Shown here: one piece after another, positions 1 to 64,000 of the stretch
Layout: each line of letters starts with the position of its first letter
Position numbering within the stretch: the stretch's first letter is position 1
Assembly: GCA_037189525.1 (NCBI GenBank)
Contig: JBBCJC010000005.1
Span: 1,088,001 to 1,152,000, forward strand
DNA: 64,000 bases
DNA from: Gemmatimonadales bacterium
GTDB taxonomy: Bacteria; Gemmatimonadota; Gemmatimonadetes; Gemmatimonadales; GWC2-71-9
Direction: 5' to 3'
The notes under the pieces: model-generated
What the model saw: the letters and a program-made list of their open reading frames with translations, nothing else
Told to the model about the DNA's origin: nothing
Database searches by the model: none
Made by a program: the position numbers and the translations under genes

Positions 1-55
1 GATTGTAAGAACGACGAACGACCGCACCATGCACGCACGTCCGAATTTCAGCCGC

Positions 56-93
56 AAACAAAAGCGGCGCGCTCCCGAAGGAACGCGCCGCTT
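56..93 (-). terminator. Rho-independent terminator downstream of glmS
   Basis: Minus strand reads AAGCGGCGCGTTCC-TTCG-GGAGCGCGCCGCTT followed by a T-rich run, about 20 nt after the glmS stop. Confidence 0.85.
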
Positions 94-113
94 CAATGCC
101 ACTGGAGAAGTCG

Positions 114-1940
114 TTACTCGACCGTCACACTCTTGGCGAGATTCCGAGGCTGGTCGACGTTGCATCCACGCAGCACGGCCACATAGTACGAGAAGAGCTG
201 CAGCGGCACACTGGCGAGAATCGGCGTCAGCAGGTCGTGCGTCGCCGGCAGGGGGAAGGTATCCTCCGCCAGTTTGCCGATCTCGACATCTCCCTCGGTC
301 ACCAGCGCAATGACACGCCCCTTACGCGCCTTCACCTCTTCGACGTTGGAGACGATCTTCGAATAGACCGCGTCCTTGGGCGCAATGATGACGACCGGCA
401 TGTTCTCATCGATCAGCGCGATCGGCCCATGCTTCATCTCGGCCGCCGGATATCCCTCGGCGTGGATGTACGAAATCTCTTTGAGCTTGAGCGCGCCCTC
501 GAGCGCCACCGGGAAATTGACACCGCGTCCGAGATAGAGGCAGTTGGTGGCCTGATGGTAGCGCTTGGCCAGCTCTTCGATTTCTTCCGACCGAGCCAGG
601 ATCTGGCGGATTTGATCGGGCAGGCGATTGAGCGCCGAGATGAATTCACGCCCCTGCAGCAGGCTCAGGTTCTTGAGCCGCGCCATGCGGAGCGCCACCA
701 TCGCGAGCGCCGCGACCTGACTGTTGAACGCCTTGGTGCTGGCGACGCCGATTTCCGCGCCGGCGCGCAGGTAGAGCCCGCCGTCGACTTCGCGCGCGAT
801 GGTCGATCCGACCACGTTGACCAGACCGATGACCCGGGCGCCACGCCGCTTGGCTTCACGAATGGCCGCGAGGGTGTCCGCCGTTTCGCCCGACTGCGAA
901 ATCGCAATGACGAGGCAGCGATCATCGAGCACCGGATTGCGATACCGGAACTCGGAGGCGTACTCGACCTCGACCGGCACCCGCGCCAGCTCTTCGATCA
1001 TGTACTCGCCGATCAACCCGGCGTGCCACGAGGTGCCGCAGGCCGTGATGATGATCCGGTCGAAGCGCTTGAGTTCGTCGTCGGACAGATTGAGTCCGCG
1101 GAGCCGCGCCGTGCCCTCTTCCTCGAGCAGGTGACCGCGCAGCGTATTCCAGAGGCTGTCCGGCTGCTCGAAAATTTCCTTGAGCATGAAGTGTGGATAG
1201 CCGCCACGCTCGATGGTGGCGAGATCCCACTCGATCTGATTGACCGTCTTGGCAACGTGCGTCTGCGTCAGATTGCGCACCCGGTAGCCGTCACGCTTGA
1301 GCACGGCCATTTCGCCGTCATCGAGATAGATGACCGAGCGAGTGTGCTCCAGAATGGCGGACGCATCGGACGCAACGAAGTACTCGCCTTCGCCGACGCC
1401 GACCAAGAGGGGCGAGCCGTTACGCGCAGCAACCAGCGTTCCCGGTTCCTCCGACGAAATCACCGCGATACCATAGGCGCCTTCGACGTCCCAGAGGGCG
1501 TTGGCCACGGCCTCTTCGAGGTCGCCGGTGTAGTACTCGCCGATCAGATGGGCCAGCACCTCGGTGTCGGTTTCCGACTGAAAGGTGTGGTTGCGCATCT
1601 GCAACGCCTTCCGAATCGTGGTCGCGTTCTCGATGATCCCGTTATGGATCACCGCGATGCGACCCGACTGATCGAGGTGCGGATGGGCATTGTGTGTGGT
1701 CGGCGCGCCATGGGTGGCCCACCGGGTGTGCCCGATCCCGACGGTACCTTCGGGCGCGCCCGACTTGAGCTGCTCGGTGAGCACCGAGAGCTTCCCGGCC
1801 GCTTTCCGGACTTTGACGCCGGCGCCATTGATGACCGCGATCCCGGCGGAGTCGTACCCGCGGTACTCCATCCGCTTGAGACCGTCGATCAGGATGCTGC
1901 CCGCTTGCCGCGGTCCCACGTATCCGACAATTCCGCACAT
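114..1940 (-). CDS. glmS: Glutamine--fructose-6-phosphate aminotransferase (isomerizing)
   Basis: Starts MCGIVGY (ATG at 1940); motifs GHTRWATHG, SQSGETADT, GVASTKAF; C-terminus PRNLAKSVTVE. Confidence 0.98.
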   Translation of the reverse strand: MCGIVGYVGPRQAGSILIDGLKRMEYRGYDSAGIAVINGAGVKVRKAAGKLSVLTEQLKSGAPEGTVGIGHTRWATHGAPTTHNAHPHLDQSGRIAVIHNGIIENATTIRKALQMRNHTFQSETDTEVLAHLIGEYYTGDLEEAVANALWDVEGAYGIAVISSEEPGTLVAARNGSPLLVGVGEGEYFVASDASAILEHTRSVIYLDDGEMAVLKRDGYRVRNLTQTHVAKTVNQIEWDLATIERGGYPHFMLKEIFEQPDSLWNTLRGHLLEEEGTARLRGLNLSDDELKRFDRIIITACGTSWHAGLIGEYMIEELARVPVEVEYASEFRYRNPVLDDRCLVIAISQSGETADTLAAIREAKRRGARVIGLVNVVGSTIAREVDGGLYLRAGAEIGVASTKAFNSQVAALAMVALRMARLKNLSLLQGREFISALNRLPDQIRQILARSEEIEELAKRYHQATNCLYLGRGVNFPVALEGALKLKEISYIHAEGYPAAEMKHGPIALIDENMPVVIIAPKDAVYSKIVSNVEEVKARKGRVIALVTEGDVEIGKLAEDTFPLPATHDLLTPILASVPLQLFSYYVAVLRGCNVDQPRNLAKSVTVE

Positions 1941-1942
1941 AG

Positions 1943-3310
1943 TTACAGGCCCTGACAGGTTGCGATGAGTTCCTGCGCCAAACCCTCTGTGGGTGCCTCG
2001 GCGATATACCGGATGATCGGCTCCGTCCCCGATGGGCGAACATGCACCCACCGATCCGGCCACGAGAGCCGGAGACCATCTCGCGTATCGGCCTCCGCAT
2101 CCGGGAACCGGCTCCGCAGCGCCGGGTACAGAACGTCCAAGTCGATGCCCCGTGGGGACTTGGCTTTGACGATCTTGTACCGTGGCGCCGCTGCAACGAT
2201 CTGACTCGGTCGTTGCGCCGTCGCCGCAAGGTGCTGCAAGATCAGCGCCACACCCAAGGGTGCGTCACGACCGATATGGAGCGCCGGGAGAATGACACCC
2301 CCGTTCCCTTCGCCCCCGATCAGGGCGTGCTCGGCCTTGATGGTCGCGGCCACATTGGCCTCGCCGACCGGAGCCCGCACAAACCGCCCGCCGGATTCCC
2401 GCGCCGCGTCTTCGACCACCAGCGAGGTCGAGAGATTGGCCACGACCACGGGCGTCACCCCGTCACGCCGGCTCGACGGATGGGCCAGGACGGCCCGCAC
2501 CGCAAAGGCCAGGGTATAGTCCTCACCGATCGCGTCACCATGTTCGTCGACCAGGGCGAGCCGATCGACATCGGGGTCCACCGCCATCCCGATATCGGCG
2601 CCCGACTCGCGCACCAGCCGGCTCAAGTCGCCCAGGTTTTCCGGAATCGGCTCCGGCTCATGCGGAAACCGGCCGTCGGTTTCCAGATGGATACCGATCA
2701 CCTCACAGCCAAGACGTTCGAGCAAGGCCGGAATGACACGCCCGCCGGCTCCCCGCACGCAATCGAGCGCCACCCGGAACCGCCGGCTCCGGATCAGCGC
2801 CGCATCGATCAGCGGCAGCGCCAGCACCGCATCGAGGTGCCGCACGATGGCGTCGGGGTCGGTGCGCACCGACCCGATTCCGTCCCATCCTCCACGCGGC
2901 ACGCCCTGCTCAGCAAGCTGCCGGACTACGGTACCCGCGGCCGCATCGAGGAAGATCCCGTCCGGACCGACGAACTTGAGCGCATTCCAGGCAATCGGAT
3001 TGTGGCTCGCCGTGATGATGAGCCCCGCCCCCGCGTGATGATGCTCGACCGCCAGCTGCACCGTGGGTGTGGGCACCACGCCGACATCGATGACATCCAC
3101 ACCGACCGACATCAGGCCGGCAATCGCGGCGTGAGTGAACATTTCCCCGCTGGTTCGGGCATCGCGGCCCAGCACCACGAGCGGCCGGCCGCTGGCACGT
3201 GCCCAGCTGCCGAGCGCCGCCGCGTGGCGGGCCACCAGTTCCGGCGTGAGGTCCGAACCGACCAGGCCACGCATGCCGGAGACCGAAATCATCAGGGTCG
3301 AAGAAGTCAT
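1943..3310 (-). CDS. glmM: Phosphoglucosamine mutase (alpha-D-phosphohexomutase family)
   Basis: ITASHNP phosphoserine loop, DPDVDR metal loop, GGEGNGG, VRPSGTEP; ends 2 nt before the glmS start. Confidence 0.88.
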   Translation of the reverse strand: MTSSTLMISVSGMRGLVGSDLTPELVARHAAALGSWARASGRPLVVLGRDARTSGEMFTHAAIAGLMSVGVDVIDVGVVPTPTVQLAVEHHHAGAGLIITASHNPIAWNALKFVGPDGIFLDAAAGTVVRQLAEQGVPRGGWDGIGSVRTDPDAIVRHLDAVLALPLIDAALIRSRRFRVALDCVRGAGGRVIPALLERLGCEVIGIHLETDGRFPHEPEPIPENLGDLSRLVRESGADIGMAVDPDVDRLALVDEHGDAIGEDYTLAFAVRAVLAHPSSRRDGVTPVVVANLSTSLVVEDAARESGGRFVRAPVGEANVAATIKAEHALIGGEGNGGVILPALHIGRDAPLGVALILQHLAATAQRPSQIVAAAPRYKIVKAKSPRGIDLDVLYPALRSRFPDAEADTRDGLRLSWPDRWVHVRPSGTEPIIRYIAEAPTEGLAQELIATCQGL

Positions 3311-3350
3311 GATTACGCTTTGATTGAAGTCGAAAATTGAGTCCGCCCCC

Positions 3351-4424
3351 TCACGACGAGGGCAGCAATGTGTCCAGATTGGGGAAGGCGCGTTCGAACG
3401 CCGCCACGACGTCGGGATCGAACTGATGCCCGGCGCAGCGGCGCAGTTCCTCCATCGCTTCCGCCGGACTGCGACAGGGACGGTAGGCGCGATTGGTCGT
3501 CATCGCATCGAACGCATCGACCACGCAGGCAATCCGGGCCACCATCGGGATCTGATCACCCTTGAGTCGGTCGGGGAATCCCGATCCGTCGAGCCGCTCA
3601 TGGTGAAAACGAACGATCTGGAGAACCGCCGGGTGATCCTGCCGGAGCGGCTCCAGAATCTCCTCGCCTTCGATGACGTGCTTCTGGATCTCCAGAAACT
3701 CATCCGGCGTGAGCGGCCCGGGCTTGTGCAGCACCGCATCGCGCGTGCCGATCTTCCCGATATCATGGAGGTCGCCGCCCAGGCGGATCTGATCGAGCAA
3801 TGCGCCGGTATAGCCGAGCACCAGCCCCGTTTTGACGGCGTACCAACTGACCCGCTGCGAATGGCCTCGGGTATAGACGTCTTTCTTCTCGAGCATCCGC
3901 ACGGCCATCTGGATCTGGCCCAGAAACTGTTCGCGGTTCTTGAGATCGAGCTCGCGCAGCTGGCGTTCGAGCCGTTCCTGGTAGCTCTGCTGCAGGTACC
4001 GGTTCTCGAGCACCAGGCGCCGCTTTTCGAGCGCCCGCTCGACCCGGACCCGGAATTCCTCGATCAGGATCGGCTTGGCCAGATAGTCGACGGCCCCTTG
4101 CTGCAGGGATTCCACCGCCGTGGTCACCTCGGCCACGCCGGTCAGCATCAGTACCGCCGTGTCCGGATGGCGCTTGACCAGCTCCTTGAGGAAGCTGATC
4201 CCGTCCATTTCCGGCATGTAGATGTCGCTGATCACGAGGGGGAGCCCCCCGGCTTCGGCGAGGATGCTGAGTGCCGCCCGGCCGTTCTCCGCCTCGAGCG
4301 GACTGACCCCGATGGCACGCAGCACCTTGCAAAGGGTCCGGCGAACTTGCGGATCGTCATCGACGACCAGCGCCTGGGCAGCACTGAGCGGTTCCGTCGG
4401 GTTGCCCGGATGGTGGTAGGTCAT
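3351..4424 (-). CDS. Response regulator with REC and HD-GYP domains (cyclic di-GMP phosphodiesterase type)
   Basis: N-terminal VVDDD...SDIYMPEMDG...AKP receiver; C-terminal HSQRV, LHDIGKIG, HHERLDGSGFP, DAFDAMTTNRAY. Confidence 0.92.
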   Translation of the reverse strand: MTYHHPGNPTEPLSAAQALVVDDDPQVRRTLCKVLRAIGVSPLEAENGRAALSILAEAGGLPLVISDIYMPEMDGISFLKELVKRHPDTAVLMLTGVAEVTTAVESLQQGAVDYLAKPILIEEFRVRVERALEKRRLVLENRYLQQSYQERLERQLRELDLKNREQFLGQIQMAVRMLEKKDVYTRGHSQRVSWYAVKTGLVLGYTGALLDQIRLGGDLHDIGKIGTRDAVLHKPGPLTPDEFLEIQKHVIEGEEILEPLRQDHPAVLQIVRFHHERLDGSGFPDRLKGDQIPMVARIACVVDAFDAMTTNRAYRPCRSPAEAMEELRRCAGHQFDPDVVAAFERAFPNLDTLLPSS

Positions 4425-4523
4425 TAGCGTCTAAGTTATTATCCCTGAACAGCTTCCTCAACGTGAAGAAGCTGGTCGACGAGGGTGGCCCCGCGAGGGG
4501 TACCCGCCTCCTATGCAAAAGCC

Positions 4524-5693
4524 ATGACCCGTCTTCGCGACCACGACAAAAGCCATCGCCCCGGCACCCGCGCCATCCACGCCGGCCGCATCGACGACCA
4601 GAATGCCGGCGCCATCATGCCGCCGATCTATCAGACGTCGACCTACCGGCAGGAGGGCCTGGGCCAGCACAAAGGCTACGAGTACGGTCGGACCCAGAAC
4701 CCGACCCGTGAGGCGCTGGAACGGAACGTCGCGAGCCTGGAAGGGGCCGAATATGGCTTTGCCTTCGGATCGGGCTCGGCAGCGCTCGATGCGGTGCTCA
4801 AGCTGTTCAAGGCGGGCGACCACATCATCTGCGGCGACAACGTCTACGGCGGCACCATGCGGGCCATGGTCCGGGTCTTCCAGCCGCTCGGCCTGACCTT
4901 CACGTTCGTCGACATGCGGGACCCGGAAAACGTGGCCCGAGCGGTGACGCCCGCGACCCGGATGGTCTTCTGCGAGACGCCGACCAACCCGATGATGTTC
5001 CTTGTGGACCTTGCGGCCATCGGCGACATCTGCCAGGCGCAGGGACTCCTCTTTGCCGTCGACAACACCTTTGCGAGCCCGATCTTCCAGCGCCCGCTCG
5101 AACTGGGCGCCGAACTGGTGCTGCACTCGACCACCAAGTTCCTGAACGGTCACAGCGACATGATCGGCGGGATCGTGGTCACCTCGCGCGACGACCTGGC
5201 CGAGCGGATCGGATTCCTCCAGAACGCGACCGGCGCCGTCCCCGGCCCGCTCGACTGCTGGCTGGCGCTCCGCGGCATCAAGACCCTGCCGGTCCGGATG
5301 GCCCGGCACGACAGCAACGGACGCGCGGTGGCCACCTGGCTCGCGGCCCGGACGGATATTCAGGCCGTCTATTACCCCGGCCTGATTTCGCACCCGCAGC
5401 ACGAGCTGGCCAAACGGCAGATGTCCGGATTCGGCGGGATGATCTCGTTCGAGGTGGGCGACGCCGCCCGAGCCCAGCGGATCGTCGGGGCCACCCGGAT
5501 CTTTGCCCTGGCCGAGTCGCTGGGCGGGGTGGAGAGCCTGATCGGTCACCCGGCCTCGCAGACCCATGCCTCGGTGCCGGCCTCGCACCGGCAGGCCATC
5601 GGGCTGACCGACAGCCTGGTCCGCCTTTCGGTCGGGATCGAGGAAATCGAGGACCTGATCGAGGACCTGGACCAGGCGATGGCTGCCAAGTAG
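4524..5693 (+). CDS. Cystathionine gamma-synthase/gamma-lyase family PLP enzyme
   Basis: PPIYQTSTY, YGRTQNPT, ETPTNP, VDNTF, HSTTKFLNGHSD (PLP Lys), AESLGGVESL, RLSVGIE. Start placed at ATG 4524. Confidence 0.93.
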   Translation: MTRLRDHDKSHRPGTRAIHAGRIDDQNAGAIMPPIYQTSTYRQEGLGQHKGYEYGRTQNPTREALERNVASLEGAEYGFAFGSGSAALDAVLKLFKAGDHIICGDNVYGGTMRAMVRVFQPLGLTFTFVDMRDPENVARAVTPATRMVFCETPTNPMMFLVDLAAIGDICQAQGLLFAVDNTFASPIFQRPLELGAELVLHSTTKFLNGHSDMIGGIVVTSRDDLAERIGFLQNATGAVPGPLDCWLALRGIKTLPVRMARHDSNGRAVATWLAARTDIQAVYYPGLISHPQHELAKRQMSGFGGMISFEVGDAARAQRIVGATRIFALAESLGGVESLIGHPASQTHASVPASHRQAIGLTDSLVRLSVGIEEIEDLIEDLDQAMAAK

Positions 5694-5775
5694 GCAGGAT
5701 TGAGTCCGGCGTGGTCCGCCGGAACCAACCGGCTACTTTTCGCGTACGGAACCGACCTTCAACGCCGAGCGCGTC

Positions 5776-6789
5776 ATGTCACTGCCCGCCCCCCGTACCC
5801 GGGTGACCTTTCCCGGAATCGCTCCGGTCTCCTGGGAGCACCCTGCCGACCGAGCCGCGCTGCAGTCCATGCGCGCGGTGCCCGGGTTCGAGGACGTCGT
5901 CCGCAAGGTCATCGCGATCCTGGGCGGCGAACGCGGCATCCGCCTGCTCTTCCAGGGCAACGCCGTCCGGGTCAGCCCGAAGCAGTATCCGCGGGCCCAT
6001 CAGCTGCTGGTCGAAGTCTGCACCACCTTCGACTGGCCCAAGGCGCCCGAGATGTACGTCTCGCAGACGCCGATCTTCAACGCCGGCGCCTACGGCGTCG
6101 ATGATCCCTTCATCGTGATTCATTCGGCCGCGCTCGAACTGCTCGACGATGAGGAGTTGCGCGCCCTGATTGCCCACGAGATGGGCCATGTGATGAGCGG
6201 CCACGCCCTCTATCACACCATCGCCGCGATTCTCTTTCTGGTCAGCCTCTCGGCGCTGCCCTTCCTCGCCGGCATCGCGCTCCTGCCGGTCAAGCTGGCG
6301 GTGCTCGAATGGTCCCGGAAGTCGGAGCTCTCTGCCGACCGAGCGGGTATGCTGGGCAGCCAGAACATCCTGGCGGCGCAGCAACTGTTCATGAAAATGG
6401 CCGGCGGCTATCGCGGCGCGCTCGAGTCGGGCCAGATGGACCTGAACGAGTTCATGACTCAGGCCAACGAGTACGCCGGCAGCAACGAAGGGCTCGACAT
6501 CATCTACAAGGCGCTCAACACGCTCGGCCTGACCCATCCGATGAACACGGTCCGCGCCGCCGAGATTCAGGCCTGGCTCGGTTCGGGCGACTACGACCGG
6601 ATCATCCGCGGCGAGTACACTCACCGCGGCGCCGAAGCCAAGGAGCGTTCGCTGGGCGACGACCTGAGCGCCGCCAAGAACTACTATCGCGATGCCGGTA
6701 AGGAAGTCGCGAGCAATGTGGCCGATGCCGCCAAGCGCGCGGCGCAAGCGGCCAAGGACGCCTTCACGAAAGCACGCAGCGGCACGTGA
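5776..6789 (+). CDS. M48 family zinc metallopeptidase
   Basis: NAGAYG, IAHEMGH (HExxH), hydrophobic segment, SELSADR, THP motif. Confidence 0.88.
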   Translation: MSLPAPRTRVTFPGIAPVSWEHPADRAALQSMRAVPGFEDVVRKVIAILGGERGIRLLFQGNAVRVSPKQYPRAHQLLVEVCTTFDWPKAPEMYVSQTPIFNAGAYGVDDPFIVIHSAALELLDDEELRALIAHEMGHVMSGHALYHTIAAILFLVSLSALPFLAGIALLPVKLAVLEWSRKSELSADRAGMLGSQNILAAQQLFMKMAGGYRGALESGQMDLNEFMTQANEYAGSNEGLDIIYKALNTLGLTHPMNTVRAAEIQAWLGSGDYDRIIRGEYTHRGAEAKERSLGDDLSAAKNYYRDAGKEVASNVADAAKRAAQAAKDAFTKARSGT

Positions 6790-8060
6790 GAATTTTCGTC
6801 GTCGGAAACGGGGGCCGAGAGCATGCACTGCTCTGGGCCCTCCAGCGGGAACTGCCAGACGCCACGCTCTATTGCGCCCCCGGCAACGCGGGCACCGCCA
6901 CCCTGGCCACCAATCTCCCCATTGCAGTCGATCGGCTCGACGAGCTCGCGGGCGCCGCCGTCGAGCGGAGGGTCGACCTCGCCATCGTCGGTCCGGAGGC
7001 GCCGCTTGCTCTGGGACTGGCGGATCGGTTCCGGGCGGCGGGCATTGCGACCTTCGGACCGAGCGGCGCCGCTGCGCAGATCGAGTCGTCCAAGGCGTGG
7101 GCCAAGGATGTCATGACGGCGGCCAACGTCCCGACCGCCACGAGCATGACGTTCGGCGACCTGGCAGGTGCGCTGGCCTATATCGATCGCCATGAGGAGC
7201 CGCTGGTCGTCAAGGCGAGCGGGCTCGCGGCGGGCAAAGGCGCCGTCGTCTGCGCCACGCGAGATGAAGCACGCGACGCGGTGCGCAGCATGCTGGACGA
7301 CCGGATCTTCGGCGAGGCCGGCGAGCTGGTGGTGGTCGAGTCGTTTCTCCAGGGCGAGGAGCTGTCCGTCTTTGCCGTGACCGACGGCCGGGACATTCGG
7401 CTGCTCCCGCCCGCGCAGGATCACAAACGCCTGCTGGCCGGCGACTTGGGCCCCAACACCGGCGGCATGGGCGCCTACAGCCCGGTCCGGCTCGCGACCG
7501 ACGCGCTGCTCGACAAAGTGCAGTCGCAGGTGCTCGAACCGACGCTGACCGAGATGGCGCGGCGGGGCGCGGCGTTTACGGGGCTGCTCTATGCGGGCTT
7601 GATGATCGACCGCGGTGGCAATCCCTCGGTCGTCGAGTTCAACTGCCGCTTCGGCGATCCGGAAACGCAAGTCGTATTGCCTCGGCTGGATGGCAGTCTG
7701 TTGGCGCTCCTCGAAGCGTGTGCGACCGGTCAGCATCTCCCGCCAGTCCGGGTCCGTGATATTGCCGCCGTCACCACGGTGCTTGCGGCCGCCGGCTACC
7801 CTGACAAACCGGAAAAGGGCGCTGCGATCGAGATTCCCGATGACCTGCCGGATACGGCCATGGTCTTTCATGCGGGAACGACCAGGGATGCCGACGGCGT
7901 GCTCCGCGTCAACGGCGGCCGGGTCCTGGCCGTGACGGGCACGGGGCCGACCTTTGCTGCTGCGCAGGCGGCGAGCCGCGCGGCGGCCGAACAGATCCAA
8001 TTCGCGGGCCGGCAATTTCGCGACGACATCGGATGGCGGGAGGCCGCCCGCACCACCTGA
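6786..8060 (+). CDS. purD: Phosphoribosylamine--glycine ligase
   Basis: GNGGREHAL, GPEAPL, KASGLAAGKG, QDHKR, GPNTGGMGAYSP, EFNCRFGDPETQ, NGGRVL. Confidence 0.97.
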   Translation: MRIFVVGNGGREHALLWALQRELPDATLYCAPGNAGTATLATNLPIAVDRLDELAGAAVERRVDLAIVGPEAPLALGLADRFRAAGIATFGPSGAAAQIESSKAWAKDVMTAANVPTATSMTFGDLAGALAYIDRHEEPLVVKASGLAAGKGAVVCATRDEARDAVRSMLDDRIFGEAGELVVVESFLQGEELSVFAVTDGRDIRLLPPAQDHKRLLAGDLGPNTGGMGAYSPVRLATDALLDKVQSQVLEPTLTEMARRGAAFTGLLYAGLMIDRGGNPSVVEFNCRFGDPETQVVLPRLDGSLLALLEACATGQHLPPVRVRDIAAVTTVLAAAGYPDKPEKGAAIEIPDDLPDTAMVFHAGTTRDADGVLRVNGGRVLAVTGTGPTFAAAQAASRAAAEQIQFAGRQFRDDIGWREAARTT

Positions 8061-8072
8061 CTCCGAGCATCG

Positions 8073-8894
8073 ATGCCTGAGCTGCCCGAAGTCGAAACCA
8101 TGGTCCGTGACCTCACGCCGCTCCTTTCGGGGCGGCGGATTCGCGATGTCCGCGTCGTGCGCCCCGATGTGCTCGACGGGGTTTCGGCGCGGGTACTCAC
8201 CACCGGGCTCACCGGCGCGACCGTCGCCAGCCTCGCACGCCGCGCCAAGAATGCCGTCATCGTCACCGATCGCAAGCGCCTGGTCATTCAACCCGGCATG
8301 ACCGGCGCGTTGTTCGTCAAACGGAGCCTCGATGCTTCGGACGAACGGTACGCGGTACTGCGCGCGGTACTCGACACGGGCGAGACACTCGTCTATCACG
8401 ACGTCCGCCGCTTCGGCACGATCCGATGGCTCGACCCGGAGGGCTGGAACCGGTTTTCGGACGAGTTTGGCCCGGAGCCGCTGGATCCGGCGTTCACGCC
8501 GGCCGTGCTAGCGGAGATTCTCGGGAGCTCGCGCGCGGCGGTCAAGAAAGTTCTGATGGATCAGAAGCAGTTGGCCGGGGTCGGCAACATCTACGCCAAC
8601 GAGGCGCTCTTCTACGCCGGTGTCGATCCGTCCAAGCCGGCGGACCGGGTGCCAGCCGACCGGATCGCGCCGCTGCACCATCACCTGGTCCGCATCCTGG
8701 GCGATGCGGTGGCTGCGCAAGGGAGCACCATCCGGGACTACCGGACCGGCACCGGCGAGCCGGGCAGCTTCCAGGGCTCGCTGGCGGTCTATGATCGCGC
8801 CGGGGAGCCGTGCCGCCAATGCGGAACGCCGCTGGCAGGTACGCACACCATCGACGGCCGGACCACGGTGTTCTGCTACCGGTGCCAGACCTGA
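8073..8894 (+). CDS. mutM: Formamidopyrimidine-DNA glycosylase (Fpg)
   Basis: MPELPEVET N-terminus, DVRRFG, AGVGNIYANE helix-two-turn-helix, C-terminal CxxC...CxxC zinc finger. Confidence 0.96.
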   Translation: MPELPEVETMVRDLTPLLSGRRIRDVRVVRPDVLDGVSARVLTTGLTGATVASLARRAKNAVIVTDRKRLVIQPGMTGALFVKRSLDASDERYAVLRAVLDTGETLVYHDVRRFGTIRWLDPEGWNRFSDEFGPEPLDPAFTPAVLAEILGSSRAAVKKVLMDQKQLAGVGNIYANEALFYAGVDPSKPADRVPADRIAPLHHHLVRILGDAVAAQGSTIRDYRTGTGEPGSFQGSLAVYDRAGEPCRQCGTPLAGTHTIDGRTTVFCYRCQT

Positions 8895-8895
8895 G

Positions 8896-9990
8896 ATGAC
8901 GACGACTCTGCTCCCGCCGACCACCGACCCGGCCGCACTTCGGCTCCGGGTCAAGGCGCTCGCGGAGCATCGTCCCGGTATCTACCGGATGGTCGATCCG
9001 CTGGGCCGGATCATCTATGTCGGGAAGGCCAAGCGGCTCAAGGCGCGGCTGCTCTCGTATTTCACGGCCCGGTTTCCGGAGGACAAGGCCGCGCGGATCC
9101 TCCAGGCGGCGGCCAACATCACCTGGGACTATCAGCCGAGCGAGTTCGCGGCCTGCCTGGCCGAGTTGCGGGAAATCCGGCGGATCCGGCCGGCGTTCAA
9201 CCATCAGATGAACCGGACCCGCCGGAATGCCTCATTCATCACCGTCTCCTCGGGGCCGGCGCCGCGCCTGGCGGTGACAGCATCCACCGGACGGACCGAT
9301 CTGCGCTACTTCGGCCCCTTCGCTTCCTCCGCACGGACGGCGGACGGGGTTCGGGTGCTGAACGACCTGCTCGGTCTTCGGGACTGCGCCGAGAAGATGC
9401 CGGTGGTCTTTCCGGGCCAGGGCGATCTCTTTGCCGAGCCGATGCGGGCGGGGTGCGCGCGCTACGAGTTCGGCACCTGCAGCGGCCCCTGCGCCGGGCT
9501 GGTCGAAGAGCGCAGCTACCGGGAGCGGATCGACGCGGCGGTGCGGTTTCTGAACGGGCAGGCGCTCCGTCCGATGGATCGGGTCGTCGATCAGATGACG
9601 AGCGCCGCCGATCGGGACGACTTCGAAGCTGCGACCCGCTGGCGCGACAAGTTCGAAAGCCTGGAGTGGCTGGTTGCGGCAGGCGCCCGTGCCCGGGCGG
9701 CGATCCATGCGCTGACGTTCGTATTCCGGGAGCCGGGCGACTTCGGGGATGACCGAGTCTACCTGATCCGGCACGGCCTGGTGCGCGCCGCCTATCCCTA
9801 CCCCACCACGCCGATCGAACGCGAGGCGTTCAAGGCGGTGGTCGATACCGAGATGCAGACCCCGCTCCCGGCCGCGGGACTGCTCGATCACGCCACGATG
9901 GACGAGATGCTCCTGGTGATGGCCTGGTTCCGACGTCACCCGGAGGCGTGGCGGCGAACCACACCGATCGAGCGCTGGCTGGCGGCCTAA
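8896..9990 (+). CDS. UvrC-like (Cho-type) GIY-YIG nuclease with Cys cluster and UVR domain
   Basis: PGIYRM...IIYVGKAKRLKARLLSYF, YFGPF, C..CxxYxxxxCxGPC, UVR-like 'MTSAADRDDFEAATRWRD'; about 364 aa, lacking the UvrC C-terminal half. Confidence 0.82.
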   Translation: MTTTLLPPTTDPAALRLRVKALAEHRPGIYRMVDPLGRIIYVGKAKRLKARLLSYFTARFPEDKAARILQAAANITWDYQPSEFAACLAELREIRRIRPAFNHQMNRTRRNASFITVSSGPAPRLAVTASTGRTDLRYFGPFASSARTADGVRVLNDLLGLRDCAEKMPVVFPGQGDLFAEPMRAGCARYEFGTCSGPCAGLVEERSYRERIDAAVRFLNGQALRPMDRVVDQMTSAADRDDFEAATRWRDKFESLEWLVAAGARARAAIHALTFVFREPGDFGDDRVYLIRHGLVRAAYPYPTTPIEREAFKAVVDTEMQTPLPAAGLLDHATMDEMLLVMAWFRRHPEAWRRTTPIERWLAA

Positions 9991-10025
9991 CCGGCGCCAG
10001 CTCGCTGACGGTATCGCCGGATCTG

Positions 10026-13000
10026 CTACTCGGGAACGGCTATCCGCACGGGTTGCACGGCGTTACCGGTCGACCCGTTGGCATGCCGCCCGCCCGCGGC
10101 CATGCCCCAGCAATAGAGGTCTCCCGCCGTCGTCACCCCGCAGGCGCCGGCATCGAAGCGTGACAGCTGCGCAAAGCGATGCGCACCGAGTACCGGCGCC
10201 GGCGACGGCTCCCGATCCGGGCGGCCGGTTCCGGTGTAAGGGCCAAACCCCCAGCAAAACGCCTGACCGTCGGCGTCGAGTGCGCAGCCGCCGGGCGTTG
10301 CGTTGACCCAGGTCCGCCCAGTGAGCATCACCTGCGGATTGTCGACGCGCCCGATCGCCCCGGTGGGCAGATCCAGGGAAGAGCCCCAGCACACCCCGGT
10401 TGCCTGCAGAGTCACCCCGCAGATCGCCTGATCCGACACCGAGATGGTGGTGAGACTCTGCGGACCGAACCGAGCCGTCGGCACGGCCGCATCCTCGCCC
10501 ACCGCTGTCGGCCGCCACCGATTCCCGGAGCCCCAGCAGTAGCCGCCTCCCTCGATGGTAACACCGCAGGTGAACCAGGCGCCGGCGCTGAGCGACTTCC
10601 AGATATGGCTTCCCACGACCCGTTGCGGCGAGAACTCCCGCGCGGAGAAGGTCCCGCTGCCCAGCTGTCCATCGGAATTGGCCCCCCAGCAGTAGGCCGA
10701 GCCGTTATCGGCCACGCCGCAGGTATGCCAGTTCCCCACCGTGATCGATTGGATCGGGGGCAGGCCGGGTACCCGCACCGGCGTCGCCTGGAAATCCGCT
10801 GTCGCGGCGGGACCGACCCCGCCGTTCAAGGAATTGCCCCAGCACCAGACTTCCCCGTTGACTGTGAGTCCGCAGGTGTGATCATGATCGGTGTCCACCT
10901 GGACCCACTGCTGGCCTCCGACGACCCGGGTCGGAGTTGGCACGATCTGGCTCAGCGTACCGATCCCGGCCTGGCCGTGCAGGTTGGGTCCCCAGCAATA
11001 GAGGGCTCGATCGTCCGTGATGCCGCAGACGGTGCTGCCTTGACTGACATGGGCCCAGCGACGGCCGAGCCTGGTCGAGGCGCGCGCGACCTTATGCCCG
11101 TCGGCGTCGATCAGCTCGACCTCGACGGTATTCATCGCCGCATTGAAGATCTGCTCGAGATACGGGCGGTCGAACGGCGTGGTGGTCTCGGTTGTGCCCA
11201 CCGTCCAGCGGTAGCGCATCGATGCGTCGCCGATGCCTCCGTTCTCGACCCGGAAGGTCACCGGCTGGGCAACCTGCGGCACGCTCGGCTCGACGGCTAG
11301 GGTGAATTCGACCCGTTCGGTATCGAGCCAGGTCCAGTCGATCGTCTTGGCCAGATCCACGTTGAGCGGTCGCCAGGTGTGCAGCAACCCGCCCGAGTAG
11401 CGCGCGATGGTCGGCATCCGAAACAGCGTCCCTTCGACACCGTCGTCCCGATCGTCGTTGACGAGGGTGCCCGTGGTGGTGAAGGCCGGGGTGAGGATCC
11501 GATCGGGATGAAAGGGACCACTCCGCTTGAACCCGCAGGAGGCGCAGCGGGTCCGCACGTAGAGAGATTCGCTCGCCGTCACCACCCGGTCCTCGAGTGC
11601 GCGCCAGACGGTATCGACCGGATCCCGATACTCCTTGATCAGCGCGGGGAACTGCCCATTCCCGATGGTGCCGTTCTCGTATGCCGCCCAGTAGCGCTCC
11701 ATGTCCGCCAGCGGCACCAGCGCCGACGCGCCCAGCAGGAACACCTGGGTATACGGCTCGAGCGGCTCATCGGCGCTCGAGCTGAAGTCGAACGGGGTCC
11801 AGGCGGTGCCATCGAACGAAAGCTGCCGGCCCAGCCCAGGCTCTTTGGTGCTCGAGACGCCGAACTTCCAGGCATTCATGTCGAAAGCGACGATCGATTG
11901 CGCCCCTCGCGACCGGCCACTCGGGTACACGGCAACGAGCCGAGGCAGCGGCTTCAGCCAGAGCGCCAGCGCGAGGGCTCGGGCCTGGTTGACCGCCCAA
12001 CTCTGACCGGCGGATGCGGCGGAGTCCATCAGGAAGGAGACGCGGTCGTTGACGACCGAGGTGTTATGGATGTCGGCGTGGATGACCGAGGCAAGCCGGA
12101 TGGCCCGGGCGTTGTCGTGGTTGAAATCGACGATCCGATCGTCGCGAGTGAACAGCGGCCCCTCGATGTGCTTCCTTCGCAGGAAGTGGTACAGGGCGGA
12201 GACGCTGGCGCCGGTCGAGTATCCGTGGGGCATCAGCCACGACCCCCGGTTTTCGAAGGGCCAGTCGTCGACCCGCGGCCGATATCCCGTGCTCACCGAC
12301 CCGCCCAGCGTTTCGAGCGGCACCGACACCATCACGACATCGGCGGATTCGGGCGCTTCGTTCGATGACCCGGCGCGGAGCGCCGCCGCCCCGGCCGGGA
12401 CCAGTTGCGCCCGCGCGGTATGGCGGGTCATCACGACGATGGTGCTGTCGGTCCGGCCCAGGAGCGGCAGCGGGTCCCAGGTCTCGGTGGCTGCATCGTA
12501 GTAGAAGGCCCCAACGGCCCGATCCGCCGCTACCCGGGCAGGCAGGGTAATCGTGAACGGTAGCGCAGCGTAACCCGTTTGCCCGTTGCTGAACCGAAGG
12601 GCGGAGCCCACTTGCTCCGCACCGGCGGGAAGTGTCGGAGTGAGGTTGGCCACGGTGGCCACCGTCCATCGGGTTGCCGTTGCAAAGGCGCCGGACGGCA
12701 CGGCGATACGAAGGCCATACGCGGCCGAGGCGGGATCCTCCACCGCCAGCACACCGCCACCGGGAGCGATCGCCACATCATCGAGAACCACCCGGACCGG
12801 GTTCGGAAGCGTGACGGTGATGGATGCGGAGGCGCTCTTGCTGCCATCGGCCACGCTGGTGGCAGTGACCGCGTAGTTCCCCGGGGTGGCGGGAGCGGTC
12901 CACACCATGGCGCCGGCGGTTCCCGCGAGAGTCCCTCCGGAGCTACTCCAGGTCACGGCAGTATTGGTTGCGTTGACGACCGTCGCCGTGAACTGCTGAG

Positions 13001-13169
13001 TCTCTCCGGCCTCGACGGTGGCGGTGGTCGGCATCACCGAGATCGCAACCGCCGCAGGAGGCGGGGGCGGTGGAGGCGGAGCAACCGGCTCGGTTCCCCC
13101 ACAGGCAGCCAGGACGGCGCCAAGGGCCGGCACAATCGAGCGCGCGGCCAAACGACGACAGAAATCCAT
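10026..13169 (-). CDS. Large lipoprotein with Ig-like (Big) domain and C-terminal RCC1-like beta-propeller repeats
   Basis: Lipobox LAAC, Pro linker, Ig-like 'TATVEAGETQQFTATV...VTWS', about seven repeats of HTCG...G.xYCWG.N..GQLG. RBS weak. Confidence 0.8.
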   Translation of the reverse strand: MDFCRRLAARSIVPALGAVLAACGGTEPVAPPPPPPPPAAVAISVMPTTATVEAGETQQFTATVVNATNTAVTWSSSGGTLAGTAGAMVWTAPATPGNYAVTATSVADGSKSASASITVTLPNPVRVVLDDVAIAPGGGVLAVEDPASAAYGLRIAVPSGAFATATRWTVATVANLTPTLPAGAEQVGSALRFSNGQTGYAALPFTITLPARVAADRAVGAFYYDAATETWDPLPLLGRTDSTIVVMTRHTARAQLVPAGAAALRAGSSNEAPESADVVMVSVPLETLGGSVSTGYRPRVDDWPFENRGSWLMPHGYSTGASVSALYHFLRRKHIEGPLFTRDDRIVDFNHDNARAIRLASVIHADIHNTSVVNDRVSFLMDSAASAGQSWAVNQARALALALWLKPLPRLVAVYPSGRSRGAQSIVAFDMNAWKFGVSSTKEPGLGRQLSFDGTAWTPFDFSSSADEPLEPYTQVFLLGASALVPLADMERYWAAYENGTIGNGQFPALIKEYRDPVDTVWRALEDRVVTASESLYVRTRCASCGFKRSGPFHPDRILTPAFTTTGTLVNDDRDDGVEGTLFRMPTIARYSGGLLHTWRPLNVDLAKTIDWTWLDTERVEFTLAVEPSVPQVAQPVTFRVENGGIGDASMRYRWTVGTTETTTPFDRPYLEQIFNAAMNTVEVELIDADGHKVARASTRLGRRWAHVSQGSTVCGITDDRALYCWGPNLHGQAGIGTLSQIVPTPTRVVGGQQWVQVDTDHDHTCGLTVNGEVWCWGNSLNGGVGPAATADFQATPVRVPGLPPIQSITVGNWHTCGVADNGSAYCWGANSDGQLGSGTFSAREFSPQRVVGSHIWKSLSAGAWFTCGVTIEGGGYCWGSGNRWRPTAVGEDAAVPTARFGPQSLTTISVSDQAICGVTLQATGVCWGSSLDLPTGAIGRVDNPQVMLTGRTWVNATPGGCALDADGQAFCWGFGPYTGTGRPDREPSPAPVLGAHRFAQLSRFDAGACGVTTAGDLYCWGMAAGGRHANGSTGNAVQPVRIAVPE

Positions 13170-13398
13170 GAGGAGCCCCTACACGTTAGCCCGGTGATGA
13201 GAGGCGCAAACCGGGCTCGCGAGGGATCATGCGACTTGCCCCTCGGCGCTGCCGCCGACCGGCAGGGCCGAGTATCAAGGCAAGCGAATCGTCCTGGGAA
13301 AACCATGGGATATCGATGCCACGAGTGGCCGGATGACGATGCCCCCGCGGGTATGCCCGACGCCGGGGGAGGAAGGAAGCCCTTCCCCGGCATCGCTG

Positions 13399-14130
13399 TT
13401 ACTTGGGCTTCTTCCCGGGTCGGCTGTCCCGCAGTGGCGCCGATGGCTGGAACGCCACCTCATCCGTCTCCGTCGTCGTCTCGCGGCGTGACGCCGTCAT
13501 GGTCTCGGAGTCGGCAGTTTTATCGCCGCGCTTAGCGGCCTTGCCGGACTTGCCGCGCGCCGCTGAGCGGGACGACCCGGCGCTCGAGTCAGCCTCCTCG
13601 TCCTCGTCCATTTCTTCGTCGTCATCCTCATCCTGATCGGCGACCGACTCGGCTTCCTGATTGATCGTCGCCGCCAGCGCGGTCAATGCTTCATCGGTGG
13701 CCGCTTCCTCGTCGAGCGTCTGCTGCAACACCGCGGCGTGATCCTCATATCCGAGGTGTTGGGCCCAGGTGCGCGCAGTCCCATACCCGGCAATTTCGTA
13801 GTGTTCGACCCGCTGCGCCGCCGCGATGAGCCCTGCATCGAGAACGTCACCTTCGAAGTCTTCGCCGAGCAGTTCCTTGCCCTCGGAGATGAGACCCTCC
13901 ATACCGACACACTTTTTCCCGCGCGGCGAGACATCCAGCGCCTCGCAGATATCTTCGAGCCGTTTGACGTGCTCCCCCGTCTGGCGCTCGTGCGCGGTAA
14001 ACGCCTTCCGAAGCTTCGGCGCAGTTGCGGCCTTGGCCATCCGGGGGAGCATCGTCAACAGTTGCTTTTCCGCGCTCCAGAGATCTCGCAGTTCGTCCAC
14101 AAAGAGGTCATGGAATGATTCGCGTGGCAT
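13399..14130 (-). CDS. Ferritin-like DUF892 (YciE/YciF family) protein with acidic C-terminal tail
   Basis: DELRDLWSAEKQL, HERQTGEHVKRLE, CVGMEGLISEG, AAQRVEHYEIAGYGT, TLDEEAATD; GGTGGAG upstream of ATG 14130. Confidence 0.92.
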   Translation of the reverse strand: MPRESFHDLFVDELRDLWSAEKQLLTMLPRMAKAATAPKLRKAFTAHERQTGEHVKRLEDICEALDVSPRGKKCVGMEGLISEGKELLGEDFEGDVLDAGLIAAAQRVEHYEIAGYGTARTWAQHLGYEDHAAVLQQTLDEEAATDEALTALAATINQEAESVADQDEDDDEEMDEDEEADSSAGSSRSAARGKSGKAAKRGDKTADSETMTASRRETTTETDEVAFQPSAPLRDSRPGKKPK

Positions 14131-14234
14131 ACACGGTACTCCACCTTTCCAGGCTACGGTGAATGATTGCGTACGATGTCTATACCAGCTGGCCGCGGCA
14201 GGCGGGCATGCGACGCCACCCGCCTGCCCGCGAC

Positions 14235-14582
14235 TCACCGTGGATCGTGCGGCGTCAGGATATCCTCGAGCCGGTCGTCACGCGACAGCAGGTCATCCTC
14301 CGGGAAATCCGTTGCATTCTTCGTCGTTCGGTCCTTCGGATCGGATGACTCATCACGCCGTCCCGGGTTGGTGGGCCGATTCGGATCGTTGGGGCGATTC
14401 GGATCGTTCGGCCGGCTCGGATCGTTGGGTCGATTCGGATCGTTGGGACGGCTCGGGTCGTTGGGCCGGCTCGGGTCGTTGGGACGGTTCGGATCGTTCG
14501 GCCGGTTCGGGTCGTTGGGCCGATTCGGATCAGTCGTACGGTTCGAGGACGGGGTCCGTTCACGTGCTGTTTCGTTTGCCAT
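14235..14582 (-). CDS. Small low-complexity protein with nine DP[N/S]RP[N/T] repeats
   Basis: GGAGG RBS before the ATG; variation between repeat units is mostly synonymous in this frame; co-oriented upstream of the DUF892 gene. Confidence 0.7.
   Translation of the reverse strand: MANETARERTPSSNRTTDPNRPNDPNRPNDPNRPNDPSRPNDPSRPNDPNRPNDPSRPNDPNRPNDPNRPTNPGRRDESSDPKDRTTKNATDFPEDDLLSRDDRLEDILTPHDPR
14370..14531. repeat. 18-bp tandem repeat, 9 copies (encodes DP[N/S]RPN)
   Basis: Units such as GTTGGGCCGATTCGGATC recur in tandem with point variants. Confidence 0.95.
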
Positions 14583-14860
14583 GGGCGCCTCCGATCGCAG
14601 GTATCGAGCTCTCTCCGCAGCGCAGTCGCGGTGCAGTACTTGGGAGACGCCACCAATACACTACGAGAGTACACTTGCTTGGTACGCATACGCCGTGACC
14701 GGAAACCGGAGTTGGGTATGTCTAAGAATTGCGCACAATTTGATAGAAGCTTTGACACCTGCGGTGCGTGGTGTCGCAATTGCGGCGCAACTCCGTCATA
14801 GCTTGTGAGCCCCCGCGACACAGGGCCGCTTTCCACTGATCCGCTTGAACCGGAGGTCCC

Positions 14861-15061
14861 ATGCACGACATGACTCCTGAAACGGCTGCCCGGCCGAGCC
14901 TCCGCATCCGGCTCAGGATCATTGCAAGCGTCGCGGCGAGCGTGGCCGTGCTCGCCCTTGCGGTGCGGTGGTATGAGGGACGCCGGCGACGAATCGACCG
15001 GCCCCGATTGCGCAACGAGCCTGAGCCCGAGCCGAGGCCACCCTCGACCCCGGAAGATTGA
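14861..15061 (+). CDS. Small single-pass membrane protein (hypothetical)
   Basis: GGAGG RBS before ATG 14861; hydrophobic IIASVAASVAVLALAV followed by a basic, Pro-rich tail. Confidence 0.5.
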   Translation: MHDMTPETAARPSLRIRLRIIASVAASVAVLALAVRWYEGRRRRIDRPRLRNEPEPEPRPPSTPED

Positions 15062-15076
15062 CCGCCTGCGAGAGGC

Positions 15077-15598
15077 CTATCCTACAGGTTCAGGTCTCTC
15101 CCCTGAGATCATCTCAGCACCGGGTTCGATCAATGCCTCCATCATCGTCTCCAGAGTTTCGAGCACCGAGGCTTCCTCGTTCCAGATATCCTCCAAAAGC
15201 GCAACCTGGTCCGAATAGCCCAGGGCGAGGGCGTGGCTCCGGGCGGTTGCGTACCTGGTGACCTTGTAATGAGCGATCTGATGGACCACGGCCACCAGAG
15301 CCGCATCCATGACGTGGTCACGATAATCATCGGCGAGGACCGCATTGGCACGAGCGATGAGACCGTCCATCCCGGCACAACGCCTGACCCGGACCGGTTC
15401 CCCCAATTCTTCGCCGATCCGCTCGAGCCGCCGAACGTGGTGATCGAGTTGGCGGGAGTGGTCGATCAGGACCTGCCGGAGCAACGGAGCAGTCGCCTTT
15501 CGCGCCATCCGGGACAACGGCACCACCAAACGTTTCTCGGCGCTCCAAAGGTGCAGCAAATCATCGACGTACATGATCCGAAGCAGTTCGCGGGGCAT
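15077..15598 (-). CDS. Divergent DUF892 ferritin-like paralogue
   Basis: Collinear with 13399..14130 (MPRE, LWSAEK, RMAxKATAP, RLE, CxGMxGLI, DAxL, HY, EEA) but several acidic ligands are substituted. Confidence 0.8.
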   Translation of the reverse strand: MPRELLRIMYVDDLLHLWSAEKRLVVPLSRMARKATAPLLRQVLIDHSRQLDHHVRRLERIGEELGEPVRVRRCAGMDGLIARANAVLADDYRDHVMDAALVAVVHQIAHYKVTRYATARSHALALGYSDQVALLEDIWNEEASVLETLETMMEALIEPGAEMISGERPEPVG

Positions 15599-16015
15599 GT
15601 GGTTCTCGATTCTTCTTTATGAGGCAATTCCTGCAGATGCAGGGCTATAAGAGCCATCGTGGTGCGCGATGATAAAAACCAGACGCCCCCTGCTCGTTTA
15701 CCTACACAAAACCCGAGTAAACCCCGCAGTCATGGTGAAGGATCGTTCACCTGAAGCGTCCAGCCCGGCCGGCGGGCGAAGAAAGTCAATTCGGGCGAGG
15801 TCATATGGCGGAGGACGTTGCGGGGATCTACCTTCACGCTGGAGGCAGGGTCAGGATGACTTTCGATCACCCCTGCCTCCCGTGGCGGGGGCGGACCAGG
15901 CTGCTGCTCGGTTAGAGCGGAGCTCATCCGCGTTCCCTCAATGCAGTACGCTGCAGCGACGCCTCACCCCGCCCCGCTGCGCGATCGAGTCCTAATGATT
16001 CATAGTAGGAGCCCT

Positions 16016-17833
16016 ATGTGTCAGAGACTCGCATGTTCGGCGCTCATTGCCGCTGCGCTCGCCGGGCCACTCGGCGCCCAGACGATCCGCGTCCAGACGG
16101 TCGAGACTGAGACCCGCCGCGCCATCGCAGGCGCCCTGGTCACCCTGCTGGACGATGCGGGACAGCGTGTAACCCAAGGCCTCACCACCGACGCCGGCTG
16201 GGTGAGGCTCGTCGCGCCGAGACCAGGCACCTACCGGCTGCGTGCCGACCGGATCGGTCACGCGGGCATCCTCGGCGAGCCGCTCTCGCTCCGCGACTCT
16301 CTCACCATCGTCCTGAGCATGCCGACCGAGCGCGTGCTCCTGCCCGAGGTGACGGTCGCCGGCGAGTCGCGCTGTGATCGCGTCGCGGAGGGGGCGGTCA
16401 CCGCAGCGCTCTGGGAGGAGGTACGGAAGGGCCTGAGCGCCAATCAGCTCACCATCGCGGCGCAGGCCACGCCGCTCAGCGTCCGTCAGTTCCGGCGATA
16501 CCGTACCTTGCGAGGAACCGTCCGAGCCGACAGCACGTTCGCCGAGTTCACCACCCTCGAATCGCCCTTCATTGGCCCCGACCCCGAAACGTTGCGGACG
16601 CAGGGATTCGTCCATGAAATCGACGGACAGTTTCGTTTCGTGGCGCCCGACGCGCAGGCATTGCTCTCGGAGGCTTTCCTCGAAGAGCACTGCTTCCAGA
16701 TCGTGCGCGACGAGCGGCGGCAGCCAAACCTGATCGGACTCGGCTTCCAGCCGGTGCGCGATCGACGCCTCCCGGAAATCCGCGGCGTGCTCTGGGTCGA
16801 TCGCGGCTCAGCCGAGTTGCGGCATCTCGAGTTCGACTACGTCAATGTGCCGGCGCCGGTCCGTGCCGCAGGGCTCGGCGGACGGCTCGAGTTCGAGCGC
16901 CTGACGAGCGGGGCCTGGATCATCCGTGACTGGTATATCCGGATTCCGCATCGCGTCCGGATCGAGCAACGCGTCGGTTACCGGGGCGTGTCGCAGCGCG
17001 ACTCGGTGATCGGTTTCATCGATCAGGGCGGGATCGTACGCGTCGATGGTGACGCATCGATCGCCCTGGGCGAGGTGGCGGCCCGGACCGTTCAGACCAC
17101 GAAGCGGGTCGTTTCCCTCCGAGGTCGGGTGGTTTCCTCCGATGGGGAGCCGCTCGAAGGCGCGCGCATCGCGGTGGACGGACTCGACTCGGTTCTCGCC
17201 ACCGACCGGGCGGGCGCCTTTCACCTGGCCGATCATCCGCCGGGCACCGTACGCCTCGTCATCTCGGCGATTGGCCACGTACCCGGGAGATTTGGGATCA
17301 CGCTTCGCGACGAGCGCCTGCTGGTCGATACCGTTTTCGCGCTCGAGCGCGCTGCGCAGCGGCTCGACTCGATCGTCGTGGCGGAGTCGGCGCAGCCCTT
17401 CCGTTCGGCGGGGACGCTGGAGTTCGAGCGCCGGCGCGCCATGGGGTTCGGCTCCTTCCTGACCCGGCAGGAGCTGAATCAGTGGGGACCGACGCCCGTG
17501 TCCGCGTCGATCCGCGTGCTCGGCGGTTTTCGCCTGATGCCGCGATCGCTCAAATGCGGAGGGGGCTTCGCACTGGCGTCGGGGCGCGGGCTCAACGCAG
17601 CCGGAGGGGGCGATGAATGTGTCGATACCGCTTGCTATGTCGCCGTCTATGTGAACGGGTCCCAGATCTGGACGCCCGGCATGGGGGCCCCACCCGACAT
17701 CGAGCGGTATCTCGCAAGCGAGCTGGATGCGGTGGAAATCTATCGGGGGGCGGGCCAGTTACCGCCTGAGCTCCAATCGACGGGCGCCGCATGCGGAGCT
17801 ATCGTGCTCTGGACACGCACCAGTAATCACTGA
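16016..17833 (+). CDS. Secreted protein with two carboxypeptidase-regulatory-like domains and a C-terminal TonB-plug-like domain
   Basis: AGGAG RBS, signal peptide ending in AQ, 'AIAGALVTL...T...G...PGTYRLRADRIG', 'GRVVSSDGEPLEGARI', terminal 'DAVEIYRG...CGAIVLWTR'; no beta-barrel. Confidence 0.72.
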   Translation: MCQRLACSALIAAALAGPLGAQTIRVQTVETETRRAIAGALVTLLDDAGQRVTQGLTTDAGWVRLVAPRPGTYRLRADRIGHAGILGEPLSLRDSLTIVLSMPTERVLLPEVTVAGESRCDRVAEGAVTAALWEEVRKGLSANQLTIAAQATPLSVRQFRRYRTLRGTVRADSTFAEFTTLESPFIGPDPETLRTQGFVHEIDGQFRFVAPDAQALLSEAFLEEHCFQIVRDERRQPNLIGLGFQPVRDRRLPEIRGVLWVDRGSAELRHLEFDYVNVPAPVRAAGLGGRLEFERLTSGAWIIRDWYIRIPHRVRIEQRVGYRGVSQRDSVIGFIDQGGIVRVDGDASIALGEVAARTVQTTKRVVSLRGRVVSSDGEPLEGARIAVDGLDSVLATDRAGAFHLADHPPGTVRLVISAIGHVPGRFGITLRDERLLVDTVFALERAAQRLDSIVVAESAQPFRSAGTLEFERRRAMGFGSFLTRQELNQWGPTPVSASIRVLGGFRLMPRSLKCGGGFALASGRGLNAAGGGDECVDTACYVAVYVNGSQIWTPGMGAPPDIERYLASELDAVEIYRGAGQLPPELQSTGAACGAIVLWTRTSNH

Positions 17834-18046
17834 ATCCGCGATATCAGGACAGGGCCTCGGAGCCCTGCTCCGGTGCGTCGTCCCCTCATACCGCCGAGGT
17901 GCGTGCACATAGCTGCTTCGCGCCGGCTTCCTGACCTGATTCTTGGGTGACTGCACTCGCCCACTCAGGCCGGACTTGGCCGCCAATCGTATATTTGCAC
18001 CGGGTAATCGATCTGCCACCTGCACACCATGAAAGACCCACACCCC

Positions 18047-18382
18047 ATGAGCGCCTATGTCGTCGGACTGGTCGAGATCACCGACCCTGAGCAGTACCGG
18101 GAATACATGAAGCACACCCCGCGCCTGATCCATCAGTTCGGGGGGCGGTTCATTGCCCGCGGCGGCGAGATGGTGACGCTGGAGGGTGAGGCGTTACCGC
18201 GGATGGTTTTGATCGAGTTCCCGTCGCTCGATCAGGCGCGGGCGTTCTACGATTCGCCGGAGTACGTTCGCGCTCGCCAGCTGCGGCAGGGAGCGGGGCA
18301 CCTTCGTCTCACGGCCGTCGAGGGGTATTCGGCCGACGCGTGGAACGAGGCGGTCGAGGAAAGCTCGCGACATTCTATCTGA
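18047..18382 (+). CDS. DUF1330 domain protein
   Basis: AYVV..EITDPEQYREY...FGGRFIARGG...LEG...VLIEFPSLDQARAFYDSPEY pattern. Confidence 0.88.
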   Translation: MSAYVVGLVEITDPEQYREYMKHTPRLIHQFGGRFIARGGEMVTLEGEALPRMVLIEFPSLDQARAFYDSPEYVRARQLRQGAGHLRLTAVEGYSADAWNEAVEESSRHSI

Positions 18383-18532
18383 CAGTAGTGGAGGCGTTGC
18401 GGCGCACATTCGCTAGCGGCAGGGCCATCGGATCGTACCGGGCCAGACAAGGTGATACTACGCACGCGACGACCCGGCCGAGTACTTCTCGACCGGGTCG
18501 TCAGTCCGCTGCCATCGATGATCCGGCGCGAC

Positions 18533-19228
18533 TCATGCCGCCCGATCCTCGGTGCCGGTAACCGGCGGCGTGATACCGGTGTCCCGCGTCTTGCTGCGGA
18601 ACGGACCCAGCACGTTACGCGCACCTACCCAGGCGCCTAACGGCTCCGCATCGCCGGCAAAGCGGGTCCGGTTGATCACGTCCATCAATCCGACCAGTTC
18701 CATGATCTCCGCAGTGACCTCGAACAGCTTGGCTCGGGCGCCCATGTGCTCTCGTCGGCCGGCGTTGGCGCGTTCGGTGGCGGCCTCGAACCGGTTGAGG
18801 GCGTCGGTCACCAGGTCGAGGTGATCGGCGGAGAGGCCGTGCCTTCTCAGCAACTCCTGGTGCTCCCGGGCGGCGGTAACGAGATCCCAGCCCCGGGCCA
18901 GAAACGCTGCATGGGACATGCGTCGTCCCGGCATCCGGAACCGGCCCGCGATATCCGGATTCTCGCGGGCAGCCAGGTCGGCCACCTTGCGAAGGTACCG
19001 GATCATCGCGACCTCGATATCCTGGCGCACCTGTCGGCGACGCCGGGTGGCTGTGGCCGAGCCCAAACGGCCGGATTGTTCCTGCACGGCGAGCGACTGC
19101 GCCCGGGTGACCAGGTCACCGAAGCGGGCGCCGATGGCCAGGTGGCTCGGGTCCGTGAAGGGGTGGGCAGTGAGAAAGTCACGAACCCGAACGGCCATCT
19201 CCAGTTTCCTGCGCGCGCTGCTCAACAT
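18533..19228 (-). CDS. Hypothetical all-alpha-helical, Arg/Ala-rich protein (231 aa)
   Basis: AGGAG RBS before ATG 19228 (MLSSARRKLEMAVRVRDFL...). The longer upstream extension in the ORF track is low-complexity Pro/Ser text and probably not translated. Confidence 0.75.
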   Translation of the reverse strand: MLSSARRKLEMAVRVRDFLTAHPFTDPSHLAIGARFGDLVTRAQSLAVQEQSGRLGSATATRRRRQVRQDIEVAMIRYLRKVADLAARENPDIAGRFRMPGRRMSHAAFLARGWDLVTAAREHQELLRRHGLSADHLDLVTDALNRFEAATERANAGRREHMGARAKLFEVTAEIMELVGLMDVINRTRFAGDAEPLGAWVGARNVLGPFRSKTRDTGITPPVTGTEDRAA

Positions 19229-19523
19229 ACGACGACTCCTTTCGGGAACCACATCGCCGCGGACTCCCGGGGTCCGCGTCGCGTGCGCCGCCGACGAGGG
19301 GCGACCGGGTTCCCGGGACACCGGGCCGCCGGATGCGGACGAAGCGAAGATTGGACCAGGGCCGAATGGAGTCGTGTCGCCGGATCGGTTGGGTTGCCCG
19401 CTCCGAACGCGGATCTCGTTGTGAGACACGGAGTAAGGCGCCGAAGCACGAATGGAATACGGTAGCTCCGGCGGATCGGATTGCGCGGCGAGAGACCGTC
19501 GGGCGTGTCCACTTTCATGGACA
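19229..19523 (-). other. Hairpin-rich putative structured leader or ncRNA upstream of the 19228 gene
   Basis: Nested inverted repeats 19243-50/19308-15, 19254-58/19300-04, 19258-64/19272-78, 19373-78/19425-30; C(UUCG)G tetraloop on the minus strand near 19438-49. Confidence 0.45.
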
Positions 19524-19553
19524 TGAGTGTCCAGGGGAGGAGTCAACGCTTCT

Positions 19554-19995
19554 GGAGCAGTCACCGGAAATGAAGGACCTCGGGCCGGATGATTCGGAGA
19601 TGCGGGTGAATCTGCAGGAGCGAGCATCGGATCGGGCTGACTTGTCGTCGACAGTGGGGGACTTGTCGCCGGATGATATGGACCGGCTGCCGACAGATGC
19701 GGATTGGCGAGTGAGCGGGATGGACTTGTCACCGAGCGATGGGGATAAGGAGCCTGAAGATGGGGGACTGGGGATCGGTTGATGTGTATCGGCGGTCGGA
19801 TCGAGCGGAGTAGTGATCGGTCGGGTTGGAGCGGGGGTCCGCAGTGGTGGACCAGAGACCGGCAGTGATGGCGACGCACACTGCGGTGGTGGATCAGAGG
19901 CAGAAGTGGTCGGAGACGGAGCCGGATCGGGAGGACTGGTCGGTTGGCAGAGTGGAGCCGCCGACCACCGGAATGGCCAGCAGTTCCTCCTCTCG
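19554..19995. repeat. Degenerate array of 20-21 units with 21-nt period (GGA-N3-G-N2-R-N-CGR-N7)
   Basis: Unit starts at 19554, 575, 596, 617, 638, 659, 680, 701, 722, 743, then a +1 slip and 765, 786, 807, 828, 849, 870, 891, 912, 933, 954, 975; 17 of the first 20 begin with GGA. Confidence 0.88.
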
Positions 19996-20001
19996 ACTCG
20001 G

Positions 20002-20235
20002 CTACCGTGACCAGCGGAACCCGGCGTAGAACGAGCGTCCGTCCGACGGTTCGTAGAACTGACCGACGGCGTTGTCGATCTGCACCGACGCGGAGTATCG
20101 CTCATTGGTCAAATTCTCGACCGCAGCAAACAACGTCAGCCCTCGACTGGCCAGCAGGTACTCGGCTCGGACGCCGAACACGGTCCATCCGCTATTCTCG
20201 AGAGTATTTTCGCTGTCCACAAAGTAGCGTCCGGG
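20002..20235 (-). pseudogene. C-terminal fragment of a TonB-dependent receptor
   Basis: 'YFVDSENTLENSGWTVFGVRAEY...LTLFAAVENLTNERY...FYEPSDGRSFYAGFRWSR' matches the last barrel strands (NLxxxxY, GRxxxxGxxW); no upstream barrel or plug. Confidence 0.75.
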
Positions 20236-20309
20236 GTCAATCGAGCACGACATGCTTGATCCGAGTGCAGTAGATCTCAGGCTGCCAGCAAGGGAGTTGA
20301 CGTGTCTGT

Positions 20310-20495
20310 TTATTGCTCCGTCGACTCCAGAACGTCGGCCGGCGCAACCGCCTCCCAACTGCCGTTCCGGGCAATAATCAACCTGGTCCCGGTCGAGGCG
20401 GCCACTTCCCGTGCCCGCCTGGCAGCGCGGCGCAGCGCCGGCAGCGCATCTCGAAGCTCGGGCGTTCTCGCCTCTTCGATCGGTTTCCGATTCAT
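20310..20495 (-). CDS. Small hypothetical protein (61 aa)
   Basis: GAGGGG RBS before the ATG; coherent helix-strand-strand sequence MNRKPIEEAR...ALRRAARRAREVAASTGTRLIIARNG. Confidence 0.6.
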   Translation of the reverse strand: MNRKPIEEARTPELRDALPALRRAARRAREVAASTGTRLIIARNGSWEAVAPADVLESTEQ

Positions 20496-20643
20496 TAGCC
20501 CCTCTCGACCGCATCAACCTAGACTGGATTATAATGGTTGGCCGACAAACCAAAGTTGTCGCGTCGCCCCGGTATGAAGAGTAGATTCCAACCTGTTTCC
20601 CGATCGACATGAAGCAGACCTGACCCGCCAGGGAGGCCACCCG

Positions 20644-21846
20644 ATGCGCCGAACCTTGCTCGTGTTGTCACTGCTCATTGCGGGCGTCTCCACGCTCGCC
20701 GCACAGGTGCGCAACATCCCCGATGCGCCCGGCCGGTGGAAGCCGTGGACCTTCACCGCGTACCCCACCACCCGGACCCAGCTCGGCGCCCGGCCGGCAG
20801 ACGTAAAGGATCTGGAAGCGCATTTGCTGCGCCTGAGCGCCATCATCAAGAACATCGACGGGATCACGAACCCGATCGGGTTCAGCGTCGAGGTATCGGG
20901 CACGCTCGGCATGGCGTCCGAACGAGAGCCCTTCCCCGGCGAACCCGGGTTCAAGGTGGGGCCGCTACCGGCCATGTTCAACTTCGGCGCCTTCCCCATC
21001 CTGGAGTTTGGCAACGGCAAGCGCGACGACGGGGGAGAAACGGCCTTGTTGCTGTTCTCCGTCAACCAAGTGTCGCTTCCGCTGTTTTTTGCCTATGAGA
21101 GCCGCGTACCGGAGTTCGAGAAGTTCGACACCGATGTGGTGCGCCAGGCCCCGCCAGAGCCCGATCTGTTCGGCCTGCCGCGTTATGGCAAAGAGGTGAT
21201 CGTGATCAAAAAGACGGACACGCCGATCGCGGTCGCGGTGACGATGGCTGAGACTCTGGAGCTCGTCGCGCGCAGCATCGATCTGCGACTGGCCGACGAA
21301 CGCGACGTCGTGACACGCCTCCAGGCGGGGTATGACGACCGCACGGATCCCGCGAAGCGGGCCAAGCGCATGGCGGAGCACAAGCAGATCGCGGCGACGC
21401 TAAAAGACCCGACGTATCTGGAAACGATGACGAAGGTCGACGCCGAGCTGGCGCGGACCGCCGTGGAGCTGCTACCGGAAATCAATCGGGTCAAGGCGGG
21501 CGTGACGGCGATCGAGCAGGAACTGGCCGCCGCCAAGGCAAAGGCCGCCGGGCTCTCGGCGGCAGACAAGGCCGCGCCCGCCTGTTATGCCAGCGGCGGG
21601 AGCGGACCGTCGCTCGCGCGTTTCCGTCGCGCGCCGGAGTCCGGCTGCGTTCCGCTGGTGCGCCCGAACTGGGCGCTGTTCAACCCGGCGCTCCCTCGAT
21701 CGGCGCCGCAGTTGCTGACCATCTCGCACTTCGAGAGATGCCTACCCGCTAACCGGCCGGCTGCTCCCAACCCCGGTGGATGTACGGCGAACATGCGGCT
21801 GCTCGAGTCGATCGATAAAGCCGCGCTTCTTGCTTGGTTACAATGA
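20644..21846 (+). CDS. Hypothetical exported protein with central coiled coil
   Basis: GGAGG RBS, Sec signal peptide (MRRTLLVLSLLIAGVSTLAAQ), high-GC3 codon usage, four Cys in the C-terminal part. Confidence 0.75.
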   Translation: MRRTLLVLSLLIAGVSTLAAQVRNIPDAPGRWKPWTFTAYPTTRTQLGARPADVKDLEAHLLRLSAIIKNIDGITNPIGFSVEVSGTLGMASEREPFPGEPGFKVGPLPAMFNFGAFPILEFGNGKRDDGGETALLLFSVNQVSLPLFFAYESRVPEFEKFDTDVVRQAPPEPDLFGLPRYGKEVIVIKKTDTPIAVAVTMAETLELVARSIDLRLADERDVVTRLQAGYDDRTDPAKRAKRMAEHKQIAATLKDPTYLETMTKVDAELARTAVELLPEINRVKAGVTAIEQELAAAKAKAAGLSAADKAAPACYASGGSGPSLARFRRAPESGCVPLVRPNWALFNPALPRSAPQLLTISHFERCLPANRPAAPNPGGCTANMRLLESIDKAALLAWLQ

Positions 21847-22035
21847 CAGAGAAGCGCCGCACCCATTACTGATCCGGTGGGCGCGCAACGACGGTCAATC
21901 GTCGCCGGCAGCCGGAAAGGGGGTAGCCACCGGCAGTTCCCGCCAGAGTCGTTAGGCAGACGCCGGAGAACAAAAGGCGAACACCTTGCCACCGCAATAC
22001 GTCGGTTCTCAGCTTGGAGCTACGGACTCACGACG

Positions 22036-23014
22036 ATGTATCGATTGAGGTTCCCGTTTCGTCCCGTCGATGAGACGGCACAGTTTTCCGAGTCGATCAA
22101 CCTCCGGTCGGCTGGCTTCACCGCGTCACTTCAGCCACATCTTCCGTACGTTGTGCTTAACCTCGATGGCTTTGAGTCAGTAGAGAGCGCCAGTGATGCG
22201 TTCCCGTTGGCCTGGGGAACCATTATGGTCGCCTCCGTACTCGCCAACTGCGGCTTCGGGATCGAAGCATCGTTAGATCGGTTATACATACCTTCACAAC
22301 CGCTCGACCCTGAGACCATTACAGCATCCATTGGGCTGCGCGTCTCTGACGCCTGTTCACGGTATCGCGAACGGTAACGTTCCCATTGTGGTACCGGCCA
22401 CCGGAAAAGTGATCTACGCTACCACCGGCGATGTAACACTGAAGCGATCGTCACCCATCGCTCGCCTGGTACCGTTCATCGAGCAAGCACTCTCGATTCC
22501 TGGCACCGCGCATGCCTACATTAACGACCGCCTCAGACTCGCGTTCGATCTTTGGGCAGATTATCACAGAGAACAGCGCCTTCGGGCGAAGTTTCTGACT
22601 CTCGTAATGGCACTTGAAGCTTTGGCCGAAACGATTCCCAAACATCCTGCTGCTGTCGCGCTACTTGACCGATGGGCCAAGGAAGCAACAACCGAGCTCA
22701 GCAATTGGGCACCCGACACAGAGGAGTACGAGGCGATCGAATCTGTTAGGCGAGAACTTCTGGTACGGCGACATCGCTCAATCAGGAGCCGGATCCAATC
22801 CCATATCACCGGAGTTATCGATGCCGTTCAGCCGGGAGAAGGCACCCGCATCGCCAAACTCGCACGAACTGCGTACGACCATCGGAGCACACTACTGCAC
22901 ACTGGAGCGATTTCGTCGGCTGCCTTGAGCGAGGGTCATACAGTCGCGTTGACTGCGCTACGCGCAACCCTCCTTGCTTCCCTTGGGGTTTCGCCGCTGA
23001 CCATCGCTTGCTGA
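22036..23014 (+). pseudogene. HEPN-like (ApeA-type architecture) gene split by a frameshift near 22350
   Basis: Frame 1 MYRLRFPF...GLRVSD joins, after a +1 shift, PVHGIANG...KFLTLVMALEALA...AYDHRSTLLHTG (RxxxxH). The second ORF has no convincing start of its own. Confidence 0.65.
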
Positions 23015-23077
23015 CCAACGTTTGGGATACACGACCCTTTGAACTAGGATCGAACCTCTCCAGGAGTACCGACCATC

Positions 23078-24130
23078 GTGGGCCTCACTGATTTTACGAT
23101 CGAAGCAATGGGATTTCGCCGCATGCCCCCAGAGAAGGCGGTTTCCGCTGCGTTTCATAGCCTAACTACCTTCGAAATTCGGGGCCTGAAACTGGATGAA
23201 CGAGAATCAGTCGAGAGTGCGGCCAGCACTGTCAGCGATGTTCCCTACCGTATTGCATTGGGACCCTCTCCGAATCGGCTCGCACGACATCTTATAGATG
23301 ACGACCTAGTAGATGACGAGTCGCGATGGCTGGCAGAATCCAAGAGCACCCCGCCGTTTCTCATGCTTCACATCGGACTCCCGGAAATCCATGAGGTGCG
23401 AGGAGCCTACGTCCGAGACGAGCCAAATCGGATATTGACATACGGGGCATTCGAGTATGCGAAGGCGAAGCTGAAGAGGGCTGAAGGTATCGTCGTTCCT
23501 AACATTGCCTCCGCATTCACATGCGAGTTCAGCCACTTTAGCCCAACAGTCAGTCTCAAGCAGGTAAGCCGAGATGTCTACGGCATAACACCAGATGGGC
23601 GGACCTTACACGACATTCGGATCGAGGTCCGAGGTTCACTATCGACTGCACAACGCATCAGCCCAAACACCACACAAGCTTACCTTAGTCGTTCGACAGA
23701 TCTAGCCGCCTCACTCAAGTCGGCAGTATCTCAATTCCTTCACCTTGCGTTCGACGAAAAAGATCAACTCAAACGGTTCTTGTACCTTTTCTTTGCCCTC
23801 GAGCGAATCACACATACCACATTTGCGTCGATCGACCTTGATCGCCATATGTCACGACTATCCGAGGTTTCTAGACGGACTTCAAAACCTCGAGATCAAC
23901 CGAGGGAGTGGAAGACGCTCCAAGATCGGTTTGCCTGGTGTTCAGTCGTCGTCTGGACACAGCTTACCGACAACGACATAGCAACCTTTCGAATGCTCAA
24001 GAAGGTCAGAGACCGACTGGCCCACGGCGAGATTACGGCACCGCCAAGTCCATCTGTGCAGGTAATCGAAGATCTCGTGAAGAAGCTCCTCCGCCAAGCC
24101 GATCCCGTCACCACACACCTACAGACGTGA
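23078..24130 (+). CDS. HEPN-like domain protein
   Basis: AGGAG RBS before the GTG; C-terminal 'KRFLYLFFALE...LKKVRDRLAHGE' (RxxxxH); lower GC than the flanks. Confidence 0.72.
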   Translation: MGLTDFTIEAMGFRRMPPEKAVSAAFHSLTTFEIRGLKLDERESVESAASTVSDVPYRIALGPSPNRLARHLIDDDLVDDESRWLAESKSTPPFLMLHIGLPEIHEVRGAYVRDEPNRILTYGAFEYAKAKLKRAEGIVVPNIASAFTCEFSHFSPTVSLKQVSRDVYGITPDGRTLHDIRIEVRGSLSTAQRISPNTTQAYLSRSTDLAASLKSAVSQFLHLAFDEKDQLKRFLYLFFALERITHTTFASIDLDRHMSRLSEVSRRTSKPRDQPREWKTLQDRFAWCSVVVWTQLTDNDIATFRMLKKVRDRLAHGEITAPPSPSVQVIEDLVKKLLRQADPVTTHLQT

Positions 24131-24329
24131 TGTACGACCGTACGCGAAGCCAAACCTTCGGAACGAGAAAAGAAATCAGGGTGTCCCGTTCACTTCGCAC
24201 AGCGATCGGGGTGCAGGAACCACCCGCACTCCGGCAGTGCCTCTACCTGCGCGACGAGTTCCTGACACACCTAATTCAGCTCTGGTTCTTGTAGGAAACA
24301 GAGAACAGCTGAACTCTATATCCTTGGTA

Positions 24330-24824
24330 CTAGTCCTCGTCTGCGGCGGTGAGCGGGATCAGGCGCGCCCGCGGGGGGATACCGGCTTCCAGCTCCATAA
24401 TCCCGACCGACGCCGGCAGGTCGAACCGCCGCGCTCCCGCCCCGCCCGGGTTCATCACCGTCACCACGAGATCCACGGTCGTCAGCAGCGGCTGGTGCGT
24501 ATGGCCGTAGATGATGACCTCGGCCTCCGGAAAGGCCTGATGTAACCCTTCCGGCGTCGGGCTCCGGCCGAGCTGATGCCCGTGAATCACCACGAAGCGG
24601 AATCCGTCGATCTCGGTCTCGACCACCTCGGGCACCCGGCTGCGGATGTCGAAGTCATCGGTATTGCCCCAGACCGCCATGACTGGTGCGATCGCTTCCA
24701 GCTCGGTGAGCAGCTCCGGCGGGCCGACATCGCCGGCGTGGAGGATCAGGTCGACGTCCTTGAAGACTTCGAACACCTCGGGCCGCAGCATGCCATGAGT
24801 ATCGGAAATGATGCCGAGCCGCAT
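24330..24824 (-). CDS. Metallophosphoesterase (YfcE/calcineurin-like)
   Basis: ISDTHG, HAGD, VWGNTD, IHGH, YGHTH, NPG motifs. Confidence 0.92.
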   Translation of the reverse strand: MRLGIISDTHGMLRPEVFEVFKDVDLILHAGDVGPPELLTELEAIAPVMAVWGNTDDFDIRSRVPEVVETEIDGFRFVVIHGHQLGRSPTPEGLHQAFPEAEVIIYGHTHQPLLTTVDLVVTVMNPGGAGARRFDLPASVGIMELEAGIPPRARLIPLTAADED

Positions 24825-24825
24825 T

Positions 24826-25419
24826 TCACTCTCCCTCCTGCCAGCGGGGCGCGCTGGTCAGGTCCAGATCGAACTGATCCAGCACGCGCTGGGCCACGAA
24901 GTCGACGAGCTCAGCTACCGTGGTGGGCCGATGGTAGAACCCAGGCGCCGCCGGAAGGATCGTGGCGCCGGCTTCCGCCGCGGCGGTGAGGTTGCGGAGA
25001 TGGACCAGCGACCACGGCGTCTCCCGCGGCACCAGCACGAGCTTGCGGCCTTCCTTGAGCGCGACATCCGCCGCCCGTTCGACCAGCGAGCGGCTGGTGC
25101 CATGCGCCACCGCCGCCACCGTGCCCATCGAGCAGGGGCAGATCAGCATTCCCGAGGTCCGTTGCGAACCCGATGCCGGCTTGGCGCCGCGATCGCCGTC
25201 GTCGAAGACGGTGACGCTGCTCCAGTCGCCACCCGTGGCCGCGCGGAGGGCATCGAGATCGGCGAGACCGGACTCGGTTTGGAAGAGCCGCCAGCCGTGG
25301 CTCGAGATGATCAGCCAGACCGGCACCCGATGCCGAGCAAGCAGGTCCAGGATTCGTACGGCGTAGGGCGCGCCGGATGCGCCCGTCACGGCCATGACCA
25401 GCGGATGCCGCGTGGTCAC
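24826..25419 (-). CDS. ubiX: Flavin prenyltransferase UbiX
   Basis: AVTGASGAPY, ASGS, PCSMGT, RAADVALKEGRKLVLVPRETP, PAAPGFYHRP. Confidence 0.96.
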   Translation of the reverse strand: MTTRHPLVMAVTGASGAPYAVRILDLLARHRVPVWLIISSHGWRLFQTESGLADLDALRAATGGDWSSVTVFDDGDRGAKPASGSQRTSGMLICPCSMGTVAAVAHGTSRSLVERAADVALKEGRKLVLVPRETPWSLVHLRNLTAAAEAGATILPAAPGFYHRPTTVAELVDFVAQRVLDQFDLDLTSAPRWQEGE

Positions 25420-26654
25420 GGCGCGCTTCCTTTCGCCGTTACGCTGTCGGCTGGCTGACTTCGAATCCGGGAGCGGAAGGTGACCTCGGGCATGGCCGGT
25501 GATGGACCCGACAGGAGTTCGGACGGCGTGCCGCGCAGGTAGCGCTCGAAGAACGCCAACGTGTACGCATTGATGATCTCATGGGCGCGCTTGGCGTCGA
25601 GCCGCTCTTTGGAGCGAGGATAGAACAGCCCCAGGTCCGAGAAGTCGCCGTGGTCGGTCCCGGCGATCGTGACGTTATACCAATCGCCAGACGACCGCTC
25701 ACGCGTGGTGCTGTCCCAGGCGGCCGTCATGGCGGTCAGCTCGCGAATCGCCGGGCGGTCCTTTTCCGGATAGAGCTTTTCGTAGTCGGTCGAGTTATGG
25801 AGCTGCATGACCGGACGGGCGGTGCCGCGCTCGCGCACCGAGCCGAACAGTTGCCCGTCGTGATCGACCGCCGCTTTGACCCGAGGATCATCCGCGGAGA
25901 GCTGGACCGCCGTTGCCCCGCCGAACGACCAGCCAAAGGCTCCGATCCGCTCCAGGTCGAGCCGCCCCTGGAACGGTCCGGGATCGCGCGCCAACCCTTC
26001 GATCCGATCGAGTGCAAAGCGAGCGTCAGCCACCCAGATGGGAAAGACCGGGTCGTCCAGAAATGCCCAGGACGCCTTCGCGTCGGCCCCGCCGTCGCCG
26101 GTTTCCTTGGGCATCGCGAGCGTATCGGGTTCGAACGCCGTGCCATCGGGATACTTGGCCGACTGGTTGAAACCGAAGTGTTCGACGGAGAAGACGACGT
26201 ATCCGTAGCTGGCGAGCCACTGGGTCGTGAAGGTCGAACTCCACCGGGTCCAGCCGCCGCCATGATTGTAGATCAGAACTGGAAACGCCGGGCCCGACGG
26301 CGCGACCGACGCGCCCAGCGCCGCCCAGGTCTTGGACTTGGCTGCCGCACGCGCGCCCGTCTTACTCGCAAACTCGTCGGGCCGAAGCAGATAGCGCGCG
26401 GTATCCGCCTCTCCCGCCACCGCCGGATACCAGACCTGCACTACGACTCGACGGTAGTCCGACGGATTCTTGGTATACGGCTCCGCCCGGCTCGAATCGG
26501 TCCAGGAGTATTCCCGCGTGCCCACCGCATAGGGCCCGCTCGGCGCCGCAAACGGTTGCTCCGGAAACTTGGGCATTGCCCGGCGAATGTAGAGGCCGAG
26601 CCCTACGACGAGGAGCGCGAGTACGACGACCGCGATCTTGACGACCTTCCACAT
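25416..26654 (-). CDS. Membrane-anchored alpha/beta hydrolase (PAF-acetylhydrolase-like)
   Basis: N-terminal TM, PSGPYAVG, VQVWYPA, LASYGYVV, GWSFGG nucleophile elbow, DHDG, HGDFSD. Confidence 0.85.
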   Translation of the reverse strand: MWKVVKIAVVVLALLVVGLGLYIRRAMPKFPEQPFAAPSGPYAVGTREYSWTDSSRAEPYTKNPSDYRRVVVQVWYPAVAGEADTARYLLRPDEFASKTGARAAAKSKTWAALGASVAPSGPAFPVLIYNHGGGWTRWSSTFTTQWLASYGYVVFSVEHFGFNQSAKYPDGTAFEPDTLAMPKETGDGGADAKASWAFLDDPVFPIWVADARFALDRIEGLARDPGPFQGRLDLERIGAFGWSFGGATAVQLSADDPRVKAAVDHDGQLFGSVRERGTARPVMQLHNSTDYEKLYPEKDRPAIRELTAMTAAWDSTTRERSSGDWYNVTIAGTDHGDFSDLGLFYPRSKERLDAKRAHEIINAYTLAFFERYLRGTPSELLSGPSPAMPEVTFRSRIRSQPADSVTAKGSAP

Positions 26655-26678
26655 GCGAGCCTCCGGCCGAACGAGGGA

Positions 26679-27593
26679 CTAGACGAGCCGATCGAGCAAC
26701 GCAAACAGAAATACGGTGACGCTCATGACGCCGTTCATGGTGAAGAACGCGGCGTCGAGGCGGGACAGATCACCCGGTTTGACCAACTGATGTTCATAGG
26801 CAAGGATACCGGCCGCGGCCAGCAGGCCCAGATAGTACCAGAGGCCGAAGCCGGCGCCGAAGCCAAAGGCCGCCAGCGCAGGAATCGTCAGCCCGTGCAG
26901 CAGTTTGGCCGCGAGGATCGCGCGCCGTTCGCCCAGCCTGACCACGGCGCTGCGCAGGCCGGTGTTGCGATCGAAAGCTTCATCGGGCAAGGCGTAAAAC
27001 ATGTCGAAGCCTGCCACCCAGGTCGCGACGCCCACCGTCACGGCCAGGAGTACCCACCAGGGCTCGCTCCAGGCGCCCGTCACGGCGAGATAGCCGCCGA
27101 CCGGCGCAATCGCCAGGCTCATTCCGAGCCAGAGATGCGGCCACCAGGTGAAGCGTTTGGCCAGGCTGTAGGTCATGATCCACACGAGCGCCACCGGCGA
27201 CAACCAGAGGCAGACCCGATTGAGCGACCCCGCCGCCGCCACGAACACGATGCCCGCCACGACGACCGAGAGCCACGCCTGACGCAGCGTCAGGGCGCCG
27301 CTGGGCAGCTCCCGCGCGCGGGTCCTGGGGTTCTGCGCATCGAAGTCGCGGTCGACGATCCGGTTGAAGCCCATCGCAACCCAGCGCGCCGCCGAGAAGG
27401 CAATGACCACGAGCAGGACGGTCTGCCACCGGATCGGAGCCTGGAACGACGCTGCCAGCACACCAAGCAGCGCAAACGGCAGCGCGAAGAGGGTGTGGGG
27501 CAGTTTGACGAAATTGAGATACCGCACCGCGAGCGAGCCGCCCGCGAAGGTCTGCCCCTCCCGACCACCCGCCTCCGGCCGGACACCGCTCAC
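26679..27593 (-). CDS. ubiA: UbiA-family prenyltransferase (MqnP-like)
   Basis: KLPHTLFALPFA, NRIVDRDFDAQNPRT, YSLAKRFT, GFDMFYALPDEAFD, AFFTMNG; GTG start overlaps the ubiD stop. Confidence 0.92.
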   Translation of the reverse strand: MSGVRPEAGGREGQTFAGGSLAVRYLNFVKLPHTLFALPFALLGVLAASFQAPIRWQTVLLVVIAFSAARWVAMGFNRIVDRDFDAQNPRTRARELPSGALTLRQAWLSVVVAGIVFVAAAGSLNRVCLWLSPVALVWIMTYSLAKRFTWWPHLWLGMSLAIAPVGGYLAVTGAWSEPWWVLLAVTVGVATWVAGFDMFYALPDEAFDRNTGLRSAVVRLGERRAILAAKLLHGLTIPALAAFGFGAGFGLWYYLGLLAAAGILAYEHQLVKPGDLSRLDAAFFTMNGVMSVTVFLFALLDRLV

Positions 27594-29068
27594 AGCTTGA
27601 TGCCCAGCTTGGGCCACATCGCATCGACCCGTTGTTTGGTCGCCGGATCCATTTCGATCAGCGGCGGCCACTCGCGCGTGAAGCCTTCTTCGGGCCACTT
27701 GCGGGTGCCGTCGATGCCCATCTTGCTGCCGAAACTGAATCCGCGGCTGGCGTGATCGAGCACATCGACCGGGCCCATGCTGAATCGCACGTCCCGCTCG
27801 GGATCGATGTTGTTGAGCGCAATCCACCAGGCTTCGTCGGGATCCTGCACGTTGACGTGTTTGTCGACCACGACGATCACCTTGGCCAGCGACATCAGCC
27901 CGGCGCCCCACATGGCATTCATCACCTTGTAGGCATGCCCCGGATACTGCTTGTCGATCGAGACGAAGACCAGGTTATGGAAGATGCCGCACGCCGGCAT
28001 GTGATAGTCGACGACTTCCGGCGTGGTCAGCTTGAGCAGCGGCAGGAAGATCCGCTCGGTCGCATGACCGAGATAATAGTCCTCCATCGGAGGCTTACCG
28101 ACCAGCGTGGCCGGATAGATCGGGTCCTTCCGCATGGTGACGCAGGTGATGTGCATCGCCGGGTAGTAGTCGGCCAGCGAATAGAAACCGGTGTGATCGC
28201 CGAACGGGCCTTCGAGTACCAGCGGCTCGGACGGATCGATGTACCCTTCGAGCACGATGTCGGCGTCGGCCGGCACTTCGAGATCGCAGGTGACAGCCTT
28301 GGCCAACTCGACCGGCGACTTGCGCAGGAAGCCGGCGAAGAGGAACTCGTCGATCATCGGCGGCAGCGGCGCCGACGCCGAGTACATGGCGGCGGGGTCG
28401 CCACCGAGCGCGATGACGACGGGCATCCGTTCGCCCTTTTCCGCCATTTCCCGCCAGTGCGCAGCGCCGACCTTATGCCGCTGCCAGTGCATGGCCACCG
28501 TGTTCTTGCCGGTAACCTGGACGCGGTACATGCCGACGTTGCGGATCCCCTTGCTGGGATCTTCCGTGATCACCATCGGGAAGGTGATGTACGGCCCGCC
28601 GTCATCCGGCCAGGTGGTGAGAATGGGCAGCGAGGACAAATCGACCTCGTCGCCCTGCATCACCACCGCCTGGCACGGTGGCCGGCCGCTCCGGGTCCGG
28701 GGCGGGAACTTGGCCACTTCGGCGAGTTTGGGAAGCATCGAGAGCTTCCCGAGCAGGCCGTCCGGCACCTTCAAGTTGAGCAGTTCGGAAATCCGGCCGC
28801 CGATCTCGTCCAGGCGCTCGACGCCGAGCGAAATGCCCATCCGCCGCATCGAGCCGAACAGATTGATGCCGACCGGCACCGGGCTGGTCTTTCCGTTGGC
28901 CAGCACCGGCTTCTCGAACAGCAGGGCCGGACCACCACCGGGGCTTTTCATGACCCGATCGGTGATTTCCGCCATTTCGAGCCGTACGTCGACCGGATGG
29001 GTAACCCGGACCAGTTCCCCCGCCCGCTCGATGTCCCGCACGAAGTCCCGCAACGTATCTATCGCCAT
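27590..29068 (-). CDS. ubiD: UbiD-family menaquinone biosynthesis decarboxylase (MqnL-like)
   Basis: GPALLFE, WPDDGGPYIT, RNVGMYR, EGPFGDHTGFY, GKPPMED, GSKMGIDGTRK. Confidence 0.95.
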   Translation of the reverse strand: MAIDTLRDFVRDIERAGELVRVTHPVDVRLEMAEITDRVMKSPGGGPALLFEKPVLANGKTSPVPVGINLFGSMRRMGISLGVERLDEIGGRISELLNLKVPDGLLGKLSMLPKLAEVAKFPPRTRSGRPPCQAVVMQGDEVDLSSLPILTTWPDDGGPYITFPMVITEDPSKGIRNVGMYRVQVTGKNTVAMHWQRHKVGAAHWREMAEKGERMPVVIALGGDPAAMYSASAPLPPMIDEFLFAGFLRKSPVELAKAVTCDLEVPADADIVLEGYIDPSEPLVLEGPFGDHTGFYSLADYYPAMHITCVTMRKDPIYPATLVGKPPMEDYYLGHATERIFLPLLKLTTPEVVDYHMPACGIFHNLVFVSIDKQYPGHAYKVMNAMWGAGLMSLAKVIVVVDKHVNVQDPDEAWWIALNNIDPERDVRFSMGPVDVLDHASRGFSFGSKMGIDGTRKWPEEGFTREWPPLIEMDPATKQRVDAMWPKLGIKL

Positions 29069-29219
29069 GCATCGCCCTGCCGGCAGCCGGCATTTTCGAT
29101 GGTGATTCGGATCTCATTGCCCACTCGGAAATATAGGCCCGAGGCGGGCTCCGGAGCACCTGTTCAGGCCGGTCCGCCCTACCCCTTCCCCACTCGGCAA
29201 ACCCGCTTGCTCGGCATGG

Positions 29220-30638
29220 TCAGAACAGCAACCCGGCAATCGTGGCCGACATGAAGTTGGCCAGGGTGCCCGCGAGCATGGCCCGGAAGCCCAGCCGAGC
29301 CAGGTCGGCCTTGCGGGTGGGCGCCAGCGCGCCGATGCCGCCGATCTGAATCCCGACCGAACTGATGTTGGCAAACCCCGCCAGCGCAAACGAGGCGATC
29401 ACGAACGAACGCGGATCGAGGGTCTCCTTGAGCGGGCCCAGCTGCGAGAATGCCACGAATTCATTGAGCACGGTCCTGGTGCCCAGCAAGCCACCGACGA
29501 CGCCCGCGTCCTGCCACGGCACGCCCATGACCCAGGCAATCGGCCGGCCCACCCAGGACAGAACGGTCTGGATGTTTTCGGGGAACCAGGGCAACCAGCC
29601 GTGGACGGCCCCCATGGCGCCGTTGGTGAGCGCAATCAGCGCGATGAACGAGATCAGCATCGCGATGACGTTGAGCATCAGGTGGAGACCCTCGCTCGTT
29701 CCGCGCGCGGCCGCATCGACGATGTTGACGTCGGTCTTGGGAATCTCGAGCTTGGTGGTGCCGTAGGTCTCCGGCGTTTCGGTTTCCGGTTCGAAGAGCT
29801 TGGCCATCATGATGGTGCCCGGCGCCGTCATGATCACGGCGGTGAGCAGATGCCGCGCTTCGATGCCGAACGCGATGTACGCGGCCATGATCGAGCCGGA
29901 GATGTGGGCCATCCCCGAGGTCATCACCGTCATCAGCTCCGACCGGGTCAGCCGCGCCAGAAAGGGCCGGATGGTGAGGGGCGCTTCGGTCTGCCCCATG
30001 AAGATCGAGGCGGCGACGTTGAGGCTCTCCGCCCCGCTCGCACCGAGGATCCGGCTCATCACGACCGCAAAGGCGCGCACGATCAGCTGCATCACGCCCA
30101 GGTAGTACATGATGGCAAAGAGCGCCGAGACGAAAATGATTGCCGGGAGGATCTGGAGGGCGAAGATGACGCCCAGACTCGAATTCGGTTTGCCCAGTTC
30201 GCCAAAGACGAATTCGGAGCCGGCGTAGGAATAGTGGAGGATCGAGGTGACGATATCGCCCAGCCGGCGGAAGAGTTGCTGGCCGAGCGGGACCCGGAGC
30301 ACGAAGATCGCGAAGAGCACCTGGAGGCCGAAGCCCCAGGCGATCACCTTCCAGCGGATCGACCGGCGCTGGGACGACATGGCGTAGCCGATGCCCAGAA
30401 TGACCACGATGCCCAGGAGCCCGACCAGGCGGGAGGCCAGCGGGACCGGGGCCGGTGGCGCAGCCTGGACCGCCTCAGACAGCTGCACCGGCGGGGCTAT
30501 GACCGTGACCGGCTGCTCCTGCCCGGCCAGCGAGGACAGACCCCGCCCCGCCATTCCGGGCAGGGTCCAGGACGCCACCGAGACGACCACCAGACACAAC
30601 AGTGCCGCCACCCAACCCCGCAGGCGCGATCCGGCCAT
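29220..30638 (-). CDS. nupC: Concentrative nucleoside transporter (NupC family)
   Basis: GSEFVFG, LPAIIFVSAL, IFMGQTEAP, GMAHISGS, LNEFVAF, ALAGFANISS. Confidence 0.93.
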   Translation of the reverse strand: MAGSRLRGWVAALLCLVVVSVASWTLPGMAGRGLSSLAGQEQPVTVIAPPVQLSEAVQAAPPAPVPLASRLVGLLGIVVILGIGYAMSSQRRSIRWKVIAWGFGLQVLFAIFVLRVPLGQQLFRRLGDIVTSILHYSYAGSEFVFGELGKPNSSLGVIFALQILPAIIFVSALFAIMYYLGVMQLIVRAFAVVMSRILGASGAESLNVAASIFMGQTEAPLTIRPFLARLTRSELMTVMTSGMAHISGSIMAAYIAFGIEARHLLTAVIMTAPGTIMMAKLFEPETETPETYGTTKLEIPKTDVNIVDAAARGTSEGLHLMLNVIAMLISFIALIALTNGAMGAVHGWLPWFPENIQTVLSWVGRPIAWVMGVPWQDAGVVGGLLGTRTVLNEFVAFSQLGPLKETLDPRSFVIASFALAGFANISSVGIQIGGIGALAPTRKADLARLGFRAMLAGTLANFMSATIAGLLF

Positions 30639-30776
30639 TGGCCCGCTCCATGTAAACGTGAAGTTCCGACCCGTCGATCCGAGGGGGCTCCGTCGCCCGC
30701 CTGCCGACCGCGAGATTAACTTGCTCTAGTTTCCGCGATCCGCAACGTCGTCCGACCCGAATCCGGAGCCCGCTCC

Positions 30777-32261
30777 GTGTCAACGATCGATCTCGTCGTC
30801 GTCCTGGTCTACCTTGCGGTGTCCATCGGCATCGGCCTCTGGCTGGCCCGATCCCAGACAACTGCCGGCGAGTACTTCCTAGGCGCCAGAAACCTGCCGA
30901 CCTGGGCCATCCTGCTCTCCATCGTCTCGACAGAGACATCGGCCCTGACGGTCATTTCGGTGCCTGGTATCGGGGCCCGGGGCGACCTGACCTTTCTGCA
31001 GCTGGCCATCGGCTACCTGGTCGGCAGGTTTCTGGTGGCTGCCTGGCTGTTGCCAGGGTACTTCCGGGGCGACCAGGAAACCGCCTATGAGCGGATCGAG
31101 AACCGCTTCGGCCCCCGGACCCGTCAGGTGACCTCGCTCGTCTTCATCGTCACCCGAGCCCTCGGCGACGCGGTCCGCGTCTTTGCCAGCGCCATCCCGA
31201 TGGCGATCGTGACCGGCTGGAGTATTCCCACCTCGATCCTGGCCATCGGCATCATCACGCTGATCTATACCTGGTTCGGCGGGTTCAAGGCGGTGGTCTG
31301 GACCGACGTGATGCAGCTGTCGGTCTATGTGGCGGGCGGAGTCGGGGCGCTCTGGATTGCCTGGAGCCTGGCCGGTGGCCCCGGGGAGTCGCTGGCGCTG
31401 TCCGCCGCCGCAAACAAGCTGCGAGTTTTCGACTTCTCATTCAACTTCACCTCGACCTACACCTTCATCGGAGGGCTGGTCGGGGGCGCGATGCTGTCGG
31501 CCGCTTCGCACGGGACCGACCATCTCATCGTGCAGCGCCTGCTGGCCTCCAGTTCGCTCGGCGCGGCCCGAAAAGCTCTGGTCGGCTCCGGCATCGTGGT
31601 CATCCTCCAGTTCCTGCTGTTCCTGCTGGTCGGCTCCGCACTCTGGGCTGCCAACCTGGCGCCGACCGACCAGCCGGCCGATCAACTGTTCCCGCGGTTC
31701 ATCGTCGACCATCTCCCGGTCGGCCTGGCGGGACTGGTGGTGGCCGGCATTCTGGCCGCCGCGATGGGAACCCACAGCTCGGCCATCAACTCGATGGCGT
31801 CGTCAGCTACGCACGATCTCTACGCCGGCATGACCGGCCGGAAAGACCCGAAGCATCTGCTGACCGTCGGACGGTTTTTCTCGGCTGCCTGGGGCATCAT
31901 CCTGATGTTCGGGGCTCTGTTCTTTCACTACTACAGCAAGAACAACGACTCGCCGGTGGTGGTGCTCGCGCTGTCCATTGCGTCGATTACGTACGGCGGC
32001 CTGCTGGGGATCTACATCCTGGCCGCGATCAATCGCCATGTGCAGGGTCGGGATGTCATCGGGGCGCTGACTGTGACCGTCTTCGTGATGCTGGTGGTGG
32101 TCTTTGCCAAACCGATTGCCGCCGCGACCGGATCCGCGTGGCTGGCCACGGTCGGCACGCTGGCCTGGCCGTGGTACGTGCCGCTGGGCACCTTGCTGAC
32201 CATGGCGGTGGGGTCCTTGCTGCGCTACCTGCCGCGCTCGACCGCCGAGGCGGTGGGCTGA
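30777..32261 (+). CDS. Sodium:solute symporter family protein
   Basis: EYFLGARNLP, SIVSTETSALT, GGFKAVVWTDVMQ, GTDHLIVQRLL, GILAAAM; about 13 TM segments. Confidence 0.92.
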   Translation: MSTIDLVVVLVYLAVSIGIGLWLARSQTTAGEYFLGARNLPTWAILLSIVSTETSALTVISVPGIGARGDLTFLQLAIGYLVGRFLVAAWLLPGYFRGDQETAYERIENRFGPRTRQVTSLVFIVTRALGDAVRVFASAIPMAIVTGWSIPTSILAIGIITLIYTWFGGFKAVVWTDVMQLSVYVAGGVGALWIAWSLAGGPGESLALSAAANKLRVFDFSFNFTSTYTFIGGLVGGAMLSAASHGTDHLIVQRLLASSSLGAARKALVGSGIVVILQFLLFLLVGSALWAANLAPTDQPADQLFPRFIVDHLPVGLAGLVVAGILAAAMGTHSSAINSMASSATHDLYAGMTGRKDPKHLLTVGRFFSAAWGIILMFGALFFHYYSKNNDSPVVVLALSIASITYGGLLGIYILAAINRHVQGRDVIGALTVTVFVMLVVVFAKPIAAATGSAWLATVGTLAWPWYVPLGTLLTMAVGSLLRYLPRSTAEAVG

Positions 32262-32268
32262 ACGGACC

Positions 32269-33579
32269 ATGACGGCCCTCGCACCCAACGACGCGCCCCC
32301 CGGGGGACGTGCCGTGGCGCCGCCTCCGGCGCCCATGCCACCGATCCTCGACGACGCGACCCGGCAGCGCAATCTCGATCGGATGAAACGGCGCGCCTCG
32401 GCGCTGCTGGTGGTGTCGGCCGGTGTATTCCTGGTCGCCAGCTACTACGAGCATGCCGCGGTCTGGATCGGCTACCTGCGCGCAACCGCCGAGGCGGCGG
32501 TGATCGGTGGCTTGGCGGACTGGTTTGCGGTGACGGCGCTGTTCCGGCATCCGCTGGGCATTCCGATTCCCCACACGGCAATCCTGCCCAGCAAGAAGGA
32601 TCGACTGGGGCGCACACTCGGCAATTTCGTCCAGAACCATTTCCTCTCGCGGGACGTCCTGGCCGACCGGCTCCGCTCGCTGCGCCTGGCGGAACGCGCC
32701 GCCCGTTGGCTCTGCGAACCGGAGAACAGCCGCCAGATTGCCCGGCAAGTCGCGAGCGGGCTGGGCAAGGCGGTCGAGGCGTTGCCGGATGCGGAGATCA
32801 AGGCGCTGATTCACCGCGCCGTGGTCGATCGGCTGCGCGCTACGCAGGTAGCACCGATGCTGGGCAGCGCGCTGACGCTGGTCCGGAGCGGCAACAAGCA
32901 TCAGGATCTCCTGAGCGAGGCGGTTCGGATCGCGGCGCGGGCGCTCGACGAAAACCGCGAGAGCATCCGCGAGTCGGTCAAATCGAAGAGCCCGTGGTGG
33001 ATTCCCGGGGTGGTCGACAACAAGATCTACGGCCGGATCGTGGTGGGCGTCGAAACGATGCTCGACGAGATCCGGAGCGACCCGGACCATCCGATGCGGG
33101 CCAAGTTCGACGAGGCGCTGGATCGGTTCGTCGACCAGCTGCAGACCTCGCCCGAGACGATTGCCAAAGCCGAGGCGCTCAAGGAACAGGTGCTGACGGG
33201 GCCGATGGTCGAGGAGTTCACCACCTGGCTCTGGGAACACCTGCGCGCGGCGGCGGTGTCAAAGGCCACCGACCCGGAATCGCCCTCGGCGCTGGAACGG
33301 GGTATCGAAGCCTTTGGCCGGTCATTGCAGGGCAATCAGGCCATGATGGACCGGATCGATGATTTCCTAGTCGAACGGGCGCTGGGGGCGGTCGAGCAGT
33401 ACCGGGGCGAGGCCGCGGACCTGATTGCGCACACGGTGGCCAGGTGGGACCCGGCGGTCACGTCACGCCGGATCGAGCTGGCCATTGGGCGGGATCTCCA
33501 GTTCATCCGCATCAACGGCACCCTGGTCGGTGGCCTGCTCGGTCTCCTGATTCATACCATCAAAGAGCTGCTCAAATAG
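32269..33579 (+). CDS. DUF445 family membrane protein
   Basis: AEAAVIGGLADWFAVTALFRHPLGIPIPHTAI and C-terminal GRDLQFIRINGTLVGG. Confidence 0.92.
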   Translation: MTALAPNDAPPGGRAVAPPPAPMPPILDDATRQRNLDRMKRRASALLVVSAGVFLVASYYEHAAVWIGYLRATAEAAVIGGLADWFAVTALFRHPLGIPIPHTAILPSKKDRLGRTLGNFVQNHFLSRDVLADRLRSLRLAERAARWLCEPENSRQIARQVASGLGKAVEALPDAEIKALIHRAVVDRLRATQVAPMLGSALTLVRSGNKHQDLLSEAVRIAARALDENRESIRESVKSKSPWWIPGVVDNKIYGRIVVGVETMLDEIRSDPDHPMRAKFDEALDRFVDQLQTSPETIAKAEALKEQVLTGPMVEEFTTWLWEHLRAAAVSKATDPESPSALERGIEAFGRSLQGNQAMMDRIDDFLVERALGAVEQYRGEAADLIAHTVARWDPAVTSRRIELAIGRDLQFIRINGTLVGGLLGLLIHTIKELLK

Positions 33580-33593
33580 CAGCGCCTCTTGTA

Positions 33594-34328
33594 TCAGCGG
33601 TCCAGCCGTACTCCGGCATGGATGGCGCAAATTCCCCCCAGCAGCAGCTTGACTTTGACCGGCGCAAATCCGGCCCGTTCCATCTTGGCGGCGAGCTCCG
33701 GCGGCTCGGGGAACGCCAGAACGGACTCTGGCAGGTAGGTGTAGGCATCTCTATGTTTCGAGATGAGGCGTCCGATGAACGGCAGGATGCGTCGGAAGTA
33801 GAAGAAGTACATGCCCCTGAGGGGCTGGCGCGGCGGCGTGGTGAACTCGAGGATGACGAGCCGGGCGCCGGGCTTGAGGACGCGAGCCGCTTCGCGAAGG
33901 CCGCCGTCGAGGTCCATCAGATTGCGGACCCCGAAGCCGACCGTGGCACCGTCGAACGCCCGATCGGGAAACGGCAGCTCCAGGGCGTCGGCCGTGACCG
34001 GAACGACCGCGGCCGATTTGTCGCGTCCGCGCTCCAGCATGGGTTTGACGAAGTCGGCGCCCATTACCCGCCCGCCGAACCCGGGGTGGTTACCCAGGGC
34101 GGCCGCCAGATCGAGGGTTCCGGCGCACAGGTCCAGATAGGTCCCGGCCGGTTTGGATTCCCACCCGAGTTCCGCCACGGCGGACCGGCGCCACCGTTTA
34201 TCGATATTGAGGCTGAGCAGGTGATTGAGCAGATCGTAGCGCGGCGCAATGGCCGTGAAGATGCCCCGAACGTAGGCGCGCTTTTCGGCCCCACCGGAAA
34301 CCGGTAATTCTTTGTCCGTGACGATCAT
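33594..34328 (-). CDS. ubiE: Demethylmenaquinone/ubiquinone methyltransferase (UbiE/MenG)
   Basis: IAPRYDLLNHLLS, LDLCAGT, DALELPFPD, FGVRN, RVLKPG, AYTYLPESV. Confidence 0.94.
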   Translation of the reverse strand: MIVTDKELPVSGGAEKRAYVRGIFTAIAPRYDLLNHLLSLNIDKRWRRSAVAELGWESKPAGTYLDLCAGTLDLAAALGNHPGFGGRVMGADFVKPMLERGRDKSAAVVPVTADALELPFPDRAFDGATVGFGVRNLMDLDGGLREAARVLKPGARLVILEFTTPPRQPLRGMYFFYFRRILPFIGRLISKHRDAYTYLPESVLAFPEPPELAAKMERAGFAPVKVKLLLGGICAIHAGVRLDR

Positions 34329-34375
34329 AGCGTGTCAAATTCGTCGGCTCGGAACGTGAACGCAACCGGCCGCCC

Positions 34376-34984
34376 GTGACACTCCGTCCCGGCTCGCTAC
34401 GTGAGCATACCGACCAGGAGGTCGTCGCCCTTGCCAAGGACGGGCGGGACGAAGCCTACCGTGAACTGATCCGCCGCTACGAGCGCCCGGTCTTTTCGCT
34501 GATTTTCCGGATGGTGCGGAATCGGGAACTGGCGGAAGATCTTTGCCAGGAAACGTTCATCAAGGTCCTGAACGCGGTGCAGTCGTATCGCCCCGAGTAC
34601 AAGTTCTCGTCCTGGGTCTTCAAGATCGCGAACAACGCCGCCATCGATCATCTCCGCAAACGTGAGCTGGACACGCTTTCGCTCGAAGGTTCCCCGCACG
34701 CCGATACGCCCGAACTGGTCGAAGCGACCGCGCTGCAGATTTCCGAGCGGGGTGAGAACCAACTGCAGGAGGTCGAGAACCGCGAACTCGGCAGTACGAT
34801 CGAAACGGCGATCGGGCGGCTCAGGCCCGAGTATCGCTCATGCATCCTGCTGCGCCATGTCGAGGGACGCAGCTATGAAGAAATCGCAGAAATTCTGAAC
34901 CTGCCGCTGGGTACCGTGAAGACCTATATCCATCGCGCACGTAACGAACTGCGGGTCTCGCTCAAAGACCTACGTAACGAATAG
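34376..34984 (+). CDS. ECF RNA polymerase sigma factor (SigW/RpoE-like)
   Basis: AEDLCQETF, KFSSWVFKIANN, SYEEIAEILNLPLGTVKTYIHRAR. Confidence 0.93.
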   Translation: MTLRPGSLREHTDQEVVALAKDGRDEAYRELIRRYERPVFSLIFRMVRNRELAEDLCQETFIKVLNAVQSYRPEYKFSSWVFKIANNAAIDHLRKRELDTLSLEGSPHADTPELVEATALQISERGENQLQEVENRELGSTIETAIGRLRPEYRSCILLRHVEGRSYEEIAEILNLPLGTVKTYIHRARNELRVSLKDLRNE

Positions 34985-35030
34985 CAACGCTGAAACTCCG
35001 CCTGCGATGCCGCCGTACAGAGGGTCGACT

Positions 35031-35594
35031 ATGACATGGCCGACGAAGCACCTCACCGCCGATGACCTGGACGCGTTCCACTCTGGATCGCCCGGTCGAG
35101 AGATGAAGTTGCATCTCGAAACATGCACCGAATGCCGAGATTTGGTTGCACTGGATCAGCGCGTTCTCGGCATGATGGCGGCCATGCCCAGCTTGGCCCC
35201 GTCGGCGCAGCTGGCCGATCGCATCATGGCGCGGGTCCAGGTTTCATCGCGGTCCGTGCCGGTGCTGTCATATCCCGCCCTGACCCGTCGCCGGCTGGGC
35301 GCAATTGCCGCCACGGTTGCCGGGATGGCCGCGAGCGTCGCGTGGACCAGCGCCAACCGTACGCTGCTCGATGGCTGGTTGACCCGCACCGGCGACACGC
35401 TGATTGCCTGGGGTCTCGACCGCTGGAACAACGGGGTGGCACTGCTGACCTCGGAGCCGTGGTTCGAAACGCTGCGCATCGTCTCGGGTACGCCGGCTCG
35501 GCTGGCGCTGATCGGCGTGGCGGCCCTGATGCTCTATGGCGCCGGCATCGTGGCGCTCCGACGGCTCGTCACCCCGGCCAACCACTCCGCCTGA
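35031..35594 (+). CDS. Zinc-binding (ZAS) transmembrane anti-sigma factor
   Basis: HLETCTEC (HxxxCxxC) and two hydrophobic segments; directly downstream of the ECF sigma. Confidence 0.78.
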   Translation: MTWPTKHLTADDLDAFHSGSPGREMKLHLETCTECRDLVALDQRVLGMMAAMPSLAPSAQLADRIMARVQVSSRSVPVLSYPALTRRRLGAIAATVAGMAASVAWTSANRTLLDGWLTRTGDTLIAWGLDRWNNGVALLTSEPWFETLRIVSGTPARLALIGVAALMLYGAGIVALRRLVTPANHSA

Positions 35595-35596
35595 TC

Positions 35597-36808
35597 GTGC
35601 TGCGCGTCTTCGCTCTCCTGGTCCTGCTCGGTACGCATACTTCGACGCTGCACGCCGTGCCCGACCAGCGAGGCGGGCGCTTCGTCGATTACGTCCGCGA
35701 TCAGCTGTTGCCGAATCTCGGCCTGACCTGGAACGAAGTTGCTCCGCAGCCGGTGGCCGACGATCCGGCCGCTCCGGTCGTCGAGCTCGATACGATCGAC
35801 GATCCGCTGGCGCTCGAACGCCAGCTCCGCAGCCTGGTCAAAGCGCCGTACGCTTCGGTTCGTCTCCGGACGCCGGACGGGTACGCCCACGTCGGCAACT
35901 TCAGCGTGGGGTCGAGCGAATCGCTCAAATCGAACGTGCTGGTCATCGGCGGCCGAGCCGACGTCTATGGACGGGTAGCCGGGAACGTGGTGACACTCGA
36001 CGGCAACGTGCTACTGCATCGCGGCAGCGCCGTCACGGGCGACGTGATTGCGTACGCCGGCCGGATCACCAATCTTGGCGGCGACGTGGGTGGCCGGAGC
36101 CTGACCTTCCCCACGGTGCAGTCCACCACGGTTTCGGCGCCCGCCAGTCCCGTGGTCCGGACCGCGACGAACGCCGCCGGTGTCATCGGCACCTTCCTGA
36201 CCCTCGGCCTGATCGGCTTCGGCCTGGTCCTCTTCGGCAAGCCCAATCTCGAGACGGTGTCCGATACGGTCAGCCACAGCTTCTTCCGGTCGTTCGTGGT
36301 CGGACTCCTGTCGCAGGTCCTGATCGTACCAACCTTCGGGATGCTGGTGGTGGGGCTGGTTCTGAGCGTGGTGGGCGTGCTGCTGGTGCCGTTCGTGATT
36401 GCGGTTTACGCGCTCCTGGTCATCGCGGGAATCGTCGGCGGGTTCCTGGCCGTAGCGCACGCAATGGGAGAGACCCATGCGCGGCGCCGGATGGCGCACG
36501 GCGTGAAGATCTCGCCCAACAGCTTCCGGTACCTGGCGGTCGGGCTCGGGTCGGTGGCGGCGGTGTGGCTGGCGTGGGTGCTGTTCGGCTGGGTACCCCT
36601 CGCGGGGTCGCTCATTTTCGGCTGCGCGGCGCTGGCGACCTGGCTCCTGGCCACGGTAGGGCTCGGCGCTTGCCTCCTGAGCCGAGCGGGGATCCGGCCG
36701 GCCTTTGCGGGCCGCTATCTGCCGGAAGAAATGCTGACCGACGAGTATCTCTGGGCCACACCGCAGCACGGCGTTCCGGCCGTGAAACGTCCGGTCAAAG
36801 GCCAGTAA
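35597..36808 (+). CDS. Membrane protein with bactofilin/polymer-forming-like beta-repeat region
   Basis: Signal-like N-terminus, 'VLVIGGRADVYGRVAGNVVTLDGNVLLHRGSAVTGDVIAYAG' beta-helix repeats, several C-terminal TM helices. Confidence 0.72.
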   Translation: MLRVFALLVLLGTHTSTLHAVPDQRGGRFVDYVRDQLLPNLGLTWNEVAPQPVADDPAAPVVELDTIDDPLALERQLRSLVKAPYASVRLRTPDGYAHVGNFSVGSSESLKSNVLVIGGRADVYGRVAGNVVTLDGNVLLHRGSAVTGDVIAYAGRITNLGGDVGGRSLTFPTVQSTTVSAPASPVVRTATNAAGVIGTFLTLGLIGFGLVLFGKPNLETVSDTVSHSFFRSFVVGLLSQVLIVPTFGMLVVGLVLSVVGVLLVPFVIAVYALLVIAGIVGGFLAVAHAMGETHARRRMAHGVKISPNSFRYLAVGLGSVAAVWLAWVLFGWVPLAGSLIFGCAALATWLLATVGLGACLLSRAGIRPAFAGRYLPEEMLTDEYLWATPQHGVPAVKRPVKGQ

Positions 36809-36877
36809 GCTCCCATCTCATATCGCGTTCGCGGAACGGGAGAACAGCCCCGCCGTGCCGCCCCCTGCAGGCCCCTG

Positions 36878-37360
36878 CTATGCCGTCTGTGTCAGCGGAG
36901 CACGAATCGCCTTCGCCAGCGCGTCATACTCGACCTCGGTGAGCAGCGTGCGAGGCATCTCCGCCAACGTGGTCGTGTAGATCGGACCACCCCAGCGAGG
37001 GTCCGTCCGATAGCGAGGCACGAGATGCCAATGCAGGTGCGGCACCACGTTGCCCAAGCTGGCATAGTTCATGAGATCGGGATGGCACACCGTCGTGATC
37101 GCTTGAGCGGCGCGTCGGAGGTCCGCCATGAAAGCCACGAACTCTTCCGAGGTAAGACTCTCGAGACCAACCGCGTGCCGGCGATCGAAGACCAGCTGTG
37201 AATGGCCCCGGTAGGTTTGATTCCGATCGAGATAGAGAGTCGATACGCTGAGCGTGTGAATCTTCAACCAGAACGGCGTGTCGTCCGATCGTGGAGCGCA
37301 GAGCGGGCAATCCACGCCGGCAACGGACACCTCCCAGGATTCGGTGGTCTGATTCGTCAT
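36878..37360 (-). CDS. HIT family hydrolase
   Basis: CPLC, NYASLGNVVPHLHWHLVPRY (HxHxH triad). Confidence 0.92.
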   Translation of the reverse strand: MTNQTTESWEVSVAGVDCPLCAPRSDDTPFWLKIHTLSVSTLYLDRNQTYRGHSQLVFDRRHAVGLESLTSEEFVAFMADLRRAAQAITTVCHPDLMNYASLGNVVPHLHWHLVPRYRTDPRWGGPIYTTTLAEMPRTLLTEVEYDALAKAIRAPLTQTA

Positions 37361-37601
37361 CTCGTTGGGATTTGGGTATGCAGCATCACGACTCTGGGGT
37401 TCAGCGGCAGCCGTCACGGAGCCGAGCGGCCGCGCCATCTTCCAACCAACATGGGGGCGCGGCCGCGCCTCCGCAAACCGGCACCCCGCCAGCAGCGAGA
37501 ACGAGGACGGGCTCTTCCGGCAGTACGTACGGAAGCGCACCTCGATGGAGCCCCTGACTCATCGCGGACAAACTCAACCGCCGGCCGACGCATCACCACG
37601 C

Positions 37602-37659
37602 TTGACACGCGCCCTCGTAAGGTGTAGACATTCTTCAGCCTTGCTGTAGACCGCCTACA
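37602..37659 (+). promoter_or_regulatory. Putative promoter with two PadR-type operator boxes
   Basis: TTGACA at 37602; TGTAGACATTCTTCA (37623-37) and palindromic TGTAG-ACCGC-CTACA (37645-59), 22 bp apart, just upstream of the PadR gene. Confidence 0.62.
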
Positions 37660-37677
37660 TCTTTCACACGGTCGCAC

Positions 37678-38034
37678 ATGTCCGGCGGACAATCGCGCAT
37701 CGAGCTGCTCCAGGGAACACTCGACCTCATCATCCTCCAAACGCTCCGGTGGGGACCGCAGCACGGCTTCGGGCTCGCGCAGATGATCCGCGCTCACTCG
37801 AGCGACACGCTGCAGGTGGAGACCGGGTCGCTGTACCCGGCGCTCCATCGTCTCGAGCGCGCCAAGCTCATCGACGCCAAGTGGGACCGGTCCGGGAAGG
37901 GCCAACGCGTGCGCGTCTACCGACTCACCGCCGCCGGCCACAAACGCCTCGCCGCCGAACGCACGAAGTGGGAACGAATGACGCAGGCCATTGCCGGGAT
38001 TCTCAATCCACCGCTCGCGGACGGCGGATCATGA
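37678..38034 (+). CDS. PadR family transcriptional regulator (acidobacterial-type)
   Basis: LLQGTLDLIILQTL..GPQHGFG, VETGSLYPALHRLE, YRLTAAG. Confidence 0.94.
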   Translation: MSGGQSRIELLQGTLDLIILQTLRWGPQHGFGLAQMIRAHSSDTLQVETGSLYPALHRLERAKLIDAKWDRSGKGQRVRVYRLTAAGHKRLAAERTKWERMTQAIAGILNPPLADGGS

Positions 38035-40649
38035 GATGGCCGTGGCAGCGCGCCGCGCGCGAGCGGGAACTCGCCGAGGAACTCCGGTCCCATCTCGAGA
38101 TGGCCACGGCACAGCGCATCGAGCGCGGTGAACCGCCGGCGCTCGCTCGCGCCAATGCGCGGCGCGAGTTCGGCAACGCGACGCACGTCGCCGAAGTGAC
38201 ACGCGACATGTGGGGCGGCGCGTCGTGGGACGCATTCGTTCGCGATGTCCGCCATGCGGCGCGTAGCCTGCGTCGATCGCCAGCATTTACCGCGGTCGCG
38301 GTCGCCACGTTTGCGCTTGGTATCGGCGCCAACACGGCGATGTTCACGGTCGTGAACGGAGCGCTCCTCAAACCGCTGCCGTTCGACGAGCCGGACCGCC
38401 TCGTCCTTCTTTCGCACCTGCCCGAGGAACGTGGCCCGAACGCTATCGCGATGGGCGATCGCACGTTCGCCGAGCTGCGTACATCGCCGTCGCATGCGTT
38501 CGCGTCGCTCGCCAGTTTTGCGCCGAATCAGATGACGCTCACGGGCGTCGGTGACGCGGAGCGACTCAGCACCGCGCAGGCATCGGCGAGTCTGCTGTCC
38601 ACCCTGCGGGTATCGGCGGCCATGGGGCGCACGTTTACGGCGCAGGAGGAAGAAGCCGGTCACGATCACGTCGTCCTCTTGAGCGACTCGTTCTGGCGCG
38701 AGCGATTCGGCGGCGCGCACTCCGTGCTCGGCACGTCGATTGTCCTGGATGGCATGGCCTTCACGGTCATCGGCGTGATGCCGCCGACATTCGACTTTCC
38801 TCATCGCGCGGCGCTCTGGACGCCGCTCCCGGCACGCCCCAATCCAAACATTGGGATTTTCCGACCGGTTGTCGCGAGGCTGTCTCCCGGAGTGTCGCTC
38901 GAGACGGCGCGGCGCGAACTGGAGTCGACACTCGCACGATTACCATCCGTCGCGGACGAGAAACCGGGCACGTACATTACGACCGTTCGTCCACTGGTCG
39001 ACTTACTCGTGGCTCAGGCGAGACCGTCGCTCTGGATCTTCAGCGGCGCCGTGTCCTTCGTCTTATTGATCGCGTGTGCGAACGTGGCAAATCTGCTCCT
39101 CATTCGCGCGTCGACGCGGCGGCATGACATCGGCGTCCGGGCCGCGCTTGGCGCTGGACGAGCGCGCATCATACGTCAGCTCGTGACCGAGAGCGCACTC
39201 GTCGCCTGCATCGGTGGCGCGGCGGGGCTCGTGCTTGCGACGTGGGGCGTCCGCGTCCTCCTCGCGACGGCGCCCGCCGGCCGGATTCCACGCGGTCAGG
39301 ACATCACCGTCGATTGGCGCATGATGGGCGCCGCATTCGGCGTGTCGATCGTCGCGGGTATTTTGTGCGGGATTTTTCCAGCACTCGCGAGTACACGCCG
39401 CGATCCGCGCGAGGCACTCACCGCGGGCGGACGGACGGTCGCCGGGACTCACGACCGGGTGCGGCGCGTGTTCGTGGTTGCACAACTCGCGCTGACGATT
39501 GTGTTGTTGTCGGGCGCTGGATTGTTGCTCAAGAGTTTCGCGCGAATGCGCGCCGTCGATCCGGGATTTCGTACCAGCGACGTCGTGACGTTTGGGGTGA
39601 ACCTGCCACACGCCGCTTTTCCCAACGCTGCGGACATTCGCACGTTTCACACGAGCGTGGTCGATCGCTTGCGGCAGGTGCCCGGCGTGGAGTCGGCGAC
39701 GATGGTGAACTGGGTCCCGCTCGGGCGCGCGCTCATCAGTGGCGATCTGCATATCGAAGGCGGCGCTGCGATGCCAAAGGGCTACGTGGTCGACAAGCTC
39801 GTCACGGCGCCCGGATATTTCAGCACGATGGGCATCCGGCTCTTCGCCGGCCGTGACTTCGACAGCCGCGACCATCAGTCGTCGCTACCCGTGACAATCG
39901 TGAGCCGCTCGGTGGCGCAACGGTTCTGGCCGCCCGATGGACGTGGCGCGCTTGGTCATCGGCTCACCGAGAAAAGAGAGAAGCCACAGCCAAGCGACTG
40001 GCGGACGATCATCGGCATCGTCGACGATATTGCGCAGCAGAGTGTGACGCAGGGCCGCCACGGCGCACAGTATTTTCCTGTGGCGCAAACGGAAGATCTC
40101 GTGTTCATCCGCAACGTCACGTTTGTCGCGCGCACCGCGCGAACCGCGCCGGATCTGACACCGTCGTTGCGCGCGATTGCCCACGAATTGAACCCTGTCG
40201 TGGCGCTGCGGGACATCCGATCGATGGACGATGCCGCCGCCGCATCAATCGGCGATGCGCGCTTCGAGACGCGGCTGCTGGCGACCTTCGCGGCGCTCGC
40301 GTTGTTGCTCGCGGCGGTCGGAACCTATGGTGTCCTCGCGTACGATGTTGCCGCGCGCACCCACGAACTTGGCGTCCGCGTGGCACTCGGCGCGGTGTCG
40401 GGCGACGTCATGCAGGCGGTCTTGCGCCGGACACTGGCGCTCGTGCTTCCGGGATTGGTGCTTGGGCTGATTGGCGCGGTGGCCGTGACACGCGTGCTGC
40501 GGAGTTCACTCTTCGAGGTCACGCCCACCGATCCGGCAACATTGGCGGCAGTCTCCGGTGTGCTGTTGCTGGTTGCGTTGATCGCCAGCCTCGGCCCGAC
40601 GCGTCGAGCAATGCGCGTCGATCCGATGACGACGCTACGGAGTGAGTAG
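38031..40649 (+). CDS. Duplicated MacB/FtsX-type ABC permease (ADOP-like orphan permease)
   Basis: EELRSHLEM..ARREFGN prefix, ALGIGANTAMF, LLIACANVANLLL, VRAALGAGR, second repeat ELGVRVALGA, RRAMRVDPMTTLRSE. Confidence 0.92.
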   Translation: MRWPWQRAARERELAEELRSHLEMATAQRIERGEPPALARANARREFGNATHVAEVTRDMWGGASWDAFVRDVRHAARSLRRSPAFTAVAVATFALGIGANTAMFTVVNGALLKPLPFDEPDRLVLLSHLPEERGPNAIAMGDRTFAELRTSPSHAFASLASFAPNQMTLTGVGDAERLSTAQASASLLSTLRVSAAMGRTFTAQEEEAGHDHVVLLSDSFWRERFGGAHSVLGTSIVLDGMAFTVIGVMPPTFDFPHRAALWTPLPARPNPNIGIFRPVVARLSPGVSLETARRELESTLARLPSVADEKPGTYITTVRPLVDLLVAQARPSLWIFSGAVSFVLLIACANVANLLLIRASTRRHDIGVRAALGAGRARIIRQLVTESALVACIGGAAGLVLATWGVRVLLATAPAGRIPRGQDITVDWRMMGAAFGVSIVAGILCGIFPALASTRRDPREALTAGGRTVAGTHDRVRRVFVVAQLALTIVLLSGAGLLLKSFARMRAVDPGFRTSDVVTFGVNLPHAAFPNAADIRTFHTSVVDRLRQVPGVESATMVNWVPLGRALISGDLHIEGGAAMPKGYVVDKLVTAPGYFSTMGIRLFAGRDFDSRDHQSSLPVTIVSRSVAQRFWPPDGRGALGHRLTEKREKPQPSDWRTIIGIVDDIAQQSVTQGRHGAQYFPVAQTEDLVFIRNVTFVARTARTAPDLTPSLRAIAHELNPVVALRDIRSMDDAAAASIGDARFETRLLATFAALALLLAAVGTYGVLAYDVAARTHELGVRVALGAVSGDVMQAVLRRTLALVLPGLVLGLIGAVAVTRVLRSSLFEVTPTDPATLAAVSGVLLLVALIASLGPTRRAMRVDPMTTLRSE

Positions 40650-40777
40650 CTTCTCCCACTCCCCGGTAGCGAGGAGGTGGAGGAGCTGCCGTTCACGTTC
40701 TGGCGGCCGACGGCGCCACCTGATCGACTAGGAGCTTCACTGTTTCGCGGAAGTCGGATGGCGCCTAACTTTCAGGC

Positions 40778-41995
40778 ATGCCACATCCGACCCTGTCGCA
40801 CTCCGAGGCCGCCGGCCCCAAGTTGCCGATGGCCGACTGCACCCTGTATCAGCTGAGCGACGACCCCTATCCGCATTTGGCACGGCTCCGCGAGCGGGCG
40901 CCGGTGGCATGGTTCCCGGATACCGGCATGTGGCTGGTGACCCGGTACGACGACGTCCTGGCGGTGCTGCGCGATACCGAAACATTCACCACCGACCATC
41001 CGGGTTCGCCGATCCAGGACATCTTCGGGCGCCAGATGCTGAGCATCGACGGCGATCTCCAGAAGCGCTACAAGGCGGCCTGTATCCATCCCTTTGCGAA
41101 GAAGAGCATCAAGGACGGGTTGGATGCGGTGGTGGCCGCCAAGGTCGATCGCCTGCTGCTCTCGTTCGAGTGGCAGGGCCATGCCGACCTTCGGACCGTA
41201 CTGACCGGTCCGCTTTCGGTGTACAGCGTGGCCCGCGTGCTCGGGATTCCGGATGAGTTTCACGGGACGATCTATCACTGGTACGAGCACTTTGCGCGGG
41301 CGCTGGCCAATTTCACGCAGAACGCCGAAGCGCGGATGCGTGGACAGGTTGCCGCCGCCGAGTTCCGGACAGCGATGGGTCCGCTGCTCCGACGCGCGGC
41401 TGCCGAGCCCGACGCCGGGCTCTTCTCGACGCTGGTGCATGCATCCGACCGGCTTCGCGACGACGAAATCCTGTCGAATGCGCTGATCATTCTGTTCGGG
41501 GGCATCGAAACGACCGACTCGATGATGGCCAACGCAGCCTACGCGCTGCTCACCGACCGCGACTCACTGGATCGTCTCCGCGACGAGGCGTCGCTCTGGC
41601 CCAACGCGATCGAGGAGAGCCTGCGCTGGGAGCCTGCGGTGCAGAGCTGCACCCGCTTTGCCACCCGTGACGCGGAGATTGCGGGGATTCGAATTCCGGC
41701 CGGGGAAACCGTCCAGTGCATGATCGGCGGCGCCAATCGCGACCCGGCCAAGTTTCCCGAACCGGACCGGTTCGACATCGGGCGCGCCAATGCCGATCAG
41801 CATCTCTCGTTCGGAATCGGGCGGCATCTGTGCCTGGGAGCCCACCTGGCACGCGCCGAGGCGATGGCGGTGGTGCCGACGATCTTCGAGCGGCTCCGCG
41901 AGTTACGCCTCGATGCGGAACACCCGGCCCGACCGACCGGATACGAGTTCCGGCGGCCGAGCCATCTGCAAGTGCGTTGGACCGTTACTGGTTGA
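40778..41995 (+). CDS. Cytochrome P450
   Basis: I-helix FGGIETT, EESLR (ExxR), ANRDP, heme motif FGIGRHLCLG. Confidence 0.95.
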   Translation: MPHPTLSHSEAAGPKLPMADCTLYQLSDDPYPHLARLRERAPVAWFPDTGMWLVTRYDDVLAVLRDTETFTTDHPGSPIQDIFGRQMLSIDGDLQKRYKAACIHPFAKKSIKDGLDAVVAAKVDRLLLSFEWQGHADLRTVLTGPLSVYSVARVLGIPDEFHGTIYHWYEHFARALANFTQNAEARMRGQVAAAEFRTAMGPLLRRAAAEPDAGLFSTLVHASDRLRDDEILSNALIILFGGIETTDSMMANAAYALLTDRDSLDRLRDEASLWPNAIEESLRWEPAVQSCTRFATRDAEIAGIRIPAGETVQCMIGGANRDPAKFPEPDRFDIGRANADQHLSFGIGRHLCLGAHLARAEAMAVVPTIFERLRELRLDAEHPARPTGYEFRRPSHLQVRWTVTG

Positions 41996-43103
41996 TGACG
42001 GGGATCGCCTGCGTCGACGCGCGGGCCTCCGCTTCGACGGCCGTCGCGACGGACCGGAGCGCCTGCGCTGCGGGGCTGTCGGGCAGCGAAACCACGATGG
42101 GCCGGCCCTGATCCGCCTGGTCCGCAAGACCGGGCTGCAGCGGGATTTCGCCGAGGAGCGGGACGCCCACCTCGTCGGCCAGACGCTGACCGCCACCAGA
42201 TGAAAAGAGGGCGAAACGCTGCCCCGTGGCCGGGTCGACAAACGCGCTCATGTTCTCGACGACGCCGTAGACCGGGACATTGACCTTCTCGAACATCTTG
42301 GCGCCGCGCAGCGCGTCGCCCACCGCCATTTCCTGTGGCGTCGTCACGATGACCGCGCCGGACACCTGGACCGATTGGACTAGCGACAGCTGCGCATCAC
42401 CGGTGCCGGGCGGCATGTCGACCACGAAGTAGTCGAGCTCACCCCACGCGACGTCCCGCAGGAACTGCTGGATCACCTTCATGATGATCGGACCACGCCA
42501 GATGGCGGGGGCGTCCCGGTCGACCAGAAATCCGATCGACATCAGCTTGACGCCGTGCGCTTCGAGCGGCTGAATCCGCCCGTCCCGAACCGGCGGACGC
42601 TCGAAGAGCCCGAACATCCGGGGAATGTTGGGTCCGTAGATGTCGGCGTCCATGATGCCGACCCGCTTGCCGGACTGGGCCAGCGCCACCGCCAGGTTGG
42701 CAGCAACGGTGGACTTGCCGACGCCCCCTTTCCCCGACGAGACGGCAATCACCCGACCCAGGTGCGGAAACTCGACCGGAGCCGGCGGCGCCGGCATGCC
42801 GGTCGATTGCGGCGCGGTGTTTCCCGGCGCGGCATGCGTCGTCGGGGTCGGACCAGCCGGGTCCGCAACCGTGATTTTGACTTCGGTGACGCCGGGAATG
42901 GCCTTGAGCGCCGCGCGCGCCTCACGAACCAGCGTGGCGGGATCGGAGCGACTCAACAGAAAGGTGAAGGTCACCCGACCGTCCTGTTGAACAATCAGGT
43001 CCCGCACCATACCCGCCGAAATCAGGTCACTCTCGAGACGGGGGTTGATGATCCGGGAAAGGGCGGCTCCGACCAGCGCTTCAATGGACTCCGACACGAA
43101 CAC
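41985..43103 (-). CDS. mrp: Mrp/NBP35 (ApbC) iron-sulfur cluster carrier ATPase
   Basis: SGKGGVGKST, DADIYGPNIP, WRGP, DMPPGTGDAQL, VTTPQ, ENMS. Confidence 0.94.
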   Translation of the reverse strand: MFVSESIEALVGAALSRIINPRLESDLISAGMVRDLIVQQDGRVTFTFLLSRSDPATLVREARAALKAIPGVTEVKITVADPAGPTPTTHAAPGNTAPQSTGMPAPPAPVEFPHLGRVIAVSSGKGGVGKSTVAANLAVALAQSGKRVGIMDADIYGPNIPRMFGLFERPPVRDGRIQPLEAHGVKLMSIGFLVDRDAPAIWRGPIIMKVIQQFLRDVAWGELDYFVVDMPPGTGDAQLSLVQSVQVSGAVIVTTPQEMAVGDALRGAKMFEKVNVPVYGVVENMSAFVDPATGQRFALFSSGGGQRLADEVGVPLLGEIPLQPGLADQADQGRPIVVSLPDSPAAQALRSVATAVEAEARASTQAIPVINQ

Positions 43104-43198
43104 CTCGACCGAGAAACCGTAGGGACCCGTTTCACACCCCGATCGCGGGAGCGACCGGACGGGGAGAGCTACTCGGCAATATAAGCCATGCGGCGGGG

Positions 43199-43429
43199 TT
43201 AAACGGCCTGCACGACCTTCACTTCGGGGACGAACTCCCTGAGCCGGACTTCGATGCCCTGGCGGAGCGTAATGGTGGAGGCAGCGCAGCCATGGCAGGT
43301 TCCGCCGAGGCGCAACGTCAGCACACCATCATCGTCATCGAAATCGACGACCTCCACCGAGCCCCGATGCGAGGCGATGTAGGGGCGAAGGGAGTCCAGG
43401 GTTTGTTCGATTCGCGTCAGTATATCCAT
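43199..43429 (-). CDS. NifU-like (Nfu) domain protein
   Basis: LRPYIASHRGSVE...LGGTCHGCAAS..TL..GIE (CxxC). Confidence 0.9.
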   Translation of the reverse strand: MDILTRIEQTLDSLRPYIASHRGSVEVVDFDDDDGVLTLRLGGTCHGCAASTITLRQGIEVRLREFVPEVKVVQAV

Positions 43430-43543
43430 AGCACTGCCAGCCGGTTGATCGATCGGGAATACCCGACTCGGAATATACAACGAACCGGGCCCGGGCCCCC
43501 TCGTCGATCCGCGTCGCGTCCTTCCCGACAGAGCAGCGGTTGG

Positions 43544-44314
43544 CTATCCCAGCACCGCGCGAATGACGAAGATTGCAAAGGCGATGTTGGTCGCCAGATG
43601 GCCGACGATGCCGGGCCAGGTGCTTCCGGTCCGCTGCGCCACATACGCGAGCGGAACCGTAATCGGCAGGTAGGCGACGATGCCGCCCAGCGTGGTGTGA
43701 TAGAAGATGTGAAAGAGGTCCCACAGCACGCCGTTGACCAGCCAGGCCCATTTGCCAAACGCCAGTTCCTGACGCGGCAGGATGATCCCGCGCCACCAGA
43801 GTTCCTCCCCTCCGATGTTGAACACGACGAGCCCGATGATGAGCCAGAGGCCCACCAGCCAGCGACCTTCGAGCGAGGACCCGCTCAGGACACCGCGCTG
43901 CATGTCGCCCATGAAGGCGGTGAATTCCGGCGGGGCCGTGTAGAGGCGGACGGCGTTGAGCGGCTCAGCCAGCGCACCGAGCAGGGATGCCCCCGCCAGC
44001 GACACCGCCACCAGCGCGATCGTCCAGAGCCAATCGCGTCCGGTGGGTTTCCGGAGCCGCATCCGGTCCCGAAAGGCCTCCCAGGTCCAGGGACGTCCTT
44101 CGAGCCGATAGGCCACCAGCGCCGCGACCAGCATCAGCGCGAGAGGGGCCGCAAAGGTGGCGCTGAAGACCACCACCCCGTCGTAGCCCTGCCGAACCAT
44201 CCAGGGCAGCAAGCCAAGCAGACTCGCCGAGAACAGGGCGGCGGGAATCCCGAAATACAACAGCGATCCGACCAGGCCGATGGGGCGCAACGGGCGGGCG
44301 ACGGGACTGGACAT
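43544..44314 (-). CDS. CPBP family intramembrane metalloprotease (CAAX/Abi)
   Basis: GEELWWRG, FH, 'GSTWPGIVGHLATN'; multiple TM helices; GGAGG RBS before ATG 44314. Confidence 0.88.
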   Translation of the reverse strand: MSSPVARPLRPIGLVGSLLYFGIPAALFSASLLGLLPWMVRQGYDGVVVFSATFAAPLALMLVAALVAYRLEGRPWTWEAFRDRMRLRKPTGRDWLWTIALVAVSLAGASLLGALAEPLNAVRLYTAPPEFTAFMGDMQRGVLSGSSLEGRWLVGLWLIIGLVVFNIGGEELWWRGIILPRQELAFGKWAWLVNGVLWDLFHIFYHTTLGGIVAYLPITVPLAYVAQRTGSTWPGIVGHLATNIAFAIFVIRAVLG

Positions 44315-44401
44315 CCAGGCCTCCGACGAGGTGAACGGCATGCTGCGACGGTGAAATGGCCCTGAGCCCTCGGGCGACAACCGCTCCGACCTGCTCGTCC
44401 G

Positions 44402-47170
44402 TCAGACCTGCCTGAGTGCTTTGACGGGATCGACGCTGCCGGCGCGTCGTGCCGGAACGAACGCGGCGAGGCCCGTGACCCCGAGCAATACCACAGGGAC
44501 CAGCAGCAGCGTCACCGGATCGAGAGCGCGAACTCCATATAATGTACTCTCGACCAGGCGTCCGAACCCGAGCCCGACGACCAACCCGATACCGATGCCG
44601 ATCAGGGCTAGGCGGACTCCACCCCACATCAGCATCCGGATCACGGCGCCGCGATCCGCACCGAGCGAGAGACGGATGCCGACCTCCCGGACCCGCTGCG
44701 AGACCGAATAGCTGACCGAACCGTAGAGGCCGAGTGATGCCATGATCAACGCCAGCAGGGCAAAGCCGGCCAATGCGCCCGCGCCAAGCTGGACCGGGAG
44801 GGCGGTCACATCGAGGTGCTCTCGCATGGTCCGCTGCTCCATGATCAGGACGTTGGGGTCGACCTGACGAATGGCACGCACCGCCGCGCGCAGCAGCGCG
44901 CGCGCGTCTCCCGGCGCGGACACGACGAACCAACCCTCGGAAAACTCGTTCGTCGTGCCGAGCACATCGTAGGCAAACGGTCTGGGCGCTTCGGCCAAAT
45001 CGCGGATCTTGGCGTTGGCGACGATACCGACGACCTGGATTTCCCGTCCCTGGACCCGGTAATGCCTACCTATCGGATCGACTCCCGGCCAGTACCGAGC
45101 GGCGAAGGCCTCGTTGACCAACGCGACGGGTGGAGCGTCGGGCAGCAGATCGGTCGCGGTCAGGTTACGGCCGGCCGTGATGCGCAGGCCCGCCGCGCGC
45201 ACATAGCCGGTATCGATCCCCATCCGATCGAGGGCAAATCCGACCTCTCCCGGAGGCGGTTCGACGCCGTCGACGGTGATGGTGGCCATGTTCCGGTTGA
45301 GCACATTGAGGTGGACATTCTGGCCGAGTCCGACCGCGGTCACACCGGGAAGCTCTCGAACAGCCTCATGCATCCGAGCGAGCGATTGCCGGATCTGTTC
45401 CGGGGTACTACTTCCGCCGAACATGACCCAGACGAGCGCGGTGGGGTCTTTGCCGAACCCGACGTCCACGTTCCGGAGCGCACTCAGGCTCCGGACAAAC
45501 AGCCCTGCCACCAGGAGCAACACGACGGACACCGCCACCTGCGCAGTCACCAGCATGTTTCGGAGCCCGCTCTTCTGCCGTCCGCCGCCCGCGCTCTCCT
45601 CGCGAATGACACCGGCCAGATCGACGCGGGTTGCCTGCAGAGCCGGCGCGAGCCCGGCCAGGAGGCCGGCGACGATCGAGACGACCGTCGTGAAGGCCAG
45701 CACCCGCCAGTCGAGCGGCAGATCGAGCGTGACGGGCGCCGGGAGCGGCAAGTCGGCCGCCAACACGGCGCGCAGCGACAATCGGCCGACGATGACGCCC
45801 AGGACCCCGCCCAGCACGCCCAGCAGCATGGTTTCGATGAGCAGCTGCCGCACCAGTTGGCCGCGAGTCGCACCAAGGCTCAACCGGACGCCGATTTCCT
45901 TCCGGCGATCGATGGCGCGCGCCAACAGGAACCCCGCCAGGTTGGCACAGGCAATCACCAGGACGAGGCCGACGACAACCATCAGGACCGTGATCAACGG
46001 CCGGAGCATGTTATCGACCGGCGGATAGAAGATCACATCCGCAGCGGGAATGATCGTGAAGCCCGTCTTGCCTTCCCACGATTCGAGCCGCTGTTCCCGA
46101 AGACTGGCGGCCAGGCCACGGGTCGCCACCTCCGCTTCAGGGATCGATCCGCCGCTCCGCAGGCGGGCCCGAACGAAGATCGAGTTATTGGCCCGATCGG
46201 TCGCTTCGTTCCGGCTGCCCGGCGTCAGGTCGACGGTCCTGGTCAACGGGATGTAGACATCGGTCGAGATGCCGCGGAGGCTCCCTTCGAAGGCCGGGGT
46301 TGCCACACCGATCACGGTGTAGTCGCCGGCCGTCAGCGAGAGCGTGCGGCCGATGACGGACGGGTCCGCGCCGAAGACCCGGCGCCAGTACCGGTCGCTC
46401 AGCACGGCTACCGACCCGACACCCGGCGCGGGGGCATCGGCGGCCTGGATCATCCGGCCCCGTTCCGCCCGAATGCCCAGGATCGAAAAGAAGTTGCCCG
46501 ACACGAGCTGCAAGGTGATCCGTTCGGGCTGTTCCTGGCCGACGACCGACGCGTAGGCCATGCGGAAGCCTCCAACCCCCTCGAACGCATCGAGACGATT
46601 CAGGTCTTCCAGATCGGGATAGGAGACGGGAAGGAAGTCATTCTCCGCATCGGTCCGATAGATCTCGACGACTTCCTCGGGCCGTTCGATCGGCGGCTTC
46701 CGGAAGATCACGTCATTGACCAGAGTGAAGACGGCCGCGTTGGCTCCGATACCTAACGCCAGCGACAGGACCGCGATCATCGTGAATGCCGGCCGAGCGG
46801 CGAGGCGTCTGACGGCATAGCGCAGATCCCGTAGGGCCTGCTGAGCCCAGCTGTCGCTCGGCCCCGACCCGCCTAACGGTTCCGGCGTGACGGTTCGTTT
46901 GGCCCGACCGATCAGGTCGGCCGTCTGCTTGCCGTCGCCGAAGGTCGCCAGCAGTTCTTCGGGCGTCCGCCCCGCGGCGAGGCCGTCTTCGAAGTGCGCC
47001 ACCAATTCCCGGAATACCTCTTCCCGGCGATCGTCCGGCAACCGGCTTTCGACGATGACCTCCGCCACCCGCGCAGCAAGGACCTGCGGGAGGCCCGCCG
47101 CGCAGGCCAGGCGTTCGACGCTCAAGCGGTCGAGGCGACCGGAAAGGCCTTCTCCTCCATTGCGACCCAT
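44402..47170 (-). CDS. Duplicated MacB/FtsX-type ABC permease (ADOP-like)
   Basis: DLRYAVRRL, LALGIGANAAVF, LVIACANLAGFLL, EIGVRLSLGA twice, PARRAGSVDPVKALR. Confidence 0.92.
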   Translation of the reverse strand: MGRNGGEGLSGRLDRLSVERLACAAGLPQVLAARVAEVIVESRLPDDRREEVFRELVAHFEDGLAAGRTPEELLATFGDGKQTADLIGRAKRTVTPEPLGGSGPSDSWAQQALRDLRYAVRRLAARPAFTMIAVLSLALGIGANAAVFTLVNDVIFRKPPIERPEEVVEIYRTDAENDFLPVSYPDLEDLNRLDAFEGVGGFRMAYASVVGQEQPERITLQLVSGNFFSILGIRAERGRMIQAADAPAPGVGSVAVLSDRYWRRVFGADPSVIGRTLSLTAGDYTVIGVATPAFEGSLRGISTDVYIPLTRTVDLTPGSRNEATDRANNSIFVRARLRSGGSIPEAEVATRGLAASLREQRLESWEGKTGFTIIPAADVIFYPPVDNMLRPLITVLMVVVGLVLVIACANLAGFLLARAIDRRKEIGVRLSLGATRGQLVRQLLIETMLLGVLGGVLGVIVGRLSLRAVLAADLPLPAPVTLDLPLDWRVLAFTTVVSIVAGLLAGLAPALQATRVDLAGVIREESAGGGRQKSGLRNMLVTAQVAVSVVLLLVAGLFVRSLSALRNVDVGFGKDPTALVWVMFGGSSTPEQIRQSLARMHEAVRELPGVTAVGLGQNVHLNVLNRNMATITVDGVEPPPGEVGFALDRMGIDTGYVRAAGLRITAGRNLTATDLLPDAPPVALVNEAFAARYWPGVDPIGRHYRVQGREIQVVGIVANAKIRDLAEAPRPFAYDVLGTTNEFSEGWFVVSAPGDARALLRAAVRAIRQVDPNVLIMEQRTMREHLDVTALPVQLGAGALAGFALLALIMASLGLYGSVSYSVSQRVREVGIRLSLGADRGAVIRMLMWGGVRLALIGIGIGLVVGLGFGRLVESTLYGVRALDPVTLLLVPVVLLGVTGLAAFVPARRAGSVDPVKALRQV

Positions 47171-47172
47171 GA

Positions 47173-47520
47173 TCAGGCCTCCGCGCGATCCGGTGTGACC
47201 AGGCCAAGGCTGACCATGGCTTCGAACAACTCCTGCCACCGGGCCCGGTGGTCATCCAGCATGGCCAGACCGGCCTCGGTGATCTGGTAGTACCGCCGCT
47301 TTCGCCCCGACGGTAACTCGACCCATCGGCTGAGCACCAGATGCTTCGCTTCGAGATTGTAGAGTAGCGGGTACAGGGTGGACTGCCCCATGGCCAGGAC
47401 GCCGTCCGAGCGCGCCGAGAGGGCCTCGACGAGTTCGTACCCGTACCGATCCCGATGTTTGAGCAACTGGAGCACGGCCGCCGGCCCCGCTCCCCGAATC
47501 AGTTCCCGACGCAGTTCCAC
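47173..47520 (-). CDS. PadR family transcriptional regulator
   Basis: YGYELV, STLYPLLYNLE, GRKRRYYQITEAG; GGGAG RBS before GTG 47520. Confidence 0.92.
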   Translation of the reverse strand: MELRRELIRGAGPAAVLQLLKHRDRYGYELVEALSARSDGVLAMGQSTLYPLLYNLEAKHLVLSRWVELPSGRKRRYYQITEAGLAMLDDHRARWQELFEAMVSLGLVTPDRAEA

Positions 47521-47636
47521 ATTGTCTCCCTGAATGCCTCGGCCAACATAGTAGCATGCGGGAAACAAAACGTCAACAAATGAAACAGCCGGCTCGATTT
47601 TCGAACCGGCTGTCAGTCCTGCCTAGAACGGGGTGG

Positions 47637-48656
47637 TCAGCCCTGATAGGCGCCCAAGTAGGTGCGGGCCGCGGACAGAACCTGAGTTTGGACGTCGGCG
47701 AGGGTCCCGGCCAACGACAATCCCGCGGCTTTGACGTGCCCGCCGCCACCGAAGGGTTTGGCAAACCCCGCCACATCGACCGGACCAACCGATCGGAGCG
47801 AGACCTTGATCCGTCCCTGAGCAATTTCCCGGAACAGGAGCGCCATCCGAACGCCCGCGATCGACCGGGCATGCTCGATGATACCGTCCAGATCGTCCGG
47901 GCTGACCCGATGCCGCTCGACAGCGCCCGGCGGCACGGTAACCCACGCCAGCCCGGTCTCGGGCTCCACCACCAGCGTCTGCAGCACCTCGGCGAGGAGA
48001 CGCACCCGCCCTTCCGGCGCTCCCGCATAGACGTCGAGATAGATCGCCTCCGGATCGATGCCCTGGTCCAGCAACTCGGCCGCGATGCGCAGCGTCCGGG
48101 GATGGGTGTTGCTGAACCGGAACCCGCCGGTATCCGTCAGGATGGCGACGTAGAGGGCCCGGGCGGCCGCATGCGTCAGCGGCCAGCCGTTGGCCGCGGC
48201 AATCTCGACGATCAATTCTCCCGTGGCGGCGGCCGCCGGATCGACGTACCGCGGACCGTTAGGCAGCGTCCCCTGGCTGACGTGGTGATCGATGCAGCCG
48301 ACCGGAACGCCCCGCTCCCGCACGGTCTCCGCCAGCATGCCGAGACGCTCGAGATCGCTGATGTCGAGCACCACGATGAGATCGGCGCGCCGGAGGGCTT
48401 TGACGGCCTCGTCGCTGCGATCGACGCCGGGGAGGCCATCGAAGAGGAAGTTGAAGCGGGCCGGCGTCCGGGTCGGATTGGCGATGGTCGCCGACACGCC
48501 AAAGCCGCGCAGCAGGTGGACCAGACCGATTTCGCTGCCGAGTCCGTCGCCATCGGGGTTGACGTGGGTGGTCAGGCAGACGGACGCGCCGGGCGTAAAC
48601 GCACGCGCCAGTTCCTGAGCGGCGGACCGTTTTTCGTCGGTCAGATTGATGGGCAT
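47637..48656 (-). CDS. nrnA: DHH/DHHA1 phosphoesterase (NrnA oligoribonuclease/pAp phosphatase)
   Basis: HVNPDGDGLGS, VLD, IDHH, ILTDTGGF, KVSLRS, GGGGHVKAAG. Confidence 0.9.
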   Translation of the reverse strand: MPINLTDEKRSAAQELARAFTPGASVCLTTHVNPDGDGLGSEIGLVHLLRGFGVSATIANPTRTPARFNFLFDGLPGVDRSDEAVKALRRADLIVVLDISDLERLGMLAETVRERGVPVGCIDHHVSQGTLPNGPRYVDPAAAATGELIVEIAAANGWPLTHAAARALYVAILTDTGGFRFSNTHPRTLRIAAELLDQGIDPEAIYLDVYAGAPEGRVRLLAEVLQTLVVEPETGLAWVTVPPGAVERHRVSPDDLDGIIEHARSIAGVRMALLFREIAQGRIKVSLRSVGPVDVAGFAKPFGGGGHVKAAGLSLAGTLADVQTQVLSAARTYLGAYQG

Positions 48657-48790
48657 TGAGACAAAATAGACCGGCTCGACATCGCTTGGCGAGCCCGCTC
48701 TTTCGGCGCCGCGCGTCCTCCGACATCTTTGACCATCTTTGCGCCACCCCGGCGCCTACTGCCCCCGCCCTTTTCAGACTACGGTGACAG

Positions 48791-50017
48791 ATGCGCCGTC
48801 TCTCCCTGACGCATTGGATCCTGATTGCTACGCTGGTCGGCGCGGTGATCGGCTACCTCGATTTCTACGTCTGGCGCGAAACCGATCTTGCCACAGTGAT
48901 CCGCCCGTTTGCCACCATCTTCATCCGGCTGATCAAGTCCCTGGTGGCGCCTCTCATCTTTGCCACTCTCGTCATCGGGATCGCGGGGCAAGGCGACGAC
49001 GTCCGGCAGATCGGACGGGTCGCCCTCAAAGCCCTGATCTACTTTCAGATCGTCACCACCCTGGCGCTGATCATCGGAATGGTCGCGGCCCACCTCGGCC
49101 AGCCCGGTGCGGGCTTGAGCCTCGCCGGATCGGCCGAGGCGGGCGAGAAACTGGCCAGCACCCGCACGACGTGGCAGAGCGTCCTGGAGAATGCCGTCCC
49201 TACCAGCATCATCGACGCCATGGCGCGGAACGAGACGCTGCAGATCGTCTTCTTTGCGCTGATCTTCGGCACCGCGCTGACGCAGGTCAGCGGCAGGCCG
49301 CGCGAAGTGATGCTGGAGATGTGCGACAGCCTAGCGGAGGTGATGTTCAAGTTCACCGGGCTCGTGATGTTGTACGCGCCGGTGGGTGTCGCCGCGGCCG
49401 TGGCCGTCGCGATTGGCACCAACGGGCTCGGCGTCGTGGTCAGCCTCGGCAAGCTGGTGCTCACCCTCTACGGCGCGCTGCTGGTCCTCGTGCTTGGCGT
49501 GATGCTGCCCGCGGCGGTGATTGCCCGGCTCCGCATCGGGCGGTTCTGGCATTGGAGCCGACAGCCAACGCTGATTGCATTTACGACGGCGTCATCGGAA
49601 GCAGCGCTGCCGCGTGCACTCGAGAACATGGAGAAGTTCGGCGTTCCGAGGCGGATCGCATCGTTCGTTCTGCCGACCGGCTATTCGTTCAATCTCGCCG
49701 GGTCAACGCTCTATCTCGGCCTCGCATCGATCTTCGTGGCCCAGGCCGCCGGGATTACGCTCTCCTTCGGGACGCAGGTGGCGATGGTGCTGACGCTGAT
49801 GCTCACCAGCAAAGGCGTGGCGGGCGTTCCCCGGGCTTCGCTGGTGATCCTGTCCGGGACGTTGTCCCAGTTCGGCCTTCCGCTCGAAGGGATTGCCGTG
49901 ATCCTGGCCGTCGACGTGTTCATGGACATGGCACGCACCGCCGTCAACGTGCTCGGCAACTGCCTGGCGACCGCGGTGGTGGCCCGCTGGGACGGCGCGC
50001 TCGAGAATCGCGGCTAG
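48791..50017 (+). CDS. Dicarboxylate/amino acid:cation symporter (GltP/DctA family)
   Basis: FIRLIKSLVAPLIF, AFTTASSEAALP, FVLPTGYSFNL, LTSKGVAGVP, DMARTAVNVLGN. Confidence 0.94.
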   Translation: MRRLSLTHWILIATLVGAVIGYLDFYVWRETDLATVIRPFATIFIRLIKSLVAPLIFATLVIGIAGQGDDVRQIGRVALKALIYFQIVTTLALIIGMVAAHLGQPGAGLSLAGSAEAGEKLASTRTTWQSVLENAVPTSIIDAMARNETLQIVFFALIFGTALTQVSGRPREVMLEMCDSLAEVMFKFTGLVMLYAPVGVAAAVAVAIGTNGLGVVVSLGKLVLTLYGALLVLVLGVMLPAAVIARLRIGRFWHWSRQPTLIAFTTASSEAALPRALENMEKFGVPRRIASFVLPTGYSFNLAGSTLYLGLASIFVAQAAGITLSFGTQVAMVLTLMLTSKGVAGVPRASLVILSGTLSQFGLPLEGIAVILAVDVFMDMARTAVNVLGNCLATAVVARWDGALENRG

Positions 50018-50053
50018 CCGCAACGCAGTTCTTGCGCAGCTTAGGAAACGAGA

Positions 50054-50084
50054 ACGGGCCGGTGGAACATGTCCACCGGCCCGT
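50054..50084. terminator. Hairpin between convergent genes (likely bidirectional terminator)
   Basis: Perfect 13-bp stem ACGGGCCGGTGGA / TCCACCGGCCCGT with a 5-nt loop; U-tracts weak. Confidence 0.7.
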
Positions 50085-50107
50085 CATCGTTGTCGACTGC
50101 TTCAGGA

Positions 50108-51562
50108 TCAGACCTGCTCACCCCGTGCGCGCCGAGCCAGCTTCGAGTTGCGATAGCCGTAGAAGAAGTAGGACGCCACGCCGATCGCGAGCCAGATCAG
50201 GAGACGCTCCCAGGTCCGCCACGGCAGGAAGTACATCAGGTAGAGGCACGAGAGGATACCGGCCGGCGCAATGAACCACACGGCTGGAACCTTGAACGGC
50301 CGGGGAAGGTTCGGCTCCCGAATCCGCAGCAGCAGGACCGCGGAGCAGACGATCACGAACGCCAGCAGGGTGCCGATGGACACCAGCGATGCGGCTTCAC
50401 GCACGTTCAGGAATCCAGCCGGAATCGCGACCGCGACACCGAGCACGATCTGGGTGATCCAGGGCGTCTTGAACTTCGGGTGAATCTTGTTCACGGCCGC
50501 CGGAAGCAGCCCGTCATTGGCCATCGACCAGAAGACGCGGGCCTGCCCCATCAGCTGCACCAGAATCACCGACGACAGACCGGCAATGGCGCCGAGTTCG
50601 ATCAAGCGGGTCATCCAACCCAGTCCGGCCGCGCTCGCCACCTTGGCGATCGGATCCGGCACGTCCAGTTCCTGGTACGGAAGGACGCCTGTCGCAATCG
50701 CCGAGACGACGATGTAGAGGACGGTACAAATCACCAGCGATCCGATGATGCCGATCGGCATGTCACGCTGCGGATTCTTCGCTTCCTGCGCCGCGGTACT
50801 CACCGCGTCGAACCCGATGTACGCAAAGAAGACGATACCGGCACCGGCAATCACGCCCGTAATACCGAACTCTTCTCGATGCCCCAGGTTGGCCGGGATG
50901 AACGGCTGCCAGTTCGCCGGATCGATGGCCCGCCAGGCGAAGAGGATGAAGAGCAGGATGACGCCGACCTTGATGAACACGACGATGTTGTTCAGCGTGG
51001 CCGATTCCTTGATGCCGCGCACCAGGATCGCCGTCACCAGCAACACGATGAACATGGCCGGGAGGTTGAGGATGGCGGTGACCGTCGAACCATCGGCCAT
51101 CGTCACCTGGGTACCGGCCGCCGCGGAGAATGCGGCTGGTATGTGTATTCCTATGTTGTTGAGGAATGAGACCAGATAGCCGGACCAACCGATCGCGACC
51201 GTCGTCGCGGAAAGCGCATACTCGAGGACGAGATCCCAGCCGATGATCCAGGCGAAGATCTCACCGAGCGTCGCATACCCGTAGGTGTATGCGCTGCCGG
51301 CAATCGGGACCAGCGCCGCGAACTCGGAGTAACAGAAGGCCGCGAAGATGGCGGCTGACCCTGCGAGCACGAACGACAGGATGATGGCCGGTCCCGCGTT
51401 CCTCGCCGCTACCGTACCGGTCAGTACGAAGATGCCGGTTCCGATAATGGCGCCGATACCCAAGAACGTGAGGTTGAGCGGTCCGAGGACGCGCTGCAAC
51501 CCGTGTTCGGATGTTGCCTCCGCTTGTAAGTCGGCAATCGCTTTCCGACGAAATATCGACAT
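50108..51562 (-). CDS. APC-family amino acid permease (cationic amino acid transporter-like)
   Basis: GIGAIIGTGIFVLTG, AGSAYTY, IIGWDLVLEY, FFAYIGFDAVST..QEAKNPQRD, SIGTLLAF. Confidence 0.94.
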   Translation of the reverse strand: MSIFRRKAIADLQAEATSEHGLQRVLGPLNLTFLGIGAIIGTGIFVLTGTVAARNAGPAIILSFVLAGSAAIFAAFCYSEFAALVPIAGSAYTYGYATLGEIFAWIIGWDLVLEYALSATTVAIGWSGYLVSFLNNIGIHIPAAFSAAAGTQVTMADGSTVTAILNLPAMFIVLLVTAILVRGIKESATLNNIVVFIKVGVILLFILFAWRAIDPANWQPFIPANLGHREEFGITGVIAGAGIVFFAYIGFDAVSTAAQEAKNPQRDMPIGIIGSLVICTVLYIVVSAIATGVLPYQELDVPDPIAKVASAAGLGWMTRLIELGAIAGLSSVILVQLMGQARVFWSMANDGLLPAAVNKIHPKFKTPWITQIVLGVAVAIPAGFLNVREAASLVSIGTLLAFVIVCSAVLLLRIREPNLPRPFKVPAVWFIAPAGILSCLYLMYFLPWRTWERLLIWLAIGVASYFFYGYRNSKLARRARGEQV

Positions 51563-51697
51563 GGGCAATACTCGCAGTGATGAGACCACGCACAAGCCGC
51601 GCGGATGGGCCAAGCGAGACCCGCTCCGGCGGCACGGAAAATCGACAACGATATAAAACTGACGAACCCTACGAAAACACCGAACGAACGACGAACG

Positions 51698-53155
51698 TCA
51701 CTTACTGTAATTGGGCGCTTCCCGGGTGATGGTCACATCGTGCGGATGCGATTCCCGCAGACCCGCCGCGGTGATCTGGACCATTTCCGTATCACGCCTG
51801 AGTGCGACCAGATCGGCCGCCCCGCAGTACCCCATTCCGCTTCGCAGACCGCCCACCATCTGAAACAACACATCACCCACAGGCCCCCGATACGGCACTC
51901 GGCCTTCGATGCCTTCGGGAACCATCTTGGAGGGCGTCAACTCACCCTCCTGGAAGTACCGGTGGGCCGACCCGTCCTGCATGGCGGCGAGACTCCCCAT
52001 GCCGCGGATCATCTTGAACCGACGGCCCTCCGCCAGAACGGACTCACCCGGGCTTTCCTCGGTCCCGGCAAGCATCGACCCCATCATGACTGACGAGGCC
52101 CCGGCCGCCATGGCCTTCACAATATCGCCTGAATATTTGATTCCGCCATCCGCAATCACCGGAACGTCCCCGGCACCCCGGATCGCGTCCATGATGGCGG
52201 TGACCTGCGGTACCCCCACGCCGGTGACGACGCGAGTGGTACAGATGCTCCCGGGTCCAATGCCGACCTTGATCGCATCGCACCCGCGCCGAGCCAGTTC
52301 CCGGGCGCCAGCCTCGGTGGCCACGTTGCCGCCGATCAGCTGCGCATCCGGAAAGGTTTCCCGCAAACGGTCGATGGCCGACAGCACACCAGCACTATGT
52401 CCGTGGGCCGAATCGAGCACCAGCACATCGCATCCGGCGTCCAGCAGCGCCTTGGCCCGCGCCAAGGTATCCTGCCCGGCACCGAGCGCACCCGCGACGC
52501 GGAGCCGACCGTGCTCGTCTTTGTTGGCCTCGGGATACCGCTGACGCTTGAAGATGTCTTTGACGGTGATGAGCCCCTTCAGCACACCCGCTCCGTCGAC
52601 CACCGGCAGTTTCTCGATCCGATGCTGCGCCAGAATCCGTTCGGCCTCATCGAGGGTCGTGCCCACGGGCGCGGTAACCAGGTTGTCCTTGGTCATGGCG
52701 CCCTGGATCGGCCGATCGAGATCCCGCTCGAACTGGAGATCGCGATTAGTCAGGATGCCGATCAGCTTGCCGTGCGCATCCACGATCGGAACCCCGGAGA
52801 TGCGGAACCGCGTCATCAGCGTCGCGGCCTCACGAATCGGCCGGTCCGGACCGAGCGTGATGGGATTCAGAATCATCCCGCTCTCACTGCGCTTGACCCG
52901 ATCGATCTCGGCCGCCTGGCGGTCGATCGACATGTTCATGTGCACCACGCCGATCCCGCCGGCCCGCGCCATGGCGATGGCCATTTCCGCCTCGGTGACG
53001 GTGTCCATCGCGGCAGCAATGAGCGGGATGTTGAGGGGGATGCGGCTGGTCAGTTGGGTCCGAACGGAAACGTCACGCGGGTGAACGGCGCTTTCGCGCG
53101 GGACGAGAAGCACGTCGTCGAACGTAAGTGCGACGCCGGCGCGGAGCGAGCTCAT
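51698..53155 (-). CDS. guaB: IMP dehydrogenase
   Basis: [22 protein letters not shown] pair, [36 protein letters not shown]. Confidence 0.98.
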
Positions 53156-53270
53156 CGGAAACGAATCTCGAGTACGTGGGTGCAGTGTCCTGCGAAACAT
53201 CTGGCGGCGAGCATGGACGAATCTAGGGCGAACAGCCCATCGAATCAAGAACGAAATCGCCGCGGCGAGC

Positions 53271-53648
53271 CTAACGGCCTTCCGGGGAGCCGGCGCCCGA
53301 CGATCCGGTATCCGACGATTTGCCCGGGGGCACCGACTTGCTCGCGGGGCGCTCGACGGCCTGCATGGCTTCGTCCACGACCGCCTGGGCCGCCGCCGCC
53401 ACACCACGCATCACTTTGCCCGCGCTGTCCATCACGCCCATGGTGCCCGAGATGGCTTTGACCGGCACCTTGCCCGCCCGGAGGACGTCCTCGACCGTCT
53501 CCGTCACTCGCGCGAAGACGTTGGTCGGCGCCACCCGCTCGGCGTATTTGCTCTCGAGAAACTCGACGTAGTCGAGGATCTGATATCCGCGCTGGTCGCT
53601 CAGCGTCTCGAGCCGACGCATGATCCGCTGCTTGAGGTTCTCGTTCAT
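53271..53648 (-). CDS. Hypothetical protein
   Basis: Overlaps the upstream stop (ATGA); helical N-terminus '[25 protein letters not shown]'. Confidence 0.7.
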
Positions 53649-54784
53649 CGTTCGACCACCTTGACGAATTCGAGCACGGGTGTCGGCAGAAACTTGGTCC
53701 GGCCGGACCGCAGTACCGCCTCGACGGTGACTTCGTCGAGCGGCGTGAGACGACGAAACTGCGCGGCCTGGTCACGCGTCACCATGACATAAGTGAACCC
53801 GCTCTCGGGCAACGGACCGCGCGCCAGCAGATACGGCTGTCCCTGCGGCATTTCCGGCCGCAGCGCATCCGCCTCCTGCACCGCCAGGAACTGGAGCCGC
53901 CAGGTGACCGTCTGGCCGAGATAGCGTTCGGGCGCTTCCCGCACCATGACGCCGGTGATGGCCGGAATGATCGGCGCGTCATCGGTGATGTCCTCGGCCC
54001 GAATCCAACCATCCATCCGAACCCGGACCCACTCACCGTCACGCTCGAGCACCGCGACCGTCGACCCGCCGGAGAAGGTGGCCACCGATTTCCCGTCGCG
54101 AGTCGGCGCGATGCCGGCTCCGGCTCTGAGCGCCGCCATCCCGGCCGCGACGCTCGGCGCCTGCCCGGCATCCGTGGGAGCAACCACCTGACGTACCGCC
54201 GGAGTCGAATCAGCGGGCCGCGTGGTGGTCGCCGCCGCGGGGGGCGGCACCGGAGCGGCCGACACTGGAGCGGGAGCAGGTGCTGGAGCGGGCGCGGTTC
54301 GATCCTGAGGCGCTGCGGGTGTGGCCGCCGTCTCGACCGTCGGGTCGCTCAGGCCGGACCGGACCACCCAACCCTCCCGCCGGACCCGGACCCAGCTACC
54401 GCGCGTCTCGGCCCGGCTGAGCAGGGTCCCTTCCTGCAGCCGCGCCGAGGTGCCGGTGCCGGGACCGGTTCTGAGTGGCTCACCCGAACGCGCGGTGACC
54501 ACGAGATCGAATCCGTCGCGGGTGGTTGCCTGGACCGATGAGGACGGCAGCCAGCCTTCGAGGGTGACCTGAACATGACCGTCGCGCGTGCGGCCCACCG
54601 AATAGGTGGTACCGGAAATCAGCGTCGCCAGCCGAATCCCGTTCGGATCTTTGAGCAGGGGCGCGGCGGCATTGGCACGGAGTCGGTTTTGACCGGACAG
54701 CGGCGAGGCGATGGCGACCAGAATGAGCGCCAGGCAGGCTGGTAGGCGACCCAGCCCCGAACTAGATTGCGGCAGCTTTAACAC
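53645..54784 (-). CDS. Exported protein with several SH3b-like domains and a Pro/Ala linker
   Basis: Signal-like region; repeated 'WVRVRxxGW' and 'VQVTLEGW' motifs. Start uncertain (GTG 54784 chosen). Confidence 0.68.
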   Translation of the reverse strand: MLKLPQSSSGLGRLPACLALILVAIASPLSGQNRLRANAAAPLLKDPNGIRLATLISGTTYSVGRTRDGHVQVTLEGWLPSSSVQATTRDGFDLVVTARSGEPLRTGPGTGTSARLQEGTLLSRAETRGSWVRVRREGWVVRSGLSDPTVETAATPAAPQDRTAPAPAPAPAPVSAAPVPPPAAATTTRPADSTPAVRQVVAPTDAGQAPSVAAGMAALRAGAGIAPTRDGKSVATFSGGSTVAVLERDGEWVRVRMDGWIRAEDITDDAPIIPAITGVMVREAPERYLGQTVTWRLQFLAVQEADALRPEMPQGQPYLLARGPLPESGFTYVMVTRDQAAQFRRLTPLDEVTVEAVLRSGRTKFLPTPVLEFVKVVER

Positions 54785-54813
54785 GTTTCGGATTGTAGAC
54801 GACGCTCGAAACC

Positions 54814-56358
54814 ATGTCAAACCGTAACGCCCCGGTCGCACTGATTGTCCTCGACGGCTGGGGCTATCGCAGCGACCCCAGAGACAACGCGATCGAACTC
54901 GGCCGGACTCCGGTCTGGCACCAGGTCTGGAACGGATCGCCCCGGACCCTGCTGGACGCGAGTGGGCTCGCCGTCGGGCTGCCAGCCGGCCAGATGGGCA
55001 ACAGCGAAGTCGGCCACCTCAATCTCGGTGCCGGCCGCGTCGTGATGCAGGACCTGGTCCGGATTTCCGAGAGCATTCGGACCGGCGCGTTTTTCGATCT
55101 CCAGGCCTTCCGCGAACTCGGCAGCCATCTGGCCCGCACCGGCGGTACCCTGCACCTGATCGGGTTGGTCGGCAACGGCGGGGTCCACGCCATCGATACC
55201 CATCTACTTGCCGCGCTCGAACTCGGTATGCGCCTGGGCGTCCAACGGATTGCGGTGCACGCCTTCCTCGACGGCCGAGACACGCTGCCGATGTCGGCGC
55301 TCGGATTCGTCGAGACACTGGCGGCGGATATTCGTCGCCTCACCGGCGGCCGCGGTGTGCTGGCCAGTTTGATCGGGCGGTACTTCGCGATGGATCGCGA
55401 CCGGCGCTGGGATCGCACCAAGCTCGCCTATGACCTGATGGTGCATGGTGTCGGTGGGGTCGCCACCGATCCGGTCGAGGCCATCAAAGCCGCCTACGAG
55501 CGGGGCGAGACCGACGAGTTCATCAAGCCGATCGTGATCCACCGGCACGGCGCGCCAGCTGCGCTGCTGCAGGACGGCGACGGTGTCTTCTGCTTCAACT
55601 ACCGCAGCGACCGGATGCGCCAGATCGTCCGCGCGCTGGCCATCGATGGCTTCGACGGGTTCCCGGTGGCCGACCGCCCCGCGCTCTCGCTGGTCACGAT
55701 GACGCAGTACGACGGCACTTTCGGGTTGCCCACGGCATTCCCGCCGTTCAACCTGGCCCGGATTCTGGCCGAAGTGCTGGCCGACGCCTCACGCACCCAG
55801 TTCCGCACCGCTGAGACCGAGAAGTATCCGCACGTCACCTATTTCTTCAACGGCGGCATCGAACCGCCCTATCCCGGCGAAGAGCGGCAGCTGATCCAGT
55901 CGCCCAAGGTGGCCACCTACGATCTGATGCCGGAAATGAGCGCCCAGGGCATTGCCGACGCGCTCTGCACGGCCATGACGAGACGGGCCCACGATTTCTT
56001 CCTCTGTAATTTTGCCAACGCCGACATGGTTGGTCACACCGGTGTGCCTTCGGCCATTCTTCGCGCGGTCGAAACGATCGACCAATGCCTCGGGCGGATC
56101 CTCGAAGCGGCCGAACGGAGCGGAACCCGCGTTCTGATCACGGCCGATCACGGCAACTGTGAGATGATGGTCGACCCCATCTCCGGCGGACCGCACACCG
56201 CGCACACCACCAATCCGGTCCCGTTCGTGGCCGTTGGCACCTCGTTCACCGGCCTACGATCAGGCGGCGCCCTCTGCGATGTGGCGCCGACGGTCCTCGA
56301 TCTGCTTGGCCTCGATCAACCGGTCGAAATGACCGGACGGAGTCTGTCTCGTGCTTAG
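54814..56358 (+). CDS. gpmI: 2,3-bisphosphoglycerate-independent phosphoglycerate mutase
   Basis: LIVLDGWG, GQMGNSEVGH, GRYFAMDRD, AETEKYPHVT, NADMVGHTG, TADHGN, HTAHT. Confidence 0.97.
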   Translation: MSNRNAPVALIVLDGWGYRSDPRDNAIELGRTPVWHQVWNGSPRTLLDASGLAVGLPAGQMGNSEVGHLNLGAGRVVMQDLVRISESIRTGAFFDLQAFRELGSHLARTGGTLHLIGLVGNGGVHAIDTHLLAALELGMRLGVQRIAVHAFLDGRDTLPMSALGFVETLAADIRRLTGGRGVLASLIGRYFAMDRDRRWDRTKLAYDLMVHGVGGVATDPVEAIKAAYERGETDEFIKPIVIHRHGAPAALLQDGDGVFCFNYRSDRMRQIVRALAIDGFDGFPVADRPALSLVTMTQYDGTFGLPTAFPPFNLARILAEVLADASRTQFRTAETEKYPHVTYFFNGGIEPPYPGEERQLIQSPKVATYDLMPEMSAQGIADALCTAMTRRAHDFFLCNFANADMVGHTGVPSAILRAVETIDQCLGRILEAAERSGTRVLITADHGNCEMMVDPISGGPHTAHTTNPVPFVAVGTSFTGLRSGGALCDVAPTVLDLLGLDQPVEMTGRSLSRA

Positions 56359-57070
56359 TATCCTGGTGCGCATCACATCGGCCGTCGTCCTTGCCGTTGC
56401 CCTTGCCGGGCCGGTCCAGGCGCAGGTCGGTCATGACCCGGCTCGCAGTCCCTATCGGGATCTTCGCTGGGGGCAGTTCATCTCCCTCTCGGCGGGCCAG
56501 GCCTTCGGAGCTGGCGGGTCCCACGGGCTCGGACCGCAGGACGGCCGCGTCATCTGGGCCCGGCACGAGTTCCTTGCCGATCGCCCGCTGACGATCGGGT
56601 TCGGCGCCGGCTACGCACAGCTGCAGCGGAACTTTGCCGACACCTCGTTGTCGGGCCAGGGATTCCGCGGTCCGGTCGACCAGAATGTCTGGTTTGCCGA
56701 AGGCGTCCTCCAGCTCAATCTGACCGGCGGCAAGACCTGGAACAGCCTTGCCCCGTACATCGGTCTCGGGCTCGGCCTGGCTTTCGGTGAAAATGTTCCC
56801 GAAGACCGGTCGGGCTACAAGTTCGGCACCAAGTTCTACTTTGCGCCCGCGGTCGGATTGCGCACATTCGTGACCCGGCGGCTCTATGTCCGCGCCGAGG
56901 CACGCGCGGTCTTCTGGAACCTGTCGTACCCGGCGCTCTACCGCACCTATGATCCGGATGGCCTGGGCCCGATGCAGCCGCTCCTGGCCGATCAGCCGCT
57001 CAAAGAGTGGGCGCCGACTCCCATGCTGCACGCCGGCCTGGGCTACGCCTTCCGCAACCCCTTCTTCTGA
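56351..57070 (+). CDS. Outer-membrane beta-barrel-like exported protein
   Basis: Signal peptide ending in AQ; alternating amphipathic strands (APYIGLGLG, LYVRAEAR, AGLGYAF). Confidence 0.65.
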   Translation: MLSILVRITSAVVLAVALAGPVQAQVGHDPARSPYRDLRWGQFISLSAGQAFGAGGSHGLGPQDGRVIWARHEFLADRPLTIGFGAGYAQLQRNFADTSLSGQGFRGPVDQNVWFAEGVLQLNLTGGKTWNSLAPYIGLGLGLAFGENVPEDRSGYKFGTKFYFAPAVGLRTFVTRRLYVRAEARAVFWNLSYPALYRTYDPDGLGPMQPLLADQPLKEWAPTPMLHAGLGYAFRNPFF

Positions 57071-57083
57071 CGATCGAGCGCCG

Positions 57084-57488
57084 GTGCAGCTCCGCCTGGT
57101 TCGCACGGTCACGTTCCGCGCCTGGCACCGGCTCAGCGATTCGCGCGCAACCGACGCGGACAATCGGGCGCGGTTCGGCGCGACAGCCGACGCGCATCCC
57201 CACGACTACCGGTGCGAGGTTGCCGTTACCGGCCCGGTGGACGAGCGCCTGCCGATGGTGATGGACCTGGCGACGCTGGACCGGCTGCTCACCGAGCAGG
57301 TGGTCGAGCCGTGGCACGGCAAATACCTCCATCGCGACGACCCCGCCTTCCGGGATACCCTGCCGACCTGCGAGGGAATTGCTCGCGAAGTCTTCCGACG
57401 GCTGGCCCCGCGACTCCCCACCGGCGTCCAGCTCGCGGCGGTGACCATCGCGGAAGACGACCGGCTGCGCGCCGAGTGCCGTCCCTGA
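57084..57488 (+). CDS. queD: 6-pyruvoyl-tetrahydropterin synthase / QueD family protein
   Basis: F.AWHRL, HPHDYRCEVAVTG, MVMDL, PTCEGIA, V.I.E pattern. Confidence 0.8.
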   Translation: MQLRLVRTVTFRAWHRLSDSRATDADNRARFGATADAHPHDYRCEVAVTGPVDERLPMVMDLATLDRLLTEQVVEPWHGKYLHRDDPAFRDTLPTCEGIAREVFRRLAPRLPTGVQLAAVTIAEDDRLRAECRP

Positions 57489-58081
57489 CCGTCCAGAGCG
57501 CGGTGATTGCCGGGGGCGACGCCCGCCGGCTGGGTGGCGTGCCCAAAGGCCTGCTCGAAGTACACGGCCGCCGGATCCTCGACCGGATCGTCGAGGCCTG
57601 CACGACAGCCTTCGGCCAGGCACCTTTGCTCATCGCCAATTCGCCAGCCGCGCACGAGTGGATCCCCGGACTCACGGTAGTGCCCGACCTGGTGCCAGGC
57701 CTGGGCCCGCTCGGCGGGATCCGAACCGCCGTCCGGACCGCGGGCGGGCCGGTCGTCTGCGTTGCCTGGGATCTCCCGTTCCTCACCCCCGAGCTGCTGC
57801 GCACCGTCGCGGCGCCGCTCGACCGGTATGATGCGGTCGTTCCCGAGAGCAGCCCCGGACGACTCGAACCGCTCTGCGCCGGGTATGGACCGGGGGCGTT
57901 GCCCGCGATCGACGCGGCGCTGGTGCGTGGGGATCATCGGGTCACCGGCTGGCTGACCGAGGTACGCCTCCATCGCATCGCGCCGGATGCGCTTGCTGCG
58001 CTCGGTGACGTTGCGCGGCTTTTTCTCAACATCAATACGGCGGACGACCTGGCTCGCGCCAATGCGGCCACCGCCCGATAG
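57476..58081 (+). CDS. mobA: Molybdenum cofactor guanylyltransferase
   Basis: IAGGDARRLGG..KGLL, GPLGGI, AWDLPF, EPLCAGY, NINTADDL. Confidence 0.9.
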   Translation: MPSLTVQSAVIAGGDARRLGGVPKGLLEVHGRRILDRIVEACTTAFGQAPLLIANSPAAHEWIPGLTVVPDLVPGLGPLGGIRTAVRTAGGPVVCVAWDLPFLTPELLRTVAAPLDRYDAVVPESSPGRLEPLCAGYGPGALPAIDAALVRGDHRVTGWLTEVRLHRIAPDALAALGDVARLFLNINTADDLARANAATAR

Positions 58082-58180
58082 CCGCTGCGACTCGACTTCC
58101 TACCACAAGCCAAGTACACTTTCGGAGTTCGGCCATGGAAGGCCGGACTCCACCGGGAGCGGGGCCTGCCCCGTCGTGCC

Positions 58181-58705
58181 ATGCGGCTCATCTCGATCGT
58201 CGGCCATCCACGCGCCGGAAAAACCACGCTACTCGCCATGCTCGCTCGGGAACTGAACCGGCGGGGTAAGCGAGTCGCGGCCATTCGAACCATGGCCGAC
58301 CCGTTCGAACAACTCGATCGGGCAGGTGATGCGGCGTCGATCGTCCACGAGGGCCAGCTCGACGGATTCCTGCAGATCGGGCGACACACGCGGATGCTGC
58401 TGGAACGCGCCGAAACCACTTCGGACACCGCCGATCTCGCCACCCGATACTTCGGCGATCGCGACCTGGTGCTGGCGGAGAACGCGATCGAAGCCGGTAT
58501 CCCCAAAGTCGAGGTCTTCCGATCGTCGCTCGGTCCGGCGCCGATTGCCGCCACCAGCCACACGCCGCAGGATTGGGTGGCCGTCCTGAGCGACGTCGAG
58601 CTGCCGTCGATCCGGTGTTCCGTGCTGCGATTCACGGATACGATGTGGCTGCAGTTCCTCGCGGCGCTGGTGTGGGATCGCGCACGGCGCTTCGAGACAC
58701 CCTGA
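58181..58705 (+). CDS. mobB: Molybdopterin-guanine dinucleotide biosynthesis protein B-like (divergent)
   Basis: ISIVGHPRAGKTTLL P-loop, DLVLAE, PKVEVFR; lies between mobA and moeA. Confidence 0.75.
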   Translation: MRLISIVGHPRAGKTTLLAMLARELNRRGKRVAAIRTMADPFEQLDRAGDAASIVHEGQLDGFLQIGRHTRMLLERAETTSDTADLATRYFGDRDLVLAENAIEAGIPKVEVFRSSLGPAPIAATSHTPQDWVAVLSDVELPSIRCSVLRFTDTMWLQFLAALVWDRARRFETP

Positions 58706-58723
58706 CACCCGCGATACCGACGG

Positions 58724-59977
58724 ATGGATACTCGACTGACTGCCCGTGAGGCAGCCTGCCGTATCGTTGGCGCCCTGGCGCCACAGCCGCCCCTCCGTGT
58801 GCCCCTCGAACGCGCGCTGGGCAGCGTGCTCGCGGAAACGATCACGAGCCCGATCGACGTCCCGTTCCGCACCAACGCCGCGATGGACGGCTATGCGGTG
58901 CGGAGCAGCGATGTGCTGGGCGCCTCTCCCGAAACACCGCGCCGCCTCACGGTGATCGAGCGGATTCCGGCCGGCGCCGTCCCGACCCGCACGATCGGCC
59001 CCGGACAGTGCGCCCGCATCTTCACCGGCGCGCCGGTGCCCGAGGGCGCCGATACGGTCATCCGGCAGGAAGACACCGATCTCGGAGAGCCGGAGGTTCT
59101 GATCGTCGCGGATCGCGACTGTCTGGCCAACCTGCGCCAGGCCGGCGAAGACATTCCCCGCGGCGCCGTCGTCTTCGGGCCCGGCACCGAATTGCGCCCG
59201 GCTCATCTCGGCGTGCTCGCCTCGCTCGCCGTCACCCATCCGCTGGTGTGGCGCCGTCCGCGCGTCGGGATTGCGGCCAGCGGCGACGAACTGGCCCGGC
59301 TCGACCAGCCCGACCTGATCCTGCGCGGCGAGCGAATTGCCAGTTCGAACACCTATACGCTTGCTGCGCTGATTCGGGAAACCGGCGGCGAACCGATCGA
59401 CCTGGGCCTGGCCCGCGATACCCCCGAGAGCATTCGCGCTCAGCTCGAACGGGCCGCCGAATGCGACCTCGTGATCACCAGCGCGGGGATCAGTGTCGGA
59501 GAACACGATCATTTGCGCGGCGTGATCGACGCGATGGGAGGGCGGATCGACTTCTGGCGGCTCCGGATGCGCCCCGGCGCTCCGGTCGGGTTTGGGCATC
59601 TCGGCGCAACGCCCTGGCTCGGTTTGCCCGGCAACCCCGTCAGTACCATGGTGACGTTCGAACTCTTTGGCCGCGCCGCCATCCGGGTGCTGATGGGGCA
59701 TCGCCTTCCCTTCCGCGATGCCATCCGGGTCCGCACCGGTGCGGCCATTTCGCTGGGACCGGTCCTGCAGCATTTCCTGCGGGTGTCGCTGAGCGGCGAC
59801 CCGATCTGCCCCACGACACGCGTCACCGGATCGCAGGGATCCGGGGTGCTGACCTCGATGGCGATGGCCGATGCGCTCCTGGTGGTCCCGGAAGGACAGC
59901 ACGAGACCCCGGCCGGCAGCGAGCTATCGGCTATCCGCCTCGACGAACCGACCCATCGGGCCGACCCGGCCTTCTAG
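58724..59977 (+). CDS. moeA: Molybdopterin molybdenumtransferase
   Basis: AAMDGYAVR, IFTGAPVPEGADTVIRQED, SGDEL, ISVGEHD, GLPGNPVS, QGSGVLTSM. Confidence 0.96.
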   Translation: MDTRLTAREAACRIVGALAPQPPLRVPLERALGSVLAETITSPIDVPFRTNAAMDGYAVRSSDVLGASPETPRRLTVIERIPAGAVPTRTIGPGQCARIFTGAPVPEGADTVIRQEDTDLGEPEVLIVADRDCLANLRQAGEDIPRGAVVFGPGTELRPAHLGVLASLAVTHPLVWRRPRVGIAASGDELARLDQPDLILRGERIASSNTYTLAALIRETGGEPIDLGLARDTPESIRAQLERAAECDLVITSAGISVGEHDHLRGVIDAMGGRIDFWRLRMRPGAPVGFGHLGATPWLGLPGNPVSTMVTFELFGRAAIRVLMGHRLPFRDAIRVRTGAAISLGPVLQHFLRVSLSGDPICPTTRVTGSQGSGVLTSMAMADALLVVPEGQHETPAGSELSAIRLDEPTHRADPAF

Positions 59978-62460
59978 GCGCGCGACAGACGATGGCGGGC
60001 CTGCACGGTCCGGTAATGATCCTTGCCCAGCGCCGCCTCGAGCGCAGCAACCGCACGCGTGCCGAGAGCTCGCCCCTCGTCCTCTTTGCCGTGGCGGGCC
60101 AGGAACTCACCCAGAAGGCTTTCCGCGTGCGCCGTGGCCCAGTGCCCCGGCGGCAAGGTGCGCTCCCGGAGACGTACCGCTTCGCGCAGCATCGCCTCGG
60201 CCCGCACCGGATCGCCGTCCCGCCCCAGACAGTCGCCCACGGCGAGATAGGCCGAGCCGAGCGAGAGTTCGCTTTCGGGCACCCGCTTGCCGCGCTCCGC
60301 GATGACCGGTTCGGCGAGCGTGACGGCCTCCCGGCAGCCGCCATGTTCCACGAGAACGTTGAGCAGGCCCCGCAAGCCGACCAGCGTGGCGGGATTGAAC
60401 GGCTCGAAGTGGTGGGACAGAATACGGTAGCTGCGCCGCGCCACCGACTCCGCTTCCTCCGGACGCCCGGCGTAAAGCAGGTTGATCGCAAAGGGCTGGA
60501 GAATGCTGCCGACCAGCGGATCGTCCGGCCCGCGCGCCTCCTCCGCCAGCGCAATGCTCTCCCGATGCAGCGGCTCGGCCTCGGCCAGCCGCCCGACTTC
60601 GGTCAGCAGGGTCGCATAGTTGGCGATGGAGACCGAACGCCGGCGTAGCGGCGCGCCGCCCCGCTGGCGCAGCAGGTCGACCACCCGCCCCTGCAGCGCG
60701 ATCGCTTCGGCATGGCGCCCCTGTTCGGACAACAACAGCGCCATCTCGGCCCAGCCGACCGCGATCTCCGCCGGATCGATATCGGGCAGCGACTCATACT
60801 GAGCCAATGACGTGCGCAGCAGCGATTCCGCCGCCGCCGGATGGCCGAGTGATCGTTCGACCATCGCGAGGTTGTATCGCGCGGTCGCGCCGGCCCACGA
60901 CACACGTCCGCTGTCCAGATCCGCCTGGAGCCGAAGCGCCTCACGAGACAACGGCTCTGCCCGGTCTATCAACCCCATGTCGAACAGCGTCGACGCCAGG
61001 ATACTCTTGACCGCGGCCCGTGCCGCCGCCTGATCGCGAAACGCCGAGTCGACTCGGGGCACGGCCGCATCGATGGCATCGACGACGGTGACCTGCCGCC
61101 CCAGTTGCTGCGGAGTCGCCGCGAGGAAGACGGAACGCAGAAACTCGGTGACGCTCTCCGCCTTGGCCCACTCTAATTCCGCGCGATCACGTTCGGCATG
61201 CGCCCGGCCCGCCTGCCACAGACTGACGACCGTTCCCGCCAGCAACGCAATCACCGCCACCACCACCGCAGCGACCGCCGCACGGTTCCTCCGCACCAGC
61301 TTGCCGATCCGGTAGCGGAACGAGTCCGGAGTGGCCTGGACCGGCAGACCCGCCAGAAACCGCAACACGTCCTCGGCCATAGCCTCGACTGAGGAATAGC
61401 GCCGTTCCGGTTCCTTCCGGAGCGCCATCATCACGATGTCGTCGAGCTCACCTTCGAGCGCGCGTTGCAGCCGTCGGGTGGTCGGCTCCGCCGTCGACGA
61501 CACTGTTTCCGCCGCCACCGCCCGGCTGGGCAGATCGGGTACCGACTCCGCGATCCGGCGACGCGCTTCGAGTACCGAGAGATTAGCCACGTCGAACGGC
61601 GGCCGCCCGGTCAGCAGTTCGTAGAGAAGCACACCAAGCGAATAGACATCGCTCGTTGTCGTCACGGAATCGCCGGCCAGCTGCTCGGGACTGGCATACG
61701 CCGTCGTCATGGGCGCGACGCCGGTCTGGGTCATCGGCTCGGCCTCAGACTCCTCCGGATCGAGTACCTTGGCAATCCCGAAGTCGAGCAGCTTGACCGT
61801 GCCATCGGCGCTGACCAGGATGTTGCTCGGCTTGATGTCGCGGTGGACGACCAGATTCTGATGGGCGTACTGGACCGCGGCGCAGACCTGCCGGAAGAGC
61901 CGCAACCGATCGTGGACACTCAGCTGCGCAGCGGCGCAGTAGCGATCGATTCGCTCGCCTTCGACGTACTCCATCACGAAGTACGGTTGACCGTCGTCGG
62001 TCACCCCTCCGTCGAGCAGCGCGGCGATGTTCCGATGCTCGAGCCGGGCCAGGATCTGACGCTCGTAGCGGAAGCGGCGGAGAATGGCGTCGGAATCCCG
62101 ACCGCGCGCCACCATCTTGACCGCAACTCGTTTGTGAAAGTCGGCGTCGGCCCGGTGCGCCTCGTACACGGCGCCCATACCACCCCGACCGATCGGCCGG
62201 ATGATCTGATATGGGCCGACCCGCCAGTCCGCCGGCTCGAGCCCATCATCCGACGTCAGCGCTTCGAGCGGTGAGCGTTCGAAACGGTCGCCGACCGCGC
62301 CGGCGGCCGCCAGCAACGCTTCGACCTCGGCCCGGAGCGCCGGATCGCCGAACGTCATTTCTTCCAGTCGGAGGGCGCGTTCATCGATTGGCAGGTCGGA
62401 GAGCTCTGCAAAGGCGGCCTTCACCAGGCGCCACCGCTCGGGGGTCAGGGGCGTCGTCAC
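59974..62460 (-). CDS. Membrane Hanks-type Ser/Thr protein kinase with C-terminal TPR repeats
   Basis: IGRGGMGAVY, VAVK, HRDIKPSN, LLDFGIAK, YASPEQ, SDVYSLG, TM helix, TPR-like helices; GGAGG RBS before GTG 62460. Confidence 0.94.
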   Translation of the reverse strand: MTTPLTPERWRLVKAAFAELSDLPIDERALRLEEMTFGDPALRAEVEALLAAAGAVGDRFERSPLEALTSDDGLEPADWRVGPYQIIRPIGRGGMGAVYEAHRADADFHKRVAVKMVARGRDSDAILRRFRYERQILARLEHRNIAALLDGGVTDDGQPYFVMEYVEGERIDRYCAAAQLSVHDRLRLFRQVCAAVQYAHQNLVVHRDIKPSNILVSADGTVKLLDFGIAKVLDPEESEAEPMTQTGVAPMTTAYASPEQLAGDSVTTTSDVYSLGVLLYELLTGRPPFDVANLSVLEARRRIAESVPDLPSRAVAAETVSSTAEPTTRRLQRALEGELDDIVMMALRKEPERRYSSVEAMAEDVLRFLAGLPVQATPDSFRYRIGKLVRRNRAAVAAVVVAVIALLAGTVVSLWQAGRAHAERDRAELEWAKAESVTEFLRSVFLAATPQQLGRQVTVVDAIDAAVPRVDSAFRDQAAARAAVKSILASTLFDMGLIDRAEPLSREALRLQADLDSGRVSWAGATARYNLAMVERSLGHPAAAESLLRTSLAQYESLPDIDPAEIAVGWAEMALLLSEQGRHAEAIALQGRVVDLLRQRGGAPLRRRSVSIANYATLLTEVGRLAEAEPLHRESIALAEEARGPDDPLVGSILQPFAINLLYAGRPEEAESVARRSYRILSHHFEPFNPATLVGLRGLLNVLVEHGGCREAVTLAEPVIAERGKRVPESELSLGSAYLAVGDCLGRDGDPVRAEAMLREAVRLRERTLPPGHWATAHAESLLGEFLARHGKEDEGRALGTRAVAALEAALGKDHYRTVQARHRLSRA

Positions 62461-62491
62461 ACGTCCCTCCGGCATTCCGGCATCGACCGGA

Positions 62492-63055
62492 TCATGGGCC
62501 GAGCCGATGCTGCAGCCAGGCCCGCGCCAGAGCCCAATCGCGCTTGACCGTTGCAGTCGAGATGCCGAGCACGGCCGCCGCCTCTTCGATCGAGAATCCC
62601 GCGAAGTAACGCAACTCCACCAGCTTGGCCTGACGTGGATCCAGCTTTGCAAGCTGCGCAAGCGCTTCGTCGACCGCCACGATCTCGTCGGACGACATCT
62701 CGTCCGGCAGGTCCGCATCGGTATCGAGGGTGACCTGATGCTGCCGACCCCGTTTGCGCGCGCTGCGGCGCCGGGCATGATCGACCAGGATCCGGCGCAT
62801 GGCCTGGGCCGCGATCCCGAAGAAATGCGAGCGCCCGGCCCAATTGACCGAGTGCTGCCCGACGAGGCGAAGGAAGACTTCGTGAACCAGCGCCGTCGGA
62901 CTCAGGGTGTGATCGCCCCGCTCGCGGCGCAGGTGGCTGGCGGCGAGGAGCCTGAGCTCGTCGTAGACCAGGGGTAACAGACGGTCGAGCGCTTCCGACT
63001 CGCCGTCCGAGACGAGGGCGAGCAGTTGCGTGACTTCGGACTGAGAAGAATCCAC
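62492..63055 (-). CDS. ECF sigma factor of the kinase-associated type
   Basis: LLPLVYDELR, HTLSPTALVHE, MRRILVDHARR, VELRYFAG, TVKRDWALARAWL. Confidence 0.92.
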   Translation of the reverse strand: MDSSQSEVTQLLALVSDGESEALDRLLPLVYDELRLLAASHLRRERGDHTLSPTALVHEVFLRLVGQHSVNWAGRSHFFGIAAQAMRRILVDHARRRSARKRGRQHQVTLDTDADLPDEMSSDEIVAVDEALAQLAKLDPRQAKLVELRYFAGFSIEEAAAVLGISTATVKRDWALARAWLQHRLGP

Positions 63056-63201
63056 GGGTGGCCGCTGAGTGACTCATAATACTTTGCCCCATGATTCCAG
63101 CCGTCAAGTCGCCTCGCTGAGGACGCCTCGAATTCACGCGCAGAATCGGGCACGATTGGCTCAGCAGCACCCGAGGGCGCCGGAGCGGACCTCTACAACG
63201 C

Positions 63202-63226
63202 AAAAGGGAGGCCGGAGGCCTCCCTT
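63202..63226 (-). terminator. Rho-independent terminator
   Basis: Stem AAGGGAGGCC / GGCCTCCCTT with a T-run on the minus strand, about 25 nt after the stop at 63252. Confidence 0.75.
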
Positions 63227-63251
63227 CTCTACCGATATCCCGTACCCGCCG

Positions 63252-64000
63252 TTACGTCGGACTGCGAAGTTCCCGAAGCACCGACTCGACGTCCACCTTG
63301 GCCGCTCGATCCTGGACCTTCGATTCGAGCGACGGGAAAAGCTGCTGAGCGTCCTCGCGCAGCCGGAGAAAGAGCTGCTTGAGATCGCCCGCGCTCAGCG
63401 TCCGACCCTGGGTGTAGTACTGCCTGGTGGCGTGCCCGAGCGCATAGGTGGTTGCAAAGGTCAGTGCCGCACCGGTCGCCGCCCCAACCAGACCACCGGC
63501 AAGGCGGCCGAGCAGACCACGGGTCAGGCCACCCAGGAGCTTCCGGGCGACCCCCTCCATGACCTGTCCACTGGCCACGACACCCATCGCCGCGACCAGA
63601 TCCTTGGCCTGGTCCATGTCGAGAGACTGCCCGTAGTCACGACCGATCCGATAGACCATTCGCAGCTGCAGCGGCACGATCCCCAACGTGGCCAACCCCT
63701 GCGGCAACAGTTCCAGCGCCGCCGAGAGTACGGCATTGTCGAGGATCAACCGATCCATCTCGGCGGGCGTCATCGTGCCAGCCACGACCACCGCGTCGGG
63801 CACCGCCGAAGACGCCTCGGCCACATCCGCCGCTCGCCGAATCTCGGGCGCCTCGCTGCCGTTGCGCTCGAGCAGGTGACTCAACTGGCGGAGAAACGCC
63901 TGCTCGCTCTCGGTAGCCACACCGTCGGCGTGGATGACCGACGACGCCAACTCGAGTGCCGCCGCCCTGGCTTCGGGGCCTGACAGCTGCGCAACCAGGC
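63252..64000 (-). CDS. TerB-like plus DUF697/DUF533-like protein, 5' end outside the window
   Basis: 'ADGVATESEQAFL' TerB-like motif, 'LPQGLATLGIVPLQLRMVYRIG..YG', Gly-rich 'FATTYALG'; frame open to the window edge. Confidence 0.65.
   Translation of the reverse strand, partial: LVAQLSGPEARAAALELASSVIHADGVATESEQAFLRQLSHLLERNGSEAPEIRRAADVAEASSAVPDAVVVAGTMTPAEMDRLILDNAVLSAALELLPQGLATLGIVPLQLRMVYRIGRDYGQSLDMDQAKDLVAAMGVVASGQVMEGVARKLLGGLTRGLLGRLAGGLVGAATGAALTFATTYALGHATRQYYTQGRTLSAGDLKQLFLRLREDAQQLFPSLESKVQDRAAKVDVESVLRELRSPT

Follow-up and report, generated by a model that had tools for sequence, protein, structure and literature searches.

Described systems with periodic arrays

Plasmid iterons and partition centromeres such as parC and sopC are repeat arrays with cognate proteins, which often regulate their own synthesis. 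The module analysed here lies in the window, that is the whole stretch of 64,000 nucleotides under study, and consists of a 21-nt repeat array on the minus strand and an adjoining gene for a 231-aa protein. On the present reading it may work in the manner of an iteron or centromere array whose cognate protein is autoregulated, here set before a sigma-54 promoter. Common to both are direct repeats about two helix turns apart, an adjoining gene for a small basic protein and a specificity particular to each system, and the 21-nt repeats are phased on one face of the DNA as iterons are (10.5-nt harmonic, z 8.4). Unlike iterons and centromeres, the module is chromosomal, reaches about a dozen copies per genome and had no match on viral contigs or plasmids in narrow searches. 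Its units (22 rows in the window) share a mean identity of only about 43-45%, and the protein has no helix-turn-helix, winged-helix or ribbon-helix-helix fold. Recurring Rep, ParA or ParM neighbours were not found within about 1.5-4 kb of 139 loci.

TIGR-Tas and VIPR also combine a degenerate periodic array of fixed and variable positions with one dedicated gene. The module differs from both in its period of 21 rather than 36/18 or 5, in the lack of box C/D and GGY motifs and in the position of the array before the promoter. A 36-nt dual-repeat unit as in TIGR-Tas was not found (period 18 in 5 of 116 loci, no excess at lag 36), nor was the 5-nt GGY/NN period of VIPR (-0.005 at lag 5 in 45 arrays). 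Searches of Pfam and of PDB sequences gave no Nop-domain match, and the domain is missing from the fold lists, which excludes nothing; 2 of 39 members of the protein family touch an IS110 model at E 0.004-0.02. CRISPR loci have near-identical repeats, unique spacers, a period of about 60-79 nt and cas genes, and the array, with its period of 21 and low unit identity, is not of this kind; it also differs in look from the real CRISPR array of the same genome. A survey of periodic arrays with a genome language model names no 21-nt class in its accessible part, although some periods divisible by 3 had been filtered out by the method (10.64898/2026.10.21.760802).

Sigma-54 promoters with upstream activator sequences, such as those served by NifA, FhlA, Clostridiales activators and, at norV, NorR, share with the module the -24/-12 consensus and a TGT-N12-ACA element, here about 157 bp upstream. 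Known sigma-54 enhancers comprise few sites with a common motif, whereas here about 20 phased units are added that are unlike the palindrome and specific to each locus. The promoter parts are of known kinds. The pairing of an unannotated protein family with a fast-changing 21-bp array of fixed geometry is classed as new because none of the tested families holds such a pairing. A literature search, mostly of openly readable full texts, found no description of the module; the supplements of the array survey cited above may list a 21-nt cluster. The explanation preferred here, held with slightly more doubt than belief, is that the protein, induced through sigma-54 and soon degraded, covers the phased array beside its gene and represses the promoter from which it is expressed.

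A degenerate 21-nt array upstream of the gene

~19540..19981, minus strand: degenerate direct-repeat array, most likely non-coding, of about 21 units of 21 bp, recognised by autocorrelation and family comparison

The original prediction had described a 21-nt periodic array on the minus strand, and autocorrelation confirmed it: over positions 19540-19995, compared with 1000 shuffles, z was 8.0, 7.7, 5.9 and 6.2 at lags 21, 42, 63 and 84. The array is the top stretch of the window at both lag 21 and lag 42. A 7-nt periodicity, which had also been suggested, is absent from it (z -1.0 at lag 7, no peak at 14) and from 45 pooled arrays. Tandem Repeats Finder does not detect the array. Four columns carry the same base in 19-21 of the 22 rows, a second patch 10-11 nt further on does so in 16 rows, and the register shifts once by 1 nt, near 19750. 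Across loci the median array length is 389 nt, and 20-nt units occur in some arrays.

Loci were fetched for 70 of about 110 genome matches, for the best 80 of 254 confirmed metagenome loci, for 30 loci of the genus and for 8 regions. After removal of loci without the 5' end of the gene or with less than 700 nt upstream, and of 24 near-duplicates, 116 non-redundant loci remained; this set and all family counts include one locus (L020) from a genome marked as unpublished (G057). A 21-nt array lies upstream of the gene in 86 of the 116 loci, compared with 7 of 101 downstream regions and 4 of 400 random genome windows, and nine other periods were found by the same test in 1-5 of the 116. The co-occurrence that the original prediction proposed to check therefore holds, with the periodic tract in the same position. 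All three paralogues in the genome of the window have an array. Among the loci titled Planctomycetota that have enough flank, three of four have mixed 20/21-nt units (best lag 41).

The array is associated more closely with the gene than with sigma-54 promoters in general. Of 77 sigma-54-like sites in the genome, many of them probably due to chance, a family paralogue is the only one with an array, and among the 29 loci that lack a full sigma-54 site 18 retain the array, many of them with the -24 half kept. Most arrays can be regarded as separate sequences, because below about 70% protein identity the upstream regions no longer align (0 of 995 pairs at 60-70%); related loci are nevertheless not independent. 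Array profile similarity is 0.29 for protein pairs below 60% identity, 0.35 at 60-70% and 0.44 at 70-80%, and pairs from the same genome (0.295) hardly differ from other pairs (0.289). From these comparisons the array motif appears to track the protein lineage and not the genome. Together with the pairing itself and the association of array with gene, this supports a protein that coats its own array. Plain shared descent also predicts a motif that tracks the protein, however, and the Mantel rho between motif and protein is only 0.09. Further points against such a protein are the 30 of 116 loci without a detectable array, an array without a gene in the genome of the window (C5:573465-573950, beside a tRNA-Pro gene) and the weak sequence constraint on the array. 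The constraint is judged weak because array diversity is at the level of third codon positions (0.185 vs 0.141).

Within the clade of the window, palindrome, promoter, ribosome-binding site and 3' hairpin can be aligned, whereas the arrays cannot. At the syntenic locus L081 the units are unalignable to those of the window, and the period, the position and a TCC core are kept. No universal array motif was found across loci, which lean only slightly towards a CG(A)TC-like sequence (0.39, null 0.35). The conserved bases of the unit recur 10.5 nt apart, giving the harmonic quoted above. This harmonic is the strongest in 26 of 75 arrays, while period 3 is strongest in 2 of 75, and coding controls lack it (power 0.05 vs 0.17). 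The pattern matches contacts along one face of B-DNA; the a/d spacing of a heptad peptide would look similar. Column conservation is uneven, with z above 2 in 25 of 75 arrays and below -2 in none, a z that is inflated by the choice of the best nine-unit block per array. Over a distance of 8 units little of the similarity between units is lost (0.186 at lag 21 and 0.106 at lag 168). Uneven columns, the 10.5-nt harmonic and this long reach of similarity are in agreement with a protein bound along the array.

The same data bear on the improbable alternative that the array is a by-product without a reader, formed beside these genes by minisatellite-like amplification of a 21-mer and then left to decay, with the protein or the way in which the module moves as a possible cause. 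Divergence is indeed near neutral, young near-perfect arrays (L046, L064) coexist with fully decayed ones (the L106-L164 clade), and the solitary array beside the tRNA-Pro gene would be accounted for. Indels of unit size (21, 42 and 84 nt) were observed and could be explained by residual micro-homology; they were for this reason rejected as independent proof of selection. A by-product would not be expected to show a single period in more than 80 loci with unrelated consensus sequences, at a fixed position and similar length, nor uneven columns with a 10.5-nt harmonic. The units of L081, which keep period, position and TCC core without being alignable, argue against it as well.

Reading frames within the array

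A period of 21 nt equals seven codons, and an array encoding a heptad-repeat peptide, as an N-terminal extension of the protein or as a separate ORF on either strand, would give a pattern of about 10.5 nt through its a and d positions. The frame of the gene is open through most of the array of the window (448-aa ORF), and two database proteins were called with N-terminal extensions derived from arrays. Stops are rarer in arrays than in column shuffles (496 vs 566), and weak period-3 signals were detected for G+T (z 2.7) and pyrimidine-purine steps (z 2.9). The stop deficit persists when C and G are swapped, and a stop-free frame is present in 71 of 75 array blocks, where 69 are expected.

Several observations nevertheless make such a peptide very improbable. 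The 45 pooled arrays show no excess at lags 3, 6, 9 or 12. In a clade of 15 members, diversity by codon position is flat in the array (0.185/0.188/0.219) compared with the gene (0.049/0.037/0.141), and stops occur in all six array frames in 11 of the 15. The wobble contrast is -0.19 +/- 0.11 for arrays and +0.8 to +2.0 for five coding controls. The amino-acid signal of arrays (2.48) is about equal to that obtained with a scrambled code (2.18-2.30), in a weak test in which coding controls also kept most of their signal. Shifts of 1 nt are the commonest change of register, and some units are 20 nt long. Register shifts comprise 112 non-multiples and 31 multiples of 3, sizes that are near random, so that only the excess at +/-1 is informative. 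The array is most likely non-coding.

Predicted promoter DNA between array and gene

19343..19359, minus strand: sigma-54-type -24/-12 promoter (GG-N10-GC), 131 nt before the ATG, 16.7 bits on the family matrix
19505..19533, no strand assigned: palindrome TGTCC-N8-GGACA (19506-19523) with an extra half-site (19525-19533), candidate upstream activator sequence
19413..19422, minus strand: short motif with a CAACGA core, at about -190, common to the clade of the window
19229..19332, minus strand: putative 5' UTR of about 100 nt with Shine-Dalgarno sequence, start site deduced from the promoter
18468..18502, minus strand: strong hairpin after the stop codon, without a U-run, probable 3' end of the transcript

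The spacer of 290 nt between array and gene had been predicted to be a hairpin-rich structured leader. It folds like its shuffles (z -0.53; 5' UTR part z -0.67) and an Rfam search gave no family match, so a structured-RNA leader was rejected for the window. In a set of 87 loci the UTR has only a slight folding advantage over shuffles, with z -0.91 compared with -0.41 for control DNA. To judge from its motifs, the spacer is probably mostly promoter DNA, with a sigma-54 promoter and an activator-type palindrome, followed by the 5' UTR of about 100 nt. Of the three-part module that had been proposed, array and protein thus recur together, and the leader gives way to promoter and palindrome.

Of the 116 loci, 87 have a sigma-54 site of at least 8 bits, a count that does not change when the seed of the respective locus is omitted; among 232 control stretches there was none. 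The element lies about 130 nt before the ATG, or about 100 nt in one clade. In the window the centre of the palindrome lies about 157 bp before the -24 box. The palindrome has the consensus GTGTCCtC-N4-GAGGACAC (58 sites) and occurs upstream in 60 of 116 loci compared with 4 of 101 downstream regions; it is not enriched elsewhere in the genome. Published activator motifs have the form TGT-N10-12-ACA and lie mostly 100-250 bp upstream, according to the accessible part of the source (PMC6615313), and both the TGT-N12-ACA frame and the distance of the palindrome agree with them. The genome of the window encodes sigma-54 and 15 full-length matches to activator-type ATPase domains; no recurring activator gene was found among the neighbours of the loci. 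At the other end of the transcript, the 3' hairpin has z -3.9, with 0 of 200 shuffles as good, and by eye comparable hairpins follow the genes of clade members.

In 60 of 68 loci the array stops short of the -24 box, on its upstream side, a position that favours function as DNA over function as RNA. It also weighs against the quite improbable alternative of a periodic RNA that is transcribed from the array and coated by the protein, its variable bases serving as guide or scaffold as in VIPR or TIGR. That layout, as far as the accessible parts of the sources describe it, is the one seen in TIGR (PMC12045711) and VIPR (10.64898/2026.04.26.720927). The array resembles it in that fixed patches alternate with variable bases, repeats are specific to each locus, a dedicated basic protein adjoins and the orientation of the array is constant within clades. 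The only conserved promoter, however, lies downstream of the array, and a sigma-54 site pointing into the array was found in 1 of 83 loci in sense and 1 of 83 in antisense direction. There is no universal repeat motif and no RNA structure (folding z -0.02 in the window, mean z -0.1 over 40 arrays), and the 10.5-nt sub-period fits B-DNA. The missing matches in viral contigs and plasmids, within the narrow searches made, point in the same direction, as may the missing Pfam match to a Nop domain.

If DNA is the functional form, the array might be read by the host instead of by the product of the gene. An activator oligomer or an architectural protein would then use the geometry of the array for phased wrapping or as a spacer platform that separates activator site and promoter. 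This is unlikely, but the location of the array end upstream of the -24 box speaks for it, as does the fact that 33 of 94 arrays have a palindrome at one end or at both. NorR moreover requires three sites and flanking DNA, as stated in the accessible part of a study of that activator (PMC2831303). Against it, arrays from one genome resemble each other no more than they resemble arrays from other genomes, and the other sigma-54-like sites have no array. The spacing of palindrome and promoter is not phased at 10.5 bp (Rayleigh z 2.5, n=39), and A/T or flexible-step periodicity at 10.5 nt was not found in the array. The units lack dyad symmetry (0.380 vs 0.374-0.381), and the half-site of the palindrome is not enriched in them (rank 38 of 90). 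For these last two reasons, the array was rejected as a set of amplified activator sites of the NorR multi-site type.

The encoded protein and its relatives

18533..19228, minus strand: gene for a basic, all-helical, internally duplicated protein of 231 aa with a disordered Ala-Ala tail (candidate ClpXP tag)

The predicted minus-strand gene and its ribosome-binding site are present, with the Shine-Dalgarno sequence AAAGGAG at 19236-19242. The protein has 39 close relatives, and clustering at 50% identity gives 1327 clusters for the family. Comparison with Pfam, NCBIfam, PHROG, PADLOC and PDB sequences yielded no assignment; as had been foreseen, the module lies outside standard annotation and the protein falls in no characterised family. 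A PHROGs search with family members gave no useful match, and the PADLOC profile PDC-M40C matches 4 of 39 members (best E 2e-4). DUF6261 (PF19775) matches 0 of 39 members and was found in 0 of 61 genomes, many of which have the family, and no control genome matched either. The profile of the uncharacterised PQLLE family (NF052641) is colinear with the family over about 165 residues and reaches E <= 0.1 in 13 of 39 members (best E 2.6e-5). Its best score of 24-25 bits lies far below the curated cut-off of 80, so membership was rejected and PQLLE is at most a remote relative. Structural look-alikes in the Atlas come from Bacteroidota (0.93) and Myxococcota (TM 0.75). Together with the weak PQLLE match they suggest a wider superfamily.

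The relatives are hypothetical proteins and, by database names and record titles, mostly from Gemmatimonadota, in line with the original prediction; five matches lie in records titled Planctomycetota or Brocadiaceae. The family is present in at least 32 of 151 genomes sampled across the phylum, in at least 30 of 71 in the taxonomic family of the window and in 20 of 22 genomes of its genus. Up to at least 12 matches per genome occur in the phylum sample, in which 18 candidates were scored per genome, so that family counts are lower bounds. A single-protein scan across genome contigs gave no match, and no longer fused forms were found among 8000 scored candidates, which is weak evidence.

The structure check that had been suggested gave a confident AlphaFold model (pLDDT 87.7), all-helical with two long helices and a disordered C-terminal tail (pLDDT <50), and no Foldseek match at E <= 0.001. 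The two halves of the protein form a remote internal two-fold repeat (hhalign P 0.001). Among solved structures the sensor bundle of McpS comes closest (Z 10.9, rmsd 3.3 A, 181 aligned residues, 11% identity), without reaching significance for a helical bundle. In McpS and TorS the helical bimodular (HBM) sensor domain is a similar duplicated bundle, with two long helices and short ones; unlike these sensors, the protein stands alone and, by eye, has no obvious membrane or export segment. The wide fold list contains no named DNA-binding family, though such an absence excludes none. A fold in which no DNA-binding motif is recognised and whose best match is a sensor-type bundle counts against a protein that coats its own array.

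The charge of the protein points the other way, for the family has a median pI of 9.5 and conserved Arg patches at residues 6-20 and 58-88. These features, the internal repeat and the Ala-Ala ends are what a short-lived array-binding protein might have. About a tenth of the family, however, is not basic (pI <6.5). Ala-Ala forms the C-terminus of 173 of 212 database relatives, compared with 29 of 1360 background ORFs, and of 137 of 161 genes read from loci. The genome of the window encodes ClpX and a tmRNA tag that likewise ends in Ala-Ala. The tail is a candidate ClpXP degron, an assignment that is likely but not sure because Ala-Ala was necessary and not sufficient in an E. coli screen, where a preceding Pro was disfavoured, as the accessible part of that source reports (PMC10862746). 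Pro-Ala-Ala is the commonest end in the family (78 of 212 relatives), which counts against rapid proteolysis.

Neighbouring sequences

20002..20253, minus strand: C-terminal remnant of a TonB receptor, neighbour outside the module

The truncated TonB-receptor tail noted behind the array was recovered as a remnant that matches Pfam PF00593 at E 0.009, below the cut-off, and has 43% identity to the final part of another ORF of the genome, 713 aa long. It does not belong to the module. The remnant is regarded as a bystander because it is absent at L081 and because a contig from run X2 bridges the region, with 886 nt from the ribosome-binding site to the next large gene compared with 1354 nt in the window. 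Runs X3 and X4 yielded short low-depth pieces only. Over 139 loci the neighbours are variable, with a Uma2-type nuclease near 10, an integrase near 4 and Fic near 3. Apart from accessory neighbours, no sign of a role in defence was seen.

Proposed function

A protein that coats its own array and shuts its promoter would make the module a self-contained unit for pulses of stress-type expression. A host enhancer-binding activator would bind the palindrome and fire the sigma-54 promoter, and one shared activator could turn on all paralogues via the common palindrome. The product, a basic helical rod, would line one face of the DNA in its 21-bp array, with one protomer or dimer on every two helix turns. 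By covering or looping the activator site, the filament so formed would repress the promoter. ClpXP would recognise the Ala-Ala tail and remove the protein, which would return the unit to its starting state. Array and protein would drift together, each paralogue retaining its own motif. The presence in the genome of sigma-54, activator-type ATPases, ClpX and a tmRNA tag ending in Ala-Ala is consistent with this mechanism.

A more far-reaching form of this explanation is possible but rather doubtful. The modules would be widespread cognate pairs, in which a new helical DNA-binding fold polymerises on an array phased at two helix turns and diversifies together with it, many pairs per genome being under one sigma-54 activator, timed by proteolysis and each forming its own filaments. 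In that case the filament might be a switch, an anchor or a trap, perhaps at solitary arrays too, and together with PQLLE-like and FN3-fused relatives the system would span several phyla.

If host factors read the array, the module would instead be a variant of the sigma-54 enhancer. If the protein reads its own array, it would represent a new DNA-binding fold. The family would then be a natural library of more than 1000 divergent protein clusters with matching sites, from which a recognition code might be learned and orthogonal genetic switches derived.

Variation in the upstream regions of family loci

In the loci L007, L060-L062, L096, L099, L114, L130, L156 and L165, which encode relatives of the basic all-helical protein, the sigma-54 site (GG-N10-GC) retains its -24 half, with CC replacing the GC at -12. 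These loci possibly carry a variant promoter. The homologues titled as Planctomycetota (L201, L202 and L205) share a different upstream motif, GCATTTTTC, at about -160, which stands where a clear sigma-54 site is missing.

Candidate activator palindromes or their half-sites also occur several in tandem, as clusters (positions relative to the ATG):

L031, -654 to -553
L190, -307 to -262
L034

Spacings within these clusters are 12, 22 and 43 nt, and the clusters are positioned up- or downstream of the array of degenerate direct repeats. The best upstream period at L029, L069 and L034 is 22/44 or 43 instead of 21/42.

Repeat arrays elsewhere in the genome

Two further arrays are located in the genome containing the window:

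G000:C5:573465-573950 (L088), solo array of ~24 units of 20-21 nt, immediately upstream of a tRNA-Pro gene
G000:C13:1-3100, long CRISPR array

The units of the solo array are well preserved and have a TGTCA-like core; a family gene, a sigma-54 site and the palindrome are all absent nearby. The repeat of the CRISPR array has a type I-E appearance.

Neighboring genes and other features of the window

Uma2-type nucleases adjoin 10 of the 139 family loci, and an integron-like integrase (Phage_integrase and SAM_4 domains) adjoins four (L014, L037, L070 and L175). Within the window, three further features were recorded:

14235-14582 (-), 115-aa ORF flanked by two DUF892 genes
20311-20495 (-), 61-aa ORF between the TonB-receptor remnant and the 400-aa gene
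21877-24130 (+), low-GC patch (47-57% GC) containing three ORFs

The 115-aa ORF harbors an 18-nt tandem repeat in ~9 copies of the Pro-Asn-Arg-Pro-Asn-Asp type. A Pfam search assigned no family to the 61-aa ORF, which may resemble small proteins encoded beside zeta-toxin-like ATPases. The three ORFs of the low-GC patch are likewise without Pfam matches. As this patch is missing from the syntenic locus L081, it represents a separate insertion into the same hotspot.
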